Position numbers and translations under genes: made by a program
Source: Clostridiales bacterium
GTDB lineage: Bacteria > Bacillota > Clostridia > Christensenellales > JAISNN01
Assembly (NCBI GenBank): GCA_031273965.1
Contig: JAISQX010000058.1
Coordinates: forward strand, 1 to 32,266
DNA length: 32,266 bases
Reading direction: 5' to 3'
In this document: positions 1 to 32,266 of the stretch, piece after piece
How the letters are laid out: every line of letters starts with the position of its first letter
How positions within the stretch are numbered: the first letter of the stretch is position 1
The notes under the pieces: model-generated
Told to the model about the DNA's origin: nothing
Databases searched by the model: none
Seen by the model: only the letters and a program-made list of their open reading frames with translations

Positions 1-276
1 GTAATGAATGTGGAGGTGACGACGCCCGACGAATATTACGGCGACGTAATGGGAAGCATAACGGGGCGGCGCGGCTCGATAAAAGGCTTTGAGCTTAGAA
101 ACGGCGTACAGGTTATAGAGTCTGAGGTTCCGCTTTCCGAAATGTTCGGATATGCTACGGCGCTTCGTTCATTGACCCAAGGCAGAGCGAATTTTACAAT
201 GCTTTTTTCGCATTATAGCCCCGTGCCGAAGAGCGTAAGCGAGCAAATTTTGAGTAAAGGCAAGACAAACAACTAA
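1..276 (+). CDS. fusA: Elongation factor G, C-terminal fragment (5' end lies outside the window)
   Basis: Frame 1 is open from base 1 to the TAA at 274-276. The translation (..[26 protein letters not shown]..) matches the EF-G C-terminal domain. It sits directly upstream of tuf, as in the str operon. Confidence 0.9.
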
Positions 277-397
277 AAAAATGGCATATAAACGTCAAAA
301 TAAAGAAAATATGCCAAAAATGTAGCATAAAACAGTAGAAAATTTTTTAAAAATATATTATAATAATGTATGTTCACTGATTAGGAGGGAAATAAAA

Positions 398-1603
398 ATG
401 GCAAAAGCAAAATTTGAGAGAGATAAGGTACACGTTAATATCGGTACTATAGGTCACGTTGACCACGGTAAAACTACACTTACCGCCGCTATTACTATGT
501 ACAGCGCTTCCAAAGGCATGGCGAAAGTCATGAAATATGACGAAATCGACAAGGCTCCGGAAGAAAAGGAAAGAGGTATTACCATAAATACCGCGCACGT
601 AGAGTATCAGACGGCAAAAAGACACTATGCGCACGTCGACTGTCCGGGACACGCGGACTATGTAAAAAACATGATAACCGGTGCGGCGCAGATGGACGGA
701 GCTATCCTCGTCGTTTCGGCGGCGGACGGTCCGATGCCCCAAACGAGAGAACATATCCTTTTGGCGCGCCAAGTAGGCGTTCCCTACATCATCGTATTCC
801 TTAATAAGGTTGACCAAGTAGACGATCCCGAGCTTCTTGAGCTTGTGGAATTGGAAGTTAGAGATCTTCTTTCGCAATATAAATTCCCGGGAGACAAGAC
901 TCCAATCATAAAGGGTTCGGCGCTTAAAGCAAGCGAAGCTTGTTTGGCGGGAGATTTTAACAACCAATGGACTCAGTCGCTTCAGGAACTTTTGGATGCG
1001 GTAGATTCCTATATACCCGATCCGGCACGTGAAACGGATAAGCCGTTCCTTATGCCTGTCGAGGATACCATGACTATTACGGGACGCGGAACCGTCGCGA
1101 CGGGAAGAGTTGAGAGAGGCACCGTAAAACTTTCTGACAAAGTCGAAATCGTAGGTTTCGCCGATAAGCCGAGAGAGACCACAATTACCGGTATCGAGAT
1201 GTTTAGGAAGCTTTTGGACGCGGCGATTGCCGGCGACAATATCGGAGCGCTCTTGCGTGGTATCGAGAGAAAGGACATTGAGAGAGGTCAGGTTCTCGCT
1301 AAGCCGGGAAGCATAAAGCCGCATACTCATTTCACTTCGCAGGTTTATATCTTGACGAAGGACGAGGGCGGAAGGCACACCCCGTTTTTTGACGGATATC
1401 GTCCGCAATTCTATTTTAGAACGACGGACGTTACGGGAAGCATCAAACTTCCGGACGGAGTAGAGATGGTTATGCCGGGCGATAACATCAATATGGACAT
1501 AAAGCTCATCACTCCGATAGCTATCGAAGAAGGTCTTCGCTTCGCTATCCGTGAAGGCGGCAGAACCGTCGGATCGGGCGTAGTAGCCAAGGTTCTGGAA
1601 TAA
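398..1603 (+). CDS. tuf: Elongation factor Tu
   Basis: 401-aa ORF with AGGAGG at 383-388, 9 nt before the ATG. It carries the GTPase motifs [14 protein letters not shown] and NKVD and is EF-Tu-like over its full length. Confidence 0.98.
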
Positions 1604-1642
1604 TATTTTTTTAAAAAAAGAATAATTGAATATTTTTAGTAT

Positions 1643-1681
1643 CGGGGCTTACAAAAAAAAATTGTAAGCCCCGTTTTTTTC
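1643..1681 (+). terminator. Intrinsic terminator after tuf (also lies 3' of the convergent small ORF)
   Basis: 12-bp stem CGGGGCTTACAA (1643-1654) / TTGTAAGCCCCG (1662-1673) with an A7 loop, followed by T7 (1674-1680). In the minus direction there is no U-run after the hairpin. Confidence 0.85.
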
Positions 1682-1684
1682 GGG

Positions 1685-1822
1685 CTAAAAATTACGCCCT
1701 TGTTTCTCCTTTAAAAATTTACAGCCGTCGCATTTTAGACACGCTTTGGGCGCTTGATTGTTTTCGGTAAATTGCTTCGTGCCGCAATTAGCGCAAGTAT
1801 AAGCAGTGGTTTGGGTTCTCAT
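1685..1822 (-). CDS. 45-aa zinc-ribbon protein (CxxC...CxxC), unlisted in the ORF track
   Basis: My translation of the minus strand is MRTQTTAYTCANCGTKQFTENNQAPKACLKCDGCKFLKEKQGRNF, with ATG at 1822-1820 and TAG at 1687-1685. AAGGAG lies 11 nt upstream of the ATG. The ORF ends 4 nt from the tuf terminator hairpin. Confidence 0.6.
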   Translation of the reverse strand: MRTQTTAYTCANCGTKQFTENNQAPKACLKCDGCKFLKEKQGRNF

Positions 1823-1977
1823 ATTTTATCTGTCTCCTTAATGGTTTTTATATATAATATTTTGGGCTATAAAATTTTTTTTAAACCTGCTTTTATCTAT
1901 CGAATATCTTTAAATTAATTCAAAATTTTCCGAGCAAAAAAGGAAATAAACATTAATCGTTTTTTAGAAAATAGATA

Positions 1978-2006
1978 TTGACAAACGGACTAAACGTGGA
2001 CATAAT
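1978..2006 (+). promoter_or_regulatory. Sigma-A type promoter (TTGACA-17 nt-CATAAT)
   Basis: -35 TTGACA at 1978-1983, 17-nt spacer, -10 CATAAT at 2001-2006. It lies upstream of a 13-codon mini-ORF and the 2232 gene. Confidence 0.5.
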
Positions 2007-2152
2007 GAGAACAAGCACAGAAATCCAAAATCAGAAGGATATTTTATGATAAAAAAGAACAAGGCAATTTTGTTTATTATAATGTAAAAAGAAGCCGCAA
2101 TAGTTTTTTTACGCGCAAACTCCGATAAGATAAAATATTTTCAAATTAAATC

Positions 2153-2181
2153 TTGCATTTTTACATGAAATATTGTATAAT
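2153..2181 (+). promoter_or_regulatory. Sigma-A type promoter (TTGCAT-17 nt-TATAAT)
   Basis: -35 TTGCAT at 2153-2158, 17-nt spacer, -10 TATAAT at 2176-2181, about 50 nt upstream of the ATG at 2232. Confidence 0.6.
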
Positions 2182-2231
2182 GATTGTGTAAAAGCGCTTT
2201 TATCGACGCGCTGAAAAAAATCGGAGGGTGT

Positions 2232-2726
2232 ATGAGACCAAAACCCAATGCGGAGTATGCCGACATTTATTATAACAGGCACATTCTTGGAGAAAAATCT
2301 TATGTATCGTTTTGCATACAATTGTGCATTTTTTTGGGCGGAGGAGCGCTTGCCGCGATAGGCATAATGCCTATTTTGAGCGGTCAGCCCTTACAAATCG
2401 GAGGGATAATCATGGCGGCGGCGGGAGGAATTCCCGCGATAACGGCGCTTGTTCGGGGAATAATATGGATATTTTATCCGAGGACGCTTATAGCCGTAGA
2501 GCCGGGAAAGGTGATACTCTTCCCGCGAAATAAAAAAGGGCGCGAATTGATAATTCCGCTGTCCGATATAATAAAAATACGCTTAAACGACTGGTGGAGT
2601 CCTTGCTTCGCTTATAATAACTACAGTATAACGCTTTTTTTTAGGCACGACAGCCCTATAAAGATAAAGTACGTAAAGGCTTCCCCGCATGTGGTATCTC
2701 AGCTTAAACATTTAAAGCATTCTTAA
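2232..2726 (+). CDS. Hypothetical two-TM membrane protein with a C-terminal soluble domain
   Basis: The ORF-track ORF 2184-2726 starts at a TTG. I prefer the internal ATG at 2232, preceded by GGAGGG (2223-2228). There are two hydrophobic helices (FCIQLCIFLGGGALAAIGIMPIL; IGGIIMAAAGGIPAITALV). I recognise no family. Confidence 0.7.
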   Translation: MRPKPNAEYADIYYNRHILGEKSYVSFCIQLCIFLGGGALAAIGIMPILSGQPLQIGGIIMAAAGGIPAITALVRGIIWIFYPRTLIAVEPGKVILFPRNKKGRELIIPLSDIIKIRLNDWWSPCFAYNNYSITLFFRHDSPIKIKYVKASPHVVSQLKHLKHS

Positions 2727-2733
2727 ACGTAAA

Positions 2734-2764
2734 GACTCGCGCTTGAGCGCGGGTCTTTTTTTTT
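2734..2764 (+). terminator. Intrinsic terminator
   Basis: 9-bp stem 2734-2742 / 2747-2755 (one G-U pair) with loop TTGA, followed by T9 (2756-2764). Confidence 0.85.
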
Positions 2765-2930
2765 ACGGCTTAATCGGTATACGATTAAAATACGAGAATA
2801 AGCTCGCTCTTAACGTCCGCAGGCAGGTCGATGAGGTATAAGTAATTCTAACTTTATACTCAAAGAAGTAAATTTTATCAAAAAGAGAAAAGTAAATTTT
2901 TTTAAAATTAAGAGAAATTTTCAAAAAGTA

Positions 2931-2958
2931 TTGACAAACCGAAAATAAGTGATATAAT
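2931..2958 (+). promoter_or_regulatory. Sigma-A promoter with extended -10 (TTGACA-16 nt-TGaTATAAT)
   Basis: TTGACA at 2931-2936, TG at 2950-2951, TATAAT at 2953-2958, about 60 nt upstream of the lipoprotein gene. Confidence 0.75.
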
Positions 2959-3020
2959 GAAGATAAGCTTGAATATTTCTAAATATCAAACAAATTCATG
3001 TAAAGAGGAGTAAAAAAATT

Positions 3021-3911
3021 ATGAAAAAAAGAGCAAGTTTCAAAAAAATGTTAGCGATGGCGGCGGTTATGGCGCTATTAGCGACGATGACGTTCACTCT
3101 GGCGGGTTGTCTTCTTGGAGGAGAGAGAAGAGGTGAGAGCATAGATGATTTTTGGTATGCTACGGTTGTAAAAGACAGCGGAGGCGATTACGTCAGAATA
3201 TGGGGATTGACGGAAAACGGTGTAAAGTTAAGCGAAACACAAACGGAAGCGGTAATTCCGGAAACAATCGGCGGATATCCGGTTAAGTATTTAAAAGGGG
3301 CACATTATATCCTCTTTGGAAAGCCTAACGATAGTCCTGCTGAGTTGGGACAGTTAAAGCGTATAATTATAGAGCCATGTGTAAAAATCGGGAGAAATTT
3401 TTTTGAAACTAGTATTTTGGATGTCCTTGAGTTTAAAAGTGAAGAAGAATATGAGATTGATCATATTTGGGGAGAATATGGGAGATATATTATCATGATA
3501 GTACCTGATAATATAGATAGCAGTTATACAAATGACCATAGAATGACTTTTAAAAAATCTGAAACGCTCAATGGATATCTTGTACGGGAAAATATATTTT
3601 GCGGATATATAGGTACGGAGGGCAATATAGTCATACCCGAAGGCGTAACGGATATCGCTGCCGCCGATGTAGGGGATTATAATATGAGTTTTTTTGATGC
3701 TTTTGTGGACTATCCGATAGAAAGCATACACTTTCCCACGACGGTAACGAGGATTTCAAAGAGCAACATCTTCTCTTCTTTTTCAACGAGTTACGATGTG
3801 CAATATGAATATGAAAAAAAATATGCGTCATTGACGAAAGTGTATGTATCAAGTAATACCGTTATAGAAGAAGGGGCGTTTATGCCCGATGTAGAGATAG
3901 AAATATATTAA
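3021..3911 (+). CDS. Putative lipoprotein with BspA-like leucine-rich-repeat (LRR_5-type) segments
   Basis: GAGGAG lies upstream. The signal peptide ends in the lipobox LAGC. Segments such as VIPETIGGYPVKYL, NIVIPEGVTDIAA, IESIHFPTTVTRI and VSSNTVIEEGAF resemble LRR_5 repeats. The family call comes from motifs only. Confidence 0.8.
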   Translation: MKKRASFKKMLAMAAVMALLATMTFTLAGCLLGGERRGESIDDFWYATVVKDSGGDYVRIWGLTENGVKLSETQTEAVIPETIGGYPVKYLKGAHYILFGKPNDSPAELGQLKRIIIEPCVKIGRNFFETSILDVLEFKSEEEYEIDHIWGEYGRYIIMIVPDNIDSSYTNDHRMTFKKSETLNGYLVRENIFCGYIGTEGNIVIPEGVTDIAAADVGDYNMSFFDAFVDYPIESIHFPTTVTRISKSNIFSSFSTSYDVQYEYEKKYASLTKVYVSSNTVIEEGAFMPDVEIEIY

Positions 3912-4268
3912 AAAAATATGGAATAATAAGAGGTTCTATGAGAGCATACGCAACAAGTAGTCCCGATAAGGGACGGAATAACAAAAGAGGACATTGTGCG
4001 ACTTGCGTTGCCGCGAGCAACTATTCTAAATAAAAACAGGAGGAATCCGTTGTCAATACTACCATAAATCCCGGGGCGCTAAACGATAATCATAGACACG
4101 GGTTTTTGAATATGCTCAAACATAATCAGAAACAATACGTGGGCAACGGCACTTACGGGTGTTACGGAAAAATGATGGGAAGCTGTAGTATATATAACGT
4201 AGATAATATTTTATAGCGCCGTTTATTTATTACGGTAACTTGATTAAATAACGATTTATCGTAAGCTT

Positions 4269-4304
4269 TTGCCCTTGTCAAACGACAAGGGCAATTTGTT
4301 TTTT
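4269..4304 (+). terminator. Intrinsic terminator
   Basis: 11-bp stem TTGCCCTTGTC (4269-4279) / GACAAGGGCAA (4284-4294) with loop AAAC, then TTTGTTTTTT. Confidence 0.85.
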
Positions 4305-4553
4305 AATTTAGAAAAAATGAATTTCAAAGAAAAAAATTCGAAGAACAAATCGGCGTTATAGGCTTTGCGCGCCAGAAAAATAAGCCTCTATTATAGAGGA
4401 TAGAAGCGTTTTTTGTCATTGTTTCTTTTGAGCTTTCGATTGATTGGAATACGAAAAAATTTTTTTCGAACGTGAACTCCGGCGACGCGTTTTAAGGACT
4501 TGCACATTTTATGCGTAAGCCGGTAGGCATTTTTAAGCATATGTTAAAAAAGA

Positions 4554-4582
4554 TTGAAAAATTAATTTATTTGTGGTATAAT
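4554..4582 (+). promoter_or_regulatory. Sigma-A promoter with extended -10 (TTGAAA-17 nt-TGgTATAAT) abutting the recF start codon
   Basis: TTGAAA at 4554-4559, TG at 4574-4575, TATAAT at 4577-4582. The recF ATG is 10 nt downstream of the -10 box. Confidence 0.65.
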
Positions 4583-4591
4583 AAAAAAAAT

Positions 4592-5689
4592 ATGTACATT
4601 GATACGCTCAAACTAAAGGACTTCCGCAATTACGCGACGGAGAGCGCGGGATTTTTATGCGGGCTGAATATTTTGAAAGGCGCGAACGCGAGCGGAAAAA
4701 CAAATCTGCTTGAAGCGGTCTATGCCGCGGGCGTGGGCAGATCGCTTCGTACGAGTCAGGATAAAGAAATGGTCAAGTGGGATGCGGAAGAGGCTGTTAT
4801 CAAGCTTTTGCTTGTCAAAAAGCACGCTAAACACGATATAGAGGTAAGAATAGACGCCAAAGGTAAAAAGAGAGTCATAATAGACGGCATTGCCCAAGTC
4901 AGAATCGCCGAGCTTCTCGGATATCTGAATATCGTCTTTTTTTCTCCGGACGAATTGAGTCTTATAAAGGCGGGACCTATGGAACGCCGTAGGTTTATGG
5001 ATATCAGTCTGTGTCAGCAGAGTAAGCCGTATTTGCGAAGCCTCTCCGCGTATAACAAAGCCTTGTTGCAACGCAATAAGCTTTTGAAAATGAGATATAA
5101 TAAGCAGACTCTTTACGATATGTTGGATGTTTTTGACGTTCAGTTGTCAAAAACGGGAACCGCGATTATAGATATCAGGCGGCGTTTCGTATCGAATATG
5201 AAAAAAACCGCCATGGAGTGGCACGGCAAAATCAGCGGAGGAACCGAAACGCTTTCGTTGGCTTATGAAACGTTGAACGGAAGCGAAGGCCTTGTGCCCG
5301 AAGAAATCGCCGCGCTTTTTATAAAAAAATATGCGGACGACCGCGAAAAGGACATAGAAACCGAGTTTACAAACAGCGGTCCGCATAGAGATGACTTAAA
5401 GGTTTCGGTAAACGGAACGGACATGAGAAAATTCGGTTCTCAGGGACAACAGCGTTCTGCGGCGTTATCCTTAAAGCTTGCGGAGATAGAGAGCTTTAGG
5501 ATAGAAACGGGAGAAACGCCGGTGCTTTTACTTGACGACGTGTTGTCGGAGTTAGACCTTGACAGGCAACGAAACCTTGTGGAGGCGACGCGCGGAATCC
5601 AAACTATATTGACCTGTACGCATTTTGATATAGATACGGACTTGTTAAAAAAACAATTTGAGATAAGCGGCGGAATGATAAAGAGATAG
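4592..5689 (+). CDS. recF: DNA replication and repair protein RecF
   Basis: MYIDTLKLKDFRNY is a typical RecF N-terminus. The protein has Walker A GANASGKTNLLEA, signature SQGQQRS and Walker B VLLLDDV. The ORF-track start at 4511 would add 27 atypical residues. The start is therefore uncertain by 81 nt. Confidence 0.9.
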   Translation: MYIDTLKLKDFRNYATESAGFLCGLNILKGANASGKTNLLEAVYAAGVGRSLRTSQDKEMVKWDAEEAVIKLLLVKKHAKHDIEVRIDAKGKKRVIIDGIAQVRIAELLGYLNIVFFSPDELSLIKAGPMERRRFMDISLCQQSKPYLRSLSAYNKALLQRNKLLKMRYNKQTLYDMLDVFDVQLSKTGTAIIDIRRRFVSNMKKTAMEWHGKISGGTETLSLAYETLNGSEGLVPEEIAALFIKKYADDREKDIETEFTNSGPHRDDLKVSVNGTDMRKFGSQGQQRSAALSLKLAEIESFRIETGETPVLLLDDVLSELDLDRQRNLVEATRGIQTILTCTHFDIDTDLLKKQFEISGGMIKR

Positions 5690-5948
5690 TAGCGGGCGGA
5701 AATCCCAATGAATATGATTGAGAAAGGTGGCTTTTTGCATTATTCGTATTAATTGCGGCGGAGTATGCCGCGATATCCATACCGCTTGCGAAGAGAGAAG
5801 CCATAATTACGCTGTAAGCAGTATCAAAAATACGGCGCGCTAAAATAAAATAACGTAAACGAGTAATCGAAGCGATTATTTACTCATAATAAATAAGAAG
5901 TGCCCATAAAGCATATGATTAGTAAAATACGATTTAGGAGGTAAAATT

Positions 5949-6911
5949 ATGCCAAAAGGATTTAGCGGCGGCGGGCCCAAGGGGTTTAGCGGCGGCGGCG
6001 GCGGATTTTCGGGCGGTTCAAAAGGATTTTCGGGAGGCGGAAACAGACCGTCTCCGCATAGCTCACACGGGCCGAGACCGCCTGTTCATAGAGGCGGCGG
6101 CGGTAGCTTTTTGGGAGGCATGGTACTCGGACAAATGCTCGGACGATCGTCAAACGGCAGCAACGGCGACGGCAATAACGGCGATAATAACGAAAACGAT
6201 AATATGAACAAAGAGCCGGAAAAACCGACAAAAAAGAGGTGTAATTATTGCGGCACGGAAACGAAAATAGAAACCGAAAAATGCGAGAATTGCGGCTCGT
6301 CTGAATTTACCGTGATACAGCCCGAACCGGAAAGCGGTTCCGTGAAGTCCGCGCCTGTGAAATCACCGGAGGAAATCAAAGCCGAAGCCGAGAGGATAAA
6401 AAAATCCAATAGAACTAAGCTTTGGGTGACTTTGGCGGCTGTCGTGCTATTGATAGTTATTATCGTTGTTTCAACAAAAGCCTGCTCCGCCATAAATATC
6501 GATAAAAAATTTGAGGCGTATACGCCGGTACAAACGGCGTTTTTTCAGATGACGGTAACCGATATCCTGACAACAGAGGGGACGTTTGTGGACGAAACCG
6601 ATCCGTATAAACAGAGTTATTACGCCGCAAAAAACAATGTCTTGTATATAGTAACGGTTTTGATTTATAATAATACGTCATATAACGCTCCGTTTAGCGA
6701 TGAAGAGGATTTTATGTTATACTCCGAGTCTAAAAAAAGCAAGGGCGAGACAATATCGACAAACGAATATACGATAAACGCCGGGGAAAGCAGGTCTTGC
6801 GTAATAGTCTTTGAGATATCCAAAAGCAAAGCGAGCGAGCTGTATTTTATATATATCGAGTACGACCCAAACGGTTATGAGGGCGATACGTACGGAATAA
6901 GGTTAAATTAG
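5949..6911 (+). CDS. Membrane protein: Gly-rich N-terminus, zinc-ribbon, one TM helix, DUF4352-like extracellular domain
   Basis: AGGAGG lies 7 nt before the ATG. The N-terminus has a (K)GFSGGG motif four times. CNYCG..CENCG forms a zinc ribbon and LWVTLAAVVLLIVIIVVS is a TM helix. The DUF4352-like call for the beta-rich C-terminal domain is tentative. Confidence 0.85.
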   Translation: MPKGFSGGGPKGFSGGGGGFSGGSKGFSGGGNRPSPHSSHGPRPPVHRGGGGSFLGGMVLGQMLGRSSNGSNGDGNNGDNNENDNMNKEPEKPTKKRCNYCGTETKIETEKCENCGSSEFTVIQPEPESGSVKSAPVKSPEEIKAEAERIKKSNRTKLWVTLAAVVLLIVIIVVSTKACSAINIDKKFEAYTPVQTAFFQMTVTDILTTEGTFVDETDPYKQSYYAAKNNVLYIVTVLIYNNTSYNAPFSDEEDFMLYSESKKSKGETISTNEYTINAGESRSCVIVFEISKSKASELYFIYIEYDPNGYEGDTYGIRLN

Positions 6912-6913
6912 AG

Positions 6914-7456
6914 ATGAGAGTTATTCTTGCGTCCTCTTCGCCCAGAAGAGCGGCGTTGCTAAAAGAATTAATAGATGACTTTGAGATAATTCATCCTCTT
7001 TGCGAGGAGAATACGAAGGAGATTTTGCCCGATAAAGCCGCCATGGAATTGGCGGTAAAAAAGGCGGAGGAAGTATTTAAAAATATAGACGGGGATAGAA
7101 ATGCGGTAATAATAGCCTGCGACACTATAGTATGCTTTAACGGCGAAATTTTGAAAAAGCCGAAAAATTACGACGAGGCGTACGCGACATTAAAAAAACT
7201 GAACGCAAAGGAACATTGCGTTTATTCGGGAGTGTGCGTCATCGTCGGAGGGGAAAAAAGAGTTTTTTGCGATTGCTCCAAGGTGCTTTTTAAGCGCAAC
7301 AGTGAAGAGGAGATAAGGGGTTACATAGTTCGATACAAGCCGTTTGATAAGGCGGGAGCGTACGGGATACAAGACGACGCGCTCGTGGAACGCTGCGAAG
7401 GAAGCGTAAACAACGTTATCGGATTGCCTACGGAAAAACTTAAGTTATTTATATAA
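6914..7456 (+). CDS. maf: Maf-family nucleoside triphosphate pyrophosphatase
   Basis: It carries the Maf motifs LASSSPRR and GAYGIQD. The start is 2 nt after the preceding stop, which suggests translational coupling. Confidence 0.93.
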   Translation: MRVILASSSPRRAALLKELIDDFEIIHPLCEENTKEILPDKAAMELAVKKAEEVFKNIDGDRNAVIIACDTIVCFNGEILKKPKNYDEAYATLKKLNAKEHCVYSGVCVIVGGEKRVFCDCSKVLFKRNSEEEIRGYIVRYKPFDKAGAYGIQDDALVERCEGSVNNVIGLPTEKLKLFI

Positions 7457-7469
7457 AGCGAGGTATAGC

Positions 7470-8456
7470 ATGTCGATTGATTTGGTTATGGATTTGGGGT
7501 CGGAAAATGTCAAGATATATAAGTGCGGCGAAGGATTGGTGTTTAACGAGCCCGCGATAGCGCTGGTTGACAGGACGGCGGATAAGCTTTTGCTTGGAGA
7601 AACGGGATATAAAGCCAAAAAGATTGCCGCCGAGACGCTTGAGCGGTACACGCCCGTGCATCCAATAAAAAATGCCGTCATAACCGATCAGGAAGTGGCG
7701 GAGCTTATGTTATGCGATTTTTTGGAAAAAATCAACGTCAGACCCACAATGAAAGAAAGGCTGCGTATAATAGCTTTGACGGCGTGCGGACTTACTTTTA
7801 GCGACAGAAAGGTTTTTGCCGGAATTTTAAAAAATATCGGAGCGTCGCGCGTTTATATAGTCGACGGATTGTTTGCTCTGTATTCGTATTCGGAGGTGAG
7901 CCGCGGATTTTTTGTCGACGTGGGCGGCGCCGTTGCGAACGTTGCCTATATAACCGAAGGCGGTATAGTTTCCGGATGCCATGCCAATATAGCCGGCAAC
8001 GCCATGAATGAGGAGATCTGCAATATGGTTCATTCAAAGTATGCTTTGAGCATTGGCGGTCGCGCCGCCGAAAGATTAAAGCTGTCGTCCGGCGGATTGG
8101 AGCCGAACATAAAACAAAAATTTCCCGTGAGCGGAAAGGATATCGTTACGGGCGAGTTGAGAAGCGCCGAAATAGCCGGTTCGGATATAAGAAGCTGCAT
8201 AGTCGTAACCCTTGATAAACTTGTGTTGCTTATAAATTCCATGCTTTTTTCACTCCCCGAAAAAGACTATAATTTTATCTGTAAAAACGGTATATTTTTA
8301 TCGGGGGGAACGGCGAGACTTTTGGCTCTTCCGGAGTATCTTGCCGAACGCTTAAAACTCAAGATTTGCGTTGTCAAGGACTGCGAAGAAGCGGCGGTAA
8401 CCGGAGCCGCGCGCTTCTATGAAGAAAAGGGATTATTAAGTGATTTTACGGTATAG
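7470..8456 (+). CDS. mreB: MreB/Mbl-family actin-like protein, divergent paralogue
   Basis: It aligns by eye with MreB landmarks: DLGSENVKIY, EPAIAL, HPIKNAVITD, VDVGGAVANV, IAGNAMNEEI and FLSGGTARLL. A GAGG SD lies upstream. Confidence 0.8.
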   Translation: MSIDLVMDLGSENVKIYKCGEGLVFNEPAIALVDRTADKLLLGETGYKAKKIAAETLERYTPVHPIKNAVITDQEVAELMLCDFLEKINVRPTMKERLRIIALTACGLTFSDRKVFAGILKNIGASRVYIVDGLFALYSYSEVSRGFFVDVGGAVANVAYITEGGIVSGCHANIAGNAMNEEICNMVHSKYALSIGGRAAERLKLSSGGLEPNIKQKFPVSGKDIVTGELRSAEIAGSDIRSCIVVTLDKLVLLINSMLFSLPEKDYNFICKNGIFLSGGTARLLALPEYLAERLKLKICVVKDCEEAAVTGAARFYEEKGLLSDFTV

Positions 8457-8566
8457 CGAAGAGAGAGGATAGGGGGGATTCTATCAAAAATTTTCCGACT
8501 TAACGATAAATACATGAAATAAGAATAAAATTAAAATAAAAAATCTAAAAAAAAAGAGGTATAATT

Positions 8567-9874
8567 ATGAACGGTAAGAAAATAAGAGGCTTGATGCTAT
8601 TTTGTCTTGTTATCGCGTTAGTTTTTAGCCTTTCATCGTGTTTTACGAAGAGCGGTAAGTCGGCTTACGAGATAGCGGTCGACAACGGTTTTGTCGGCAG
8701 TGAGACAGACTGGCTGGCAAGCTTGAAGGGGTTGTCGGGAAGCGACGGTACGGATGCGGAAAGTCCTAGCATAGAGGATATCTACGAGGCGTATCTGAAT
8801 AACGGCGGCAATCTCGGGTTTGATGATTTTTTAAGAGAATATCTTTCGGCGAATTACACGCCGGTAGATAAGGCGACGAACGAGGCGTTGCGTTCCGTCG
8901 TCGCCGTTACGGCGGGATTTTCGAGCGGAACGTTACTCGGCGCGGGCGTTATATTCAAATTGGATCAAGAAACCGGAACGGCTTATATAATCACAAATTA
9001 TCACGTCATATACGATAGCGCAATAAGCGCGAACATTAGCGTATATTTGTACGGACATGAGGGGCGCGCGGGATATGCCGTTCCGGCGTCGTATATCGGC
9101 GGTTCGGCGGATAACGATATCGCCGTTCTCATTGCCTCAGGAAGCAATACTATAAAGAATAGCCAGACGGCGGCGGCGGCAACGGTCGCCGATTCCGACG
9201 ACGTATATCCGGGCGGTACGGTGATCGCCGTCGGTAATGCGCAAGGTCGCGGTATATCGGTTACAAAGGGAGTCGTAAGTCTTGATTCCGAGGAGATATA
9301 CATGAATAAAATAACAGGATCGGGAATGGTCGCGATGAGAGTCATGAGAGTTGACGCCGCCATAAACGGCGGAAATTCCGGCGGCGGTCTCTTTAACGAA
9401 GACGGGGAGATAATCGGCATAGTCAATGCGAAAACTGCAAACGAAGAAATCGAAAATATGGCTTACGCCATACCCTCAAATATCGCTTTCGGTATTGCGG
9501 AAAATATTATCTACAACAACGGCTCGGCAAAAAAGGCTAATTTAGGCATTACGACAAGCGTAGTAGACATATCGCAGATTGAGGACCCCGTGACCGGAAG
9601 AGTAAAAATCGTTCATACCGTAAACGTTATCGCCGCTATGTCGGCGCCCGCGCAAGGAAAGCTTTCGTTCAACGACACTATTCTCTCTTTGACGCTCAAA
9701 AGCTCGACGGGAGTCGTAAAAGCGCAAAAGGATATTACGCGCAATTTTATGATTACGGATTTTATTTTTAATGCCAGACCAAACGATATTTTGGTTATCA
9801 GAGTAAAACGCGGCATGACGCAAGTAGACGTGCAAATGACGTTATTTTCACAATATTTTTCTACGGTGGCGTAA
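8567..9874 (+). CDS. Trypsin-like (S1C/HtrA-type) serine protease lipoprotein
   Basis: AGAGG SD. The signal peptide carries a lipobox-like LSSC. The catalytic-triad contexts are ITNYHVI (His), NDIAVL (Asp) and GNSGGGLF (Ser). Confidence 0.88.
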   Translation: MNGKKIRGLMLFCLVIALVFSLSSCFTKSGKSAYEIAVDNGFVGSETDWLASLKGLSGSDGTDAESPSIEDIYEAYLNNGGNLGFDDFLREYLSANYTPVDKATNEALRSVVAVTAGFSSGTLLGAGVIFKLDQETGTAYIITNYHVIYDSAISANISVYLYGHEGRAGYAVPASYIGGSADNDIAVLIASGSNTIKNSQTAAAATVADSDDVYPGGTVIAVGNAQGRGISVTKGVVSLDSEEIYMNKITGSGMVAMRVMRVDAAINGGNSGGGLFNEDGEIIGIVNAKTANEEIENMAYAIPSNIAFGIAENIIYNNGSAKKANLGITTSVVDISQIEDPVTGRVKIVHTVNVIAAMSAPAQGKLSFNDTILSLTLKSSTGVVKAQKDITRNFMITDFIFNARPNDILVIRVKRGMTQVDVQMTLFSQYFSTVA

Positions 9875-9941
9875 AAGTAACGGTATATAAATATCGGTAT
9901 GTCTTGGCGAATAAATAAACCGAATAAAAAGACGATAGATT

Positions 9942-9975
9942 AAAAAGGGCAAAAACCGCGGTTTTTGCCCTTTTT
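9942..9975. terminator. Bidirectional intrinsic terminator
   Basis: Perfect palindrome AAAAAGGGCAAAAAC-CGCG-GTTTTTGCCCTTTTT, with A5 and T5 flanks. It lies between the convergent protease and symporter genes. Confidence 0.85.
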
Positions 9976-10170
9976 ACTTATATGTTTTTATATAAGTACT
10001 ATGGCTATCCTCACAAAAACGGAAGGAACGCAAAGCGCGATTTTTAAGGCTTAATATAGGGAAATGAAATTATAGACGCGCGTATAAAGCGTCGAAAGGC
10101 TTTGAAAGGAGGACGGGGGAAAATTTATCAAAATTTTTCCGCAGTCTTATAGACATCCTCAATCGTCATG

Positions 10171-11562
10171 TTAAACGGCTCTTCTCCTTTGTAATTCCTC
10201 GGCTATTTCAAGCTTTTTCTTTGGTGTAAGGTCGTACTTTATAAGCGGAATTATTGAAAGCAACGAGAATATACCGGGGACGGCGGTGTAAGTAAAGTAC
10301 ACTATTTTTGCGGTTGTATCGGATTGACCTCCGACCTTTGATACATCGTAACCGGAGACCGAGAGAAGAATAAGCCCGAGAGCCGTGCCCATAGCGAGAG
10401 TTACTTTTACGGTAAGGCTCAGAACGGCGTACACGGTGCCTTCCGCGCGCTTTCCCGTTTTGTATTCATAGTAGTCTATACTGTCGGCGGTCATTATTAC
10501 CGGTAAAAGATTGACCACCGAGAATTGAAAGCCCATTAGGAAGAGAAAAATAAACATGGTCGTCATGCTGTTTGTGCCGACAAAGAATGTGACGAGGGAC
10601 ATGACGAAGCCATATAGCGAAACGCCGATACAGACGTTTTTTTCGCCGAATTTTTTTATGAGAAGCGGTACGAACGCCATTCCGAGGACGGCGCCTATTC
10701 CGCCTGTAATTCCTATTATGAGTACATAATTTTGACTTCCCATTACGGAATTGGCGGTCTGAACGGCTATGCTCGTCTGTATCTGCCGCCCGAAGCCTAA
10801 AAAACAGGAGATAATGACTAATAAAAAAGGCTTGTTTCCTTTGAGTACGGAGAGCATATCCTTAAAAGACATCCTTTCCGCTCTGTAAGGAACGCGTTCG
10901 CGGTTTACTATGTATATGAGCGCGAAGAGACCGCATCCGATTAAGGCGATGACTATGGCGCTTATGGTAAATTCGTCAACGCTTATAGGCGTATCCGCGG
11001 CGCCTTTCTCGGTAATGACCGCCGAGCCGCCGGGTACTATCAGACAGACTATAGGAAGAACGGCGGCGGCGGCGGAAAGACCTATGGCTTTGAAGGTATT
11101 AGCCACTGAAACCAAATTTGTGCGTTCGGTTGGGTTGGGCGTGGCGACGGACGCGATTGCTTGAGACGGAACGTCTCCCAAAGTCGACGCCATGCTAAAA
11201 AATAAAAAGGTAACGAAAATATAGGCGTAGAGAGCCGCGCCGCGGAAAGGAACCTTTATAAATATCAGGATAGTCATCGCCATAAGAGGAAGAAGAGAAA
11301 ATAGGATAAAGGGCTTTAGCTTGCCTTTTTTTCCATTTGTACGGTCAATCAAATTGCCGACGATAGGGTCGAACGCCGCCGAAATTACGCGGACAACAAG
11401 CAGTAATATTCCTATAACGGCAAAATCCGCCGCCATGCCCGTGACATAAAATTCGGCTTGATAGGAGTTTAAATAACCGATTATGAGCTGAAAGCCGAAT
11501 AGCCCGAGGGAATAGGATACGATTTCTTTTGTTGATAAATGCTTTTTTGCCGAAGTTTCCAT
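10171..11562 (-). CDS. MFS transporter, glycoside-pentoside-hexuronide (GPH):cation symporter family
   Basis: 463-aa polytopic protein. The GPH-type loop motif DPIVGNLIDRTNGKKGKLKPF follows TM2. Confidence 0.88.
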   Translation of the reverse strand: METSAKKHLSTKEIVSYSLGLFGFQLIIGYLNSYQAEFYVTGMAADFAVIGILLLVVRVISAAFDPIVGNLIDRTNGKKGKLKPFILFSLLPLMAMTILIFIKVPFRGAALYAYIFVTFLFFSMASTLGDVPSQAIASVATPNPTERTNLVSVANTFKAIGLSAAAAVLPIVCLIVPGGSAVITEKGAADTPISVDEFTISAIVIALIGCGLFALIYIVNRERVPYRAERMSFKDMLSVLKGNKPFLLVIISCFLGFGRQIQTSIAVQTANSVMGSQNYVLIIGITGGIGAVLGMAFVPLLIKKFGEKNVCIGVSLYGFVMSLVTFFVGTNSMTTMFIFLFLMGFQFSVVNLLPVIMTADSIDYYEYKTGKRAEGTVYAVLSLTVKVTLAMGTALGLILLSVSGYDVSKVGGQSDTTAKIVYFTYTAVPGIFSLLSIIPLIKYDLTPKKKLEIAEELQRRRAV

Positions 11563-11635
11563 GAAATTCTCCTTATTTTGTCGACGGGTTTGCGTACGTC
11601 GGTCTTTGCCTTGGCACGTCTTTTATGTTTATATC

Positions 11636-11664
11636 AATATACCATATCAAAGGCAAAAAATCAA
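11636..11664 (-). promoter_or_regulatory. Sigma-A promoter with extended -10 for the symporter gene
   Basis: The minus strand reads TTGATT (11664-11659), a 17-nt spacer, then TGgTATATT (-10 at 11641-11636), about 70 nt upstream of the ATG at 11562. Confidence 0.6.
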
Positions 11665-11755
11665 TGGAGAATGAGAAAAAACCCAACAATTATTTCATGG
11701 CTTGCGCATGAAAGCGCATAAGCCCTGTAAAAGATTTGGGGATAAGGAGAAAGAA

Positions 11756-11785
11756 TTGGACAAATAAGAGGTTTTACGCTATAAT
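11756..11785 (+). promoter_or_regulatory. Candidate sigma-A promoter for the hydrolase gene
   Basis: TTGGAC at 11756-11761, 18-nt spacer, TATAAT at 11780-11785. A second TATAAT at 11797-11802 makes the assignment ambiguous. Confidence 0.4.
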
Positions 11786-11879
11786 ATTTAAAATTATATA
11801 ATTTTTACGAGGTTTAGTTCGCTTCGTATTTAGCGGCTTACCGGGCGATATCGGTAAAATTTGTTTGGAGGCGGTGAAA

Positions 11880-13982
11880 ATGTCTAAGGTTATCGTAGTT
11901 TCTAAAACCCATATGGATTTGGGATATACCGATTATGCGTCCGTAATTCGACGGAAATATATAGATGAATTTATTCCCGCCGCGGTCAAGATTGCCGCCG
12001 CGCTGAATAAAAACGGCGACAAAAAATTTGTTTGGACAACGGGCGCATGGATACTCAAGGAAGCTCTAAACGACAGCGAGGAGAGCGGTCGGATTGCGCT
12101 TGTCGAAGCCGTTAAGCGCGGAGACATCGCGCCGCACGCAATGCCTTTTACCACGCACACCGAATTACTCGACTTTGATACCTTAGATTACGGTTTGTCA
12201 ATCGTGGAAGAAATTGATAGAATTTCCGGCAGAAAGACGATCGCCGCCAAATTGACGGACGTCCCCGGTCATACGGTCGGAATTGTGCCGATACTCGCAA
12301 AGCACGGCGTAAAACTATTGCATATCGGCGTGAACGGCGCGTCCGCGTTGCCAAACGTACCGCCTTGTTTTCTGTGGAAACGCGGAAAATCTGAGGTTGT
12401 CGTAATCTATTCCGGCGATTACGGTGGCGGATTTTCTTGTGACCTTACCGACGACGTTCTGTTTTTTGACCATACCTATGACAATCAAGGTTCGAACGGC
12501 GAAAAGGCGGTATTAGACCGCTTAAAAAACCTAAAAAAACGCTATCCAAACCATGAAGTAGTCGCGGGGCGGTTAGACGATTACGCGGAAATTATTTGGG
12601 AAAAACGAGAGCGATTGCCCATTATAACCGATGAAATTGGGGATACGTGGATTCACGGCGCGGCGGCGGATCCTTATAAGGCGGGCGCGATACGCGAATT
12701 GATTGCGCTAAAAAACGCATGGCTGAAAGAAGGAAGCTTGAAGAGGGAAAGCGCGGCGTACCGGACGCTTGCCGACAATCTTCTATGCTTAGCCGAACAT
12801 ACCTGCGGCATGGATATCAAATCGAATTTAGGAGATTTTACCCATTATTTAAGAAAGGATTTTGAACGCGCAAAATCCATGGATACGGTAAAACACGGAC
12901 TTCGCGAACTGTTTTTGGAGTTTCCTATCGGCTTAATCGAGGGATGGTTCCGTCTTTTTAAGGTCAGAAAGCGACAAGGCTCATATAGCGCTGTGGAAAA
13001 AAGTTGGCAAGAGCAGCGCGCATACATAGCGGAGGCGATTGCGGGCTTAAACGCGGAACAAAAAGCCGAAGCGGAGAAAGGATTAAAAACCTTGCTGCCG
13101 GTAAAATTGCCCGTTCAAGAGCGACAGACGCCGTTAAACGACATGGAATCTTTAAAAGAATATGCTTTCGGCAAGTGGGCGTTTACGGTGGATAATCGGC
13201 GAAAAACCGCGGATTCGGATACCGATTTCGGAATTTCGGTGAGTTATGAGGGACGCGCGCTTTTTAGAGGCGGGGCGCCGCTTCTATACCGCGGTTATAA
13301 CGCGACCGACTATAATGTATGGATCCAAAATTATACGCGGGATCTCAAAAAAACTTATCTATGGGCGTTGGGAGATTTTTCGCGTCCAAACCTAAAATAT
13401 GTCGAGGGTAAGTATCCTTCGGGCGATTTTTATTACGAGCCCGCCCGAATTGGCGGCGGACTTGAAGGGGGAGCGTTTGTTCTGTCCGTAGTGCTAAAAG
13501 CAAAAGAGATTGCGCATAGGGAATTAGGCGCGCCCGAAACGGCGGAAATTGTCTATACCTTTTATCCCGATCGGCTAAAAATCGAGGTTACTTGGCTAAA
13601 CAAGCCCAAAAACAGATTGACCGAAGCGATACTGTTTCGGCTTTTTCCCGCCTTTACGGACGGCGCGCTGAAGTATAGCAAGTCGGGCAGCGTGATAAAT
13701 GCCGAAGAGATAGCGGAAAACGGCGGCAGGAATCTTTCCGCCGTCGAAAATGCGACGTTGAACACGGAGGCGGGAACCTTTATCTTTGTTAACCGTCACG
13801 CTCCTCTGCTTGCGCGCGGCGACGGCAATTTTTTGCATTTTGAAAAGACGAAATTCCGGGATATTTTCAAGGACGGAATTTCATTTATATTGCACAACAA
13901 CGTTTGGGGAACGAATTTTCCGCTCTGGTACGGCGATAACGCATATTTTGAGTTTGAGATTAAACCCGTTATTTCTGATTGA
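11880..13982 (+). CDS. DUF5054-family putative glycoside hydrolase (GH38-like N-terminal fold)
   Basis: I prefer the ATG at 11880 (GGAGG at 11867-11871, 8-nt spacer) over the track's TTG at 11865. The N-terminus VIVVSKTHMDLGYTD resembles the metal-binding start of GH38/DUF5054 proteins. The gene is divergent from a sugar symporter. The family call is from memory of the motif. Confidence 0.8.
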   Translation: MSKVIVVSKTHMDLGYTDYASVIRRKYIDEFIPAAVKIAAALNKNGDKKFVWTTGAWILKEALNDSEESGRIALVEAVKRGDIAPHAMPFTTHTELLDFDTLDYGLSIVEEIDRISGRKTIAAKLTDVPGHTVGIVPILAKHGVKLLHIGVNGASALPNVPPCFLWKRGKSEVVVIYSGDYGGGFSCDLTDDVLFFDHTYDNQGSNGEKAVLDRLKNLKKRYPNHEVVAGRLDDYAEIIWEKRERLPIITDEIGDTWIHGAAADPYKAGAIRELIALKNAWLKEGSLKRESAAYRTLADNLLCLAEHTCGMDIKSNLGDFTHYLRKDFERAKSMDTVKHGLRELFLEFPIGLIEGWFRLFKVRKRQGSYSAVEKSWQEQRAYIAEAIAGLNAEQKAEAEKGLKTLLPVKLPVQERQTPLNDMESLKEYAFGKWAFTVDNRRKTADSDTDFGISVSYEGRALFRGGAPLLYRGYNATDYNVWIQNYTRDLKKTYLWALGDFSRPNLKYVEGKYPSGDFYYEPARIGGGLEGGAFVLSVVLKAKEIAHRELGAPETAEIVYTFYPDRLKIEVTWLNKPKNRLTEAILFRLFPAFTDGALKYSKSGSVINAEEIAENGGRNLSAVENATLNTEAGTFIFVNRHAPLLARGDGNFLHFEKTKFRDIFKDGISFILHNNVWGTNFPLWYGDNAYFEFEIKPVISD

Positions 13983-14062
13983 CAATTTTAATGAGAAAAA
14001 TTAATCATTGTCTTTTACAATATTCGAGTTCCGATATAAAAAAAATAGACGTATCAAAATAA

Positions 14063-14091
14063 TTGATATTTTTGCTTTTCGGTAGTAAAAT
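14063..14091 (+). promoter_or_regulatory. Candidate sigma-A promoter abutting the ClC start codon
   Basis: TTGATA at 14063-14068, 17-nt spacer, TAAAAT at 14086-14091. The ATG at 14099 is 8 nt downstream and no SD is visible. Confidence 0.4.
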
Positions 14092-14098
14092 TATATAC

Positions 14099-15403
14099 AT
14101 GAAAAATAAACTGAAAAGTTTTTCGTTGTTTATCTCGGCTATAATCAAGTGGCTGATTATAGCCGGAGGAACGGGCGGCGCGGTCGGAGCGGTAAGCGCG
14201 GGATTTATGTGGCTTTTGGAAAAAGCGACGGAGTTTACGGGCGGTATAGACCGTTATTTTTTGATGTTGCCGGCGGCGATGTTTCTTTCGGCGTTTTTGG
14301 TAAAATACCTTGCGCCGTCGGCGGAAGGACACGGCACGGAAAAAGCCATAGAAGCGATCCATAATAACGGCGGTCGGATAAAAATCGGAGTCATTCCCGT
14401 AAAGATTGCGGCGACGGTTATAACCATAGCGGGCGGCGGTTCGGCGGGCAAAGAGGGGCCCACGACACAGATAGGAGCGGGCGCCGCAAGCTTTATCGCG
14501 CGGGTGTTACGGTTGGACGTAAGGGACACAAAAGCGCTCGTCGTCTGCGGCATGAGCGCGGCTTTTGCGGCTATATTCGCGACGCCGATAGCGGCGGCGG
14601 TGTTTACCGTCGAGGTTTTGGTGGTGGGTAGGCTTAATTTAAGAAATATATTTCCCGTGATGACGGCGGCAATCGCGGGATATTTTGTGTCAAACGCTTT
14701 GGGAGTTACGCCCGATGCGATGCCGAATCTTTCGTCTTTTGCATTTACGCCGTCAAACGCTCTTTTTAACATCGGAATCGCTTTGCTTGCGGGCTTATTT
14801 TTTGGTATAGTGTCGCTCATAACCGTTTCGGTGATAAACGGAACGCACAAGCTGTCCTCGGGGCTAAGGATATATAAGCCGCTTAAGGGACTTATCGGCG
14901 GCGGCGTTATCGTCGTATTGGCGTTGATATTCGGAACGGATTATCTCGGCATGGGAATAAATTATTTTACAAAAATAGCGGAGGGTCAAGAGGCGCGCCT
15001 TTATGATTTTTTGCTAAAAATAATCTTTACGGCGATTACGCTGTCTTTCGGCGGAAGCGGGGGAGTCCTTACGCCGCTTATGTTTATAGGGATAACGTCC
15101 GGCAGCGCCTTTGCTTCCGTGTTCAATCTGGATCCGTCGGTTTTTGCCTGTCTCGGAATGCTGGCGGTACTCGCAAGCTCGACAAACACGCCTCTCGCGT
15201 GCATAATAATGGCGTTCGAAATGTTTTTTAGTCCGTCCTTTGCCGTGATTGCCGCCGTGGCTTGTCCTGTCGCGTATTTAGTTACGGGGCATAGAAGCGT
15301 TTATCCGACTCAACTTATGAGAGAGTCCAAAATAGAGAGCATAAGACTGGAATCGATTACGGCGGAGCAGCCGAAAGAAGTATTTTTTAAACGTAAACGT
15401 TAA
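14099..15403 (+). CDS. ClC-family chloride/anion channel or antiporter
   Basis: The protein has GKEGP (the gating-Glu motif, canonical GREGP) and GGVLTP (canonical GxFxP), with about 10 or more hydrophobic helices. I chose the ATG start (MKNKLKSF..) over the upstream TTG at 14063. Confidence 0.88.
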   Translation: MKNKLKSFSLFISAIIKWLIIAGGTGGAVGAVSAGFMWLLEKATEFTGGIDRYFLMLPAAMFLSAFLVKYLAPSAEGHGTEKAIEAIHNNGGRIKIGVIPVKIAATVITIAGGGSAGKEGPTTQIGAGAASFIARVLRLDVRDTKALVVCGMSAAFAAIFATPIAAAVFTVEVLVVGRLNLRNIFPVMTAAIAGYFVSNALGVTPDAMPNLSSFAFTPSNALFNIGIALLAGLFFGIVSLITVSVINGTHKLSSGLRIYKPLKGLIGGGVIVVLALIFGTDYLGMGINYFTKIAEGQEARLYDFLLKIIFTAITLSFGGSGGVLTPLMFIGITSGSAFASVFNLDPSVFACLGMLAVLASSTNTPLACIIMAFEMFFSPSFAVIAAVACPVAYLVTGHRSVYPTQLMRESKIESIRLESITAEQPKEVFFKRKR

Positions 15404-15479
15404 GATTTTTAATATAATGCGGTTGCTTGTGTTTTTTTTTCGTTCGCGCGCCGCTTAAAAAACAAAAAAAAGAGTAAAT

Positions 15480-16196
15480 ATGGAAAAAACTATATCTATT
15501 GATACGCAAAACGGTAAAATACCCGTTTATATCGCCAAAAAGAAGGGAATAAAAAATATAAATCTATATGTTAAGCCGCTTGACGGACGGGTAAGCGTAA
15601 CCGCGCCGCATAATTCCGATACGGAGCGTATAAGAGCTTTTGTGGAGAGCAAGAGCGCGTGGATAGAAAAGCAATTAAGAAAGGCGGCGGAATATGAGAA
15701 GATCAAGGAAAACCGCCTTACATACGAGAGCGGAGAACGCATAAGAATCTTTGGACGCGAATATGTCGTGGAGCGAAAGGAAAGCCAAAGACCTAATATT
15801 CGTACGGAAGGCGACAGACTTATTTACGGAATGCCGGAGAATATAGAAAGTGAAAAAAAACAAGAATACTTTGAAAAATGGCAGGCGGAGCGATTAAAAG
15901 CCGAAGCGAAGGAGCGTATTGCGTATTGGGAAGCGCGAACCGGGCTAAAATGCTCCGGATGGGCGGTCGGACGAATGCATAAGCGCTGGGGCAGCTGTAA
16001 CGTAAAGACAAAAAAAATACGGTTGAGTATAATGCTTACTTTTGAAAGTCCGGATTTTTTGGATTACGTCATAGTTCACGAATTGGCGCATCTTGTCTCC
16101 AAATATCATGACAATAAGTTTTACGATATGGTCGAAAGATTTATTCCCGGCGCAAAAGCCGAATTTGCAAAGGGGCCCCGACGTCCGAAAAGATAA
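15480..16196 (+). CDS. DUF45/YgjP-like zinc metallopeptidase (M48-related)
   Basis: The C-terminal region WGSC....VIVHELAHL (HExxH) is typical of the DUF45 family. Confidence 0.85.
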   Translation: MEKTISIDTQNGKIPVYIAKKKGIKNINLYVKPLDGRVSVTAPHNSDTERIRAFVESKSAWIEKQLRKAAEYEKIKENRLTYESGERIRIFGREYVVERKESQRPNIRTEGDRLIYGMPENIESEKKQEYFEKWQAERLKAEAKERIAYWEARTGLKCSGWAVGRMHKRWGSCNVKTKKIRLSIMLTFESPDFLDYVIVHELAHLVSKYHDNKFYDMVERFIPGAKAEFAKGPRRPKR

Positions 16197-16295
16197 CTAT
16201 TCTACTAAAATTATCTGAAAAATAGACTGTTTGGGTTTTTTTAGCGGACAATTAAAAAAAATTTATATAAATTCAAAAAAAATTCAAAAAAGAGG

Positions 16296-16324
16296 TTGCT
16301 TTTTCTGTATTTTTCTGATATAAT
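16296..16324 (+). promoter_or_regulatory. Sigma-A promoter with extended -10 for marR
   Basis: TTGCTT at 16296-16301, 17-nt spacer, TGaTATAAT (-10 at 16319-16324). Confidence 0.65.
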
Positions 16325-16346
16325 AAGCAAACATTTTAAATGTCGA

Positions 16347-16362
16347 TGTCTTTATATAGACA
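16347..16362. promoter_or_regulatory. Palindrome TGTCT-N6-AGACA in the marR leader (candidate MarR operator)
   Basis: TGTCTTTATATAGACA lies about 20-35 nt downstream of the -10 box. MarR regulators commonly autoregulate through such palindromes. This is inference only. Confidence 0.3.
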
Positions 16363-16397
16363 AGCAAAAATAAAACCTAAAAGGGGTAGTAGTTATT

Positions 16398-16859
16398 ATG
16401 TTTGAAGAAAAAGTTTACGAGTTTTTGGATGAAATCGTCAAAGTAGCGCCGATGTTCAAAAAGAATTTTATCGAGTCGTTGGGCTTTATAAAAGAGGGAC
16501 AACTGTCTAATCACCAGTATTTTTGTCTTTCTATTATAGCCATGCAAGAACCGGTGTCGATGAGTATACTCGCAGAGGGTCTGAACGTTTCGAAGCAACA
16601 GCTTACGAGAGTCGTTGACGATTTGGTGGCGTTGGGACTTATCGAGCGTTGTGTCGATCCTAACGACCGCCGCATTATCCTTGCGAAGCTTAGCCGCAAG
16701 GGAGAGAAGTACATTGCGAAACTTAAAGCGACGGCAAAAGAGCGCACCGCGTCATTGCTCAAGATAGTATCAGCCGAAGAGTTTGAAGAAGCTATACGCT
16801 GTCTAAAAAATCTGTCCGACTTTTATGAAAAAACCAAAAATATCGAGAGTGAGGAATAA
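16398..16859 (+). CDS. MarR-family transcriptional regulator
   Basis: 153 aa. It has the winged-helix region ILAEGLNVSKQQLTRVVDDLVALGLIERCVDPNDRRIILAKLSRKGE, typical of MarR. Confidence 0.92.
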   Translation: MFEEKVYEFLDEIVKVAPMFKKNFIESLGFIKEGQLSNHQYFCLSIIAMQEPVSMSILAEGLNVSKQQLTRVVDDLVALGLIERCVDPNDRRIILAKLSRKGEKYIAKLKATAKERTASLLKIVSAEEFEEAIRCLKNLSDFYEKTKNIESEE

Positions 16860-16972
16860 GTTTCGTCTGTTTGCGGTTTAGATTATGCGCGGTACTATAA
16901 CGTCAAGTTTGCGGATTATTCCGGAATGAATTGAGAGTATGTCGGTGTAAGGTTAAGCCGGTTTTGAGAGAA

Positions 16973-17020
16973 AAGCAAACGGGAAAAGGTTTTGAAAGAC
17001 CTTTTCCCGTTTGCTTTTTT
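16973..17020 (+). terminator. Strong intrinsic terminator after marR
   Basis: 18-bp perfect stem 16973-16990 / 16999-17016 with an 8-nt loop. The T-run extends to 17020. Confidence 0.9.
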
Positions 17021-17047
17021 ATAAGGCATAGAGCCGTGTATTATAAG

Positions 17048-17080
17048 ATTTTTGCGGGAGCTATGCGGCGCGCATAAAAT
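17048..17080 (+). repeat. Copy A of a short element flanking the vanW-family gene
   Basis: ATTTTTGCGG-gagctatgcg-GCGCGCATAAAAT. It shares the 10-mer and the 13-mer with copy B at 18492-18515. Confidence 0.6.
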
Positions 17081-17210
17081 CGCGAACCGCATAAAAACCT
17101 CTCTTATTCTGTATACTACTTATTATCTTACAAATATTAATCGCGCCGTTAAGACTCGTGCGCCGTATTAATTTTGTTGACGATAGAGTATGTTGAAAGG
17201 GGGGAGAGAT

Positions 17211-18476
17211 ATGTCCGTTAAGCTTGCCGCAGCCATTTTTAATATTCTATCCGTGATAGCCGCGGGTTTATTTTTTTATCCTCTTAACAGCCGCTTGCGC
17301 GTTAACTATTTTGACGAGGCGGGCAACCGTATTGAGAGCGCGGAATATATTTGCAATTATCGCGGAATTACATATAAGGAAGCGCAAAGGATAATAGGCG
17401 TTTTTAAAAAACGCGGACTAAGCGAAAGCGCCGCCGCGGGAGAAATATACGTAGGTCTATACGCCGACCTTAGCCGTTTTGCCGCCGTGTACGGATATGA
17501 CGCGATAAACGCGGAGGCGGAATTTTTTCCGGAGGCGGAAGAACGGTTTAAATATAAGGAAGGAGTTTTTGGAGCGGGTCTGGACGAAAAGAGCGCGATA
17601 GACGCTATTATAAAAAGCGTCGGTAAAAAAAGCGTGGATGTGACGTTGAGAGTAATAAGATACGAACCGGAATATACGGAGGAGCTTTTGAGGGAAGTGA
17701 CGAAGTATAGAGCATCGTATTCGACAAGGTATCCCAATTCAAAACCGGAGAGAAAGAGCAATATAAAGCTTGCGGCAAGCAAACTAAGCGGCGCGGTTAT
17801 AAACCCTAACGACGTCTTTTCATTTAATGAAACGGTCGGTAAAAGAACGGCGGAACGCGGCTTTTTGAGCGCGCCTATAATATTTGACGGACAGCTTGTC
17901 GAGGGCGTAGGCGGCGGCGTATGTCAGGTCTCCACAACGCTCTATAACGCCGCTCTGTACGCGAACCTTGAAATAGTTCACGTCAAACGTCACAGCTCTA
18001 TGGTTGGATATGTCCCTCCGTCGTTTGACGCGATGGTTAGCGAATTAAACGACTTAAAATTTAAAAACAACACCGGATATCCGCTGTATCTGGCGGCGCA
18101 TGCCGACGACGACTTATTGAATATCGTATTTTACGGGAAACCTATGGAAGAAGGGTTAAAGATAAAGCTTAGAAGCCAAGTAAACAAGATAATACCCGGT
18201 ACGGATAAAGTTTTGATAAACGACGGCAGCTATGAGATTCCGGAGAATGAAAAATTCTTGAGGCTTGCGCGAAGCGCAAACGGTTGCGTAAGCGAGGGGT
18301 ATGCCGACTATATAAAAAACGGAACGACGATTAAATCGGTAAAAATAAGAAGCGACGAGTATAAACCTATGCAAGGCTTAATAGTTATGAATGCGACTAA
18401 AAAGGAAGAGCTTGCGAATCCGTCAAAAGCCTTACCGCTTATTCGTGAAAAAATAGGCGGTTGTTTCACGCTTTGA
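17211..18476 (+). CDS. VanW-family protein with an N-terminal membrane anchor
   Basis: I prefer the ATG at 17211 (GGGGGAG SD) over the track's 17190. The TM helix is LAAAIFNILSVIAAGLFFY. The VanW core motif GGGVCQVSTTLYNAAL is present. Confidence 0.88.
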   Translation: MSVKLAAAIFNILSVIAAGLFFYPLNSRLRVNYFDEAGNRIESAEYICNYRGITYKEAQRIIGVFKKRGLSESAAAGEIYVGLYADLSRFAAVYGYDAINAEAEFFPEAEERFKYKEGVFGAGLDEKSAIDAIIKSVGKKSVDVTLRVIRYEPEYTEELLREVTKYRASYSTRYPNSKPERKSNIKLAASKLSGAVINPNDVFSFNETVGKRTAERGFLSAPIIFDGQLVEGVGGGVCQVSTTLYNAALYANLEIVHVKRHSSMVGYVPPSFDAMVSELNDLKFKNNTGYPLYLAAHADDDLLNIVFYGKPMEEGLKIKLRSQVNKIIPGTDKVLINDGSYEIPENEKFLRLARSANGCVSEGYADYIKNGTTIKSVKIRSDEYKPMQGLIVMNATKKEELANPSKALPLIREKIGGCFTL

Positions 18477-18491
18477 GCCGTTTTTATAGAA

Positions 18492-18515
18492 ATTTTTGCG
18501 GTGCGCGCATAAAAT
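18492..18515 (+). repeat. Copy B of the short element flanking the vanW-family gene
   Basis: ATTTTTGCGG-t-GCGCGCATAAAAT, starting 16 nt after the vanW stop. It can fold as an imperfect hairpin, but no U-run follows. Confidence 0.6.
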
Positions 18516-18671
18516 TATAGACGGTACAGAACGCTTAAATGACAGTTTTTTTGTGCCGATTTGAGCGTGAAAAGGCTCTTTAGCGTATTGCGAGAGGCAA
18601 TGCGCTTACAGAATTCTGTAGTATATTATAATCCTTTATCCGCATACATGCGGCGGACTATTAAAAAATAA

Positions 18672-18689
18672 GGTATAAGACCGTTTTTT
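18672..18689 (+). repeat. Conserved 18-mer GGTATAAGACCGTTTTTT, copy 1
   Basis: Identical to 19702-19719. It has a weak hairpin (GGT-ataag-ACC) plus T6, so at best it is a weak terminator. Confidence 0.7.
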
Positions 18690-18724
18690 CTTTTTGTCTA
18701 TACTCTACCGATATGAAATAGGTT

Positions 18725-18754
18725 CTTGTGGTTGCGGGTTGGGAAAACCACAAG
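18725..18754 (+). promoter_or_regulatory. Inverted repeat / hairpin CTTGTGGTT-N12-AACCACAAG, module 1
   Basis: 9-bp arms at 18725-18733 / 18746-18754. The arms TTGTGGT/ACCACAA recur at 19753-19780 with an unrelated centre. Confidence 0.55.
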
Positions 18755-18811
18755 AAAGACGAAATAGCTTTTTAAAAAGCTTTCCGTCAACGGAAAAATA
18801 TATTTTTTCCA

Positions 18812-18841
18812 TTGACACGGGATTATATTATATTTTATAAT
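18812..18841 (+). promoter_or_regulatory. Sigma-A promoter, module 1 (TTGACA-18 nt-TATAAT)
   Basis: TTGACA at 18812-18817 and TATAAT at 18836-18841. It is preceded by the near-palindromic A/T tract GGAAAAATATATTTTTTCC (18792-18810). There is no ORF downstream. Confidence 0.55.
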
Positions 18842-19174
18842 TAAGAACGTAGATAGCCAACGTCGCTATTACGCACAAAAAAGCGATAGACCGGGTTTTT
18901 GGGTTTGTCACAAAAGAAGAAAGTATAACGAGAGAGCGATAACAAGCGGCAGAATCGGTTTTGTAGCCGTCTGCTATAAGACTTGTGTAGACGATATAAA
19001 TAAGAAGAAATATAAAGGAAAGAAAGCTTTTCCTTGCGCGCGTGGCTTTAGACGCGGTGGAAACCGCTTATGCGAAGAGAAGTCAGTAATTAAAGACACA
19101 AGCGGGCGGGGCAATTAAAAGACCGTACAAGCGCAATAACAGGGGATTAAGAAGGGTATAAGTACAAAAAAACA

Positions 19175-19385
19175 AAGCGGATAAGAAACGACGCATAAGA
19201 CAAAAAGGGCAAGAAAGAGACGGCGTTTCGTTGGCGGTTGCAGGGAAGCGGATAAGAAACGACGCATAAGACAAAAAGGGCAAGGAAGAGACAGCGTTTC
19301 GTTGGCTGTTGCATGGAAGCGGATAAGAAACGACGCATAAGACAAAAAGGGCAAGGAAGACGGCGTTTCGTTGGCTGTTGCAGGG
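19175..19385 (+). repeat. Three tandem direct repeats of 71, 71 and 69 bp
   Basis: The unit AAGCGGATAAGAAACGACGCATAAGACAAAAAGGGCAAG(A/G)AAGAGAC(G/A)GCGTTTCGTTGGC(G/T)GTTGCA(G/T)GG occurs at 19175, 19246 and 19317. R1 and R2 differ at 4 positions. R3 lacks 2 nt. Confidence 0.95.
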
Positions 19386-19701
19386 GAAAAAGTAATGAGG
19401 CGTACCCCCGACATACTCAAAGGCTTTTCCGTTTACGGTGGCAAAGGAAGATTCGCGGGCTCAAATAGGGAAGAGATAGAGGCGCAAACAATCTCGGCTG
19501 TGAATAAAAATTATTCGCAGTTTGAATAAGGAAGAAATAAATCCCGTTCGGGACGGCGCGTAAAGGGGTTTTTACGTTTTAGTGCAAGAATGTTTATACG
19601 CGACGAACGGTAAACGAAAAGCGCCTATAAAATCTCAAAGCGTGCGTAAAAAAGATATAGAAGCATATGATAGCGTTTAAACCCCATCGGAGGTCAAGTT
19701 C

Positions 19702-19719
19702 GGTATAAGACCGTTTTTT
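19702..19719 (+). repeat. Conserved 18-mer GGTATAAGACCGTTTTTT, copy 2 (possible weak terminator CGGT-ataag-ACCG + T7)
   Basis: Identical to 18672-18689. Here the stem is 4 bp and is followed by T7. Confidence 0.7.
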
Positions 19720-19752
19720 TAAGAAAAACTATTAATGCAAAAAAACGGCGGA

Positions 19753-19780
19753 TTGTGGTCGGAGAGGAGTGAAACCACAA
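19753..19780 (+). promoter_or_regulatory. Inverted repeat / hairpin TTGTGGT-N14-ACCACAA, module 2
   Basis: 7-bp arms identical to module 1, with the different centre cggagaggagtgaa. It ends 60 nt upstream of the -35 box at 19840. Confidence 0.55.
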
Positions 19781-19839
19781 AAAACATAGGGAAAATTGTA
19801 AAAAATATTCCGAAATGTAAAAAAAATAATATTTTTTTA

Positions 19840-19869
19840 TTGACAACAAGATAAATAAAGGTATATAAT
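19840..19869 (+). promoter_or_regulatory. Sigma-A promoter, module 2 (TTGACA-18 nt-TATAAT), likely promoter of the giant gene
   Basis: TTGACA at 19840-19845 and TATAAT at 19864-19869, preceded by a long A/T-rich UP-like tract. A second TATAAT sits at 19875-19880. Confidence 0.6.
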
Positions 19870-20277
19870 CAAACTATAATTAAATGATTAATGGGAAGAG
19901 GCTCGAATAAAATATAAGGTATAGAGCTGAAAAAATATTCTTATTGATTAGGTACGACGTAAAAAGCGAAGGAGGAATATGTAAAAATTCCGAATGGCAC
20001 TTTGACGCTGAAAAAACTGTAAAAACAAAAAAACGTCGGAGGACGACGATAAAACATGTCGCGCGCTATAAGCGAAGCGTTCGTAATTATACGATATACT
20101 TAAGACACAAGCGCGATAAACGCGCATTACGCGCGACAAGCGAAGCGGAGATATTTAAAAGCCGAAGAGTCGAATAAAAAAGCGGAGATTATCGAGGGAA
20201 AACCTCGTTGATATATAGAAACAAAAAAATTCGGTTAATGGAAACCGAAAAAACAAAAAATTGACTGGAGGTCAGAT

Positions 20278-23200
20278 ATGGGTAAGAATGGGTATGTACA
20301 GCCGGCGGTGCGCGGCGTACACGGCGCGAGAGCGCGCAAGCAAACGCTTTGGGTTTGGGCAGGTATGCTCTTTTTAAGCGTGATGTTTTTATTAGCGTTG
20401 ATGCCCGGCTACACGGGGCATTCGTACGGCGCTGCGGCGGCGGGCGGTCAGGAGATATCGGAGAGCGCCGACGACGGCGACAGCTTCGTCGCCGCGGATA
20501 AAGATATTGGCGATATGACGATAGACGAGATAATATTGTTGTTGGAAACGTCGGCGTCTTCTCCGGAGGGCGAGGTTATTTATGACGGAACCGTGCCCGA
20601 ATATGGCGGACTCACGGAGGGATCGCCTTTTTACATAGTGCTTAGTTCATTGAGAGCTATTCCGGGTATTTTGGAAATAACTATCGATATTCCGGGTTTG
20701 ACAAAGAATGCCGGTGACTATCCTTTTACTACTACCTTAAGGACTAAGCCGGGGTATACCTTTAACGAGGGAACGGCTTCGGCGAGCGATTATACGATAA
20801 ATCCGGAAAAAACCGTGATAACGATACAAAAGGAAGGCATCGAATTTCACATTAAGCCGATGATTTTGGAGCTTTCTCAAAAAACGCCGATCATATCAAA
20901 GACTTACGACGGCTATACGACTCCCGGAACCGCTTTGACTATAAGTAATTTCGGTACATACTTTGATACTCCCGCGTTAGGAGCAGGCGATACGATAGCT
21001 AACGTGTTTGACGTCGGAAGCTGCTATTATAACGATAAGGACGTGGACGACGCGGACACGTTTACGATAAATCTTTCGCTTAAGACGGATAACTATTTAT
21101 TTAAAAATGGCGTGTCGAATTTTGACTTTGACGCGAGTATAAATCCGAAAGCGATAGATTTTGAGATAATAGACGCCCAAAATAAGATATATGACGGCAA
21201 CGCTACGGCGACGCGGGGCGAGCATTTTGATTTGAAATTCAACGGCGCGCACGAAAACATATCCACAACGGATTATATCTTGGACAATGCGTTCTACAAT
21301 AATGCGAATATCGGTAAAAATAGATTTATCACCGTGCAAATCACATTGGCGGATACCAAAAAAATGCATAACTACTCGTTGCCCGTTAACGAGGTATATA
21401 CGGACGCGACGCTTGAGATTGAAACCAATATCAGAGTATCGGAAACCGAGCTGAGAGAGATAACCGACGTCTTGCTTACGGATAAAGAATCGGAATATAA
21501 CGGAATGACCAAATCCGGTATATACGACAGCGCGAAAGCCGCTATTTTTGTGATGTTGAACAAGCCGGGGTTCCCAGAGAAATTGGAAAGTATAGATATA
21601 TCTTTTGCTCCGACGAGTGTTATCGACGCGGGAACGTATACCGTAACCATAGTTATAACTCTTACCGCAGATACAATATTTTCGGACAACAAAGAGGAAA
21701 CAAGGGAATTTACCCGGGTGTTAACAATAACTCCGAAAGTGCTTACCGTTTCCGGTATAACCGCGCAAAACAAAATGTATGACGGGACAAACGTGATAAC
21801 AATAATCACGGACAGTATGAATGTAGGCGGAATAGCCGCTATCGACGATAATAATGAAGCGCTGCTTAAAGTAACGGTTAGAGGCGGCAACGGTCATACC
21901 TTGACCGCCGCTCCGGGAGTGAATAAGACAGTATTTATCGAGCTTGATATAGAGGGTTCGAGAGCGAGTAATTACAGTGACAACGCGACCGCCAACACAA
22001 CGGTGACAATAAGACCTACGGGTCAGGAGGAGCCGGTTGACAATCTTGGTACGTCGCCCAAAATAATCGGGTTAACCGTAGACGAGATAGCCGCGTTATT
22101 TGAAGGCATGGAGAGCGAGTACAACGGACTTGTGCAGAACAATCTCTATAGCGCGATAATAACATATTTACGCAGCCAAGATGGTATAGGCGACATAAAA
22201 ATATCCTTTATTGACGGCATAGAGAAAAATGCCGGAGTATATAATGTGAGGCTAACCTTAACGGCGATCGAAAATCCGGACGAGATTAATGGAAATTTGA
22301 ATCCGATAGCGTATGCCTTCAGCAACGGAGAAGCGGTGCTTGAAATAAACGTACAGTTGACTATAACCAAAAAAGCCTTGACGGTAAGCAACGTAACCGC
22401 CCAAGATAAAGAATACGACGGCAACACGGTTATCGATATGGATACGAACGCCGCGGTGTTTGACGGACAGATACCGACGGACGATTTGACTATATCGGTT
22501 GTGGGCGAAACAGGCTTTACGGCGGACGCCAGCGTGGGCAAGAATAAAAAGGTATATGTGGAACTGACTCTCGGCGGAGCGGATAGAGATAACTACTTAT
22601 TGACGGCGTTGACCGACGTCACGGCGACGATAAGACCTACGGGGCATGAGGAGCCGACGGATCTTCCGGAGACGGAGCACTTATTAGTCGGTTTAACGAT
22701 AGACGAAATAACGGCTTTGTTAGCCGATAAGAGCAGCGAATACGACGGAACCGTGCAGAGCGGATACTACAGCGACATTATAGCGTATTTGGAAAGCGTT
22801 GTCGGTATAGCGGACGTGGACGTCGAGTTTGACAACTTAAAGAAAGACGCGGGCGAATATGACGTTAGATTTACGTTAAAAGCCGACGAAGATCCCGTAA
22901 ATGAGGAAGCGTATGCCTTTAGCGACGAGGAGTCGACTCTTATCATAGACGTAAAGTTTACGGTTGAAAAGAGAGCTTTGAGAGTCACGGGCGGCATAAC
23001 CGCGTATGACAAGACTTATAATGGCGACAACGTGATACCGATCACCGAAAGCGGCGTTAGCTATGACAGAAAAATAACATGGGATGATTTGGTTGCAAGC
23101 GTCCTCGGCGGCGTAGGATATACGGACAACGCGAGCGTCGGAAAGAACAAGCCCGTGTACGTAAAGCTTAATTTTACGGGAGCCGACAGAGATAACTATA

Positions 23201-26200
23201 AGGTTGAGGCGTATGTTGACGGCGTAACGGCGACAATAAGACCGACCGGCGCGGAAGAGCCGGACGATCCGATCACGGAGTCCAAAATAGTCGAATTGAC
23301 GGTAGCCGAGATAGAAGAGACTTTGACCGGTCACAGCAGCGTATACGACGGAACCGCGCAAAGCAACTATTACGACGATATCAAAGCGTATTTGGAAAAC
23401 GTTGTCGGTATAGCGGACGTGGACGTCGAGTTTGACAACATAAGGAAAGACGTGGGCGTATACGACGTAAGAATAACCTTAACGGCGGAAGAAAACCCGA
23501 ACGGAAATCCCGCTTTTGCGTACGGATTTAGCGACGGAGAATCGACGCTTGTCATAAACACGCAATTGACGATAACAAAAAGAGAGCTGACGATAACCGG
23601 AGGCATAACCGCCGAGGACAAGACTTACGACGGTAACAATGAAATAACCGTCGCTATAGGAAGCCTGCAACAGATAGGGAAAATACCCTCGGATGATTTG
23701 CAATTTGGCGTCAAAGACGGAAAAGGTTATACGGATAACGCGAGCGTGGGAAAGAATAAACAGGTATATGTAAACCTTATTCTTTCGGGCGCGGACGCGG
23801 ACAACTACAAAGAGAAGGCGTATATAGAAAACACGACTGTAAATATATTGCCGAGCGGTGTAAATCCCGATCCGGATCCCAATCCGGATCCGTCGGACGA
23901 CAGGATAATAGACTTGACGGTGGAGGAAATAGAGGCTTTATTCACCGATAAGCGCAGCGAATATGACGGAACCGTACAGATCGGCTACTATGATGATATT
24001 AAGGACTACTTATTATCCGTGGAAGGTATAGCAAGCGTGGACGTCGTGTTTGACAACTTGAGAAAGGACGCCGGCGCATACAACGTAACTATAACGCTTA
24101 GGGCGGATGAGGACACGAACGGAAATCCCGCTTTGGCGTACGGATTTAGCGATATGGAGTCCGAGCTTGTCATAAACGCCGTATTTACGGTTGAAAAGAG
24201 AGCTTTGACGGTAACGAGCGGTATAACCGCCTACGACAAGACTTACGACGGTAACAATGTAATACAAATCGACATAAGCGTTGTGAATTTTGACAGAAAA
24301 ATAGCCAGCGACGACTTGAGTATCGACTTGAACGGCGTTAACGGCTACACCGACAACGCGAGCGTCGGAAAGAACAAACCGGTGTACGTAAAGCTTGATT
24401 TTACGGGCGCCGACAGAGATAACTATAAGATTGAGGCGTACGTCAACGACGTAACGGCAACGATAAGACCCACGGGCGTGGACATACCCGACACGAATCC
24501 CGACGACGATAGAATAATAGACGGAATTGAGGTCGAAGAAATAATCGCGCTTTTTACGGACAAGAGCAGCGAATATGACGGAACGGTACAGAACGGATAC
24601 TTTGAATCTATAAGAGCTATGCTTTTGGCTATCGAGGGAATAGGATACGTATATGTAGACTATGGCGCACTGACAAAGGACGTCGGCGTTTACGATATCA
24701 AGGTTACGGTAAAGGCGGAAGAATACCCGAACAGGAATCCCGCTTTGGCGTACGGATTTAGGAACGGAGAGTCCGAAATAGTCATAGATGCGAAATTTAT
24801 TATAACGCCGAAGATGCTAACCGTGCACGGAGTAACGGCGGAGAATAGAAAATATGACGGAACGCCCACCGTAGACCTTGAAGTGAATAACATGACGATA
24901 TCCGGAGTGATATCGGGCGATGACGTTAATGCGACGATAACGGACGCGGACACCAACAAAGATGGAATACAAGGCACCGTCGAAACCGCCGCACCCGGGA
25001 AGAACAAAACCGTCTATGTGAATTTGTCGCTTAGCGGAGCGGATTTATCTAATTACAGCATAAAGGGCATAGCCGGTACGGTAAATATAACCGTCGGAGA
25101 CACGGAACCCGATAGCTCCGAAATCATAGGATGGGACGTTGTGGACGCCATAAAATATGCCGTGACGGATATAAGAACGACGTATAACAAGACCTCGCAA
25201 AAAGATGCGTTTGACGCGTATATTGATTCGGCGATAAGAGATTATACCGATAAAGTCGTTGTCTCTTCGGTGACCTTTGACAGAGATCCTTTCAACGCGG
25301 GAGCGTATACGGCGACTATAAGAATTGAGGCGTTCAGAGATTATCAAACGGCGTATGTGTTCGGTAACGGAGAAAGCTACTTTGAGTTTGAAAGAACCTT
25401 GACAATCGACAGAAGAGAGGTTATAATTCTCGGCGTGACGACGGCTTATCCGAACAACACCAGACCGTACGACGGAACCAACGTGGTGGCGATAGTAATG
25501 CCGGGCGCTAATAATTACAGCGGAATAATAGCCGGCGACGTAATATATATCTCCGCGCCCGTAGGCAATGTCGGCTATATGGTCGACGCCAGCGTGGGAA
25601 AAAACAAGAAAGTTGAAATAAACGCCACTATAGGCGGGGCGGACGCGCATAACTACGCGCTCAGACCGATTGCGGATGTGACGGTAACCATAACGCCGAC
25701 GCAAAACCAAAACGGCGAGGACTTGATAGTCGAAATGTCGGTTGAGGAAATAGCCGCGCAGATTTCACCCCTGTCAATCGAATATGACGGAAAGGTGCAC
25801 GACTGCGCAACACTGTACGACGAGGACGCGAACGGCATTAAAGACGGAGTGTACAACACCGTGTACGCCAATCCTTTTGACGGAATAAAATACGCATTGG
25901 AAGCGGTTATCGGAATTGCGGACGCGAGGTTTGACATAGTGAGATTGTCAAAAGACGCGGGCATATATAGGGTAATCGTTACGATAACGGCGGAATCCGA
26001 TCCGCTTGTGCCTATGGCTTACGCTTTCGGTAACGGCGAATCTAAGATTTCGTTTGAAACGACCTTGACCATAACGAGAAGGCAATTGACCGTGACTTCC
26101 GGGGTAGAGGTGGAAAATAAAGTCGGCGGCAAAGGAACTAAGATTTATGACGGAAAAACCGACGTAACGCTCAATGTCGCGACTATGGCGCCTAATTGGA

Positions 26201-26799
26201 AAGGCAAAGTGGCGGAAGACGATTTGTCGCTCATGCTCATTCATAATAACGGAAAGGCGGTTGGCTATACGGCTTCTCCGAATGCCGGAAAAAACAAGGC
26301 GATAAGCGTAAAGGCTTATCTCAGCGGAGCCGATGTGAGAAACTATGACGCGAACGTTATATTGGAGGGAGTATCGGTCGATATCTTGCCGAGAGAAATA
26401 ACCGCTAAGGTTACTATCAATGAAAAAGATTACGACGGAACGACCGGCGCAACCGTAAAAGAAGTGGAATTTGACAACCTCGTGGAAGGCGAAACGTTGA
26501 TAGAGGGCGTTGACTATACTATAGAAGCTCGCTTTACGGACGAAGAACCCGGCGACGACAAGAGCGTAATAGTAACCATAAACCTCGACAATGGAAACTA
26601 TGCGTTCTCCGACGCAAATCCGATTAACGGAACGGTTACCGACGGCGGCGCACACGCGGTGTTTGAGGTTAGGGGCGGAAGAATCGTTTCTACGGGAATT
26701 AAGCTTTGGGGCTGGTTCTTACTCGGCACGGGCACATCCTTTGCGATAGGAATATTCTTGTCTTTCTTAAAGAAAAGCGGAATGATTTTGGCGGCGTAA
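20278..26799 (+). CDS. 2173-aa modular cell-surface protein with alternating MBG-like and YDG-type adhesin repeats, an N-terminal signal peptide and a C-terminal TM anchor
   Basis: GGAGG at 20267-20271, 6 nt before the ATG. The signal/TM segment is WVWAGMLFLSVMFLLALMP..SYG/AAA. The motif set xYDG(T/N)..., GKNKxVYV and GAD(R/A)xNY occurs about 11 times, alternating with SEYDGTVQ...DAGxYDV...T(I/V)xK(R/K)xLTV modules. The C-terminus is LWGWFLLGTGTSFAIGIFLSFLKKSG. The domain family names come from motif recognition only. Confidence 0.9.
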   Translation: MGKNGYVQPAVRGVHGARARKQTLWVWAGMLFLSVMFLLALMPGYTGHSYGAAAAGGQEISESADDGDSFVAADKDIGDMTIDEIILLLETSASSPEGEVIYDGTVPEYGGLTEGSPFYIVLSSLRAIPGILEITIDIPGLTKNAGDYPFTTTLRTKPGYTFNEGTASASDYTINPEKTVITIQKEGIEFHIKPMILELSQKTPIISKTYDGYTTPGTALTISNFGTYFDTPALGAGDTIANVFDVGSCYYNDKDVDDADTFTINLSLKTDNYLFKNGVSNFDFDASINPKAIDFEIIDAQNKIYDGNATATRGEHFDLKFNGAHENISTTDYILDNAFYNNANIGKNRFITVQITLADTKKMHNYSLPVNEVYTDATLEIETNIRVSETELREITDVLLTDKESEYNGMTKSGIYDSAKAAIFVMLNKPGFPEKLESIDISFAPTSVIDAGTYTVTIVITLTADTIFSDNKEETREFTRVLTITPKVLTVSGITAQNKMYDGTNVITIITDSMNVGGIAAIDDNNEALLKVTVRGGNGHTLTAAPGVNKTVFIELDIEGSRASNYSDNATANTTVTIRPTGQEEPVDNLGTSPKIIGLTVDEIAALFEGMESEYNGLVQNNLYSAIITYLRSQDGIGDIKISFIDGIEKNAGVYNVRLTLTAIENPDEINGNLNPIAYAFSNGEAVLEINVQLTITKKALTVSNVTAQDKEYDGNTVIDMDTNAAVFDGQIPTDDLTISVVGETGFTADASVGKNKKVYVELTLGGADRDNYLLTALTDVTATIRPTGHEEPTDLPETEHLLVGLTIDEITALLADKSSEYDGTVQSGYYSDIIAYLESVVGIADVDVEFDNLKKDAGEYDVRFTLKADEDPVNEEAYAFSDEESTLIIDVKFTVEKRALRVTGGITAYDKTYNGDNVIPITESGVSYDRKITWDDLVASVLGGVGYTDNASVGKNKPVYVKLNFTGADRDNYKVEAYVDGVTATIRPTGAEEPDDPITESKIVELTVAEIEETLTGHSSVYDGTAQSNYYDDIKAYLENVVGIADVDVEFDNIRKDVGVYDVRITLTAEENPNGNPAFAYGFSDGESTLVINTQLTITKRELTITGGITAEDKTYDGNNEITVAIGSLQQIGKIPSDDLQFGVKDGKGYTDNASVGKNKQVYVNLILSGADADNYKEKAYIENTTVNILPSGVNPDPDPNPDPSDDRIIDLTVEEIEALFTDKRSEYDGTVQIGYYDDIKDYLLSVEGIASVDVVFDNLRKDAGAYNVTITLRADEDTNGNPALAYGFSDMESELVINAVFTVEKRALTVTSGITAYDKTYDGNNVIQIDISVVNFDRKIASDDLSIDLNGVNGYTDNASVGKNKPVYVKLDFTGADRDNYKIEAYVNDVTATIRPTGVDIPDTNPDDDRIIDGIEVEEIIALFTDKSSEYDGTVQNGYFESIRAMLLAIEGIGYVYVDYGALTKDVGVYDIKVTVKAEEYPNRNPALAYGFRNGESEIVIDAKFIITPKMLTVHGVTAENRKYDGTPTVDLEVNNMTISGVISGDDVNATITDADTNKDGIQGTVETAAPGKNKTVYVNLSLSGADLSNYSIKGIAGTVNITVGDTEPDSSEIIGWDVVDAIKYAVTDIRTTYNKTSQKDAFDAYIDSAIRDYTDKVVVSSVTFDRDPFNAGAYTATIRIEAFRDYQTAYVFGNGESYFEFERTLTIDRREVIILGVTTAYPNNTRPYDGTNVVAIVMPGANNYSGIIAGDVIYISAPVGNVGYMVDASVGKNKKVEINATIGGADAHNYALRPIADVTVTITPTQNQNGEDLIVEMSVEEIAAQISPLSIEYDGKVHDCATLYDEDANGIKDGVYNTVYANPFDGIKYALEAVIGIADARFDIVRLSKDAGIYRVIVTITAESDPLVPMAYAFGNGESKISFETTLTITRRQLTVTSGVEVENKVGGKGTKIYDGKTDVTLNVATMAPNWKGKVAEDDLSLMLIHNNGKAVGYTASPNAGKNKAISVKAYLSGADVRNYDANVILEGVSVDILPREITAKVTINEKDYDGTTGATVKEVEFDNLVEGETLIEGVDYTIEARFTDEEPGDDKSVIVTINLDNGNYAFSDANPINGTVTDGGAHAVFEVRGGRIVSTGIKLWGWFLLGTGTSFAIGIFLSFLKKSGMILAA
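22010..25090 (+). repeat. Five tandem ~603-620-bp coding repeats (about 201-206 aa each) inside the giant gene, with weaker copies on both sides
   Basis: The module-end motif (..TIRPTG..) recurs near 22012, 22632, 23236, 23848, 24466, 25085, 25690 and 26385. Segment 22783-22836 matches 23386-23439 at 53 of 54 nt. Segments from about 23114 and about 24349 are roughly 90% identical over about 130 nt, by eye. Confidence 0.9.
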
Positions 26800-26827
26800 T
26801 AAGTGAAGGTTTAAGAATTCTTTAAAA

Positions 26828-26864
26828 GAGGCTGTTTCATGATTTGAAACAGCCTCTTTTTTTT
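26828..26864 (+). terminator. Intrinsic terminator after the giant gene
   Basis: 12-bp stem GAGGCTGTTTCA (26828-26839) / TGAAACAGCCTC (26845-26856), followed by T8. Confidence 0.9.
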
Positions 26865-27124
26865 GTTTAGGGCTACGTTTTTATATCGGAGCGCTTCTTT
26901 GTCGTTTTGGATTGAGAGCGGAGCAAATATGATAACGCATATCGACGGCTTGCTTGCTCGTAAAAAAAGCATGTTTTTATAAAAATGCCTAAAAATATCT
27001 CTTTCCGATTGTATTTTTACTATAAAACGCTTGTATTCTCGGCTTATTTGTGATAATATATTAAGGCATATTTGGATACGTTTCAACGGCGTTTTCATAA
27101 TAAGTTTTTTTTGGGAGAAAAAAG

Positions 27125-27382
27125 ATGAATATTTGGGAGATATTATATCCGACTTTGATGTTTTTGATGACGGCGCTGTCGTTGCTAATGATATTTTTGG
27201 TATTGAGTCAGGACGGCAATACCGCCGATTTGGGCGCCATATCGGGTAATACGGAGACCTTTTTGGGTAAGAACAAGGTTAAGACAAGAGAGAGCAGGTA
27301 TAAACGCGCGACTATCTATAACGGAATAGCTTTGCTTGTGACTTCTATTGCGTTTTTTGTCGTGTGGACCTTGTCCGAATAA
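27125..27382 (+). CDS. secG: Preprotein translocase subunit SecG
   Basis: 85 aa with two TM helices around a Gly/polar loop (LVLSQDGNTADLGAISGNTETFLG). GGGAG SD. It shows the conserved Firmicutes secG-rnr synteny. Confidence 0.8.
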   Translation: MNIWEILYPTLMFLMTALSLLMIFLVLSQDGNTADLGAISGNTETFLGKNKVKTRESRYKRATIYNGIALLVTSIAFFVVWTLSE

Positions 27383-27433
27383 ACTTATTCTTTCCGTACA
27401 CGGGAACAAATACGGTAGCGGCTATTGACAAGG

Positions 27434-27469
27434 GCTGTTTCAAGATGACATTTTGGAACGGCTTTTTTT
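27434..27469 (+). terminator. Intrinsic terminator after secG
   Basis: 10-bp stem GCTGTTTCAA (27434-27443) / TTGGAACGGC (27453-27462) with two G-U pairs, then T7. Confidence 0.65.
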
Positions 27470-27586
27470 ATGGATAAAATATGATTTGCCCGAGAGCGTT
27501 TATCGGCATTTCGGGCGTTTTAAGGGCATTGTTTTGTCGGAGGGTAAAAGAAGAGTAATCTTAGCCGTCAAAACGAAGGGGATACG

Positions 27587-29686
27587 ATGGAATTTAAAAC
27601 CAAACTGTATGAGGAAATAAAAAGAGCGAAGATAAGAGGCTTTACGGAACGGCAACTTTTTGTAAGGCTAAATTCGCACACGGCCGCCGATAAAAAAGCC
27701 GTAAAGGCGGCGCTTGACGAACTTGTCGCCGAAGGCTTCTTTATCGTCGGCGCGGATAAGAAATATTTTACTCCGAAAGAAATCGGCGCGGTGCGCGGCA
27801 CGCTTCAGGGAAACAGACGCGGGTTTGCTTTTTTGATTCCCGACGAAAGCGGCACCGATATATTTATACCGCACCACGCTCTAAACGGCGCCATGCACAA
27901 AGACAAGGTTTACGCTACGGTAAAAAAGGTAAAGGACGAAAACGGCAGGCGGGAGGGGGAAGTCGTTTCCATATTGGAAAGAGGCGTAAAGAACGTTGTG
28001 GGTACCATAAGACGGTTTGAGGGAGGCGCGTTTGTCATACCGGACGATCCGGATTTTTTTTGCGACGTGATCGTCCATTCAAAGAAAATTCGCGGCGCGC
28101 TGAACGGACAAAAAGTCGTCGCGCGCATTACAAACTATGCCGGAGGTAAAAACCCGGAGGGGGAAGTGGCGGAGGTATTGGGCGACGCGGGAAATCCCGC
28201 CACCGATTTGATCGCAATCGTCAAGTCTTTCGGATTTGAAGACGAATTTGAAAAGGCCGTGATAAAGGAAGCCAAAACGGTTGCCGGCGCGCCTATAAGC
28301 CTTGAGGGAAGAACCGATTTGCGCGAAACCGTAACGATTACGATAGACGGCGACGACGCGAAGGATTTGGACGACGCGATTTCTTTGACAAAGAGCGGCG
28401 AATGCTATAAGCTTTGCGTTCATATAGCCGACGTGGCGCATTACGTAAGACACAAGTCTATGTTGGACAACGAAGCCTTTAAAAGGGGAACAAGCGTGTA
28501 TTTTCCCGGTAGCGTGATACCTATGCTTCCGGAGGAATTGTCAAACGGCGTTTGCTCTTTGAACGAAAACGTGGACAGACCCGCGCTATCCGTGGAAATG
28601 CTCATAGACCGCGAAGGAAAAATTTTGGGACATAAGATTTTTGAGAGCGTTATAAGATCCGACGCGAGAATGACTTATAAAAACGTCACAAAAATACTCG
28701 AAGGCGACGCGGAATTGTGCGAAAGGTACTTTGAAATTGTGCCGATGATAAAGGATATGTACGAGTTAAGCAAAATTTTGTACGACAAAAGAGAGAAAAG
28801 AGGGGCGGTCTTTTTTGTGACTAAAGAAAGCGTCGTCGATTTGGACGAAAAAGGCGCGGTAAGGGATATAAGACCCTATGAATACGGCGTTTCAAACGCC
28901 GTGATAGAGGAATTTATGCTTGCGGCGAACGAAACCGTCGCCGAGTTTGTCAGTCATACGGGATATCCTTTTATTTATAGAATACACGAAAAGCCTTCGA
29001 TGGAAAAAATGGAGATTTTTGAGCGGTTTATGTCGGGGATAGGTCTCAAATTCTCCGCGGGAGAGGGCGTCGCGCCGCAGGATATTCAAAATTGCTTGAA
29101 CCTTGTAAAGAACACCGATTACGGCGGATTGATAAACACAATCCTGCTTCGGTCAATGCAAAAAGCGCGCTATGACGTAAAGAATAAGGGGCATTTCGGG
29201 CTTGCCGCAAAATACTATTGCCATTTTACGTCGCCTATCCGGCGCTACCCCGACCTCGTTATACACCGCATAATAAAAATGATGTTAAAGGGCGGATTTG
29301 ACGACAAGTCAAATAAAAAAATGACGGCGTTTTGCGCTCAGGCGGCGGTTCAGTCAAGCGAAAGAGAAAAATCCGCCGAAACGGCGGAAAGAAGATGCGA
29401 CGATTATTGCAAAGCTTTCTATATGGAGGATAAAATAGGCGAAGTATATCGGGGAGTCATAAGCTCCGTCACGTCTTTCGGCATATTTGTAGAGCTTTTG
29501 AATACCGTAGAGGGGCTTGTCCGCGCCGAAGATTTGCCGTCCGACAATTATGTCTTCGACGAAAAAAAATATATGATTTACGGAAAAAATCACAAATTCG
29601 AACTCGGCTCAAAAGTAACGGTAAGAGTCGAATCCGCCGACAGGACGGCGAGGCAGGTATTATTTAAGATAGTCGAGGAAGAATAG
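27587..29686 (+). CDS. rnr: Ribonuclease R
   Basis: 699 aa. It has the RNB catalytic motif ITIDGDDAKDLDDAIS and a C-terminal S1 domain (GVISSVTSFGIFVEL). The GAAGGGGA SD is present. Confidence 0.95.
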   Translation: MEFKTKLYEEIKRAKIRGFTERQLFVRLNSHTAADKKAVKAALDELVAEGFFIVGADKKYFTPKEIGAVRGTLQGNRRGFAFLIPDESGTDIFIPHHALNGAMHKDKVYATVKKVKDENGRREGEVVSILERGVKNVVGTIRRFEGGAFVIPDDPDFFCDVIVHSKKIRGALNGQKVVARITNYAGGKNPEGEVAEVLGDAGNPATDLIAIVKSFGFEDEFEKAVIKEAKTVAGAPISLEGRTDLRETVTITIDGDDAKDLDDAISLTKSGECYKLCVHIADVAHYVRHKSMLDNEAFKRGTSVYFPGSVIPMLPEELSNGVCSLNENVDRPALSVEMLIDREGKILGHKIFESVIRSDARMTYKNVTKILEGDAELCERYFEIVPMIKDMYELSKILYDKREKRGAVFFVTKESVVDLDEKGAVRDIRPYEYGVSNAVIEEFMLAANETVAEFVSHTGYPFIYRIHEKPSMEKMEIFERFMSGIGLKFSAGEGVAPQDIQNCLNLVKNTDYGGLINTILLRSMQKARYDVKNKGHFGLAAKYYCHFTSPIRRYPDLVIHRIIKMMLKGGFDDKSNKKMTAFCAQAAVQSSEREKSAETAERRCDDYCKAFYMEDKIGEVYRGVISSVTSFGIFVELLNTVEGLVRAEDLPSDNYVFDEKKYMIYGKNHKFELGSKVTVRVESADRTARQVLFKIVEEE

Positions 29687-29865
29687 CTCTCGGAAATAAG
29701 CGGCGGGGCGAACTGAATGAGTTTTTTAGGGAAGCGAGAAGCTTTTCGAAAAGAATCATGCGGGCGCTTAAAAAAACGAAAGGCGTTTGTGTATATGCGT
29801 TCGGGCGGAGGGCGGTTGTAAACCTCAAAAAACCGCCTGAAATCCAAAAATTTTTTAAAAACATA

Positions 29866-29894
29866 TTGACATTGACTCGAATATATTATATAAT
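29866..29894 (+). promoter_or_regulatory. Sigma-A promoter (TTGACA-17 nt-TATAAT) for the GLUG-repeat gene
   Basis: TTGACA at 29866-29871 and TATAAT at 29889-29894, about 90 nt upstream of the ATG at 29985. Confidence 0.7.
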
Positions 29895-29984
29895 AGTAAA
29901 AGTGATTATATGTCTGTGCCGATACGGGAGCGGGCATATCCTCGGCTTATATCGCGTCGTTGCTTTAGTTGGGAGGAGAACCGC

Positions 29985-31295
29985 ATGAAGAAAAAGCTCT
30001 TATATATATTAGTTTTCTTGGTCGCTTTCGGCACGGTGATTTTGATGTTGCCATATTTCCGAAATACCGATCAGCCGAGAATGAGGTTTGTATACGCGAG
30101 CGCCATAAGCGCGGAGCACGCGACACTGCCCGGCGACGGCATAATAGACGGAGACGATTATACGGGCGGCGGAATAACGCCGGCGGACGTTGTGGAAGTA
30201 AAGTCCGGAACGAATGTCGTAAGCTATAAGCTTGTGCTTAGCGGCGCGCAAAATTACATCCTATTGAACGATATTATTTTACCGGCAAAACCCTTTACCA
30301 TAGAGGGCTTGAGCGCGGGGCAGATATTTAACGGAAACGGCTACAAAATCGACGGCGTTGTCATTAGACACGGGCTTGTAAGTAAAAATACGGGAACGAT
30401 CAAAAATCTTATAATCGGAGCGGGTTGCGTCGTTACGGGCGCGGCTGTAGCCGAAGAGAACTTAGCGAGCGGCGTTATTCTCAACGTAAAAAATTACGCG
30501 TCGGTCGCGCCTTATGTCTATACCGTGACGAGCGGCAACGTAAAGACCGAATACAGCATCGCCGGCGGATTGGTTTTTGACAATTACGGTACGATATCCG
30601 GTTGCGACAATTTCGGCGTCGTCAACGGTAACGGCGGAATAGCCCAAATCAATAAAGAGGGCGGATTGATTACAAACTGCGGCAATGAGGGCAGGATAAC
30701 CGGCGCAAAAGCGAACGCCGGAGGAATAGCCGGAGAAAATTACGGAAAAATAGAGAAGTCGTCCAACGGCGGCGCCGTTGATATGAAGGCAAAGGAAGCC
30801 GGCGGAATAGCCGGAATCTCGCACGGAGTCATTGACGACTCTGAAAACTATGAAACGGCGACGGTTGCGGGCGTGAGCAGCGCGGGCGGAATAGCCGGTT
30901 TATTTAAAGGCGAGATAAGCAATTGCCGTAACTACGGACTGATAAAAGCGACGGGAAGCGCCGGCGTGGCGGGCGGAATAGCCGGCAAATCGGTTTCGTC
31001 GGACAGCAAAATCACCGCTTCAAAGAATACCGCCGTCGTCATAGGCGATACGTCAAAGGGTATTTTGGGAAGCGGAGAAGCCAAACTTGAGAATGTCGTC
31101 AATTACGGAAGACTCAACGGCAAAACCGAGTTGACGGTACAGATAGACGAATTCCTTGAAAAAACAAAGATTATCATTATGGCAATCGTCGCGGCGGGCG
31201 TTGTCGCGGCTATGATTTCGATAGGAAAAGATCGGTATAAAACTATAAGAGACAGACGAGCGGAGATAGAATCCGTGCTTAATTACGGCGCTTAG
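29985..31295 (+). CDS. GLUG-motif repeat surface protein with N- and C-terminal TM segments
   Basis: I prefer the ATG at 29985 (GGGAGGAG at 29971-29978) over the track's 29910. The N-terminal TM is [18 protein letters not shown]. There are at least 6 repeats of N(Y/F)GxIxxxxNxGxV...(A/G)GGIAG. The C-terminal TM is [18 protein letters not shown]. Confidence 0.85.
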
Positions 31296-31315
31296 GCTCT
31301 TCCTCTAAGGAACAT

Positions 31316-32266
31316 ATGCAATTTTTGTTTGATTCGAGAAACGTCGTATACAAAAACCCTTTTGGGGCGGTGCGCGTAAATCAGCCCGTGGACTTCTTGT
31401 TTCCGTTAAAATATGACGGAGCGGTTTACGGAATAAGTCTGATTGTAAAAAAATATACGGGCGAAGTCGTAAACATACCGATGCTTCCAAAGGAATATAC
31501 GAACGGGTTCGGCGGATATTCGACTCAACTAATCCTCTCGGAAGAGGGGATTTATTTTTATTGCTTCGAGGTCTACACGACGGACGGAAACTTCTCCGTA
31601 GGAAGAGGTAAAGGCGGCGAAGCCGTGGCGGGAAGCGGTAAGGATTGGCAGCTTACCGTGTATGACGGTTATCCGAACGCCGCGCATCCGTTGCACGGCG
31701 GCGTAATTTATCATATTTTTGCCGACAGATTTCGCAAAGGCGAGACGGATAGAAAACCTGACAAGAAGTACCGCATGAAGGATTGGAACGAGCTTCCGGA
31801 GGTTGAGGATCCGGACGGCGTATTTCGCGCCGATGATTTTTTTGGAGGAAATGCGGAAGGAATAATCGAAAAACTTGATTATATAAAGAGTTTGGGCGTA
31901 AACGCCATATATCTTTCGCCGATATTTGAATCCTCTTCAAATCATCGTTATGACACGGGGGATTATTTTAAGATAGACGGGCTTTTTGCCGACGAGGATA
32001 CTTTTAAAAAATTGATAGAAGAATCGAAAAAGCGCGGGATTATCATAATAATAGACGGCGTTTTTAATCACACCGGCGCCGACAGCAAATATTTTAATAA
32101 GAATGGACGCTATCCCTCTCTCGGAGCGTATCAGAGCAGGGATTCGGAGTATTACGATTGGTTTAACTTTAAAAAATTTCCCGATAAATACGATTGTTGG
32201 TGGGGAATAGAAGTCGTGCCGACCTTGAATAAGTCAAATCCAAAGGTAAGTCAGTTTATCAGAGAC
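31316..32266 (+). CDS. GH13 alpha-glycosidase (neopullulanase/cyclomaltodextrinase-like), 5' part, running off the window
   Basis: My own translation gives 317 codons without a stop, from the ATG at 31316 to the window end. It contains [34 protein letters not shown] (GH13 region I) and [12 protein letters not shown]. It is missing from the ORF track because there is no stop in the window. Confidence 0.85.

Follow-up and report, generated by a model that had tools for sequence, protein, structure and literature searches.

A putative promoter–operator cassette, present in two copies upstream of a giant surface-protein gene in uncultured Clostridiales

In many gut Firmicutes, contact with the host or with surfaces is made chiefly through giant adhesins; to our knowledge, almost nothing is known about how they are controlled in uncultured lineages. 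The window analysed here, a stretch of 32,266 nucleotides from a Clostridiales bacterium, encodes one such large surface protein. Upstream of this gene, a trio of landmarks (an 18-mer, an inverted repeat referred to below as the dyad, and a consensus promoter) is present twice in the same order, with about 1030 bp between the copies (Table 1). The locus raises the question of whether these landmarks are regulatory elements that have been kept or the remnants of a duplication.

Table 1. Features of the region between the weak upstream site P0 and the end of the giant gene.
Feature	Position	Strand	Remarks
P0, weaker promoter-like site, CTTACA-16-TATAAT (10/12)	18605-18632	+	-10 already inside the block homologous to 19662-19672
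18-mer copy 1, GGTATAAGACCGTTTTTT	18672-18689	+	3-bp stem and T6, -1.7 kcal/mol
Dyad copy 1, TTGTGGT-N14-ACCACAA	18726-18753	.	palindrome extends to TTCTTGTGGTT/AACCACAAGAA; centre ~109 nt 5' of predicted P1 start
A/T-rich 58-nt spacer, dyad to -35	18754-18811	+	two small palindromes, 18766-18781 and 18781-18796
Predicted promoter P1, TTGACA-18-TATAAT (12/12)	18812-18841	+	consensus match
Predicted P1 transcription unit, ORF-poor, purine-rich (A 36%, G 28%, T 19%)	18842-19701	+	
71-nt purine-rich repeat, three units in tandem, each with two ATAAGA motifs	19175-19385	+	
52-aa hypothetical ORF MDR1905621	19371-19529	+	called by both NCBI and JGI; internal ATG at 19395 after AGGGGA
18-mer copy 2, GGTATAAGACCGTTTTTT	19702-19719	+	4-bp stem CGGT/ACCG and T7, -3.4 kcal/mol
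Dyad copy 2, TTGTGGT-N14-ACCACAA	19753-19780	.	centre ~110 nt 5' of predicted P2 start
Predicted promoter P2, TTGACA-18-TATAAT (12/12)	19840-19869	+	orthologue of the L054 and L038 giant-gene promoters; AGGTATATAATCAAA common to L054
Second -10-like TATAAT	19875-19880	+	5 nt 3' of the P2 -10; same layout in L038, similar in L054
YDG gene leader, ~400 nt, A-rich	19870-20277	+	fold z -4.3, significantly structured; GGTATAGA at 19918-19925; GGAGG ribosome-binding site at 20266-20270
Giant surface-protein gene, 2173 aa	20278-26799	+	signal peptide, 10 YDG domains, C-terminal membrane anchor

The three pairs of landmarks described in a first-pass annotation are all found in the window. The two 18-mers are its sole matches at up to three mismatches (0.03 expected), and the dyad has no further matches at up to two mismatches (0.04 expected), the 14-nt centres of its two copies sharing 5 of 14 positions. 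The resemblance extends beyond these elements. Local alignment of positions 18620-18850 with 19662-19885 yields a score of 79, far above that of shuffled sequences (36 ± 5), and the two segments, modules 1 and 2, are therefore homologous over about 230 bp. Outside the landmarks they are approximately 60% identical, and their likeness stops at the -10 element, the DNA 3' of the two promoters being unrelated. This is not the high identity along the whole unit that marks a recent tandem or segmental duplication; furthermore, module 2 is nearer to a locus from another genome, L054, than to module 1.

L054 is one of three related loci (L021, L038, and L054) from uncultured Clostridiales, whose VanW proteins are 48–56% identical and in which the synteny from VanW to a giant gene is kept. 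A conserved 165-aa neighbour of VanW at the relatives' loci is a membrane protein. In L038, a perfect TTGACA-17-TATAAT promoter begins 86 nt after the start of TTGTGGC-N14-ACCACAA and is followed by a leader of 600 nt and a gene for 6642 aa. In L054, TCTTGTGGTCG precedes a perfect promoter by 85 nt; the leader there is 960 nt long and the gene encodes 3703 aa. The corresponding distances from the start of the left arm to the -35 element are 86 and 87 nt in modules 1 and 2, so that the dyad occupies a fixed position relative to the promoter across orthologues. No recognisable dyad accompanies the L021 promoter.

The sample is small, consisting of four cassettes from three genomes, and over about 135 aligned columns the identities are 72% between module 2 and L054, 66% between module 1 and L054, and 60% between the two modules. 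For the same comparison of module 2 with L054, the VanW coding DNA is 64% identical and the other intergenic DNA is unalignable. At the level of aligned sequence, the cassette is thus at least as conserved as the neighbouring coding DNA (72% versus 64%). Pairs of cassettes score z values of 4.5–7.8, whereas cassettes compared with other perfect promoters score between -1.3 and 3.5. Setting aside loci chosen by the dyad–promoter pattern itself, an nhmmer search with a cassette profile recovers these four copies and no others. In the four-cassette profile, the copies span positions 18717-18856 and 19745-19884 of the window, 7949-8088 of L038, and 9350-9489 of L054. A scan of IMG/VR for the dyad plus promoter returned 15 matches at chance level, the best of which (L043/L050) lies on a phage contig whose genes are small.

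The giant proteins of the different loci share no BLASTP similarity. As the cassette is kept before the relatives' own unrelated giant genes, it is a real regulatory element. The proposal that the kept landmarks are functional, and not a fresh or neutrally decaying copy, gains its decisive support from the recurrence of dyad, offset, and consensus promoter before giant genes in L038 and L054. A neutrally decaying segmental duplication, with the common landmarks surviving by chance, would account for copies that are merely 60% identical and for the unrelated sequence after the promoters. We regard it as very improbable: dyad, offset, and promoter are kept in genomes with VanW proteins as divergent as those above, and by our own estimate an exact 18-nt run in a 230-nt, 60%-identical alignment has p ~0.01–0.02. 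Instead, the alignments suggest, with slightly better than even confidence on our part, that one clade-conserved promoter cassette of at least 230 bp is present here in two old, paralogous copies.

Both promoters have the -35 and -10 hexamers of sigma-70/SigA promoters and, at 18 nt, a spacer within the 16–18-nt range; those of L038 and L054 match at 12 of 12 positions with 17-nt spacers. Perfect promoters of this kind are not rare on this contig, the plus strand of which contains five. P1 and P2 are predicted promoters, and we infer their activity from the consensus matches. A terminator scan reveals no strong plus-strand terminator between them, so P1 may simply serve the adhesin gene as a second promoter further upstream. 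On this sequence evidence, P1 probably reads through into the P2 leader and the YDG gene in a tandem-promoter arrangement.

The dyad had been proposed to be either an operator or an RNA hairpin, and the former fits better. The half-sites are conserved around a variable spacer of fixed length, since TTGTGG-N16-CCACAA is exact in modules 1 and 2 and in L038, where the centres are unrelated. In 114 kb of clade DNA this exact form is found at these cassettes only, and the 7-mer TTGTGGT shows no general over-representation. The half-sites are about 20 bp apart from centre to centre, approximately two helical turns, and the dyad spans from about -95 to -122. Absence of the arms from orthologous loci had been named as a ground for rejecting the idea; the arms are conserved in L038, and the left one is retained in L054, which has lost the right arm. 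As to whether the arms covary or stay fixed, they are fixed in sequence, and their covariation is no better than in shuffles (254/500), core pairs being either invariant or broken.

As a nucleic-acid hairpin, the inverted repeat would either form a DNA cruciform or fold in read-through RNA into a stem-loop, a terminator or attenuator that insulates each promoter. The stem of module 1, the most perfect palindrome of all copies, is stable (-14.2 kcal/mol, z -3.7), and a T7 tract lies directly 3' of the L038 dyad, as in an intrinsic terminator. In addition, the palindrome is 2–3 bp longer in module 1 and L038, with different bases, and the reverse complement of the L038 centre, by inspection only, reads like the others, as in hairpin-loop flips. 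The fold of module 2, however, is no better than that of shuffles (-7 kcal/mol, z -0.6), no U-tract follows either dyad in the window, the loop measures 12–14 nt, and the arm lost in L054 has no compensating change. In Rfam, the whole window has no match at the gathering threshold, and at E ≤10 positions 18400-20400 gave only chance-level matches; there is no riboswitch, and neither compensatory changes nor a family match points to a structured cis-regulatory RNA. We consider the hairpin reading improbable. The fixed, non-covarying arms and the loss of one arm in L054 favour a protein operator, and from them we infer a candidate operator through which a dimeric DNA-binding regulator would bring both promoters under common control. 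Against this stands its distance, since the promoter is already of consensus sequence and a site near -110 is remote from it. A complete dyad is not indispensable, as L054 retains just the left arm and at L021 the promoter has no recognisable dyad.

The dyad matches no operator known to us, and a literature search for the arm sequences found nothing relevant. A MarR gene two genes upstream (16398-16859) was considered as the regulator and set aside, having no counterpart near the relatives' cassettes; across the window and the L021, L038, and L054 loci, no regulator gene is consistently linked to the cassette. Nor is the arrangement that of an inverton: the arms enclose 14 nt upstream of the promoter, the 18-mers are direct repeats, and the window contains no invertible segment with flanking inverted repeats around the promoter.

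The 18-mer, about 125 nt 5' of the -35 element, contains a T-run that follows a small GGTATAAGACC palindrome. Its core, ATAAGAC, occurs six times on the plus strand of the 1.8-kb spacer, and the 18-mer is for this reason no isolated landmark. An exact scan yielded 18 matches in 596 Gb of GTDB genomes and 12 in JGI metagenomes (the source contig is in neither set), a chance level, and the matches belong to unrelated taxa, with the dyad in 0 of the 18 genomic ones. The suggestion that the 18-mer is itself a kept element is accordingly not supported, as it is not conserved as such in the relatives. What recurs clade-wide is a GGTATAG-ACCG motif (23 observed, 4.4 expected), the full-form copies of which lie mostly in ORF-poor or intergenic DNA; those in L054 are terminators with an A-run, a stem, and a T-run (-16 and -11.9 kcal/mol). 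The 18-mer looks like a weak local variant of this hairpin/terminator motif, matching it at 15 of 18 positions with a 2-nt gap, a link of resemblance and not of position. As an intrinsic terminator it was discarded, since despite the T6 and T7 tracts the stems of 3–4 bp are no better than shuffles and the terminator scan calls neither copy; stems this weak imply that the 18-mer is not an efficient terminator alone. A conserved RNA structure around it was likewise rejected, as the A-run with which the T-run pairs lies upstream in copy 1 but downstream in copy 2.

The transcript predicted from P1 had been described as ORF-less DNA. This holds insofar as no conserved ORF is present in the tail, but an orphan ORF is annotated there (Table 1), for which we find no credible homologues; phmmer E-values of 1e-16 and 8e-12 were dismissed because they are summed from 7–9 weak matches to two repeat proteins. 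P1 could make a product of its own that is co-regulated with the adhesin, either a long non-coding RNA (~0.86 kb) with the three 71-nt repeats or a peptide of 44–52 aa from this ORF. The perfect promoter with its own upstream dyad, the enrichment of ATAAG in the unit (10 observed, 2 expected), and an ORF called by two annotations, with AGGGGA as a ribosome-binding site before its internal ATG, are consistent with such a product. Yet the unit folds no better than shuffles (z -0.5), belongs to no Rfam family, resembles none of the relatives' leaders, and has no clear terminator at its end, and the ORF matches are confined to those two repeat proteins. A CsrB/RsmZ-type sponge for CsrA was also examined and rejected, GGA not being enriched (16 versus 19 ± 4 expected; ANGGA 8 versus 6.5). 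On these grounds we think a separate P1 product distinctly improbable.

Alternatively, unrelated giant genes may have been swapped by recombination into a conserved expression site, the cassette, with module 1 and its 0.86-kb tail as the relic of a former cassette, leader, and gene, and P1 without a current role. The coding part of that former unit would have disappeared on arrival of the present cassette and YDG gene. Homologous cassettes before giant proteins that are dissimilar in BLASTP, within a synteny kept in all three relatives, agree with this scenario, as does the fact that modules 1 and 2 are each nearer to L054 than to one another. Moreover, the P1 tail is leader-like and purine-rich, with tandem repeats of about 70 nt as in L054, and a crossover or a short patch of gene conversion could explain the identity of the two 18-mers. 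However, P1 still matches the consensus at every position and its dyad is the most perfect palindrome, which would be unexpected had the copy long been defunct; the tail shows no vestige of earlier coding sequence, and the differences in identity are based on some 135 columns. Descent of the tail from a YDG or Ig-repeat gene was tested and dropped: tblastn with the YDG protein gives nothing at E ≤10, and there is one 30-aa match to P0141 (E 0.007). By blastn, the tail has no similarity to the rest of the contig. We consider this relic scenario unlikely. Equally tentative is the related idea of an expression site at a fixed position downstream of VanW, in which the cassette would provide exchangeable giant genes with a shared regulatory input and an anchor of homology for recombination, the second copy being a swap scar or landing pad, possibly with a co-regulated long non-coding RNA.

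No close homologue or paralogue of the YDG protein was found, and a literature search for YDG adhesins returned nothing relevant. Leaders of different loci share no sequence similarity above shuffles. A short strand-specific motif, GCGGTATAG, is present in the leader 3' of all five promoters examined, ahead of very long genes. The octamer GGTATAGA was considered as a genome-wide skewed octamer and discarded, being only about 6-fold enriched against 45-fold for CG-rich octamers.

The model that we favour, with somewhat more confidence than doubt, is that of a clade-conserved cassette, present here as two old paralogs, which this clade of uncultured Clostridiales would use to express giant secreted or surface proteins. 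In its first part, a consensus promoter for the housekeeping sigma factor would follow an A/T-rich, UP-like stretch. In the second, the 28-bp dyad near -110, with half-sites TTGTGGT(T), would be bound by a dimeric regulator common to both promoters. The 18-mer would mark the left edge of the unit, unable to terminate transcription efficiently by itself. P2 would be the orthologue of the relatives' giant-gene promoters and P1 an extra upstream copy, which would transcribe 0.86 kb of leader-like, purine-rich, repeat-bearing RNA without a conserved ORF; these transcripts would most likely run on into the P2 leader and the YDG gene.

The cassette is thus a genuine yet fairly ordinary regulatory element, in kind a promoter with an upstream operator, tandemly duplicated, and as such will not surprise a specialist. 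A cis-element that is better conserved than adjoining coding DNA and stands before unrelated giant genes can serve as a search profile for such genes in MAGs. The dyad offers a concrete handle, as a bait (TTCTTGTGGTTGCGGGTTGGGAAAACCACAAGAA) for finding the regulator, and the cassette leads to the hypothesis, open to test, that this locus serves as an expression site for interchangeable cargo.

Among known systems, REP/BIME-like or uptake-sequence-like palindromes that double as terminators are comparable to the GGTATAG-ACCG motif, which likewise recurs, lies in its full form mostly in ORF-poor or intergenic DNA, and forms terminators in L054; the 18-mers of the window differ from them in a variant loop (ATAAG) and a stem of just 3–4 bp. 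Leader elements of the ops/RfaH and LoaP type, ops being GGCGGTAG, serve the processive antitermination of long operons. GCGGTATAG resembles ops, and is similarly located in leaders, strand-specific, and placed before very long genes, a resemblance only, as it has a 2-nt insertion and no NusG paralogue is found near the locus.

Operons for large surface proteins and flagella in Clostridia, such as cwpV and flgB of C. difficile, have tandem promoters and long structured leaders. The present locus is alike in that a repeat- and hairpin-rich leader of 0.4–1.5 kb separates a strong promoter from a very large surface-protein gene, with possibly more than one promoter, but here there is no riboswitch (Rfam negative) and no invertible promoter segment in the window. 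BirA-type operators, which overlap the promoters of biotin genes, are long-spacer dyads such as TGTAAACC-N14-16-GGTTTACA. They share with our dyad two inverted half-sites of 7–9 bp, separated by 14–16 variable bases and both opening with TTGT; the half-site here is TTGTGGT, in contrast to TGTWAACC, and no biotin genes are present at this locus. Another parallel is a sigma-70/SigA promoter with an UP-like region and a distal palindromic operator. Although the dyad of the window is unusually far upstream (about -95 to -122) for such systems, with half-sites some 20 bp apart, the hexamers, the spacers of 17–18 nt, the A-rich stretch, and a dyad with a variable centre at a fixed distance are the same.

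Two copies of a regulatory cassette, modules 1 and 2 (M1 and M2), precede the gene of a giant YDG-domain surface protein on an entire MAG contig of 32,266 bp, labelled 'Clostridiales bacterium', that carries core chromosomal genes (NCBI proteins MDR19056xx). The paired landmarks of the first-pass annotation were all recovered. The 18-mer has no further match even at three mismatches (0.03 expected), the inverted repeat TTGTGGT-N14-ACCACAA (hereafter the dyad) is confirmed in both modules (0.04 expected at two or fewer mismatches), and the two promoters, P1 and P2, match TTGACA-18-TATAAT at 12/12 positions. Local alignment of 18620–18850 with 19662–19885 yielded a score of 79, as compared with 36 ± 5 in shuffles, and the modules are therefore homologous across ~230 bp, with ~60% identity. 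The similarity stops at the -10 element, and the 0.86 kb after P1 has no sequence relation to the 0.4-kb leader after P2.

Searches with the 18-mer alone of two DNA collections, neither of which holds the source contig, gave chance-level matches only, and relatives were therefore found through proteins. Homologues of VanW share at most 59% identity, and a single group of JGI, ENA, and Logan samples supplied all of the closest ones. Three of these relatives, L021, L038, and L054, retain the gene order VanW, CNNM-like gene, dxs, ORF-poor DNA, and giant secreted protein. In L038 and L054, dyad sequence precedes a perfect promoter at spacings close to the 86 and 87 nt of the window, the right arm in L054 having decayed to TATCAAA. 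Exact TTGTGG-N16-CCACAA is confined to the cassettes in 114 kb of clade DNA, and TTGTGGT by itself is not over-represented. Past the -10, TATAATCAAA and then a second -10-like element are common to P2, L038, and L054, and P2 and L054 also share AGGTATATAATCAAA. The second -10-like TATAAT (window 19875–19880, L038 8078–8083, L054 9481–9494) lies 5–15 nt beyond the -10 proper, in the region of the predicted start, in three orthologous promoters, and could serve sigma-dependent promoter-proximal pausing or as an alternative -10.

Features of the window and of the related loci
Feature	Locus	Position	Details
fusA end, tuf, recF, maf, mreB, serine protease	window		gene order, start
sugar transporter, CLC channel, M48-like peptidase, MarR, VanW	window		gene order, next
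VanW gene	window	17190-18476	
ORF-poor spacer	window	between VanW and YDG gene	1.8 kb
18-mer	window	18672; 19702	M1; M2 (starts)
Dyad	window	18726; 19753	M1; M2 (starts)
P1	window	18812-18841	M1, + strand
P2	window	19840-19869	M2, + strand
52-aa ORF MDR1905621	window	19371-19529	annotated by NCBI and JGI
YDG gene	window	20278-26799	2173 aa, ten YDG domains, signal peptide, C-terminal anchor
secG, RNase R	window	after YDG gene	gene order, end
Leader motif copies	window	19918; 18883-18900	second copy degenerate
Leader motif copy	L038	8202	
Leader motif copy	L054	9529	
Leader motif copy	L021	18800	
ORF-poor DNA, then giant gene	L021		5 kb; 1065 aa as called
ORF-poor DNA, then giant gene	L038		0.7 kb; 6642 aa
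ORF-poor DNA, then giant gene	L054		2.2 kb; 3703 aa
Dyad TTGTGGC-N14-ACCACAA	L038	7958-7985	86 nt (start to start) 5' of promoter
Promoter	L038	8044-8072	perfect TTGACA-17-TATAAT
Dyad left arm TCTTGTGGTCG	L054		85 nt 5' of promoter
Promoter	L054	9445-9473	perfect

Over 142 nt, pairs of cassettes score z = 4.5–7.8, with the exception of M1–L038 and of pairs with L021, whereas cassettes compared with five other perfect promoters score z = -1.3 to 3.5; generic promoter architecture therefore explains the similarity only in part. M2 and the L054 cassette are 72% identical, compared with 64% between the VanW coding sequences of these two genomes, and the intergenic DNA 3' of VanW cannot be aligned between the window and L054. 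An nhmmer profile built from four cassettes finds just those four in 528 kb, with E of 1e-15 or lower, and misses the L021 promoter. The next match (E 0.0035) is a phage contig, itself chosen by the dyad–promoter pattern. Among the parts available for comparison, the giant proteins behind the cassettes show no mutual BLASTP similarity. M1 and M2 are each nearer to L054 than to one another, so either the duplication is old or the copies differ in origin. The top non-cassette nhmmer match in the window, not significant (E 0.19), lies at 29803–29873, where a hairpin, GGCGGTTGTAAACCTCAAAAAACCGCC, stands upstream of a perfect promoter at 29866; its CCTCAAAA(AA)CCGCC is also the centre of the L038 dyad.

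The core arms of the dyad have the same sequence in every copy where they are present, covariation is no better than in shuffles (formal pair count, 254/500), and one arm was lost in L054 without a compensating change. The module-2 stem-loop is not more stable than shuffles, no U-tract follows the dyad in the window, and the dyad has no Rfam match. On these grounds we favor a double-stranded DNA site, recognized sequence-specifically by a dimer that would contact half-sites about two helical turns apart. An RNA hairpin is kept as the rival reading, consistent with the stable module-1 hairpin, the T7 directly after the L038 dyad, and a palindrome extension that uses different bases in M1 and L038. 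No regulator gene consistently linked to the cassette was found.

The proposal that the shared landmarks are functional is upheld for the dyad and promoter and is weaker for the 18-mer, for which relatives show no conservation at the equivalent position. The 18-mer resembles a motif recurrent in this clade, (C)GGTATAG(A/T)ACCG (23 matches, 4.4 expected), which in L054 forms textbook A-run/stem/T-run terminators at 8204 (-16 kcal/mol) and 8532 (-11.9 kcal/mol). Four of the five promoters examined have this motif or its GGTATAG core in their leaders, and P1 is followed by a degenerate copy. With stems of 3–4 bp (-1.7 and -3.4 kcal/mol), the window 18-mers are not credible as terminators on their own. 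Their exact identity inside 60%-identical copies would be due to constraint or to a short patch of gene conversion. The 18-mer core, ATAAGAC, has six copies on the + strand of the spacer. Throughout the window this 7-mer occurs 16 times (4.2 expected); five + strand copies within the YDG gene (21923, 22009, 22630, 23236, and 24463) probably stem from the recurring GAT AAG ACn TAC GAC GG (D-K-T-Y-D-G) coding of the YDG repeats, as read at 24220. The YDG gene and the spacer have no similarity beyond ATAAGAC.

The DNA after P1, described earlier as ORF-less, needs a caveat, since it contains an annotated 52-aa ORF. Among 1.84 billion representatives, phmmer matches this ORF to only two Ig-repeat proteins, by summing 7–9 weak hits to the motif VYGGxGxFxGS; the ORF is probably spurious, or else an orphan. 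The 0.86-kb tail is purine-rich (A 36%, G 28%), folds no better than shuffles, and shows neither enrichment of GGA motifs nor similarity to the YDG gene or the rest of the contig. Its three 71-nt tandem repeats (19175–19385) are like the 69–73-nt repeats around the L054 cassette in style and period. The P2 leader is structured (z -4.3). As there is no strong + strand terminator between P1 and P2, the simplest expectation is that transcription from P1 would read through into the P2 leader and the YDG gene. The L054 tandem repeats, also purine-rich, lie at 8938–9290 and 8564–8778, and about a dozen ATAAGGTATAGAG motifs with a 24–26-nt period are found just upstream of the L054 cassette; this 13-mer is also present in the P2 leader (19914–19926).

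Within the YDG coding region, a perfect TTGACA-17-TATAAT on the + strand (25399–25427) could be due to chance or be an internal promoter. Immediately upstream of VanW, L019, L021, L036, L038, and L054 encode a conserved ~165-aa protein without Pfam match, whose long hydrophobic stretches in an alignment of four of the five suggest a membrane protein; in the window, this place is taken by the MarR gene. The 1.5-kb leader of the L021 giant gene contains four consecutive MITE-like or long-hairpin units (19000–19963), whose inverted arms of 25–38 nt have AATATCTTTTTTAAATCTATCGCG in common and enclose 64–111 nt; such units might be able to invert or might be miniature mobile elements. In L038, ~24-nt pyrimidine-rich tandem repeats (TCTCCCGTTATCTCTCCCAACTC; 6280–6367) abut, on the upstream side, another perfect promoter (6368–6396) preceding a regulator-like Schlafen/AlbA_2 + HATPase_c_4 gene, and this gene is the one located just 5' of the cassette. 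In the otherwise A/T-rich genomes of this clade (window, L019, L021, L023, L036–L038, and L054–L056), CG-rich octamers, for example CGGCGGCG, occur ~45 times as often as base composition predicts, which could reflect codon usage or a repeat.

Taken together, these comparisons point to a real, conserved cis-regulatory cassette, composed of a promoter and a distal dyad, for giant surface-protein genes in an uncultured Clostridiales clade, present in the window as two old tandem paralogues. From the sequence we infer that the cassette is active, that its dyad is bound, and that transcription from P1 reads through. The kind of element is familiar; new are the specific element, its putative regulator, and the conservation of the cassette as against the unrelated giant genes behind it.

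Follow-up and report, generated by a model that had tools for sequence, protein, structure and literature searches.

A putative distal promoter and long untranslated leader upstream of a YDG-domain adhesin gene in an uncultured Clostridiales bacterium

Two collinear copies of a promoter module lie 1028 bp apart upstream of a large surface-protein (adhesin) gene in an uncultured "Clostridiales bacterium" (Table 1). Each copy combines a consensus promoter with an 18-mer and a TTGTGG-N16-CCACAA inverted repeat upstream of it and an ACAAGCG-N22-ACAAGCG pair downstream; we refer to the distal promoter as P1 and to the proximal one as P2. The existence of a second copy, with its paired ACAAGCG motif, had escaped the initial annotation. 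Our leading reading of the tract that follows P1, held with a confidence slightly short of even, is that it represents an extra upstream promoter and untranslated leader derived from a duplicated promoter-leader cassette, with most transcription reading into the adhesin gene. The window analysed here is the whole 32,266-bp stretch of DNA, which is one complete contig of a MAG. Nearly all of its genes are on the + strand, which is purine-skewed across the whole contig, and the secG and RNase R genes sit after the YDG adhesin gene. No tRNA or tmRNA was found.

The initial annotation had placed a good sigma-A promoter ahead of the tract, and P1 is indeed a perfect sigma-70 match. The window contains five exact consensus promoters, where 0.01 would be expected, and all of them are on the + strand. 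Three of the five precede ORF starts by about 15 to 410 nt, and the one at 19840 (P2) serves the adhesin gene. Given that the promoter and the ORF-poor, repeat-bearing tract behind it are both real, a transcript start near 18848 is likely, and the centre of the inverted repeat would then lie about 108 nt upstream of the inferred transcription start.

The 18-mer, the inverted repeat and the ACAAGCG pair are found at the two units and nowhere else in the window. There are two exact copies of the 18-mer GGTATAAGACCGTTTTTT (0.03 expected), just two matches to TTGTGGT-N14-ACCACAA (0 expected), and exactly two matches to ACAAGCG-N22-ACAAGCG, at 19098 and 20107, about 240-260 nt past each -10 element. 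The offsets between unit 1 and unit 2 for six motif anchors (+1030, +1027, +1028, +1009, +1009 and +1005) are confined to 1005-1030 bp, and the two units are therefore collinear. The same is seen in short words shared along the diagonal band, with 82 6-mers common to both units against 27 +/- 8.7 in shuffles (none of 500 had as many), and with 18 7-mers for the leaders alone against 5.4 +/- 3.2 (a number attained in 2 of 1000 shuffles). By eye, the alignments show near-random sequence between the motifs of the two units and perfect motifs, a pattern which suggests that selection acts on both copies.

A decayed paralogue of the adhesin leader had been listed among the alternatives for the tract, and of the ideas in the initial annotation this one comes closest to the evidence, in that motif anchors of the module and of the ~310-330 nt that follow P1 are collinear with those of the adhesin promoter and leader. 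A local alignment of leader against leader is nevertheless not significant (z = 1.06), and leader-leader homology past the promoter module depends on a few short motifs. ATAAGAC and AAGCGGA were considered as further motifs and discarded, their enrichment being due to the tandem repeat and to coding repeats of the adhesin. A 14-nt inverted repeat (18784/19425) occurs at roughly chance frequency by our own estimate.

Table 1. Coordinates of the features at the adhesin locus; units 1 and 2 are the module copies at P1 and P2
Feature	Position	Strand	Details
VanW-family gene	17190-18476		5' neighbour of the intergenic region
Intergenic region holding the tract	18477-20277		1.8 kb
18-mer GGTATAAGACCGTTTTTT, copy 1	18672-18689	+	140 nt upstream of the P1 -35
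Inverted repeat TTGTGGT-N14-ACCACAA, copy 1 (candidate operator)	18726-18753	.	86 nt upstream of the P1 -35
P1, distal promoter	18812-18841	+	TTGACA-18-TATAAT, 12/12 consensus match
5' part of the predicted P1 transcript	18848-19174	+	ACAAGCG at 18942, 19098, 19127
AAGACACAAGCG	unit 1 19093, unit 2 20102		holds the first ACAAGCG of the N22 pair (19098 / 20107)
Second ACAAGCG of the pair	unit 1 19127, unit 2 20136		
AAAGCGGA	unit 1 19174, unit 2 20179		
Tandem repeat, three units	19175-19385	+	units of 71, 71 and 69 nt, 94% identical
ATG ORF, 44 codons	19395-19529	+	MRRTPDILKGF...; AGGGGA 7 nt upstream
Locally structured segment	19488-19607	+	hairpins 19496-19522, 19542-19554, 19559-19576
18-mer GGTATAAGACCGTTTTTT, copy 2	19702-19719	+	138 nt upstream of the P2 -35; the 3' T-run of the initial annotation
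Inverted repeat TTGTGGT-N14-ACCACAA, copy 2	19753-19780	.	87 nt upstream of the P2 -35
P2, proximal adhesin promoter	19840-19869	+	TTGACA-18-TATAAT, 12/12 match
Adhesin leader	19876-20277	+	402 nt, structured (MFE z = -3.8); ACAAGCG pair 20107/20136
Surface-protein (adhesin) gene	20278-26799	+	2173 aa, 10 YDG domains, N-terminal signal-like segment, C-terminal hydrophobic segment
First strong intrinsic terminator past P1 and P2	26824-26860	+	16-bp stem, -23.8 kcal/mol, T8

No close relative of the source organism was present in the collections searched. VanW homologues reach 59% identity at best, with synteny only partly kept, and a first VanW-based scan of GTDB genomes returned nothing. An RNase R-based scan yielded 47 loci, the nearest of them (62% identical) on a short contig with secG and an ABC ATPase and no adhesin, and none of the 47 is similar to the intergenic region. 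VanW homologues led to two distant relatives, L183 and L181, in which a giant YDG protein is encoded a few kb past VanW. In L183, a metagenome contig, a perfect TTGACA-17-TATAAT promoter is preceded by TTGTGG-N16-CCACAA at a distance of exactly 86 nt. The -10 element is followed by TATAATCAAAATATAAT, which is similar to the TATAATCAAACTATAAT found directly after P2, then by a leader of ~600 nt and the gene for a 6642-aa YDG protein. In L181, the YDG gene is preceded by a long leader and, ~1.48 kb upstream, by a perfect promoter, with no inverted repeat. Together, these loci show conservation of the promoter module and of a long leader free of ORFs in such settings, with the inverted repeat kept in L183 only. 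From this comparison, P1 is the putative duplicate, specific to this lineage, and P2 the ancestral copy.

Conservation does not extend to the leader sequences, which are not alignable across species. The leaders of the two relatives are strongly structured (z = -5.1 and -7.8), repeat-rich and full of long inverted repeats, and purine richness is not conserved among them (49% for L181, 60% for L183). Nothing resembling the tract was found in the 62 loci retrieved, in JGI metagenomes, or in plasmids and phages, the last two searched with blastn. The 18-mer had 12 single matches in JGI metagenomes, scattered over unrelated contexts and consistent with chance, and it is thus not a widespread element. 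In viral contigs, the repeat core had 0 matches, and the ACAAGCG motif pair occurred in 118 stretches that we presume to be chance.

The tract itself has the coding properties that had been described for it. There is no + strand ORF of at least 60 aa in 18848-19720, and the 51-codon ATG ORF reported at 19313-19468 exists, with codon usage that is non-coding-like. The tandem repeat has a 71-nt unit, which is not a multiple of 3, and is thus non-coding. The strand had also been called purine-rich; copy 1 of the repeat does have 51 purines in 71 nt, but the excess is modest and part of a contig-wide skew, with purines making up 63.6% of the tract, 56.9% of the whole window and 57.2% of the coding sequence on the + strand. 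C exceeds G in just 19 of 1352 78-nt windows, and the RNA of the tract is G-rich and C-poor.

Three short hairpins pointed out earlier (19015-19035, 19054-19067 and 19498-19520) are all present. The minimum free energy of the whole tract is nevertheless about that of dinucleotide shuffles (z = -0.23), and the 71-nt repeat units, with folding z values of 0 to -0.7, do no better than shuffles. A sliding 120-nt fold scan gave a single outlier, 19488-19607 (z = -2.8), in which the hairpin 19496-19522 (-11.9 kcal/mol) is followed by UUUG and the hairpin 19559-19576 by UUUU.

Where an RNA starting at P1 would end is central to how the tract is read. The tract had been taken to close with the 18-mer and its T7 run at 19702-19720, giving a discrete RNA of ~0.87 kb. 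The T7 run, though, comes after a hairpin of a mere 3-4 bp and -3.4 kcal/mol, which does not make a credible terminator, and the gene-closing terminators of this contig have stems of 12-20 bp and -20 to -30 kcal/mol. A scan for terminators identified no terminator-like + strand site within 18797-20356, an interval that includes the adhesin ATG at 20278. Hairpin energy and terminator scan alike fail to support an RNA that stops at the T-run. The hairpins of 19488-19607 were also missed by the scan and would be weak terminators at best.

In the model that we tentatively favor, the interval would have arisen when the promoter-leader cassette of the YDG gene was duplicated in tandem in this lineage only, and P1 would be a functional second adhesin promoter that has kept its upstream elements and its ACAAGCG pair. 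Since P1 retains the 18-mer, the inverted repeat and the ACAAGCG pair, it probably responds to the same regulator or regulators as P2. P1 would produce an untranslated, purine-rich and largely unstructured RNA. A tract that is C-poor and G-rich is expected to be a poor Rho substrate and, in combination with the lack of an effective intrinsic terminator, this would lead most P1 RNA to run through P2 into the adhesin gene. The P1 transcript would end at the strong terminator at 26824, the tract would be the distal part of a 5' leader of ~1.44 kb, and the 3x71-nt array would be a recent internal expansion. As expected for tandem promoters, there are two promoters on the same strand with no terminator between P1 and the gene, and the module is found upstream of the equivalent YDG gene in L183. 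We infer P1 firing, read-through and shared regulation of P1 and P2 from the sequence, the read-through solely from the absence of a terminator.

Some observations count against this model. The folding of the tract (z = -0.23) differs from that of the structured P2 leader (z = -3.8) and of the leaders of the relatives (z = -5.1 and -7.8). With the tract unstructured and those leaders structured, the tract seems atypical for a leader of this gene family. The hairpins at 19496-19525 and 19559-19584 and the T7 run could bring about partial termination. In addition, the 44-codon ORF could be the real cargo of P1.

A discrete purine-rich ncRNA of ~0.7-0.9 kb, made from P1, co-regulated with the adhesin and acting in trans, is in our view unlikely. 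Such an RNA might titrate an RNA-binding regulator as a decoy, through the ACAAGCG pair that it has in common with the adhesin leader and a platform formed by the 3x71-nt repeat. Its 3' end would fall at the weak hairpins and U-runs (19522 or 19580) or at the T7 (19719), and the sole locally structured segment does lie near a possible 3' end. It would also account for a perfect promoter that is apparently under selection, for an ACAAGCG pair whose distance to the promoter matches that in the adhesin leader, and for the presence of a tandem repeat array. The GC content of the tract, 44%, is above the roughly 23-43% of the remaining intergenic regions. Against these points stand the lack of a credible terminator in a genome that uses strong ones, the lack of a structure signal in the whole tract or its repeat units, the absence of a match to an Rfam family, and the absence of a homologue in the loci of relatives, JGI metagenomes, plasmids or phages. 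The Rfam search gave no match at gathering score for the whole window and no credible match at E <= 10 for 18400-20400, where adapt33, SQ2397 and BaMV CRE came up as chance-level matches.

Two specific forms of such an RNA had been put forward. One, a CsrA/Rsm-type sponge, was based on frequent GGA and AGGA motifs. These are present at the positions listed, but GGA is not enriched, its 16 occurrences falling short of both the 19.0 +/- 3.1 of dinucleotide shuffles and the 20.4 predicted by the remainder of the strand, and AGGA and ANGGA are unremarkable (8 ANGGA, 6.8 expected). With no enrichment, no CsrA-type signature is left. Like the CsrB, RsmY and RsmZ RNAs, the tract is non-coding, has its own promoter and contains repeated units and some A(N)GGA. 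Unlike them, it has GGA at a frequency not above that of shuffles or of the rest of the strand, repeat units that form no GGA-presenting hairpins, no Rfam match (none to CsrB/Rsm at E <= 10) and no terminator. No CsrA family match was found among the ORFs scanned on the 32-kb contig. The other form, a structured large ncRNA, likewise does not hold up. The tract resembles OLE, GOLLD, ROOL, raiA and HEARO in its size of 0.6-0.9 kb and its Firmicute host, and differs from them in having no covariance-model match even at E <= 10, a folding energy equal to that of shuffles, and no homologues and hence no covariation support.

The 44-codon ORF, which was overlooked in the initial annotation, leads to another alternative. 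P1 could drive a small-protein mRNA with a leader of ~550 nt, a 44-aa protein (19395-19529) and a weak terminator region formed by the hairpins at 19496-19580, a reading that we consider improbable. NCBI annotates a 52-aa version with a TTG start from 19371 as a hypothetical protein (MDR1905621.1, locus tag LBQ27_01720). The ATG of the 44-codon form is preceded by AGGGGA, although this SD-like sequence is simply where the third repeat copy ends. Among 335 non-gene stretches, the open stretch 19341-19526 has the second-best codon-usage score, which is within the range of the 17 real genes (0.11-0.42); with 44 codons, this statistic is noisy. The structured segment overlaps the end of the ORF, taking in its stop codon and the sequence directly behind it. 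Neither Pfam nor NCBIfam gave a match to any small ORF or open stretch, and the relatives have no evident counterpart of the ORF. A HMMER scan of 1.84 billion representative proteins with the 44-codon ORF returned only itself and two Ig-repeat proteins, leaving no credible homologue. We rejected the two Ig-repeat matches, whose E-values come from one 26-aa match summed over 7-9 near-identical repeats. The single HSP has 27 bits and E = 3e-5 for one pairwise comparison; by our own rescaling to library size, thousands of chance matches of this kind are expected, and it is not significant. The ORF is hence best described as an unverified orphan.

It is also possible, though we judge it distinctly unlikely, that the interval is a functionless relic, neutral debris of the duplication that perhaps includes the decayed 5' end of a paralogous gene, with P1 firing inconsequentially. 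The lack of a structure signal and of sequence conservation beyond this contig would fit this idea, as would frame 0 of 18849-19529, which has 4 stops in 227 codons and coding scores that are mildly positive in parts. However, the 18-mer, both arms of the inverted repeat, the -35, the -10 and the ACAAGCG pair are perfect amid near-random sequence, which suggests purifying selection, and attempts to identify a pseudogene were negative. The 226-aa conceptual translation had no match at E <= 10 among 5.8 billion proteins, and no window protein, the adhesin included, had a tblastn match to the interval below E 0.09. A decayed copy of the 5' coding region of the adhesin was rejected as well, there being no similarity (z = -0.1 to -0.7). 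Finally, it is very unlikely that the P1 unit is a leader-derived decoy RNA, discrete and co-regulated, in which the ACAAGCG-N22-ACAAGCG site of the adhesin leader and a 3x71-nt platform would titrate an RNA- or DNA-binding regulator and tune the YDG adhesin. It would then be a sponge that arose when the 5' UTR of its own target was duplicated.

The arrangement that we favor, a distal promoter with a long leader reading into the adhesin gene, has a parallel in the S-layer genes of Lactobacillus (L. brevis and L. acidophilus slpA), which have two promoters and long stabilising 5' UTRs (PMC3666127). Here too, two sigma-70-type promoters in the same orientation precede one large, presumably highly expressed surface-protein gene, with a long untranslated leader and no terminator in between. 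The promoters described here are separated by 1 kb, compared with tens to about a hundred nt in the S-layer genes, and the distal promoter is a recognisable paralogue of the proximal one, operator included. Moreover, the distal tract is unstructured, in contrast to the structured UTRs of the S-layer genes, and the arrangement is known here from sequence alone.

Other surface-protein genes, such as cwpV of Clostridioides difficile, are controlled by invertible promoter/leader switches. As in such switches, a strong promoter at the adhesin locus is separated from a large surface-protein gene by a long leader. Long inverted repeats abound in the leaders of the relatives, and P2 and the adhesin start codon are enclosed by a 17/19 inverted repeat (19023-19041 / 20332-20350). 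No clear inverted repeats flank P1 or the tract, however, and there was no recombinase gene among the window ORFs scanned against Pfam.

The tempting call of a new large ncRNA or CsrA sponge on this tract is removed as unsupported. The tract is most likely a new example of a known arrangement and, as such, fairly ordinary. What is worth keeping is the conserved combination of inverted repeat and promoter, together with the repeat-laden leaders of the relatives. This module, in which TTGTGG-N16-CCACAA is followed after 86-87 nt by a consensus promoter and then by a long leader ahead of giant YDG proteins of an uncultured Clostridia lineage, can be pursued further and is duplicated in this genome, and the motifs shared by the two copies are concrete targets for a search for the regulator when a culture or a complete genome is at hand. 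If P1 is active, the locus would be a clear example of the duplication of a promoter cassette altering the expression of a surface adhesin.

The region may also be reached by transcription from the VanW-family gene upstream. A strong terminator is absent 3´ of its stop codon (18477-18671), where the sole hairpin has a 5-bp stem (-6.2 kcal/mol) and lacks a T-run. A promoter-like site matching at 10/12 positions also follows the gene. Within the adhesin ORF itself, on the coding strand, lies a perfect TTGACA-17-TATAAT promoter, from which the adhesin stop is ~1.4 kb further on. Elsewhere in the window, a perfect consensus promoter stands immediately 5´ of a 461-aa ORF that has no Pfam family, and a gene-poor 1.4-kb stretch 3´ of EF-Tu holds strong terminators, a TTG-initiated ORF with no Pfam match and, at 2931, a perfect promoter followed by a 296-aa ORF that likewise belongs to no family.

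The proximal adhesin leader (19876-20277) is significantly structured (z = -3.8) and matched no Rfam family. It carries several units of an A-run followed by a hairpin, which resemble terminators when read on the minus strand. P2, the proximal adhesin promoter, is enclosed together with this entire leader and adhesin codons 1 to ~18-24 by a 17/19 inverted repeat. This repeat could reflect long-range RNA pairing in transcripts initiated at the distal promoter P1, an inversion site, or chance.

Inverted repeats were also found in the leaders of giant YDG-protein genes from two distant relatives. In the first (L181), at least nine arms of a single family (25-38 nt; for example AATATCTTTTTTAAATCTATC... 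/ ...GATAGATTTAAAAAAGA), separated by gaps of 20-110 nt, sit in the leader of ~1.5 kb that separates the YDG-protein gene from a perfect promoter. The MFE z-score of this leader is -7.8, and the array could either form a multi-hairpin leader or represent several invertible segments. In the second (L183), the YDG protein has 6642 aa, and its ~600-nt leader folds with z = -5.1 and contains a 37-nt direct repeat (at 8418 and 8562) as well as three copies of a GC-rich 27-nt arm in alternating orientation. The three arms would allow two long, mutually exclusive helices, a layout that resembles an attenuator or switch.

Coordinates of promoters, repeats and other features in the window and in the two related loci
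Feature	Locus	Position	Orientation or reading
Gene-poor stretch after EF-Tu	window	1604-3020	
Strong terminators	window	1643-1673, 2731-2758	
180-aa TTG ORF	window	2184-2726	
Promoter-like site after VanW	window	18605-18632	
Hairpin after VanW	window	18640-18653	
Inverted-repeat arms	window	19023-19041, 20332-20350	
A-run/hairpin units	window	20034-20048, 20111-20125, 20230-20249	terminator-like, minus strand
Promoter within adhesin ORF	window	25399-25427	
Promoter 5´ of 461-aa ORF	window	29866-29894	
461-aa ORF	window	29910-31295	
Inverted-repeat arm array	L181	18950-20105	
27-nt arms (8239-8538)	L183	8239-8266, 8316-8342, 8512-8538	+, reverse, +

What the first reader, a model, noticed from the sequence alone, without database searches (positions are those of the whole stretch)
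19175..19385. Three tandem 71-bp repeats whose period excludes coding
Units of 71, 71 and 69 bp are about 94% identical. 71 is not a multiple of 3, so each copy would be read in a different frame. All three + frames of the unit contain stops (TAA at unit nt 22-24, unit nt 8-10 and, in the third frame, after read-through into the next unit). The three open minus-strand frames in the ORF track are a by-product of the pyrimidine-rich antisense strand. Each unit carries AAGCGGATAAGA, ATAAGAC and a possible GAAACG/CGTTTC 6-bp pairing. The related decamer AAGCGGAGAT recurs twice in the adhesin leader (20143-20152, 20180-20189). Repeated identical units could be arrayed binding sites for a DNA- or RNA-binding protein, and copy number could vary between strains.
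Basis: seen in the sequence. Interest (0 to 1): 0.6.

Follow-up and report, generated by a model that had tools for sequence, protein, structure and literature searches.

The report
Non-coding 71-bp minisatellite in RNA leader
Three head-to-tail copies of a 71-base non-coding segment lie inside a probably transcribed, purine-rich spacer upstream of a giant surface-protein gene in an uncultured Clostridia-type bacterium; they look like an ordinary, lineage-specific duplication with no detectable structure, relatives or partner protein.

Summary
Tandem Repeats Finder gives 19175-19385, period 71, 3.0 copies, 94% matches; the units are 71, 71 and 69 nt. The array cannot be coding: the period is not a multiple of 3, one copy has a 2-nt deletion, and two + frames carry TAA.

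It lies in a 1.8-kb gap between a VanW gene and a 2173-aa YDG-domain surface protein. It starts 327 nt downstream of a perfect TTGACA-18-TATAAT promoter (P1), so it is probably transcribed. P1 and the adhesin promoter P2 share a duplicated ~190-bp upstream module.

Nothing supports a specific function:
- no RNA structure above shuffles and no Rfam match;
- no SD-like or GGA enrichment, and no CsrA or Hfq found;
- no toxin gene downstream;
- no second copy in the genome, and no relative in 40 related genomes, metagenomes, plasmids or phages.

Best reading: a two-step slippage or unequal-recombination triplication, a VNTR-like minisatellite in an untranslated leader, probably near-neutral. A weak hint of constraint remains: the first 38 nt are invariant (P~0.02).

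This scan has noted similar repeat arrays before giant adhesin genes in other genomes. Ordinary; low interest.

The parts
18672..18689 (+). 18-mer GGTATAAGACCGTTTTTT, first landmark of promoter module 1
   Evidence: An identical copy lies at 19702-19719.
18723..18756 (+). Inverted repeat TTGTGGT-N14-ACCACAA of module 1, centred about 108 nt before the inferred P1 start
   Evidence: The fold gives -14.2 kcal/mol, z -3.2. The same arms recur at 19753-19780 in module 2.
18812..18841 (+). Promoter P1, TTGACA-18-TATAAT (12 of 12 matches)
   Evidence: Found. The genome holds 68 such perfect sites against about 1 expected from base composition (my estimate), nearly all intergenic and upstream of ORFs.
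18848..19174 (+). 5' part of the inferred P1 transcript; purine-rich and untranslated
   Evidence: No + strand terminator-like site lies between P1 and the array. ACAAGCG and ATAAGAC words are enriched.
19175..19245 (+). Repeat unit 1 (71 nt)
19246..19316 (+). Repeat unit 2 (71 nt; private A48 and T69)
19317..19385 (+). Repeat unit 3 (69 nt; private 2-nt deletion; shares G40 and T62 with unit 2)
19395..19529 (+). Orphan 44-codon ORF directly after the array; status uncertain
   Evidence: It has a weak SD (GGGGA, -6.5 kcal/mol). It has no homologue in 5.8 billion proteins or in 5 same-genus genomes. Its codon score is 0.318, and 13% of spurious ORFs score as high.
19558..19584 (+). Weak A/U-rich hairpin followed by UUUU; a possible leaky terminator after the small ORF
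   Evidence: The fold is -10.8 kcal/mol together with its neighbour, z -0.3. The terminator scan did not call it.
19700..19719 (+). CGGU-AUAAG-ACCG plus U7-8: copy 2 of the 18-mer and a weak terminator-like end of the P1 transcript
   Evidence: 4-bp stem only.
19840..19869 (+). Promoter P2, TTGACA-18-TATAAT, for the giant gene
   Evidence: Found. The P1 and P2 modules (18661-18847 and 19691-19875) align with z 6.7, 0 of 300 shuffles as good.
19876..20277 (+). About 400-nt leader of the giant gene, with AAGCGGAGAT at 20143 and 20180
   Evidence: It is not detectably similar to 18848-19174 (z 0.03).
20278..26799 (+). 2173-aa surface protein with 10 YDG domains
   Evidence: Pfam PF18657, E 9.9e-94.

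Best explanation
The array is a lineage-specific, non-coding minisatellite. A 71-bp piece of an untranslated, purine-rich spacer was duplicated twice by slipped-strand mispairing or unequal recombination. The first event made unit 1 plus the ancestor of units 2 and 3; the second split units 2 and 3. The copies then drifted by 2-4 substitutions and one GA-slippage deletion. The spacer is most likely transcribed from the perfect sigma-A-type promoter P1, with a start near 18848. On that reading the repeats add 140 nt to an unstructured, G-rich and C-poor RNA. That RNA either ends weakly before P2 or reads on into the giant adhesin gene. The repeats are probably tolerated rather than required. 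Their expected behaviour is that of a VNTR: copy number changes by recombination and alters leader length. Shown here: the repeat, its non-coding nature, its uniqueness, and its lack of structure, relatives and partners. Inferred: transcription from P1, the order of the duplications, and near-neutrality.
For: The repeat is real, and its period of 71 and 2-nt indel are incompatible with coding. The shared derived states G40 and T62 in units 2 and 3 give a two-step history. The unit occurs nowhere else in the 1.43-Mb assembly (blastn, nhmmer). The 1.8-kb gap has no match in 5 same-genus and 35 same-order genomes, or in plasmids and phages. Exact words of the unit gave 0 hits or only chance hits in metagenome and genome collections. 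Gene order downstream of VanW is not kept in the genus. There is no RNA structure: array z -1.0 (+) and 0.2 (-); units z 0.03, -0.69 and -0.48; the 873-nt transcript z -0.49. Rfam gave nothing at gathering score and nothing credible at E<=5. P1 is credible: there are 68 perfect-consensus promoters in the genome, nearly all intergenic and gene-proximal. The array is among the most purine-skewed 211-nt windows of the genome, sixth of 27,777, which fits a sense-strand transcript. The same assembly holds other non-coding arrays with periods that are not multiples of 3 (148-154 nt, 41 nt, 53 nt). A same-genus genome has unrelated 74-nt x2.4 and 45-nt x3 arrays before its own 2208-aa surface-protein gene. 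Such duplications are therefore common in this lineage.
Against: All five variable sites fall in unit positions 40-71, and the first 38 nt are identical in all copies ((32/71)^5 is about 0.02, a post hoc test). The copies differ by 3-6% yet the array has not collapsed. The words AAGCG, ACAAGCG and ATAAGAC are enriched in the tract over dinucleotide shuffles (0 of 1000 shuffles reach the observed counts). These three points could reflect selection on an RNA or DNA motif. Transcription is inferred only from a promoter match.
Confidence: 0.55

Rival explanations
1. RNA-level multi-site platform. The P1 transcript is a regulatory RNA or leader. Its three invariant 38-nt purine blocks (AAGCGGA plus two AUAAGA words each) would be repeated landing sites for a single-strand RNA-binding protein or nuclease. 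It would be co-regulated with the adhesin through the duplicated promoter module, acting as a sponge or as a stabilising or anti-termination leader.
For: A perfect promoter lies upstream. P1 and P2 share a homologous upstream module (z 6.7). The composition is extremely purine-rich and unstructured. The words are locally enriched, and AAGCGGA recurs in the adhesin leader. The first 38 nt of each unit are invariant.
Against: GGA and AGGA are not enriched. No CsrA or Hfq was found, although the genome is only 69% complete. The units contain no SD-like site. The unit shows no significant pairing to the adhesin leader (6% of shuffles as good). There is no conservation anywhere, and no other genomic locus carries a comparable motif cluster.
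Confidence: 0.2
2. DNA-level array of binding sites for a transcription factor or nucleoid protein acting on P2 or P1; one candidate is the MarR-family regulator encoded 2.3 kb upstream.
For: Repeated identical units lie 455-665 bp upstream of P2. A MarR gene sits at 16398-16859. Another array in this genome (C196:8792-8896) lies directly before a perfect promoter.
Against: The unit has no dyad of the kind MarR dimers use, only GAAACG/CGTTTC 33 nt apart. A 71-bp period is about 6.8 helical turns, so sites are not on one face. The array is far from both promoters and downstream of P1. There is no DnaA-box excess. The strong strand asymmetry suits RNA better than duplex recognition.
Confidence: 0.08
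3. Antitoxin-like RNA repeat array of a type III toxin-antitoxin-like system, or another processed small-RNA array.
For: The layout of promoter, tandem repeats and weak hairpins resembles the locus definition quoted in PMC12283969: tandem repeats between the promoter and a terminator, followed by the toxin gene.
Against: No toxin gene follows. Only an orphan hydrophilic 44-codon ORF is there, and no small ORF on either strand matches Pfam or PADLOC. The unit has no pseudoknot-like or other stable fold. By my recollection of the literature, a 71-nt unit is about twice the 34-48 nt known for such arrays. The next gene has its own promoter and encodes a 2173-aa surface protein.
Confidence: 0.03
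4. Assembly effect: the repeat is real, but its copy number or the differences between units are artefacts of short-read metagenome assembly.
For: The genome is a 215-contig, 69% complete MAG. Other arrays sit at contig ends (C141, C68, C186), which shows that repeats disturb this assembly.
Against: The array is internal to a 32-kb contig. The three units carry distinct substitutions and an indel that let an assembler order them.
Confidence: 0.05
5. A protein is encoded on the minus strand (the 101-aa ORF at 19115-19420).
For: All three minus frames of the unit are open.
Against: The repeat shifts frame with every unit, and a 2-nt indel separates copies. The ORF starts at TTG with no SD. There is no family match, and its codon score of 0.06 is well below real genes (mean 0.41). 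Open frames are expected on a pyrimidine-rich strand, because all three stop codons are purine-rich.
Confidence: 0.02

Closest known systems
Bacterial intergenic minisatellites / VNTRs, e.g. mycobacterial MIRU loci (units of about 40-100 bp; from my own knowledge of the literature)
   Same: Both are head-to-tail non-coding units of tens of bases lying between genes of one orientation. Copies are slightly diverged. Both are thought to arise by slippage or unequal recombination.
   Different: MIRUs form a dispersed family at many loci and vary in copy number between strains. This unit is single-locus in its genome, and variation could not be tested.
[quoted passage not shown]
   Same: Both are tandem repeats inside a 5' untranslated leader. 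In clbR, repeat number modulates expression about 2-fold, which is the kind of mild effect to be expected here.
   Different: The clbR array has many more copies (5 to 20 compared in that paper), is documented to vary in size between isolates, and has a measured effect. Here there are three 71-nt units, no strain data and no measurement.
7-bp repeats in the hmw1A/hmw2A adhesin promoters of Haemophilus influenzae (PMC8262952)
   Same: Both are non-coding tandem repeats upstream of a large adhesin gene.
   Different: Those are short-unit phase-variable slippage tracts lying between the promoter and the gene. A 71-bp unit in three copies is not a classical contingency tract.
Type III toxin-antitoxin RNA arrays (ToxI, CptI, TenpI; PMC8860590, PMC12283969)
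   Same: Both have a promoter followed by near-identical tandem non-coding repeats.
   Different: There is no toxin gene, no fold, and the unit is about twice as long. See the membership test.
CsrB/RsmZ-type protein-sponge RNAs
   Same: Both would be non-coding RNAs carrying a reiterated purine-rich motif.
   Different: GGA motifs are not enriched and are not presented in hairpin loops. No CsrA gene was found.

Membership tests
Non-coding minisatellite / VNTR | Head-to-tail copies of a unit longer than about 10 bp | tested here: met
   TRF gives period 71, 3.0 copies, 94% matches.
Non-coding minisatellite / VNTR | Lies outside protein-coding sequence | tested here: met
   The period is not a multiple of 3, one copy has a 2-nt indel, the + frames carry TAA, and the minus ORFs have no family match.
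Non-coding minisatellite / VNTR | Copy number differs between strains | not testable with these tools
Dispersed repeat families (REP/BIME, MIRU-like, MITE) | Several copies at different loci of the genome | tested here: not met
   blastn and nhmmer find only the three tandem units; the next best hit has E 0.36.
Type III toxin-antitoxin locus | Tandem repeats between a promoter and a terminator | tested here: inconclusive
   The promoter and repeats are present. Only weak hairpins follow.
Type III toxin-antitoxin locus | A ToxN/AbiQ/CptN/TenpN-type toxin gene directly downstream | tested here: not met
   Downstream ORFs are 44 and 32 aa with no Pfam or PADLOC match at E<=1. The ToxN family search of the genome was empty but had no positive control.
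CsrB/RsmZ-type sponge RNA | Many GGA motifs, mostly in hairpin loops | tested here: not met
   GGA occurs 24 times against 26.4 expected, and AGGA 7 times against 8.5. No hairpins were found.
CsrB/RsmZ-type sponge RNA | CsrA encoded in the genome | tested here: inconclusive
   PF02599 was not found, but the genome is 69% complete.
Riboswitch or other curated structured RNA (single or tandem aptamers) | Match to a covariance model, or a fold better than shuffles | tested here: not met
   Rfam gave 0 hits at gathering score, and only two chance-level hits at E<=5, both outside the array. Fold z scores lie between -1.0 and 0.2.
CRISPR array | Repeats separated by unique spacers | tested here: not met
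   The units abut directly.
STAB-SD-type stabilising leader (Gram-positive) | Strong SD-like site in the leader that is not used for initiation | tested here: not met
   No site at or below -6 kcal/mol against the anti-SD lies inside the units; the only one is CAGGGGA at the 3' edge of unit 3.
Iteron or partition-site arrays (e.g. sopC-like) | Adjacent rep or par genes, and a short dyad in each unit | tested here: not met
   The context is chromosomal housekeeping genes: EF-Tu, RecF-like, Maf, MreB, VanW, RNase R. There is no plasmid or phage similarity.

The most novel reading that the evidence does not exclude
The array is the working core of a ~0.9-kb purine-rich regulatory RNA. Its promoter module was copied from, or to, the giant adhesin's own promoter, so both would be switched together. 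The three invariant 38-nt blocks would be repeated binding sites for an unidentified single-strand RNA-binding protein. That protein would couple expression, stability or anti-termination of the 6.5-kb adhesin mRNA to unit number.
Probability: 0.1. Interest if true: 0.55.

Novelty: new member of a known kind. Interest (0 to 1): 0.2.

Why it matters
If the ordinary reading holds, the array is mainly useful as a possible strain-typing or length-variable marker, and as a warning about assembly in an uncultured Clostridia lineage. It would matter more if unit number tuned expression of the giant surface protein, or if the purine-rich RNA titrated a protein. It would then be a Gram-positive example of repeat-length control of an adhesin through a co-regulated leader RNA. 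Nothing found here points beyond a mild effect of the clbR-VNTR kind.

Tried and rejected
- Structured RNA or riboswitch: Rfam at gathering score and at E<=5, and folds of units, array and whole transcript, all gave nothing.
- CsrA-type or Hfq-type sponge: GGA is not enriched, and no CsrA or Hfq was found.
- SD-mimic stabiliser: there are no SD-like sites in the units.
- Type III TA: there is no toxin.
- Pairing of the unit with the adhesin leader or start region: not better than shuffles.
- DnaA-box cluster or origin: 9 matches in the window against 5.8 expected, and none in the array at up to 1 mismatch.
- Dispersed family: none.
- Conservation: same genus and order, metagenome and genome word scans (the three 20-mer hits are chance), plasmids and phages.
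- Gene order: VanW homologues in three genus genomes are not followed by an adhesin. The adhesin has no orthologue, only domain-level paralogues.
- The unit as a diverged copy of the flanks or of the adhesin leader: not supported, but the scoring penalised end gaps, so this is a weak test.
- Homology of the leaders downstream of the two promoters: none (z 0.03).
- Further copies of the promoter module in the genome: none.
- Small ORF 19395-19529 as a real gene: no homologues, and its codon score is not distinctive.
- Generality: among 15 giant genes (1400 aa or more) fetched around YDG matches in the genus and order, only one has an upstream array. Among control genes, 18 of 304 do. Repeat arrays are therefore not a general trait of these leaders.

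Full report
**Observation.** Tandem Repeats Finder reports one array at 19175-19385: period 71, 3.0 copies, 94% matches, score 380. The repeat finder returns the same three units. The units are 19175-19245, 19246-19316 and 19317-19385, of 71, 71 and 69 nt.

In the MAFFT alignment, unit 1 differs from unit 2 at four positions (40, 48, 62, 69). Unit 3 carries a 2-nt deletion within AAGAGAC. It shares G40 and T62 with unit 2, and G48 and G69 with unit 1.

TAA lies at unit nt 8-10 and 22-24, and the third + frame runs into the next unit's TAA (sequence). The minus strand is open in all frames, with ORFs of 66, 101 and 63 aa.

**Coding is excluded.** A period of 71 changes the frame at each unit, and a 2-nt indel separates copies. 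None of the small ORFs on either strand matches Pfam or PADLOC at E<=1, apart from three chance-level Pfam hits far below their cut-offs. The minus ORFs have codon scores of 0.01-0.13, against 0.41 +/- 0.14 for real genes. Open minus frames are expected on a pyrimidine-rich strand.

**Setting.** The array lies in a 1.8-kb gap (18477-20277) between a VanW-family gene (17190-18476) and a 2173-aa protein with ten YDG domains (20278-26799). The rest of the window is chromosomal housekeeping: EF-Tu, a RecF-like ATPase, Maf, MreB, an HtrA-like protease and RNase R. The genome is a 1.43-Mb, 215-contig, 69% complete assembly with 44% GC. Protein neighbours are named Clostridiales or Clostridia MAGs.

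**Two promoters.**
- Two perfect TTGACA-18-TATAAT sites lie at 18812-18841 (P1) and 19840-19869 (P2).
- The genome holds 68 such 12-of-12 sites, against about 1 expected from base composition (my estimate). Almost all are intergenic and upstream of an ORF on the same strand. Both sites are therefore probably real promoters.
- Each is preceded by the same landmarks: the 18-mer GGTATAAGACCGTTTTTT (18672, 19702) and the inverted repeat TTGTGGT-N14-ACCACAA (fold z -3.2 for copy 1).
- The ~190-bp modules align with z 6.7, and 0 of 300 dinucleotide shuffles do as well. The sequences downstream of the two starts are not similar (z 0.03).
- No third copy of the module exists in the assembly.

**Position of the array.** The array starts 327 nt after the inferred P1 start, and no + strand terminator-like site lies in between. 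After the array come an orphan 44-codon ORF (19395-19529), a weak A/U hairpin, and a 4-bp hairpin plus a U-run. P1 transcripts may therefore end leakily or read on into P2 and the adhesin gene. The array is among the most purine-skewed 211-nt windows of the genome, sixth of 27,777. This fits a sense-strand transcript. Transcription remains an inference.

**Tests of function.**
- *RNA structure:* none. Array z -1.0 (+) and 0.2 (-); single units z 0.03, -0.69 and -0.48; junction registers z -1.39 and -0.68; the 873-nt transcript z -0.49.
- *The GAAACG/CGTTTC pairing:* it is absent from the single-unit minimum-energy folds. The G48A change in unit 2 breaks an adjacent possible pair without compensation.
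- *Rfam:* nothing at gathering score, and two chance-level hits at E<=5, both outside the array.
- *Anti-SD pairing:* no site at or below -6 kcal/mol inside the units.
- *GGA and AGGA:* at shuffle expectation. CsrA and Hfq were not found, with the caveat of 69% completeness.
- *Toxin gene downstream:* none.
- *DnaA-box excess:* none.
- *Pairing of the unit to the adhesin leader or start region:* not significant.

**Points that remain in favour of function.** Local word enrichment is real. After collapsing the array to one unit, AAGCG occurs 14 times against 5.2 expected, ACAAGCG 5 against 0.18, and ATAAGAC 3 against 0.16; none of 1000 shuffles reaches these counts. These tests are post hoc. 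No other locus in the genome has a comparable cluster in non-coding sequence. In addition, all five variable sites of the units lie in positions 40-71 (about P 0.02, also post hoc).

**Relatives.**
- The unit is unique in its genome.
- The gap has no match in 5 same-genus and 35 same-order genomes, except one 48-nt AT-rich stretch, and none in plasmids or phages.
- Exact 22-mer and 33-mer patterns gave 0 hits. A 20-mer gave three hits with no flanking similarity.
- The species has no close strain. The best VanW relative among 5.8 billion proteins is 59% identical, and same-genus homologues are 54-55% identical.
- Genes downstream of VanW differ in the genus, and the adhesin has only domain-level paralogues.
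Copy-number variation and expression therefore cannot be addressed here.

**Is this a habit of the lineage?** The assembly holds other non-coding arrays whose periods are not multiples of 3 (148-154, 53 and 41 nt). A same-genus genome has a 2208-aa surface-protein gene that is not an orthologue (31% identity over 119 aa). It is preceded by an unrelated 74-nt x2.4 array and, within its leader, an A-rich 45-nt x3.0 array. In a wider sample, however, only 1 of 15 giant genes had an upstream array, against 18 of 304 control genes. This is not a general property of YDG-protein leaders.

**Reading.** The best-supported account is a two-step tandem duplication of a piece of a fast-evolving, probably transcribed, untranslated spacer: a minisatellite of the known VNTR kind. 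The copies are 3-6% diverged and there is a GA-slippage deletion. Any effect is most likely mild and length-dependent, as measured for the clbR leader VNTR (about 2-fold; PMC7364221). I put this at 0.55. A functional RNA platform is at 0.2, a DNA-binding array at 0.08, and the other readings are lower.

**Links to earlier notes of this scan.** Other first-reader notes on this window had already pointed to the two promoter modules, to the candidate 0.87-kb RNA and to the ATAAGAC excess. I tested these here. The scan has also recorded comparable repeat arrays in leaders before giant adhesin genes in other genomes.

Noticed in passing
window 18661-18847 and 19691-19875: Two homologous ~190-bp promoter modules (18-mer, 7-N14-7 inverted repeat about 108 nt before the start, perfect -35/-10) lie 1030 bp apart. 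One drives the repeat-bearing tract and the other the giant gene. The conserved arms and spacing of the inverted repeat suggest a shared regulator site.
   Followed up: partly
window 18829-18849 and 20078-20098: A 21-nt inverted repeat (18 of 21 complementary) has a TATAAT in each arm. It brackets 1.27 kb that includes the array and P2. In principle this could be an invertible segment, but my rough estimate gives about 10% for a chance match, and no recombinase is encoded in the window.
   Followed up: no
window 19967-19981: The strongest SD in the gap (AAGGAGG, -11.9 kcal/mol) is followed by ATG-TAA. This is a start-stop mini-ORF in the adhesin leader.
   Followed up: no
own genome C90:2390-2753, C202:4674-5018, C179:5693-6045, plus single copies on C9, C100, C97, C31, C167, C208, C27: A ~150-nt hairpin-rich repeat family is both tandem (2.2-2.4 copies) and dispersed, with 85-91% identity between contigs. 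One copy (C208) follows a perfect promoter. There is no Rfam match at E<=0.1 and no tRNA. This may be an undescribed small-RNA or REP-like family.
   Followed up: partly
own genome C141:3400-3947: A 148-nt x3.7 non-coding array runs into a contig end. The unit is found nowhere else in the assembly.
   Followed up: no
own genome C196:8792-8896: A 41-nt x2.5 tandem repeat ends 17 nt before the -35 of a perfect promoter (8913) of a 586-aa gene. This is a better-placed candidate for arrayed regulator sites than the 71-nt array.
   Followed up: no
L027 (G004:C196, reverse strand), the 419 nt before the 2208-aa ORF: A same-genus genome has a 74-nt x2.4 array (98% matches) upstream of a promoter-like site, and an A-rich 45-nt x3.0 array (94%) filling the leader up to the SD of its own giant surface-protein gene. 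The contig ends in the 74-nt array.
   Followed up: partly
whole own genome: There are 68 perfect TTGACA-N16-18-TATAAT sites in 1.43 Mb, against about 1 expected. This is an unusually consensus-like promoter set and would make promoter annotation easy in this lineage.
   Followed up: partly

What the first reader, a model, noticed from the sequence alone, without database searches (positions are those of the whole stretch)
20278..26799. 2173-aa modular adhesin-like protein anchored by a C-terminal TM helix rather than a sortase signal
The protein is built almost entirely from alternating ~100-aa modules. One type runs (SEYDGTVQ..GIADVDVEFDNLKKDAGxYDV..AYxFSDGES..T(V/I)xKRxLTV). The other runs (..DKTYDGNNVI..GYTDNASVGKNKPVYV..GADRDNYK..ATIRPTG). 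These resemble the MBG/YDG domains of Gram-negative haemagglutinin-type adhesins. There is no LPXTG-type motif, no recognisable SLH, CWB2, choline-binding or LysM wall-binding domain, and no catalytic domain. It ends instead in one hydrophobic helix followed by KKSG. The neighbouring GLUG protein (29985-31295) has the same topology of an N-terminal signal/TM plus a C-terminal TM. A tail-anchored, rod-like stalk of about 19 Ig-like modules would be an unusual surface architecture for a Firmicute.
Basis: partly seen in the sequence, partly recalled or inferred. Interest (0 to 1): 0.6.

Follow-up and report, generated by a model that had tools for sequence, protein, structure and literature searches.

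The report
Membrane-anchored giant YDG-repeat surface protein
This is a real 2173-residue surface protein of an uncultured Clostridia bacterium, a rod of about 20 Ig-like modules held in the cell membrane by one C-terminal helix, but this anchoring is the usual one for such proteins in related bacteria where no sortase was found, so it is fairly ordinary.

Summary
ORF 20278-26799 is intact (2173 aa), with an RBS upstream and a strong terminator downstream. It has a signal-peptide-like N-terminus. It contains 9 divergent MBG-like modules and 11 YDG modules (Pfam YDG E 1e-93, 10 stretches), then one hydrophobic helix (residues 2143-2164) and the tail KKSGMILAA. No LPXTG, wall-binding or catalytic domain was found.

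An AlphaFold2 model of one module pair (pLDDT 88.9) shows two tandem beta-sandwiches. Foldseek matches them to tandem Ig-like domains.

The interpretation needs correcting in three ways.
- With an N-terminal signal it is a type I (stop-transfer) membrane protein, not a "tail-anchored" one.
- C-terminal hydrophobic-tail anchoring is a recognised Gram-positive class (Listeria ActA; LocateP "C-anchored").
- It is not unusual in this lineage. No sortase was found in 6 of 6 genomes of the genus, and every YDG paralogue I checked there ends in a TM helix.

Across 121 genomes of the order, YDG proteins carry a PxTG-type signal in 7 of 10 cases from genomes with a sortase and in 0 of 36 cases from genomes without one. 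Of those 36, 29 end in a plain TM helix.

The neighbour's "GLUG" label has no HMM support (E = 2), although its two-helix topology is real.

Verdict: a new member of a known kind. The ligand is unknown. The scan had not reported this architecture on other DNA.

The parts
20267..20271 (+). Ribosome-binding site GGAGG, 6 nt upstream of the ATG
   Evidence: read directly from the sequence
20278..26799 (+). Whole gene, 2173 codons plus stop
   Evidence: the window's own protein is in the database as a 2144-aa call starting at M30 (P0002)
20278..20436 (+). Signal-peptide-like N-terminus (residues 1-53). Basic n-region RGVHGARARKQ, h-region residues 23-43, small-residue c-region HSYG/AAAAGG
   Evidence: hydropathy (most hydrophobic segment of the protein); the cleavage site is inferred, no predictor was run
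20509..20862 (+). Module 1, MBG-like (A type), divergent, distal tip
20863..21147 (+). Module 2, degenerate YDG-like (not reached by the HMM)
   Evidence: KTYDG...DNY by eye; absent from the HMM hits
21148..21444 (+). Module 3, YDG
   Evidence: 21142-21384, E 2.7e-10
21445..21735 (+). Module 4, MBG-like (A type)
21736..22047 (+). Module 5, YDG
   Evidence: 21730-21981
22069..22371 (+). Module 6, MBG-like (A type)
   Evidence: MBG E 0.046
22372..22647 (+). Module 7, YDG (best Pfam stretch, residues 697-777)
22690..22974 (+). Module 8, MBG-like (A type)
   Evidence: MBG E 0.036
22975..23250 (+). Module 9, YDG
23293..23583 (+). Module 10, MBG-like (A type)
23584..23856 (+). Module 11, YDG
23911..24201 (+). 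Module 12, MBG-like (A type); modelled
   Evidence: AF2 model: beta-sandwich with two short helices
24202..24471 (+). Module 13, YDG; modelled
24523..24810 (+). Module 14, MBG-like (A type)
24811..25095 (+). Module 15, YDG
25117..25425 (+). Module 16, MBG-like (A type, TTYNKT variant shared with the paralogue on contig C32)
25426..25701 (+). Module 17, YDG
25732..26103 (+). Module 18, MBG-like (A type, with a 22-residue insertion)
26104..26388 (+). Module 19, YDG
26389..26637 (+). Module 20, membrane-proximal YDG variant (LVEGETLIEGVDY), conserved in the C32 paralogue
26704..26769 (+). C-terminal transmembrane helix, residues 2143-2164 LWGWFLLGTGTSFAIGIFLSFL
   Evidence: Kyte-Doolittle 1.69; Hessa-type sum +0.67 against a next-best internal value of +5.8 and a median of 19.9; WGW start conserved in the paralogue; AF2 draws a single helix over 2142-2166 at low confidence
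26770..26796 (+). Short cytoplasmic tail KKSGMILAA
   Evidence: positive-inside rule (established knowledge)
26824..26870 (+). Intrinsic terminator: 16-bp-stem hairpin plus T-run

Best explanation
The gene is monocistronic and encodes a Sec-exported, type I membrane-anchored surface fibril of an uncultured, apparently monoderm Clostridia bacterium.

**Proposed mechanism**
1. The N-terminal signal peptide starts export.
2. About 2090 residues are threaded out of the cell. They fold into about 20 Ig-like beta-sandwich modules: 9 lineage-specific MBG-like modules alternating with 11 YDG modules.
3. Translocation stops at the single C-terminal hydrophobic helix (residues 2143-2164). Its KK-led tail stays in the cytoplasm.
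4. The protein therefore sits in the cytoplasmic membrane and is not linked to peptidoglycan by a sortase. No sortase was found in this genus.
5. At roughly 4 nm per Ig-like module, the stalk would be some 70-90 nm long. That is long enough to cross the wall and present the divergent N-terminal modules at the tip for adhesion or cell-cell or particle contact.

**Shown:** the ORF, the modules, the fold of one module pair, the hydropathy profile, the failure to find a sorting motif or a sortase, and the pattern across the lineage.

**Inferred:** signal-peptide cleavage, actual membrane retention, stalk length, and the adhesive function and its ligand.
For: **Gene and domains**
- Intact ORF with RBS and terminator.
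- YDG E 9.9e-94 with 10 stretches, and no other Pfam or NCBIfam family.
- The A-type modules are weakly MBG-like. Profile hits elsewhere carry MBG_2, MBG_3 or YDG domains.

**Structure**
- AF2 model of residues 1212-1404: pLDDT 88.9, pTM 0.79, two beta-sandwiches.
- Foldseek matches it to tandem Ig-like domains: chitinase 4hmc linker domains at E 5e-4, plus LdtMt2 BIg domains, cadherins, titin and the RTX-adhesin extender 6xi1.

**Topology**
- Only two TM-grade segments exist, one at each end.
- The helix is followed by KK.

**No sorting machinery found**
- No sortase in the window's genome or in the 5 other genomes of the genus, 3 of which are at least 90% complete.
- No exosortase.
- No Omp85 in the window's genome or in 3 same-genus genomes, and no SLH in the window's genome.

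**Lineage pattern**
- The other YDG proteins examined in the window's genome (contigs C32, C190, C161, C42) have a C-terminal TM helix with a cytoplasmic tail. So do all twelve same-genus YDG frames whose C-terminus was read.
- Across the order, anchor type follows sortase status: 7 of 10 against 0 of 36 proteins with a PxTG-type motif. Counted by family this is 6 of 8 against 0 of 11.

**Taxonomy and literature**
- The nearest RNase R sequences are "MAG: Clostridiales bacterium" at 61-66% identity.
- Hydrophobic-tail anchoring is an accepted class (PMC4010754, PMC2375117).
Against: - It is rich in Gly, Thr and Ser.
- No dedicated TM or signal-peptide predictor was available.
- The AF2 model of the C-terminus is poor (pLDDT 38.6).
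- The window's genome is only 69% complete, so the failure to find a sortase rests on its relatives.
- The sequence IVSTG sits 4 residues before the helix. This is the geometry of relatives' xPxTGD-x5-W sorting signals, so a cryptic or decayed signal cannot be fully excluded.
- No ligand-binding head domain, no expression data and no orthologue were found. The best relatives outside the window's own genome are 25-36% identical, so the adhesive function is by analogy only.
Confidence: 0.75

Rival explanations
1. The C-terminus is a cryptic or decayed cell-wall sorting signal (IVSTG, then a hydrophobic domain, then KK). The protein is cleaved and covalently attached to the wall by a transpeptidase that was missed. 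Alternatively, the sequence is an evolutionary relic of such a signal that now works only as a membrane anchor.
For: The layout has three parts, with TG 4 residues before a Trp-led helix and a basic tail. This resembles relatives' xPxTG[DEH]-x(5-8)-W signals. The window's genome is only 69% complete.
Against: - There is no Pro in the motif.
- The paralogues and same-genus proteins have no TG at that position.
- No sortase was found in 6 of 6 genus genomes, and no exosortase.
- There is no NCBIfam sorting-domain hit at E <= 10.
- Many relatives from genomes without a sortase carry cytoplasmic tails of 50-350 aa, which do not fit a cleaved signal.
Confidence: 0.07
2. The protein is not stably retained. 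The weak C-terminal helix fails to stop transfer, or is clipped by a protease, and the rod is shed as a secreted or matrix protein.
For: Hydrophobicity is marginal. The tail has only two positive charges. The AF2 model of the C-terminus has low confidence.
Against: The helix is the only hydrophobic outlier besides the signal peptide. Its position, its Trp start and its basic tail are conserved in the paralogue and in same-genus proteins. Of 36 related proteins in genomes without a sortase, 29 keep a C-terminal TM helix, which argues for selection on retention.
Confidence: 0.1
3. The ORF's length or repeat number is an assembly artefact. Repeats may have collapsed or expanded in the metagenome-assembled genome, so the stated architecture is not the real gene.
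For: The genome is a 215-contig MAG. The gene contains DNA repeats with a period of 603-618 bp.
Against: The repeat copies are only 62-88% identical at the DNA level, which is too diverged for collapse. The frame is open for 6.5 kb, with an RBS and a terminator.
Confidence: 0.05

Closest known systems
YDG domain-containing giant surface proteins of Gram-positive gut bacteria (for example the Gemmiger formicilis protein P0108, and the unnamed metagenomic proteins P0023, P0026 and P0031)
   Same: They have tandem YDG (PF18657) repeats mixed with MBG-type modules, are 2000-3800 aa long, and have an N-terminal signal. P0023, P0026 and P0031 also end in a plain TM helix with a basic tail.
   Different: Identity is only about 25%. 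The Gemmiger protein has an MPQTGD sortase signal and beta-helix head domains. Here the MBG-like module is a lineage-specific variant with two extra helices; only the protein itself and its paralogue reach E <= 1e-30 among 1.84 billion representatives.
C-terminal hydrophobic-tail surface proteins of Gram-positive bacteria (Listeria monocytogenes ActA and about 10 predicted others; the LocateP class "C-anchored")
   Same: They have a Sec signal, a large ectodomain, a single C-terminal TM helix and positive residues, and no LPXTG. They are retained in the membrane while reaching through the wall (PMC4010754, PMC2375117).
   Different: There is no sequence relationship. ActA is 639 aa and largely disordered, whereas this protein is a 20-module Ig-like rod. 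Here the lineage appears to have no sortase at all.
Filamentous haemagglutinin / TpsA-type and autotransporter adhesins of Proteobacteria that carry YDG and MBG repeats
   Same: They share the YDG repeat family and an extended, non-catalytic repeat stalk (many hits carry PF05860 and PF13018 together with YDG).
   Different: This protein has no TPS secretion domain (PF05860). No Omp85/TpsB was found in the window's genome or in its genus. Export is through Sec, with a membrane anchor rather than an outer-membrane partner.
Adhesin-like proteins of gut methanogens (Methanobrevibacter ruminantium M1)
   Same: They are large, repeat-rich surface proteins. A subgroup of 14 is predicted to be held by a C-terminal TM domain in an organism that makes almost no use of sortase (PMC2812497).
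   Different: They are archaeal, with a pseudomurein wall and unrelated repeat families.

Membership tests
YDG domain proteins (Pfam PF18657) | HMM match above the gathering score (25 bits) | tested here: met
   308 bits, E 9.9e-94, 10 stretches; 10 separate genomic hits over the cut-off
MBG domain (Pfam PF17883, PF18676, PF18887) for the SEYDGTVQ-type module | HMM match above the gathering score (23.3 bits for PF17883) | tested here: not met
   4 of 11 modules hit PF17883, best E 9e-4; about 15 bits in the copies scored singly, which is sub-threshold. There were no MBG_2 or MBG_3 hits. The fold is an Ig-like sandwich, so it is MBG-like but not a demonstrated member.
Sortase-anchored LPXTG proteins | LPXTG-type motif just upstream of the hydrophobic domain and basic tail | tested here: not met
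   Regex scan found no motif. Only IVSTG, without Pro, is present. NCBIfam found nothing at E <= 10.
Sortase-anchored LPXTG proteins | A sortase (PF04203) encoded in the genome | tested here: not met
   No sortase in any of the 6 genomes of the genus, 3 of which are at least 90% complete. The control genomes gave hits.
C-terminal hydrophobic-tail ("C-anchored") Gram-positive surface proteins | N-terminal Sec signal, a single C-terminal TM segment with positive residues on the cytoplasmic side, and no sorting motif | tested here: met
   Hydropathy and charge layout; conservation in paralogues. Shown by sequence features only.
C-terminal hydrophobic-tail ("C-anchored") Gram-positive surface proteins | Experimentally shown membrane retention with a surface-exposed ectodomain | not testable with these tools
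   Needs fractionation, surface shaving or immuno-EM.
True tail-anchored (TA) membrane proteins | No N-terminal signal, a cytosolic N-domain, and post-translational insertion of the C-terminal helix | tested here: not met
   The strongest hydrophobic segment of the protein is an N-terminal signal-like h-region preceded by 5 basic residues.
Two-partner-secretion haemagglutinins (TpsA) | N-terminal TPS domain (PF05860) and an Omp85-family TpsB partner | tested here: not met
   No PF05860 in the protein. No Omp85 in the window's genome or in 3 same-genus genomes.
Non-covalent wall-binding proteins (SLH, CWB2, LysM, choline-binding) | Presence of one of these Pfam domains | tested here: not met
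   The Pfam scan of the whole protein returns only YDG. No SLH was found anywhere in the window's genome.
GLUG-motif proteins (PF07581), for the neighbour at 29985-31295 | HMM match above 20.5 bits | tested here: not met
   9.4 bits, E = 2. AGGIAG-type repeats are visible by eye only.

The most novel reading that the evidence does not exclude
In Clostridia lineages of this order where no sortase was found, giant YDG/MBG fibrils have switched to type I membrane anchoring as a class. This may have happened by decay of former sorting signals; IVSTG-x3-W in this protein may be a relic. Many of them have acquired long cytoplasmic tails of 50-350 aa, some with PKAPK repeats. This would form a direct transmembrane link between an extracellular fibril and the cytoplasm, working like a receptor or cytoskeleton tether. 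For this particular protein the tail is only 9 residues, so at most the anchor-switch part would apply.
Probability: 0.12. Interest if true: 0.6.

Novelty: new member of a known kind. Interest (0 to 1): 0.33.

Why it matters
The protein is probably one of the main surface structures of an uncultured gut-type Clostridia lineage, so it is a candidate for adhesion or aggregation and for strain-level surface variation.

The more general point came from following it up. Within one order, YDG giants carry sortase signals in genomes with a sortase and plain TM anchors in genomes without one. This is a practical rule for annotating surface proteomes of uncultured Firmicutes: a missing LPXTG does not mean the protein is not surface-anchored.

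The finding does not open a new mechanism. Both the repeat family and the anchoring mode are already known.

Tried and rejected
- **The search for related loci in genome contigs:** gave only one Bacteroidetes MAG fragment. The window's genome is masked, so the organism name is unknown.
- **PDB sequence search** with the two-module profile: no hits at E <= 1.
- **AF2 of the C-terminal 231 aa** with a 2-row alignment: poor model (pLDDT 38.6). Only the helix over 2142-2166 is drawn with moderate confidence, so I treated it as weak evidence.
- **Synteny:** upstream of rnr in four same-genus genomes there is no giant gene. The locus is not conserved, and there is no full-length orthologue in the genus.
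- **Rfam and tRNA scans of the window:** nothing found.
- **hhalign of the A-type profile against the YDG-type profile:** no homology beyond the YDG strand (probability 0.5%). I therefore rejected the idea that the two module types are close paralogues.
- **Exosortase, Omp85 and SLH searches:** all negative. I rejected PEP-CTERM-like sorting, a diderm envelope and S-layer anchoring.
- **Literature search for the bacterial "YDG domain" or "MBG domain":** essentially nothing relevant.
- **TpsA/haemagglutinin membership:** rejected because there is no TPS domain.

Full report
**1. The observation**

The window holds an uninterrupted + strand ORF at 20278..26799 that encodes 2173 aa. GGAGG lies 6 nt before the ATG. 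A 16-bp-stem hairpin with a T-run sits at 26824-26860, directly after the stop codon. With the long non-coding stretch upstream, the gene looks monocistronic. The public gene call for the same protein starts at M30 (2144 aa; P0002). The upstream ATG has the RBS and supplies a basic n-region, so I keep 20278 as the start.

**2. Composition**

Pfam finds one family only, YDG (PF18657): E 9.9e-94, 308 bits, 10 stretches. NCBIfam finds nothing.

Cutting the sequence at its 19 Y[DN]G motifs, and adding one degenerate TYNK copy, gives 20 modules.
- Nine are of the "SEYDGTVQ...KDAGxY...AYxFxNGES...LTV" type, called A here.
- Eleven are of the YDG type, called B here. Ten of these are seen by the HMM in the genome search.
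- The order is A-B-B-(A-B)x8-B. The alternation is strict except for a B-B doublet at each end.

On its own the A module reaches only sub-threshold MBG (PF17883) scores: 4 of 11 copies, best E 9e-4, about 15 bits against a 23.3-bit cut-off in the copies scored singly.

A profile of the A module was searched against 1.84 billion representative proteins. It finds 185 proteins at E <= 1e-3, but only the protein itself and its paralogue in the same genome at E <= 1e-30. Four of the weaker hits were scanned; each carries YDG and/or MBG_2/MBG_3 repeats (MBG_2 sub-threshold in one). I read the A module as a lineage-restricted, MBG-like variant.

A and B are not detectably homologous to each other beyond the YDG strand (hhalign probability 0.5%).

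At the DNA level the central A+B units repeat with a period of 603-618 bp at 62-88% identity. This points to old internal duplications rather than assembly collapse.

**3. Fold**

I modelled residues 1212-1404 (one A plus one B) with AlphaFold2, using an alignment of the 9 internal pairs and 2 pairs from the paralogue. The model has pLDDT 88.9 and pTM 0.79. It shows two beta-sandwich domains, with the A domain carrying two short helices.

Foldseek against the PDB returns tandem Ig-like arrays:
- the Ig-like linker domains of Moritella chitinase 4hmc (E 5e-4);
- the BIg domains of LdtMt2;
- cadherins and titin;
- the extender repeats of an RTX adhesin (6xi1).

No solved structure is found by sequence. 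The "rod of Ig-like modules" reading is therefore supported. The estimated length of about 70-90 nm is my inference from about 4 nm per domain.

**4. The two ends**

Two segments stand out in hydropathy.
- The N-terminal h-region (residues 23-43) is preceded by RGVHGARARKQ.
- Residues 2143-2164 (LWGWFLLGTGTSFAIGIFLSFL) form a 22-residue uncharged stretch between K and KK.

The next-best internal segment scores +5.8 and the median is 19.9. The C-terminal helix is thus TM-grade but marginal.

The last 70 residues hit no NCBIfam sorting domain even at E <= 10. No LPXTG-like pattern exists. An AF2 run on the last 231 residues was poor (pLDDT 38.6), but it draws residues 2142-2166 as one helix.

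Because the protein has a signal-like N-terminus, the correct term is a type I, stop-transfer-anchored protein, not a tail-anchored one.

**5. The organism and its anchoring machinery**

The window is contig C169 of a 1.43-Mb, 215-contig MAG that is 69% complete. RNase R from the window is closest to "MAG: Clostridiales bacterium" sequences at 61-66% identity, followed by other Clostridia at 50% or less.

The following were searched for and not found:
- Omp85, in the window's genome and in three same-genus genomes that are at least 90% complete;
- SLH, in the window's genome;
- exosortase;
- sortase, in any of the six genomes of the genus.

Within the order, sortase is patchy and varies family by family: 63 of 121 genomes have it.

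**6. The topology is the rule in this lineage**

- In the window's genome, the other YDG proteins (C32, C190, C161, C42) all have an N-terminal hydrophobic segment and one C-terminal TM helix. The cytoplasmic tails are 10-127 aa long.
- A crude survey finds 11 ORFs of this topology in the genome, none with an LPXTG-like motif. The neighbour at 29910-31295 is one of them.
- Same-genus YDG proteins end the same way, often with a Trp at the outer boundary of the helix.
- The WGW start of the helix is conserved between this protein and its C32 paralogue.

I then located YDG proteins in the 121 sampled genomes of the order. I fetched 46 C-termini and classified them.

| Genome group | Proteins | PxTG / xTG[DEH] motif + helix + basic tail | Plain C-terminal TM | No TM in last 450 aa |
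|---|---|---|---|---|
| Sortase found | 10 | 7 | 3 | 0 |
| No sortase found | 36 | 0 | 29 (tails 0-351 aa) | 7 |

By family this is 6 of 8 against 0 of 11 (Fisher p about 1e-3). Relatives are not independent, so the p-value is only indicative.

Database homologues show both solutions. P0023, P0026 and P0031 have a TM helix only. P0029 and the Gemmiger group have VPQTG or MPQTG.

**7. What is known**

C-terminal hydrophobic-tail anchoring is a textbook category of Gram-positive surface proteins.
- Ten such proteins are predicted in Listeria monocytogenes, and ActA is the characterised example (PMC4010754).
- LocateP has a "C-anchored" class (PMC2375117).
- Gut methanogens have adhesin-like proteins with C-terminal TM domains (PMC2812497).

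I found no literature on the bacterial YDG or MBG domains themselves.

**8. Mechanism and rivals**

Best reading (0.75): Sec export, stop-transfer at the C-terminal helix with KK inside, and an extended Ig-like stalk that crosses the wall with its divergent N-terminal modules distal. An adhesive or aggregation role follows only by analogy with YDG/MBG adhesins. No ligand-binding head, no orthologue and no conserved neighbourhood were found.

Rivals:
- A cryptic or decayed sorting signal (0.07). IVSTG lies 4 residues before the helix and mimics the geometry of relatives' signals. However, it has no Pro, the paralogues have no TG there, and no sortase was found.
- Shedding because the helix is weak (0.10).
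- Assembly artefact (0.05).

**9. The neighbour**

ORF 29985-31295 does have an N-terminal and a C-terminal helix. Pfam Glug scores only 9.4 bits, E = 2. AGGIAG-like repeats are visible by eye only.

**10. Verdict**

The protein is a new, highly diverged member of the YDG-repeat surface proteins and uses a known anchoring mode. That mode is the norm in the lineages of this order where no sortase was found. The scan's earlier notes on this window concern the promoter region and the DNA repeats. No earlier report of this architecture on other DNA was found. Interest is modest.

Noticed in passing
L047 (G072:C1:344190-359006) and L055 (G098:C3:90173-103504): Two giant YDG proteins (frames of 4839 and 4344 aa) from genomes of the same order in which no sortase was found. 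After their single C-terminal TM helix they carry cytoplasmic tails of about 110 aa, rich in (K/E)PKAPKAPK repeats. Other relatives have tails of up to 351 aa.
   Followed up: partly
G029:C27, G038:C35, G096:C1, G121:C1, G036:C4: Extremely long YDG-containing open frames of 12526, 7750, 6832, 6304 and 6118 aa. Three of them lie in genomes of only 0.9-1.0 Mb (family f32), where one gene would take about 2% of the genome.
   Followed up: no
order-wide tallies: YDG proteins are more frequent in genomes where no sortase was found (24 of 58) than in genomes with a sortase (10 of 63) in the sampled order. Fisher p is about 0.002, without correction for relatedness.
   Followed up: partly
window 29985-31295: A 436-aa protein with an N-terminal TM or signal, a Gly-rich AGGIAG-type repeat core (Pfam Glug only E = 2, weak hexapeptide-like hit) and a C-terminal TM helix followed by a 20-27-aa basic tail. 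It has the same membrane topology as the giant protein.
   Followed up: partly
window 18477-20277: A 1.8-kb stretch without ORFs lies upstream of the giant gene. It has no Rfam or tRNA hits. Earlier notes of the scan describe a duplicated promoter cassette and 71-bp tandem repeats here.
   Followed up: no
L018 (G004:C41:48148-51393), frame after the YDG gene: A collagen-like Gly-X-Y repeat ORF (GPQGPAGVSGPQGPSGPSGATGATG...) lies immediately downstream of a TM-anchored YDG protein in a same-genus genome. The window's genome has a Gly/Ser/Asn-rich 1627-aa frame on C144.
   Followed up: no
window 26389-26637 and L015 (own contig C32): The membrane-proximal YDG module has a distinct, well-conserved signature (L[VK]EGETL.EGVDY.I.A). 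It is shared with the paralogue and also appears in the sortase-signal protein P0029. It may be a specialised basal module.
   Followed up: no
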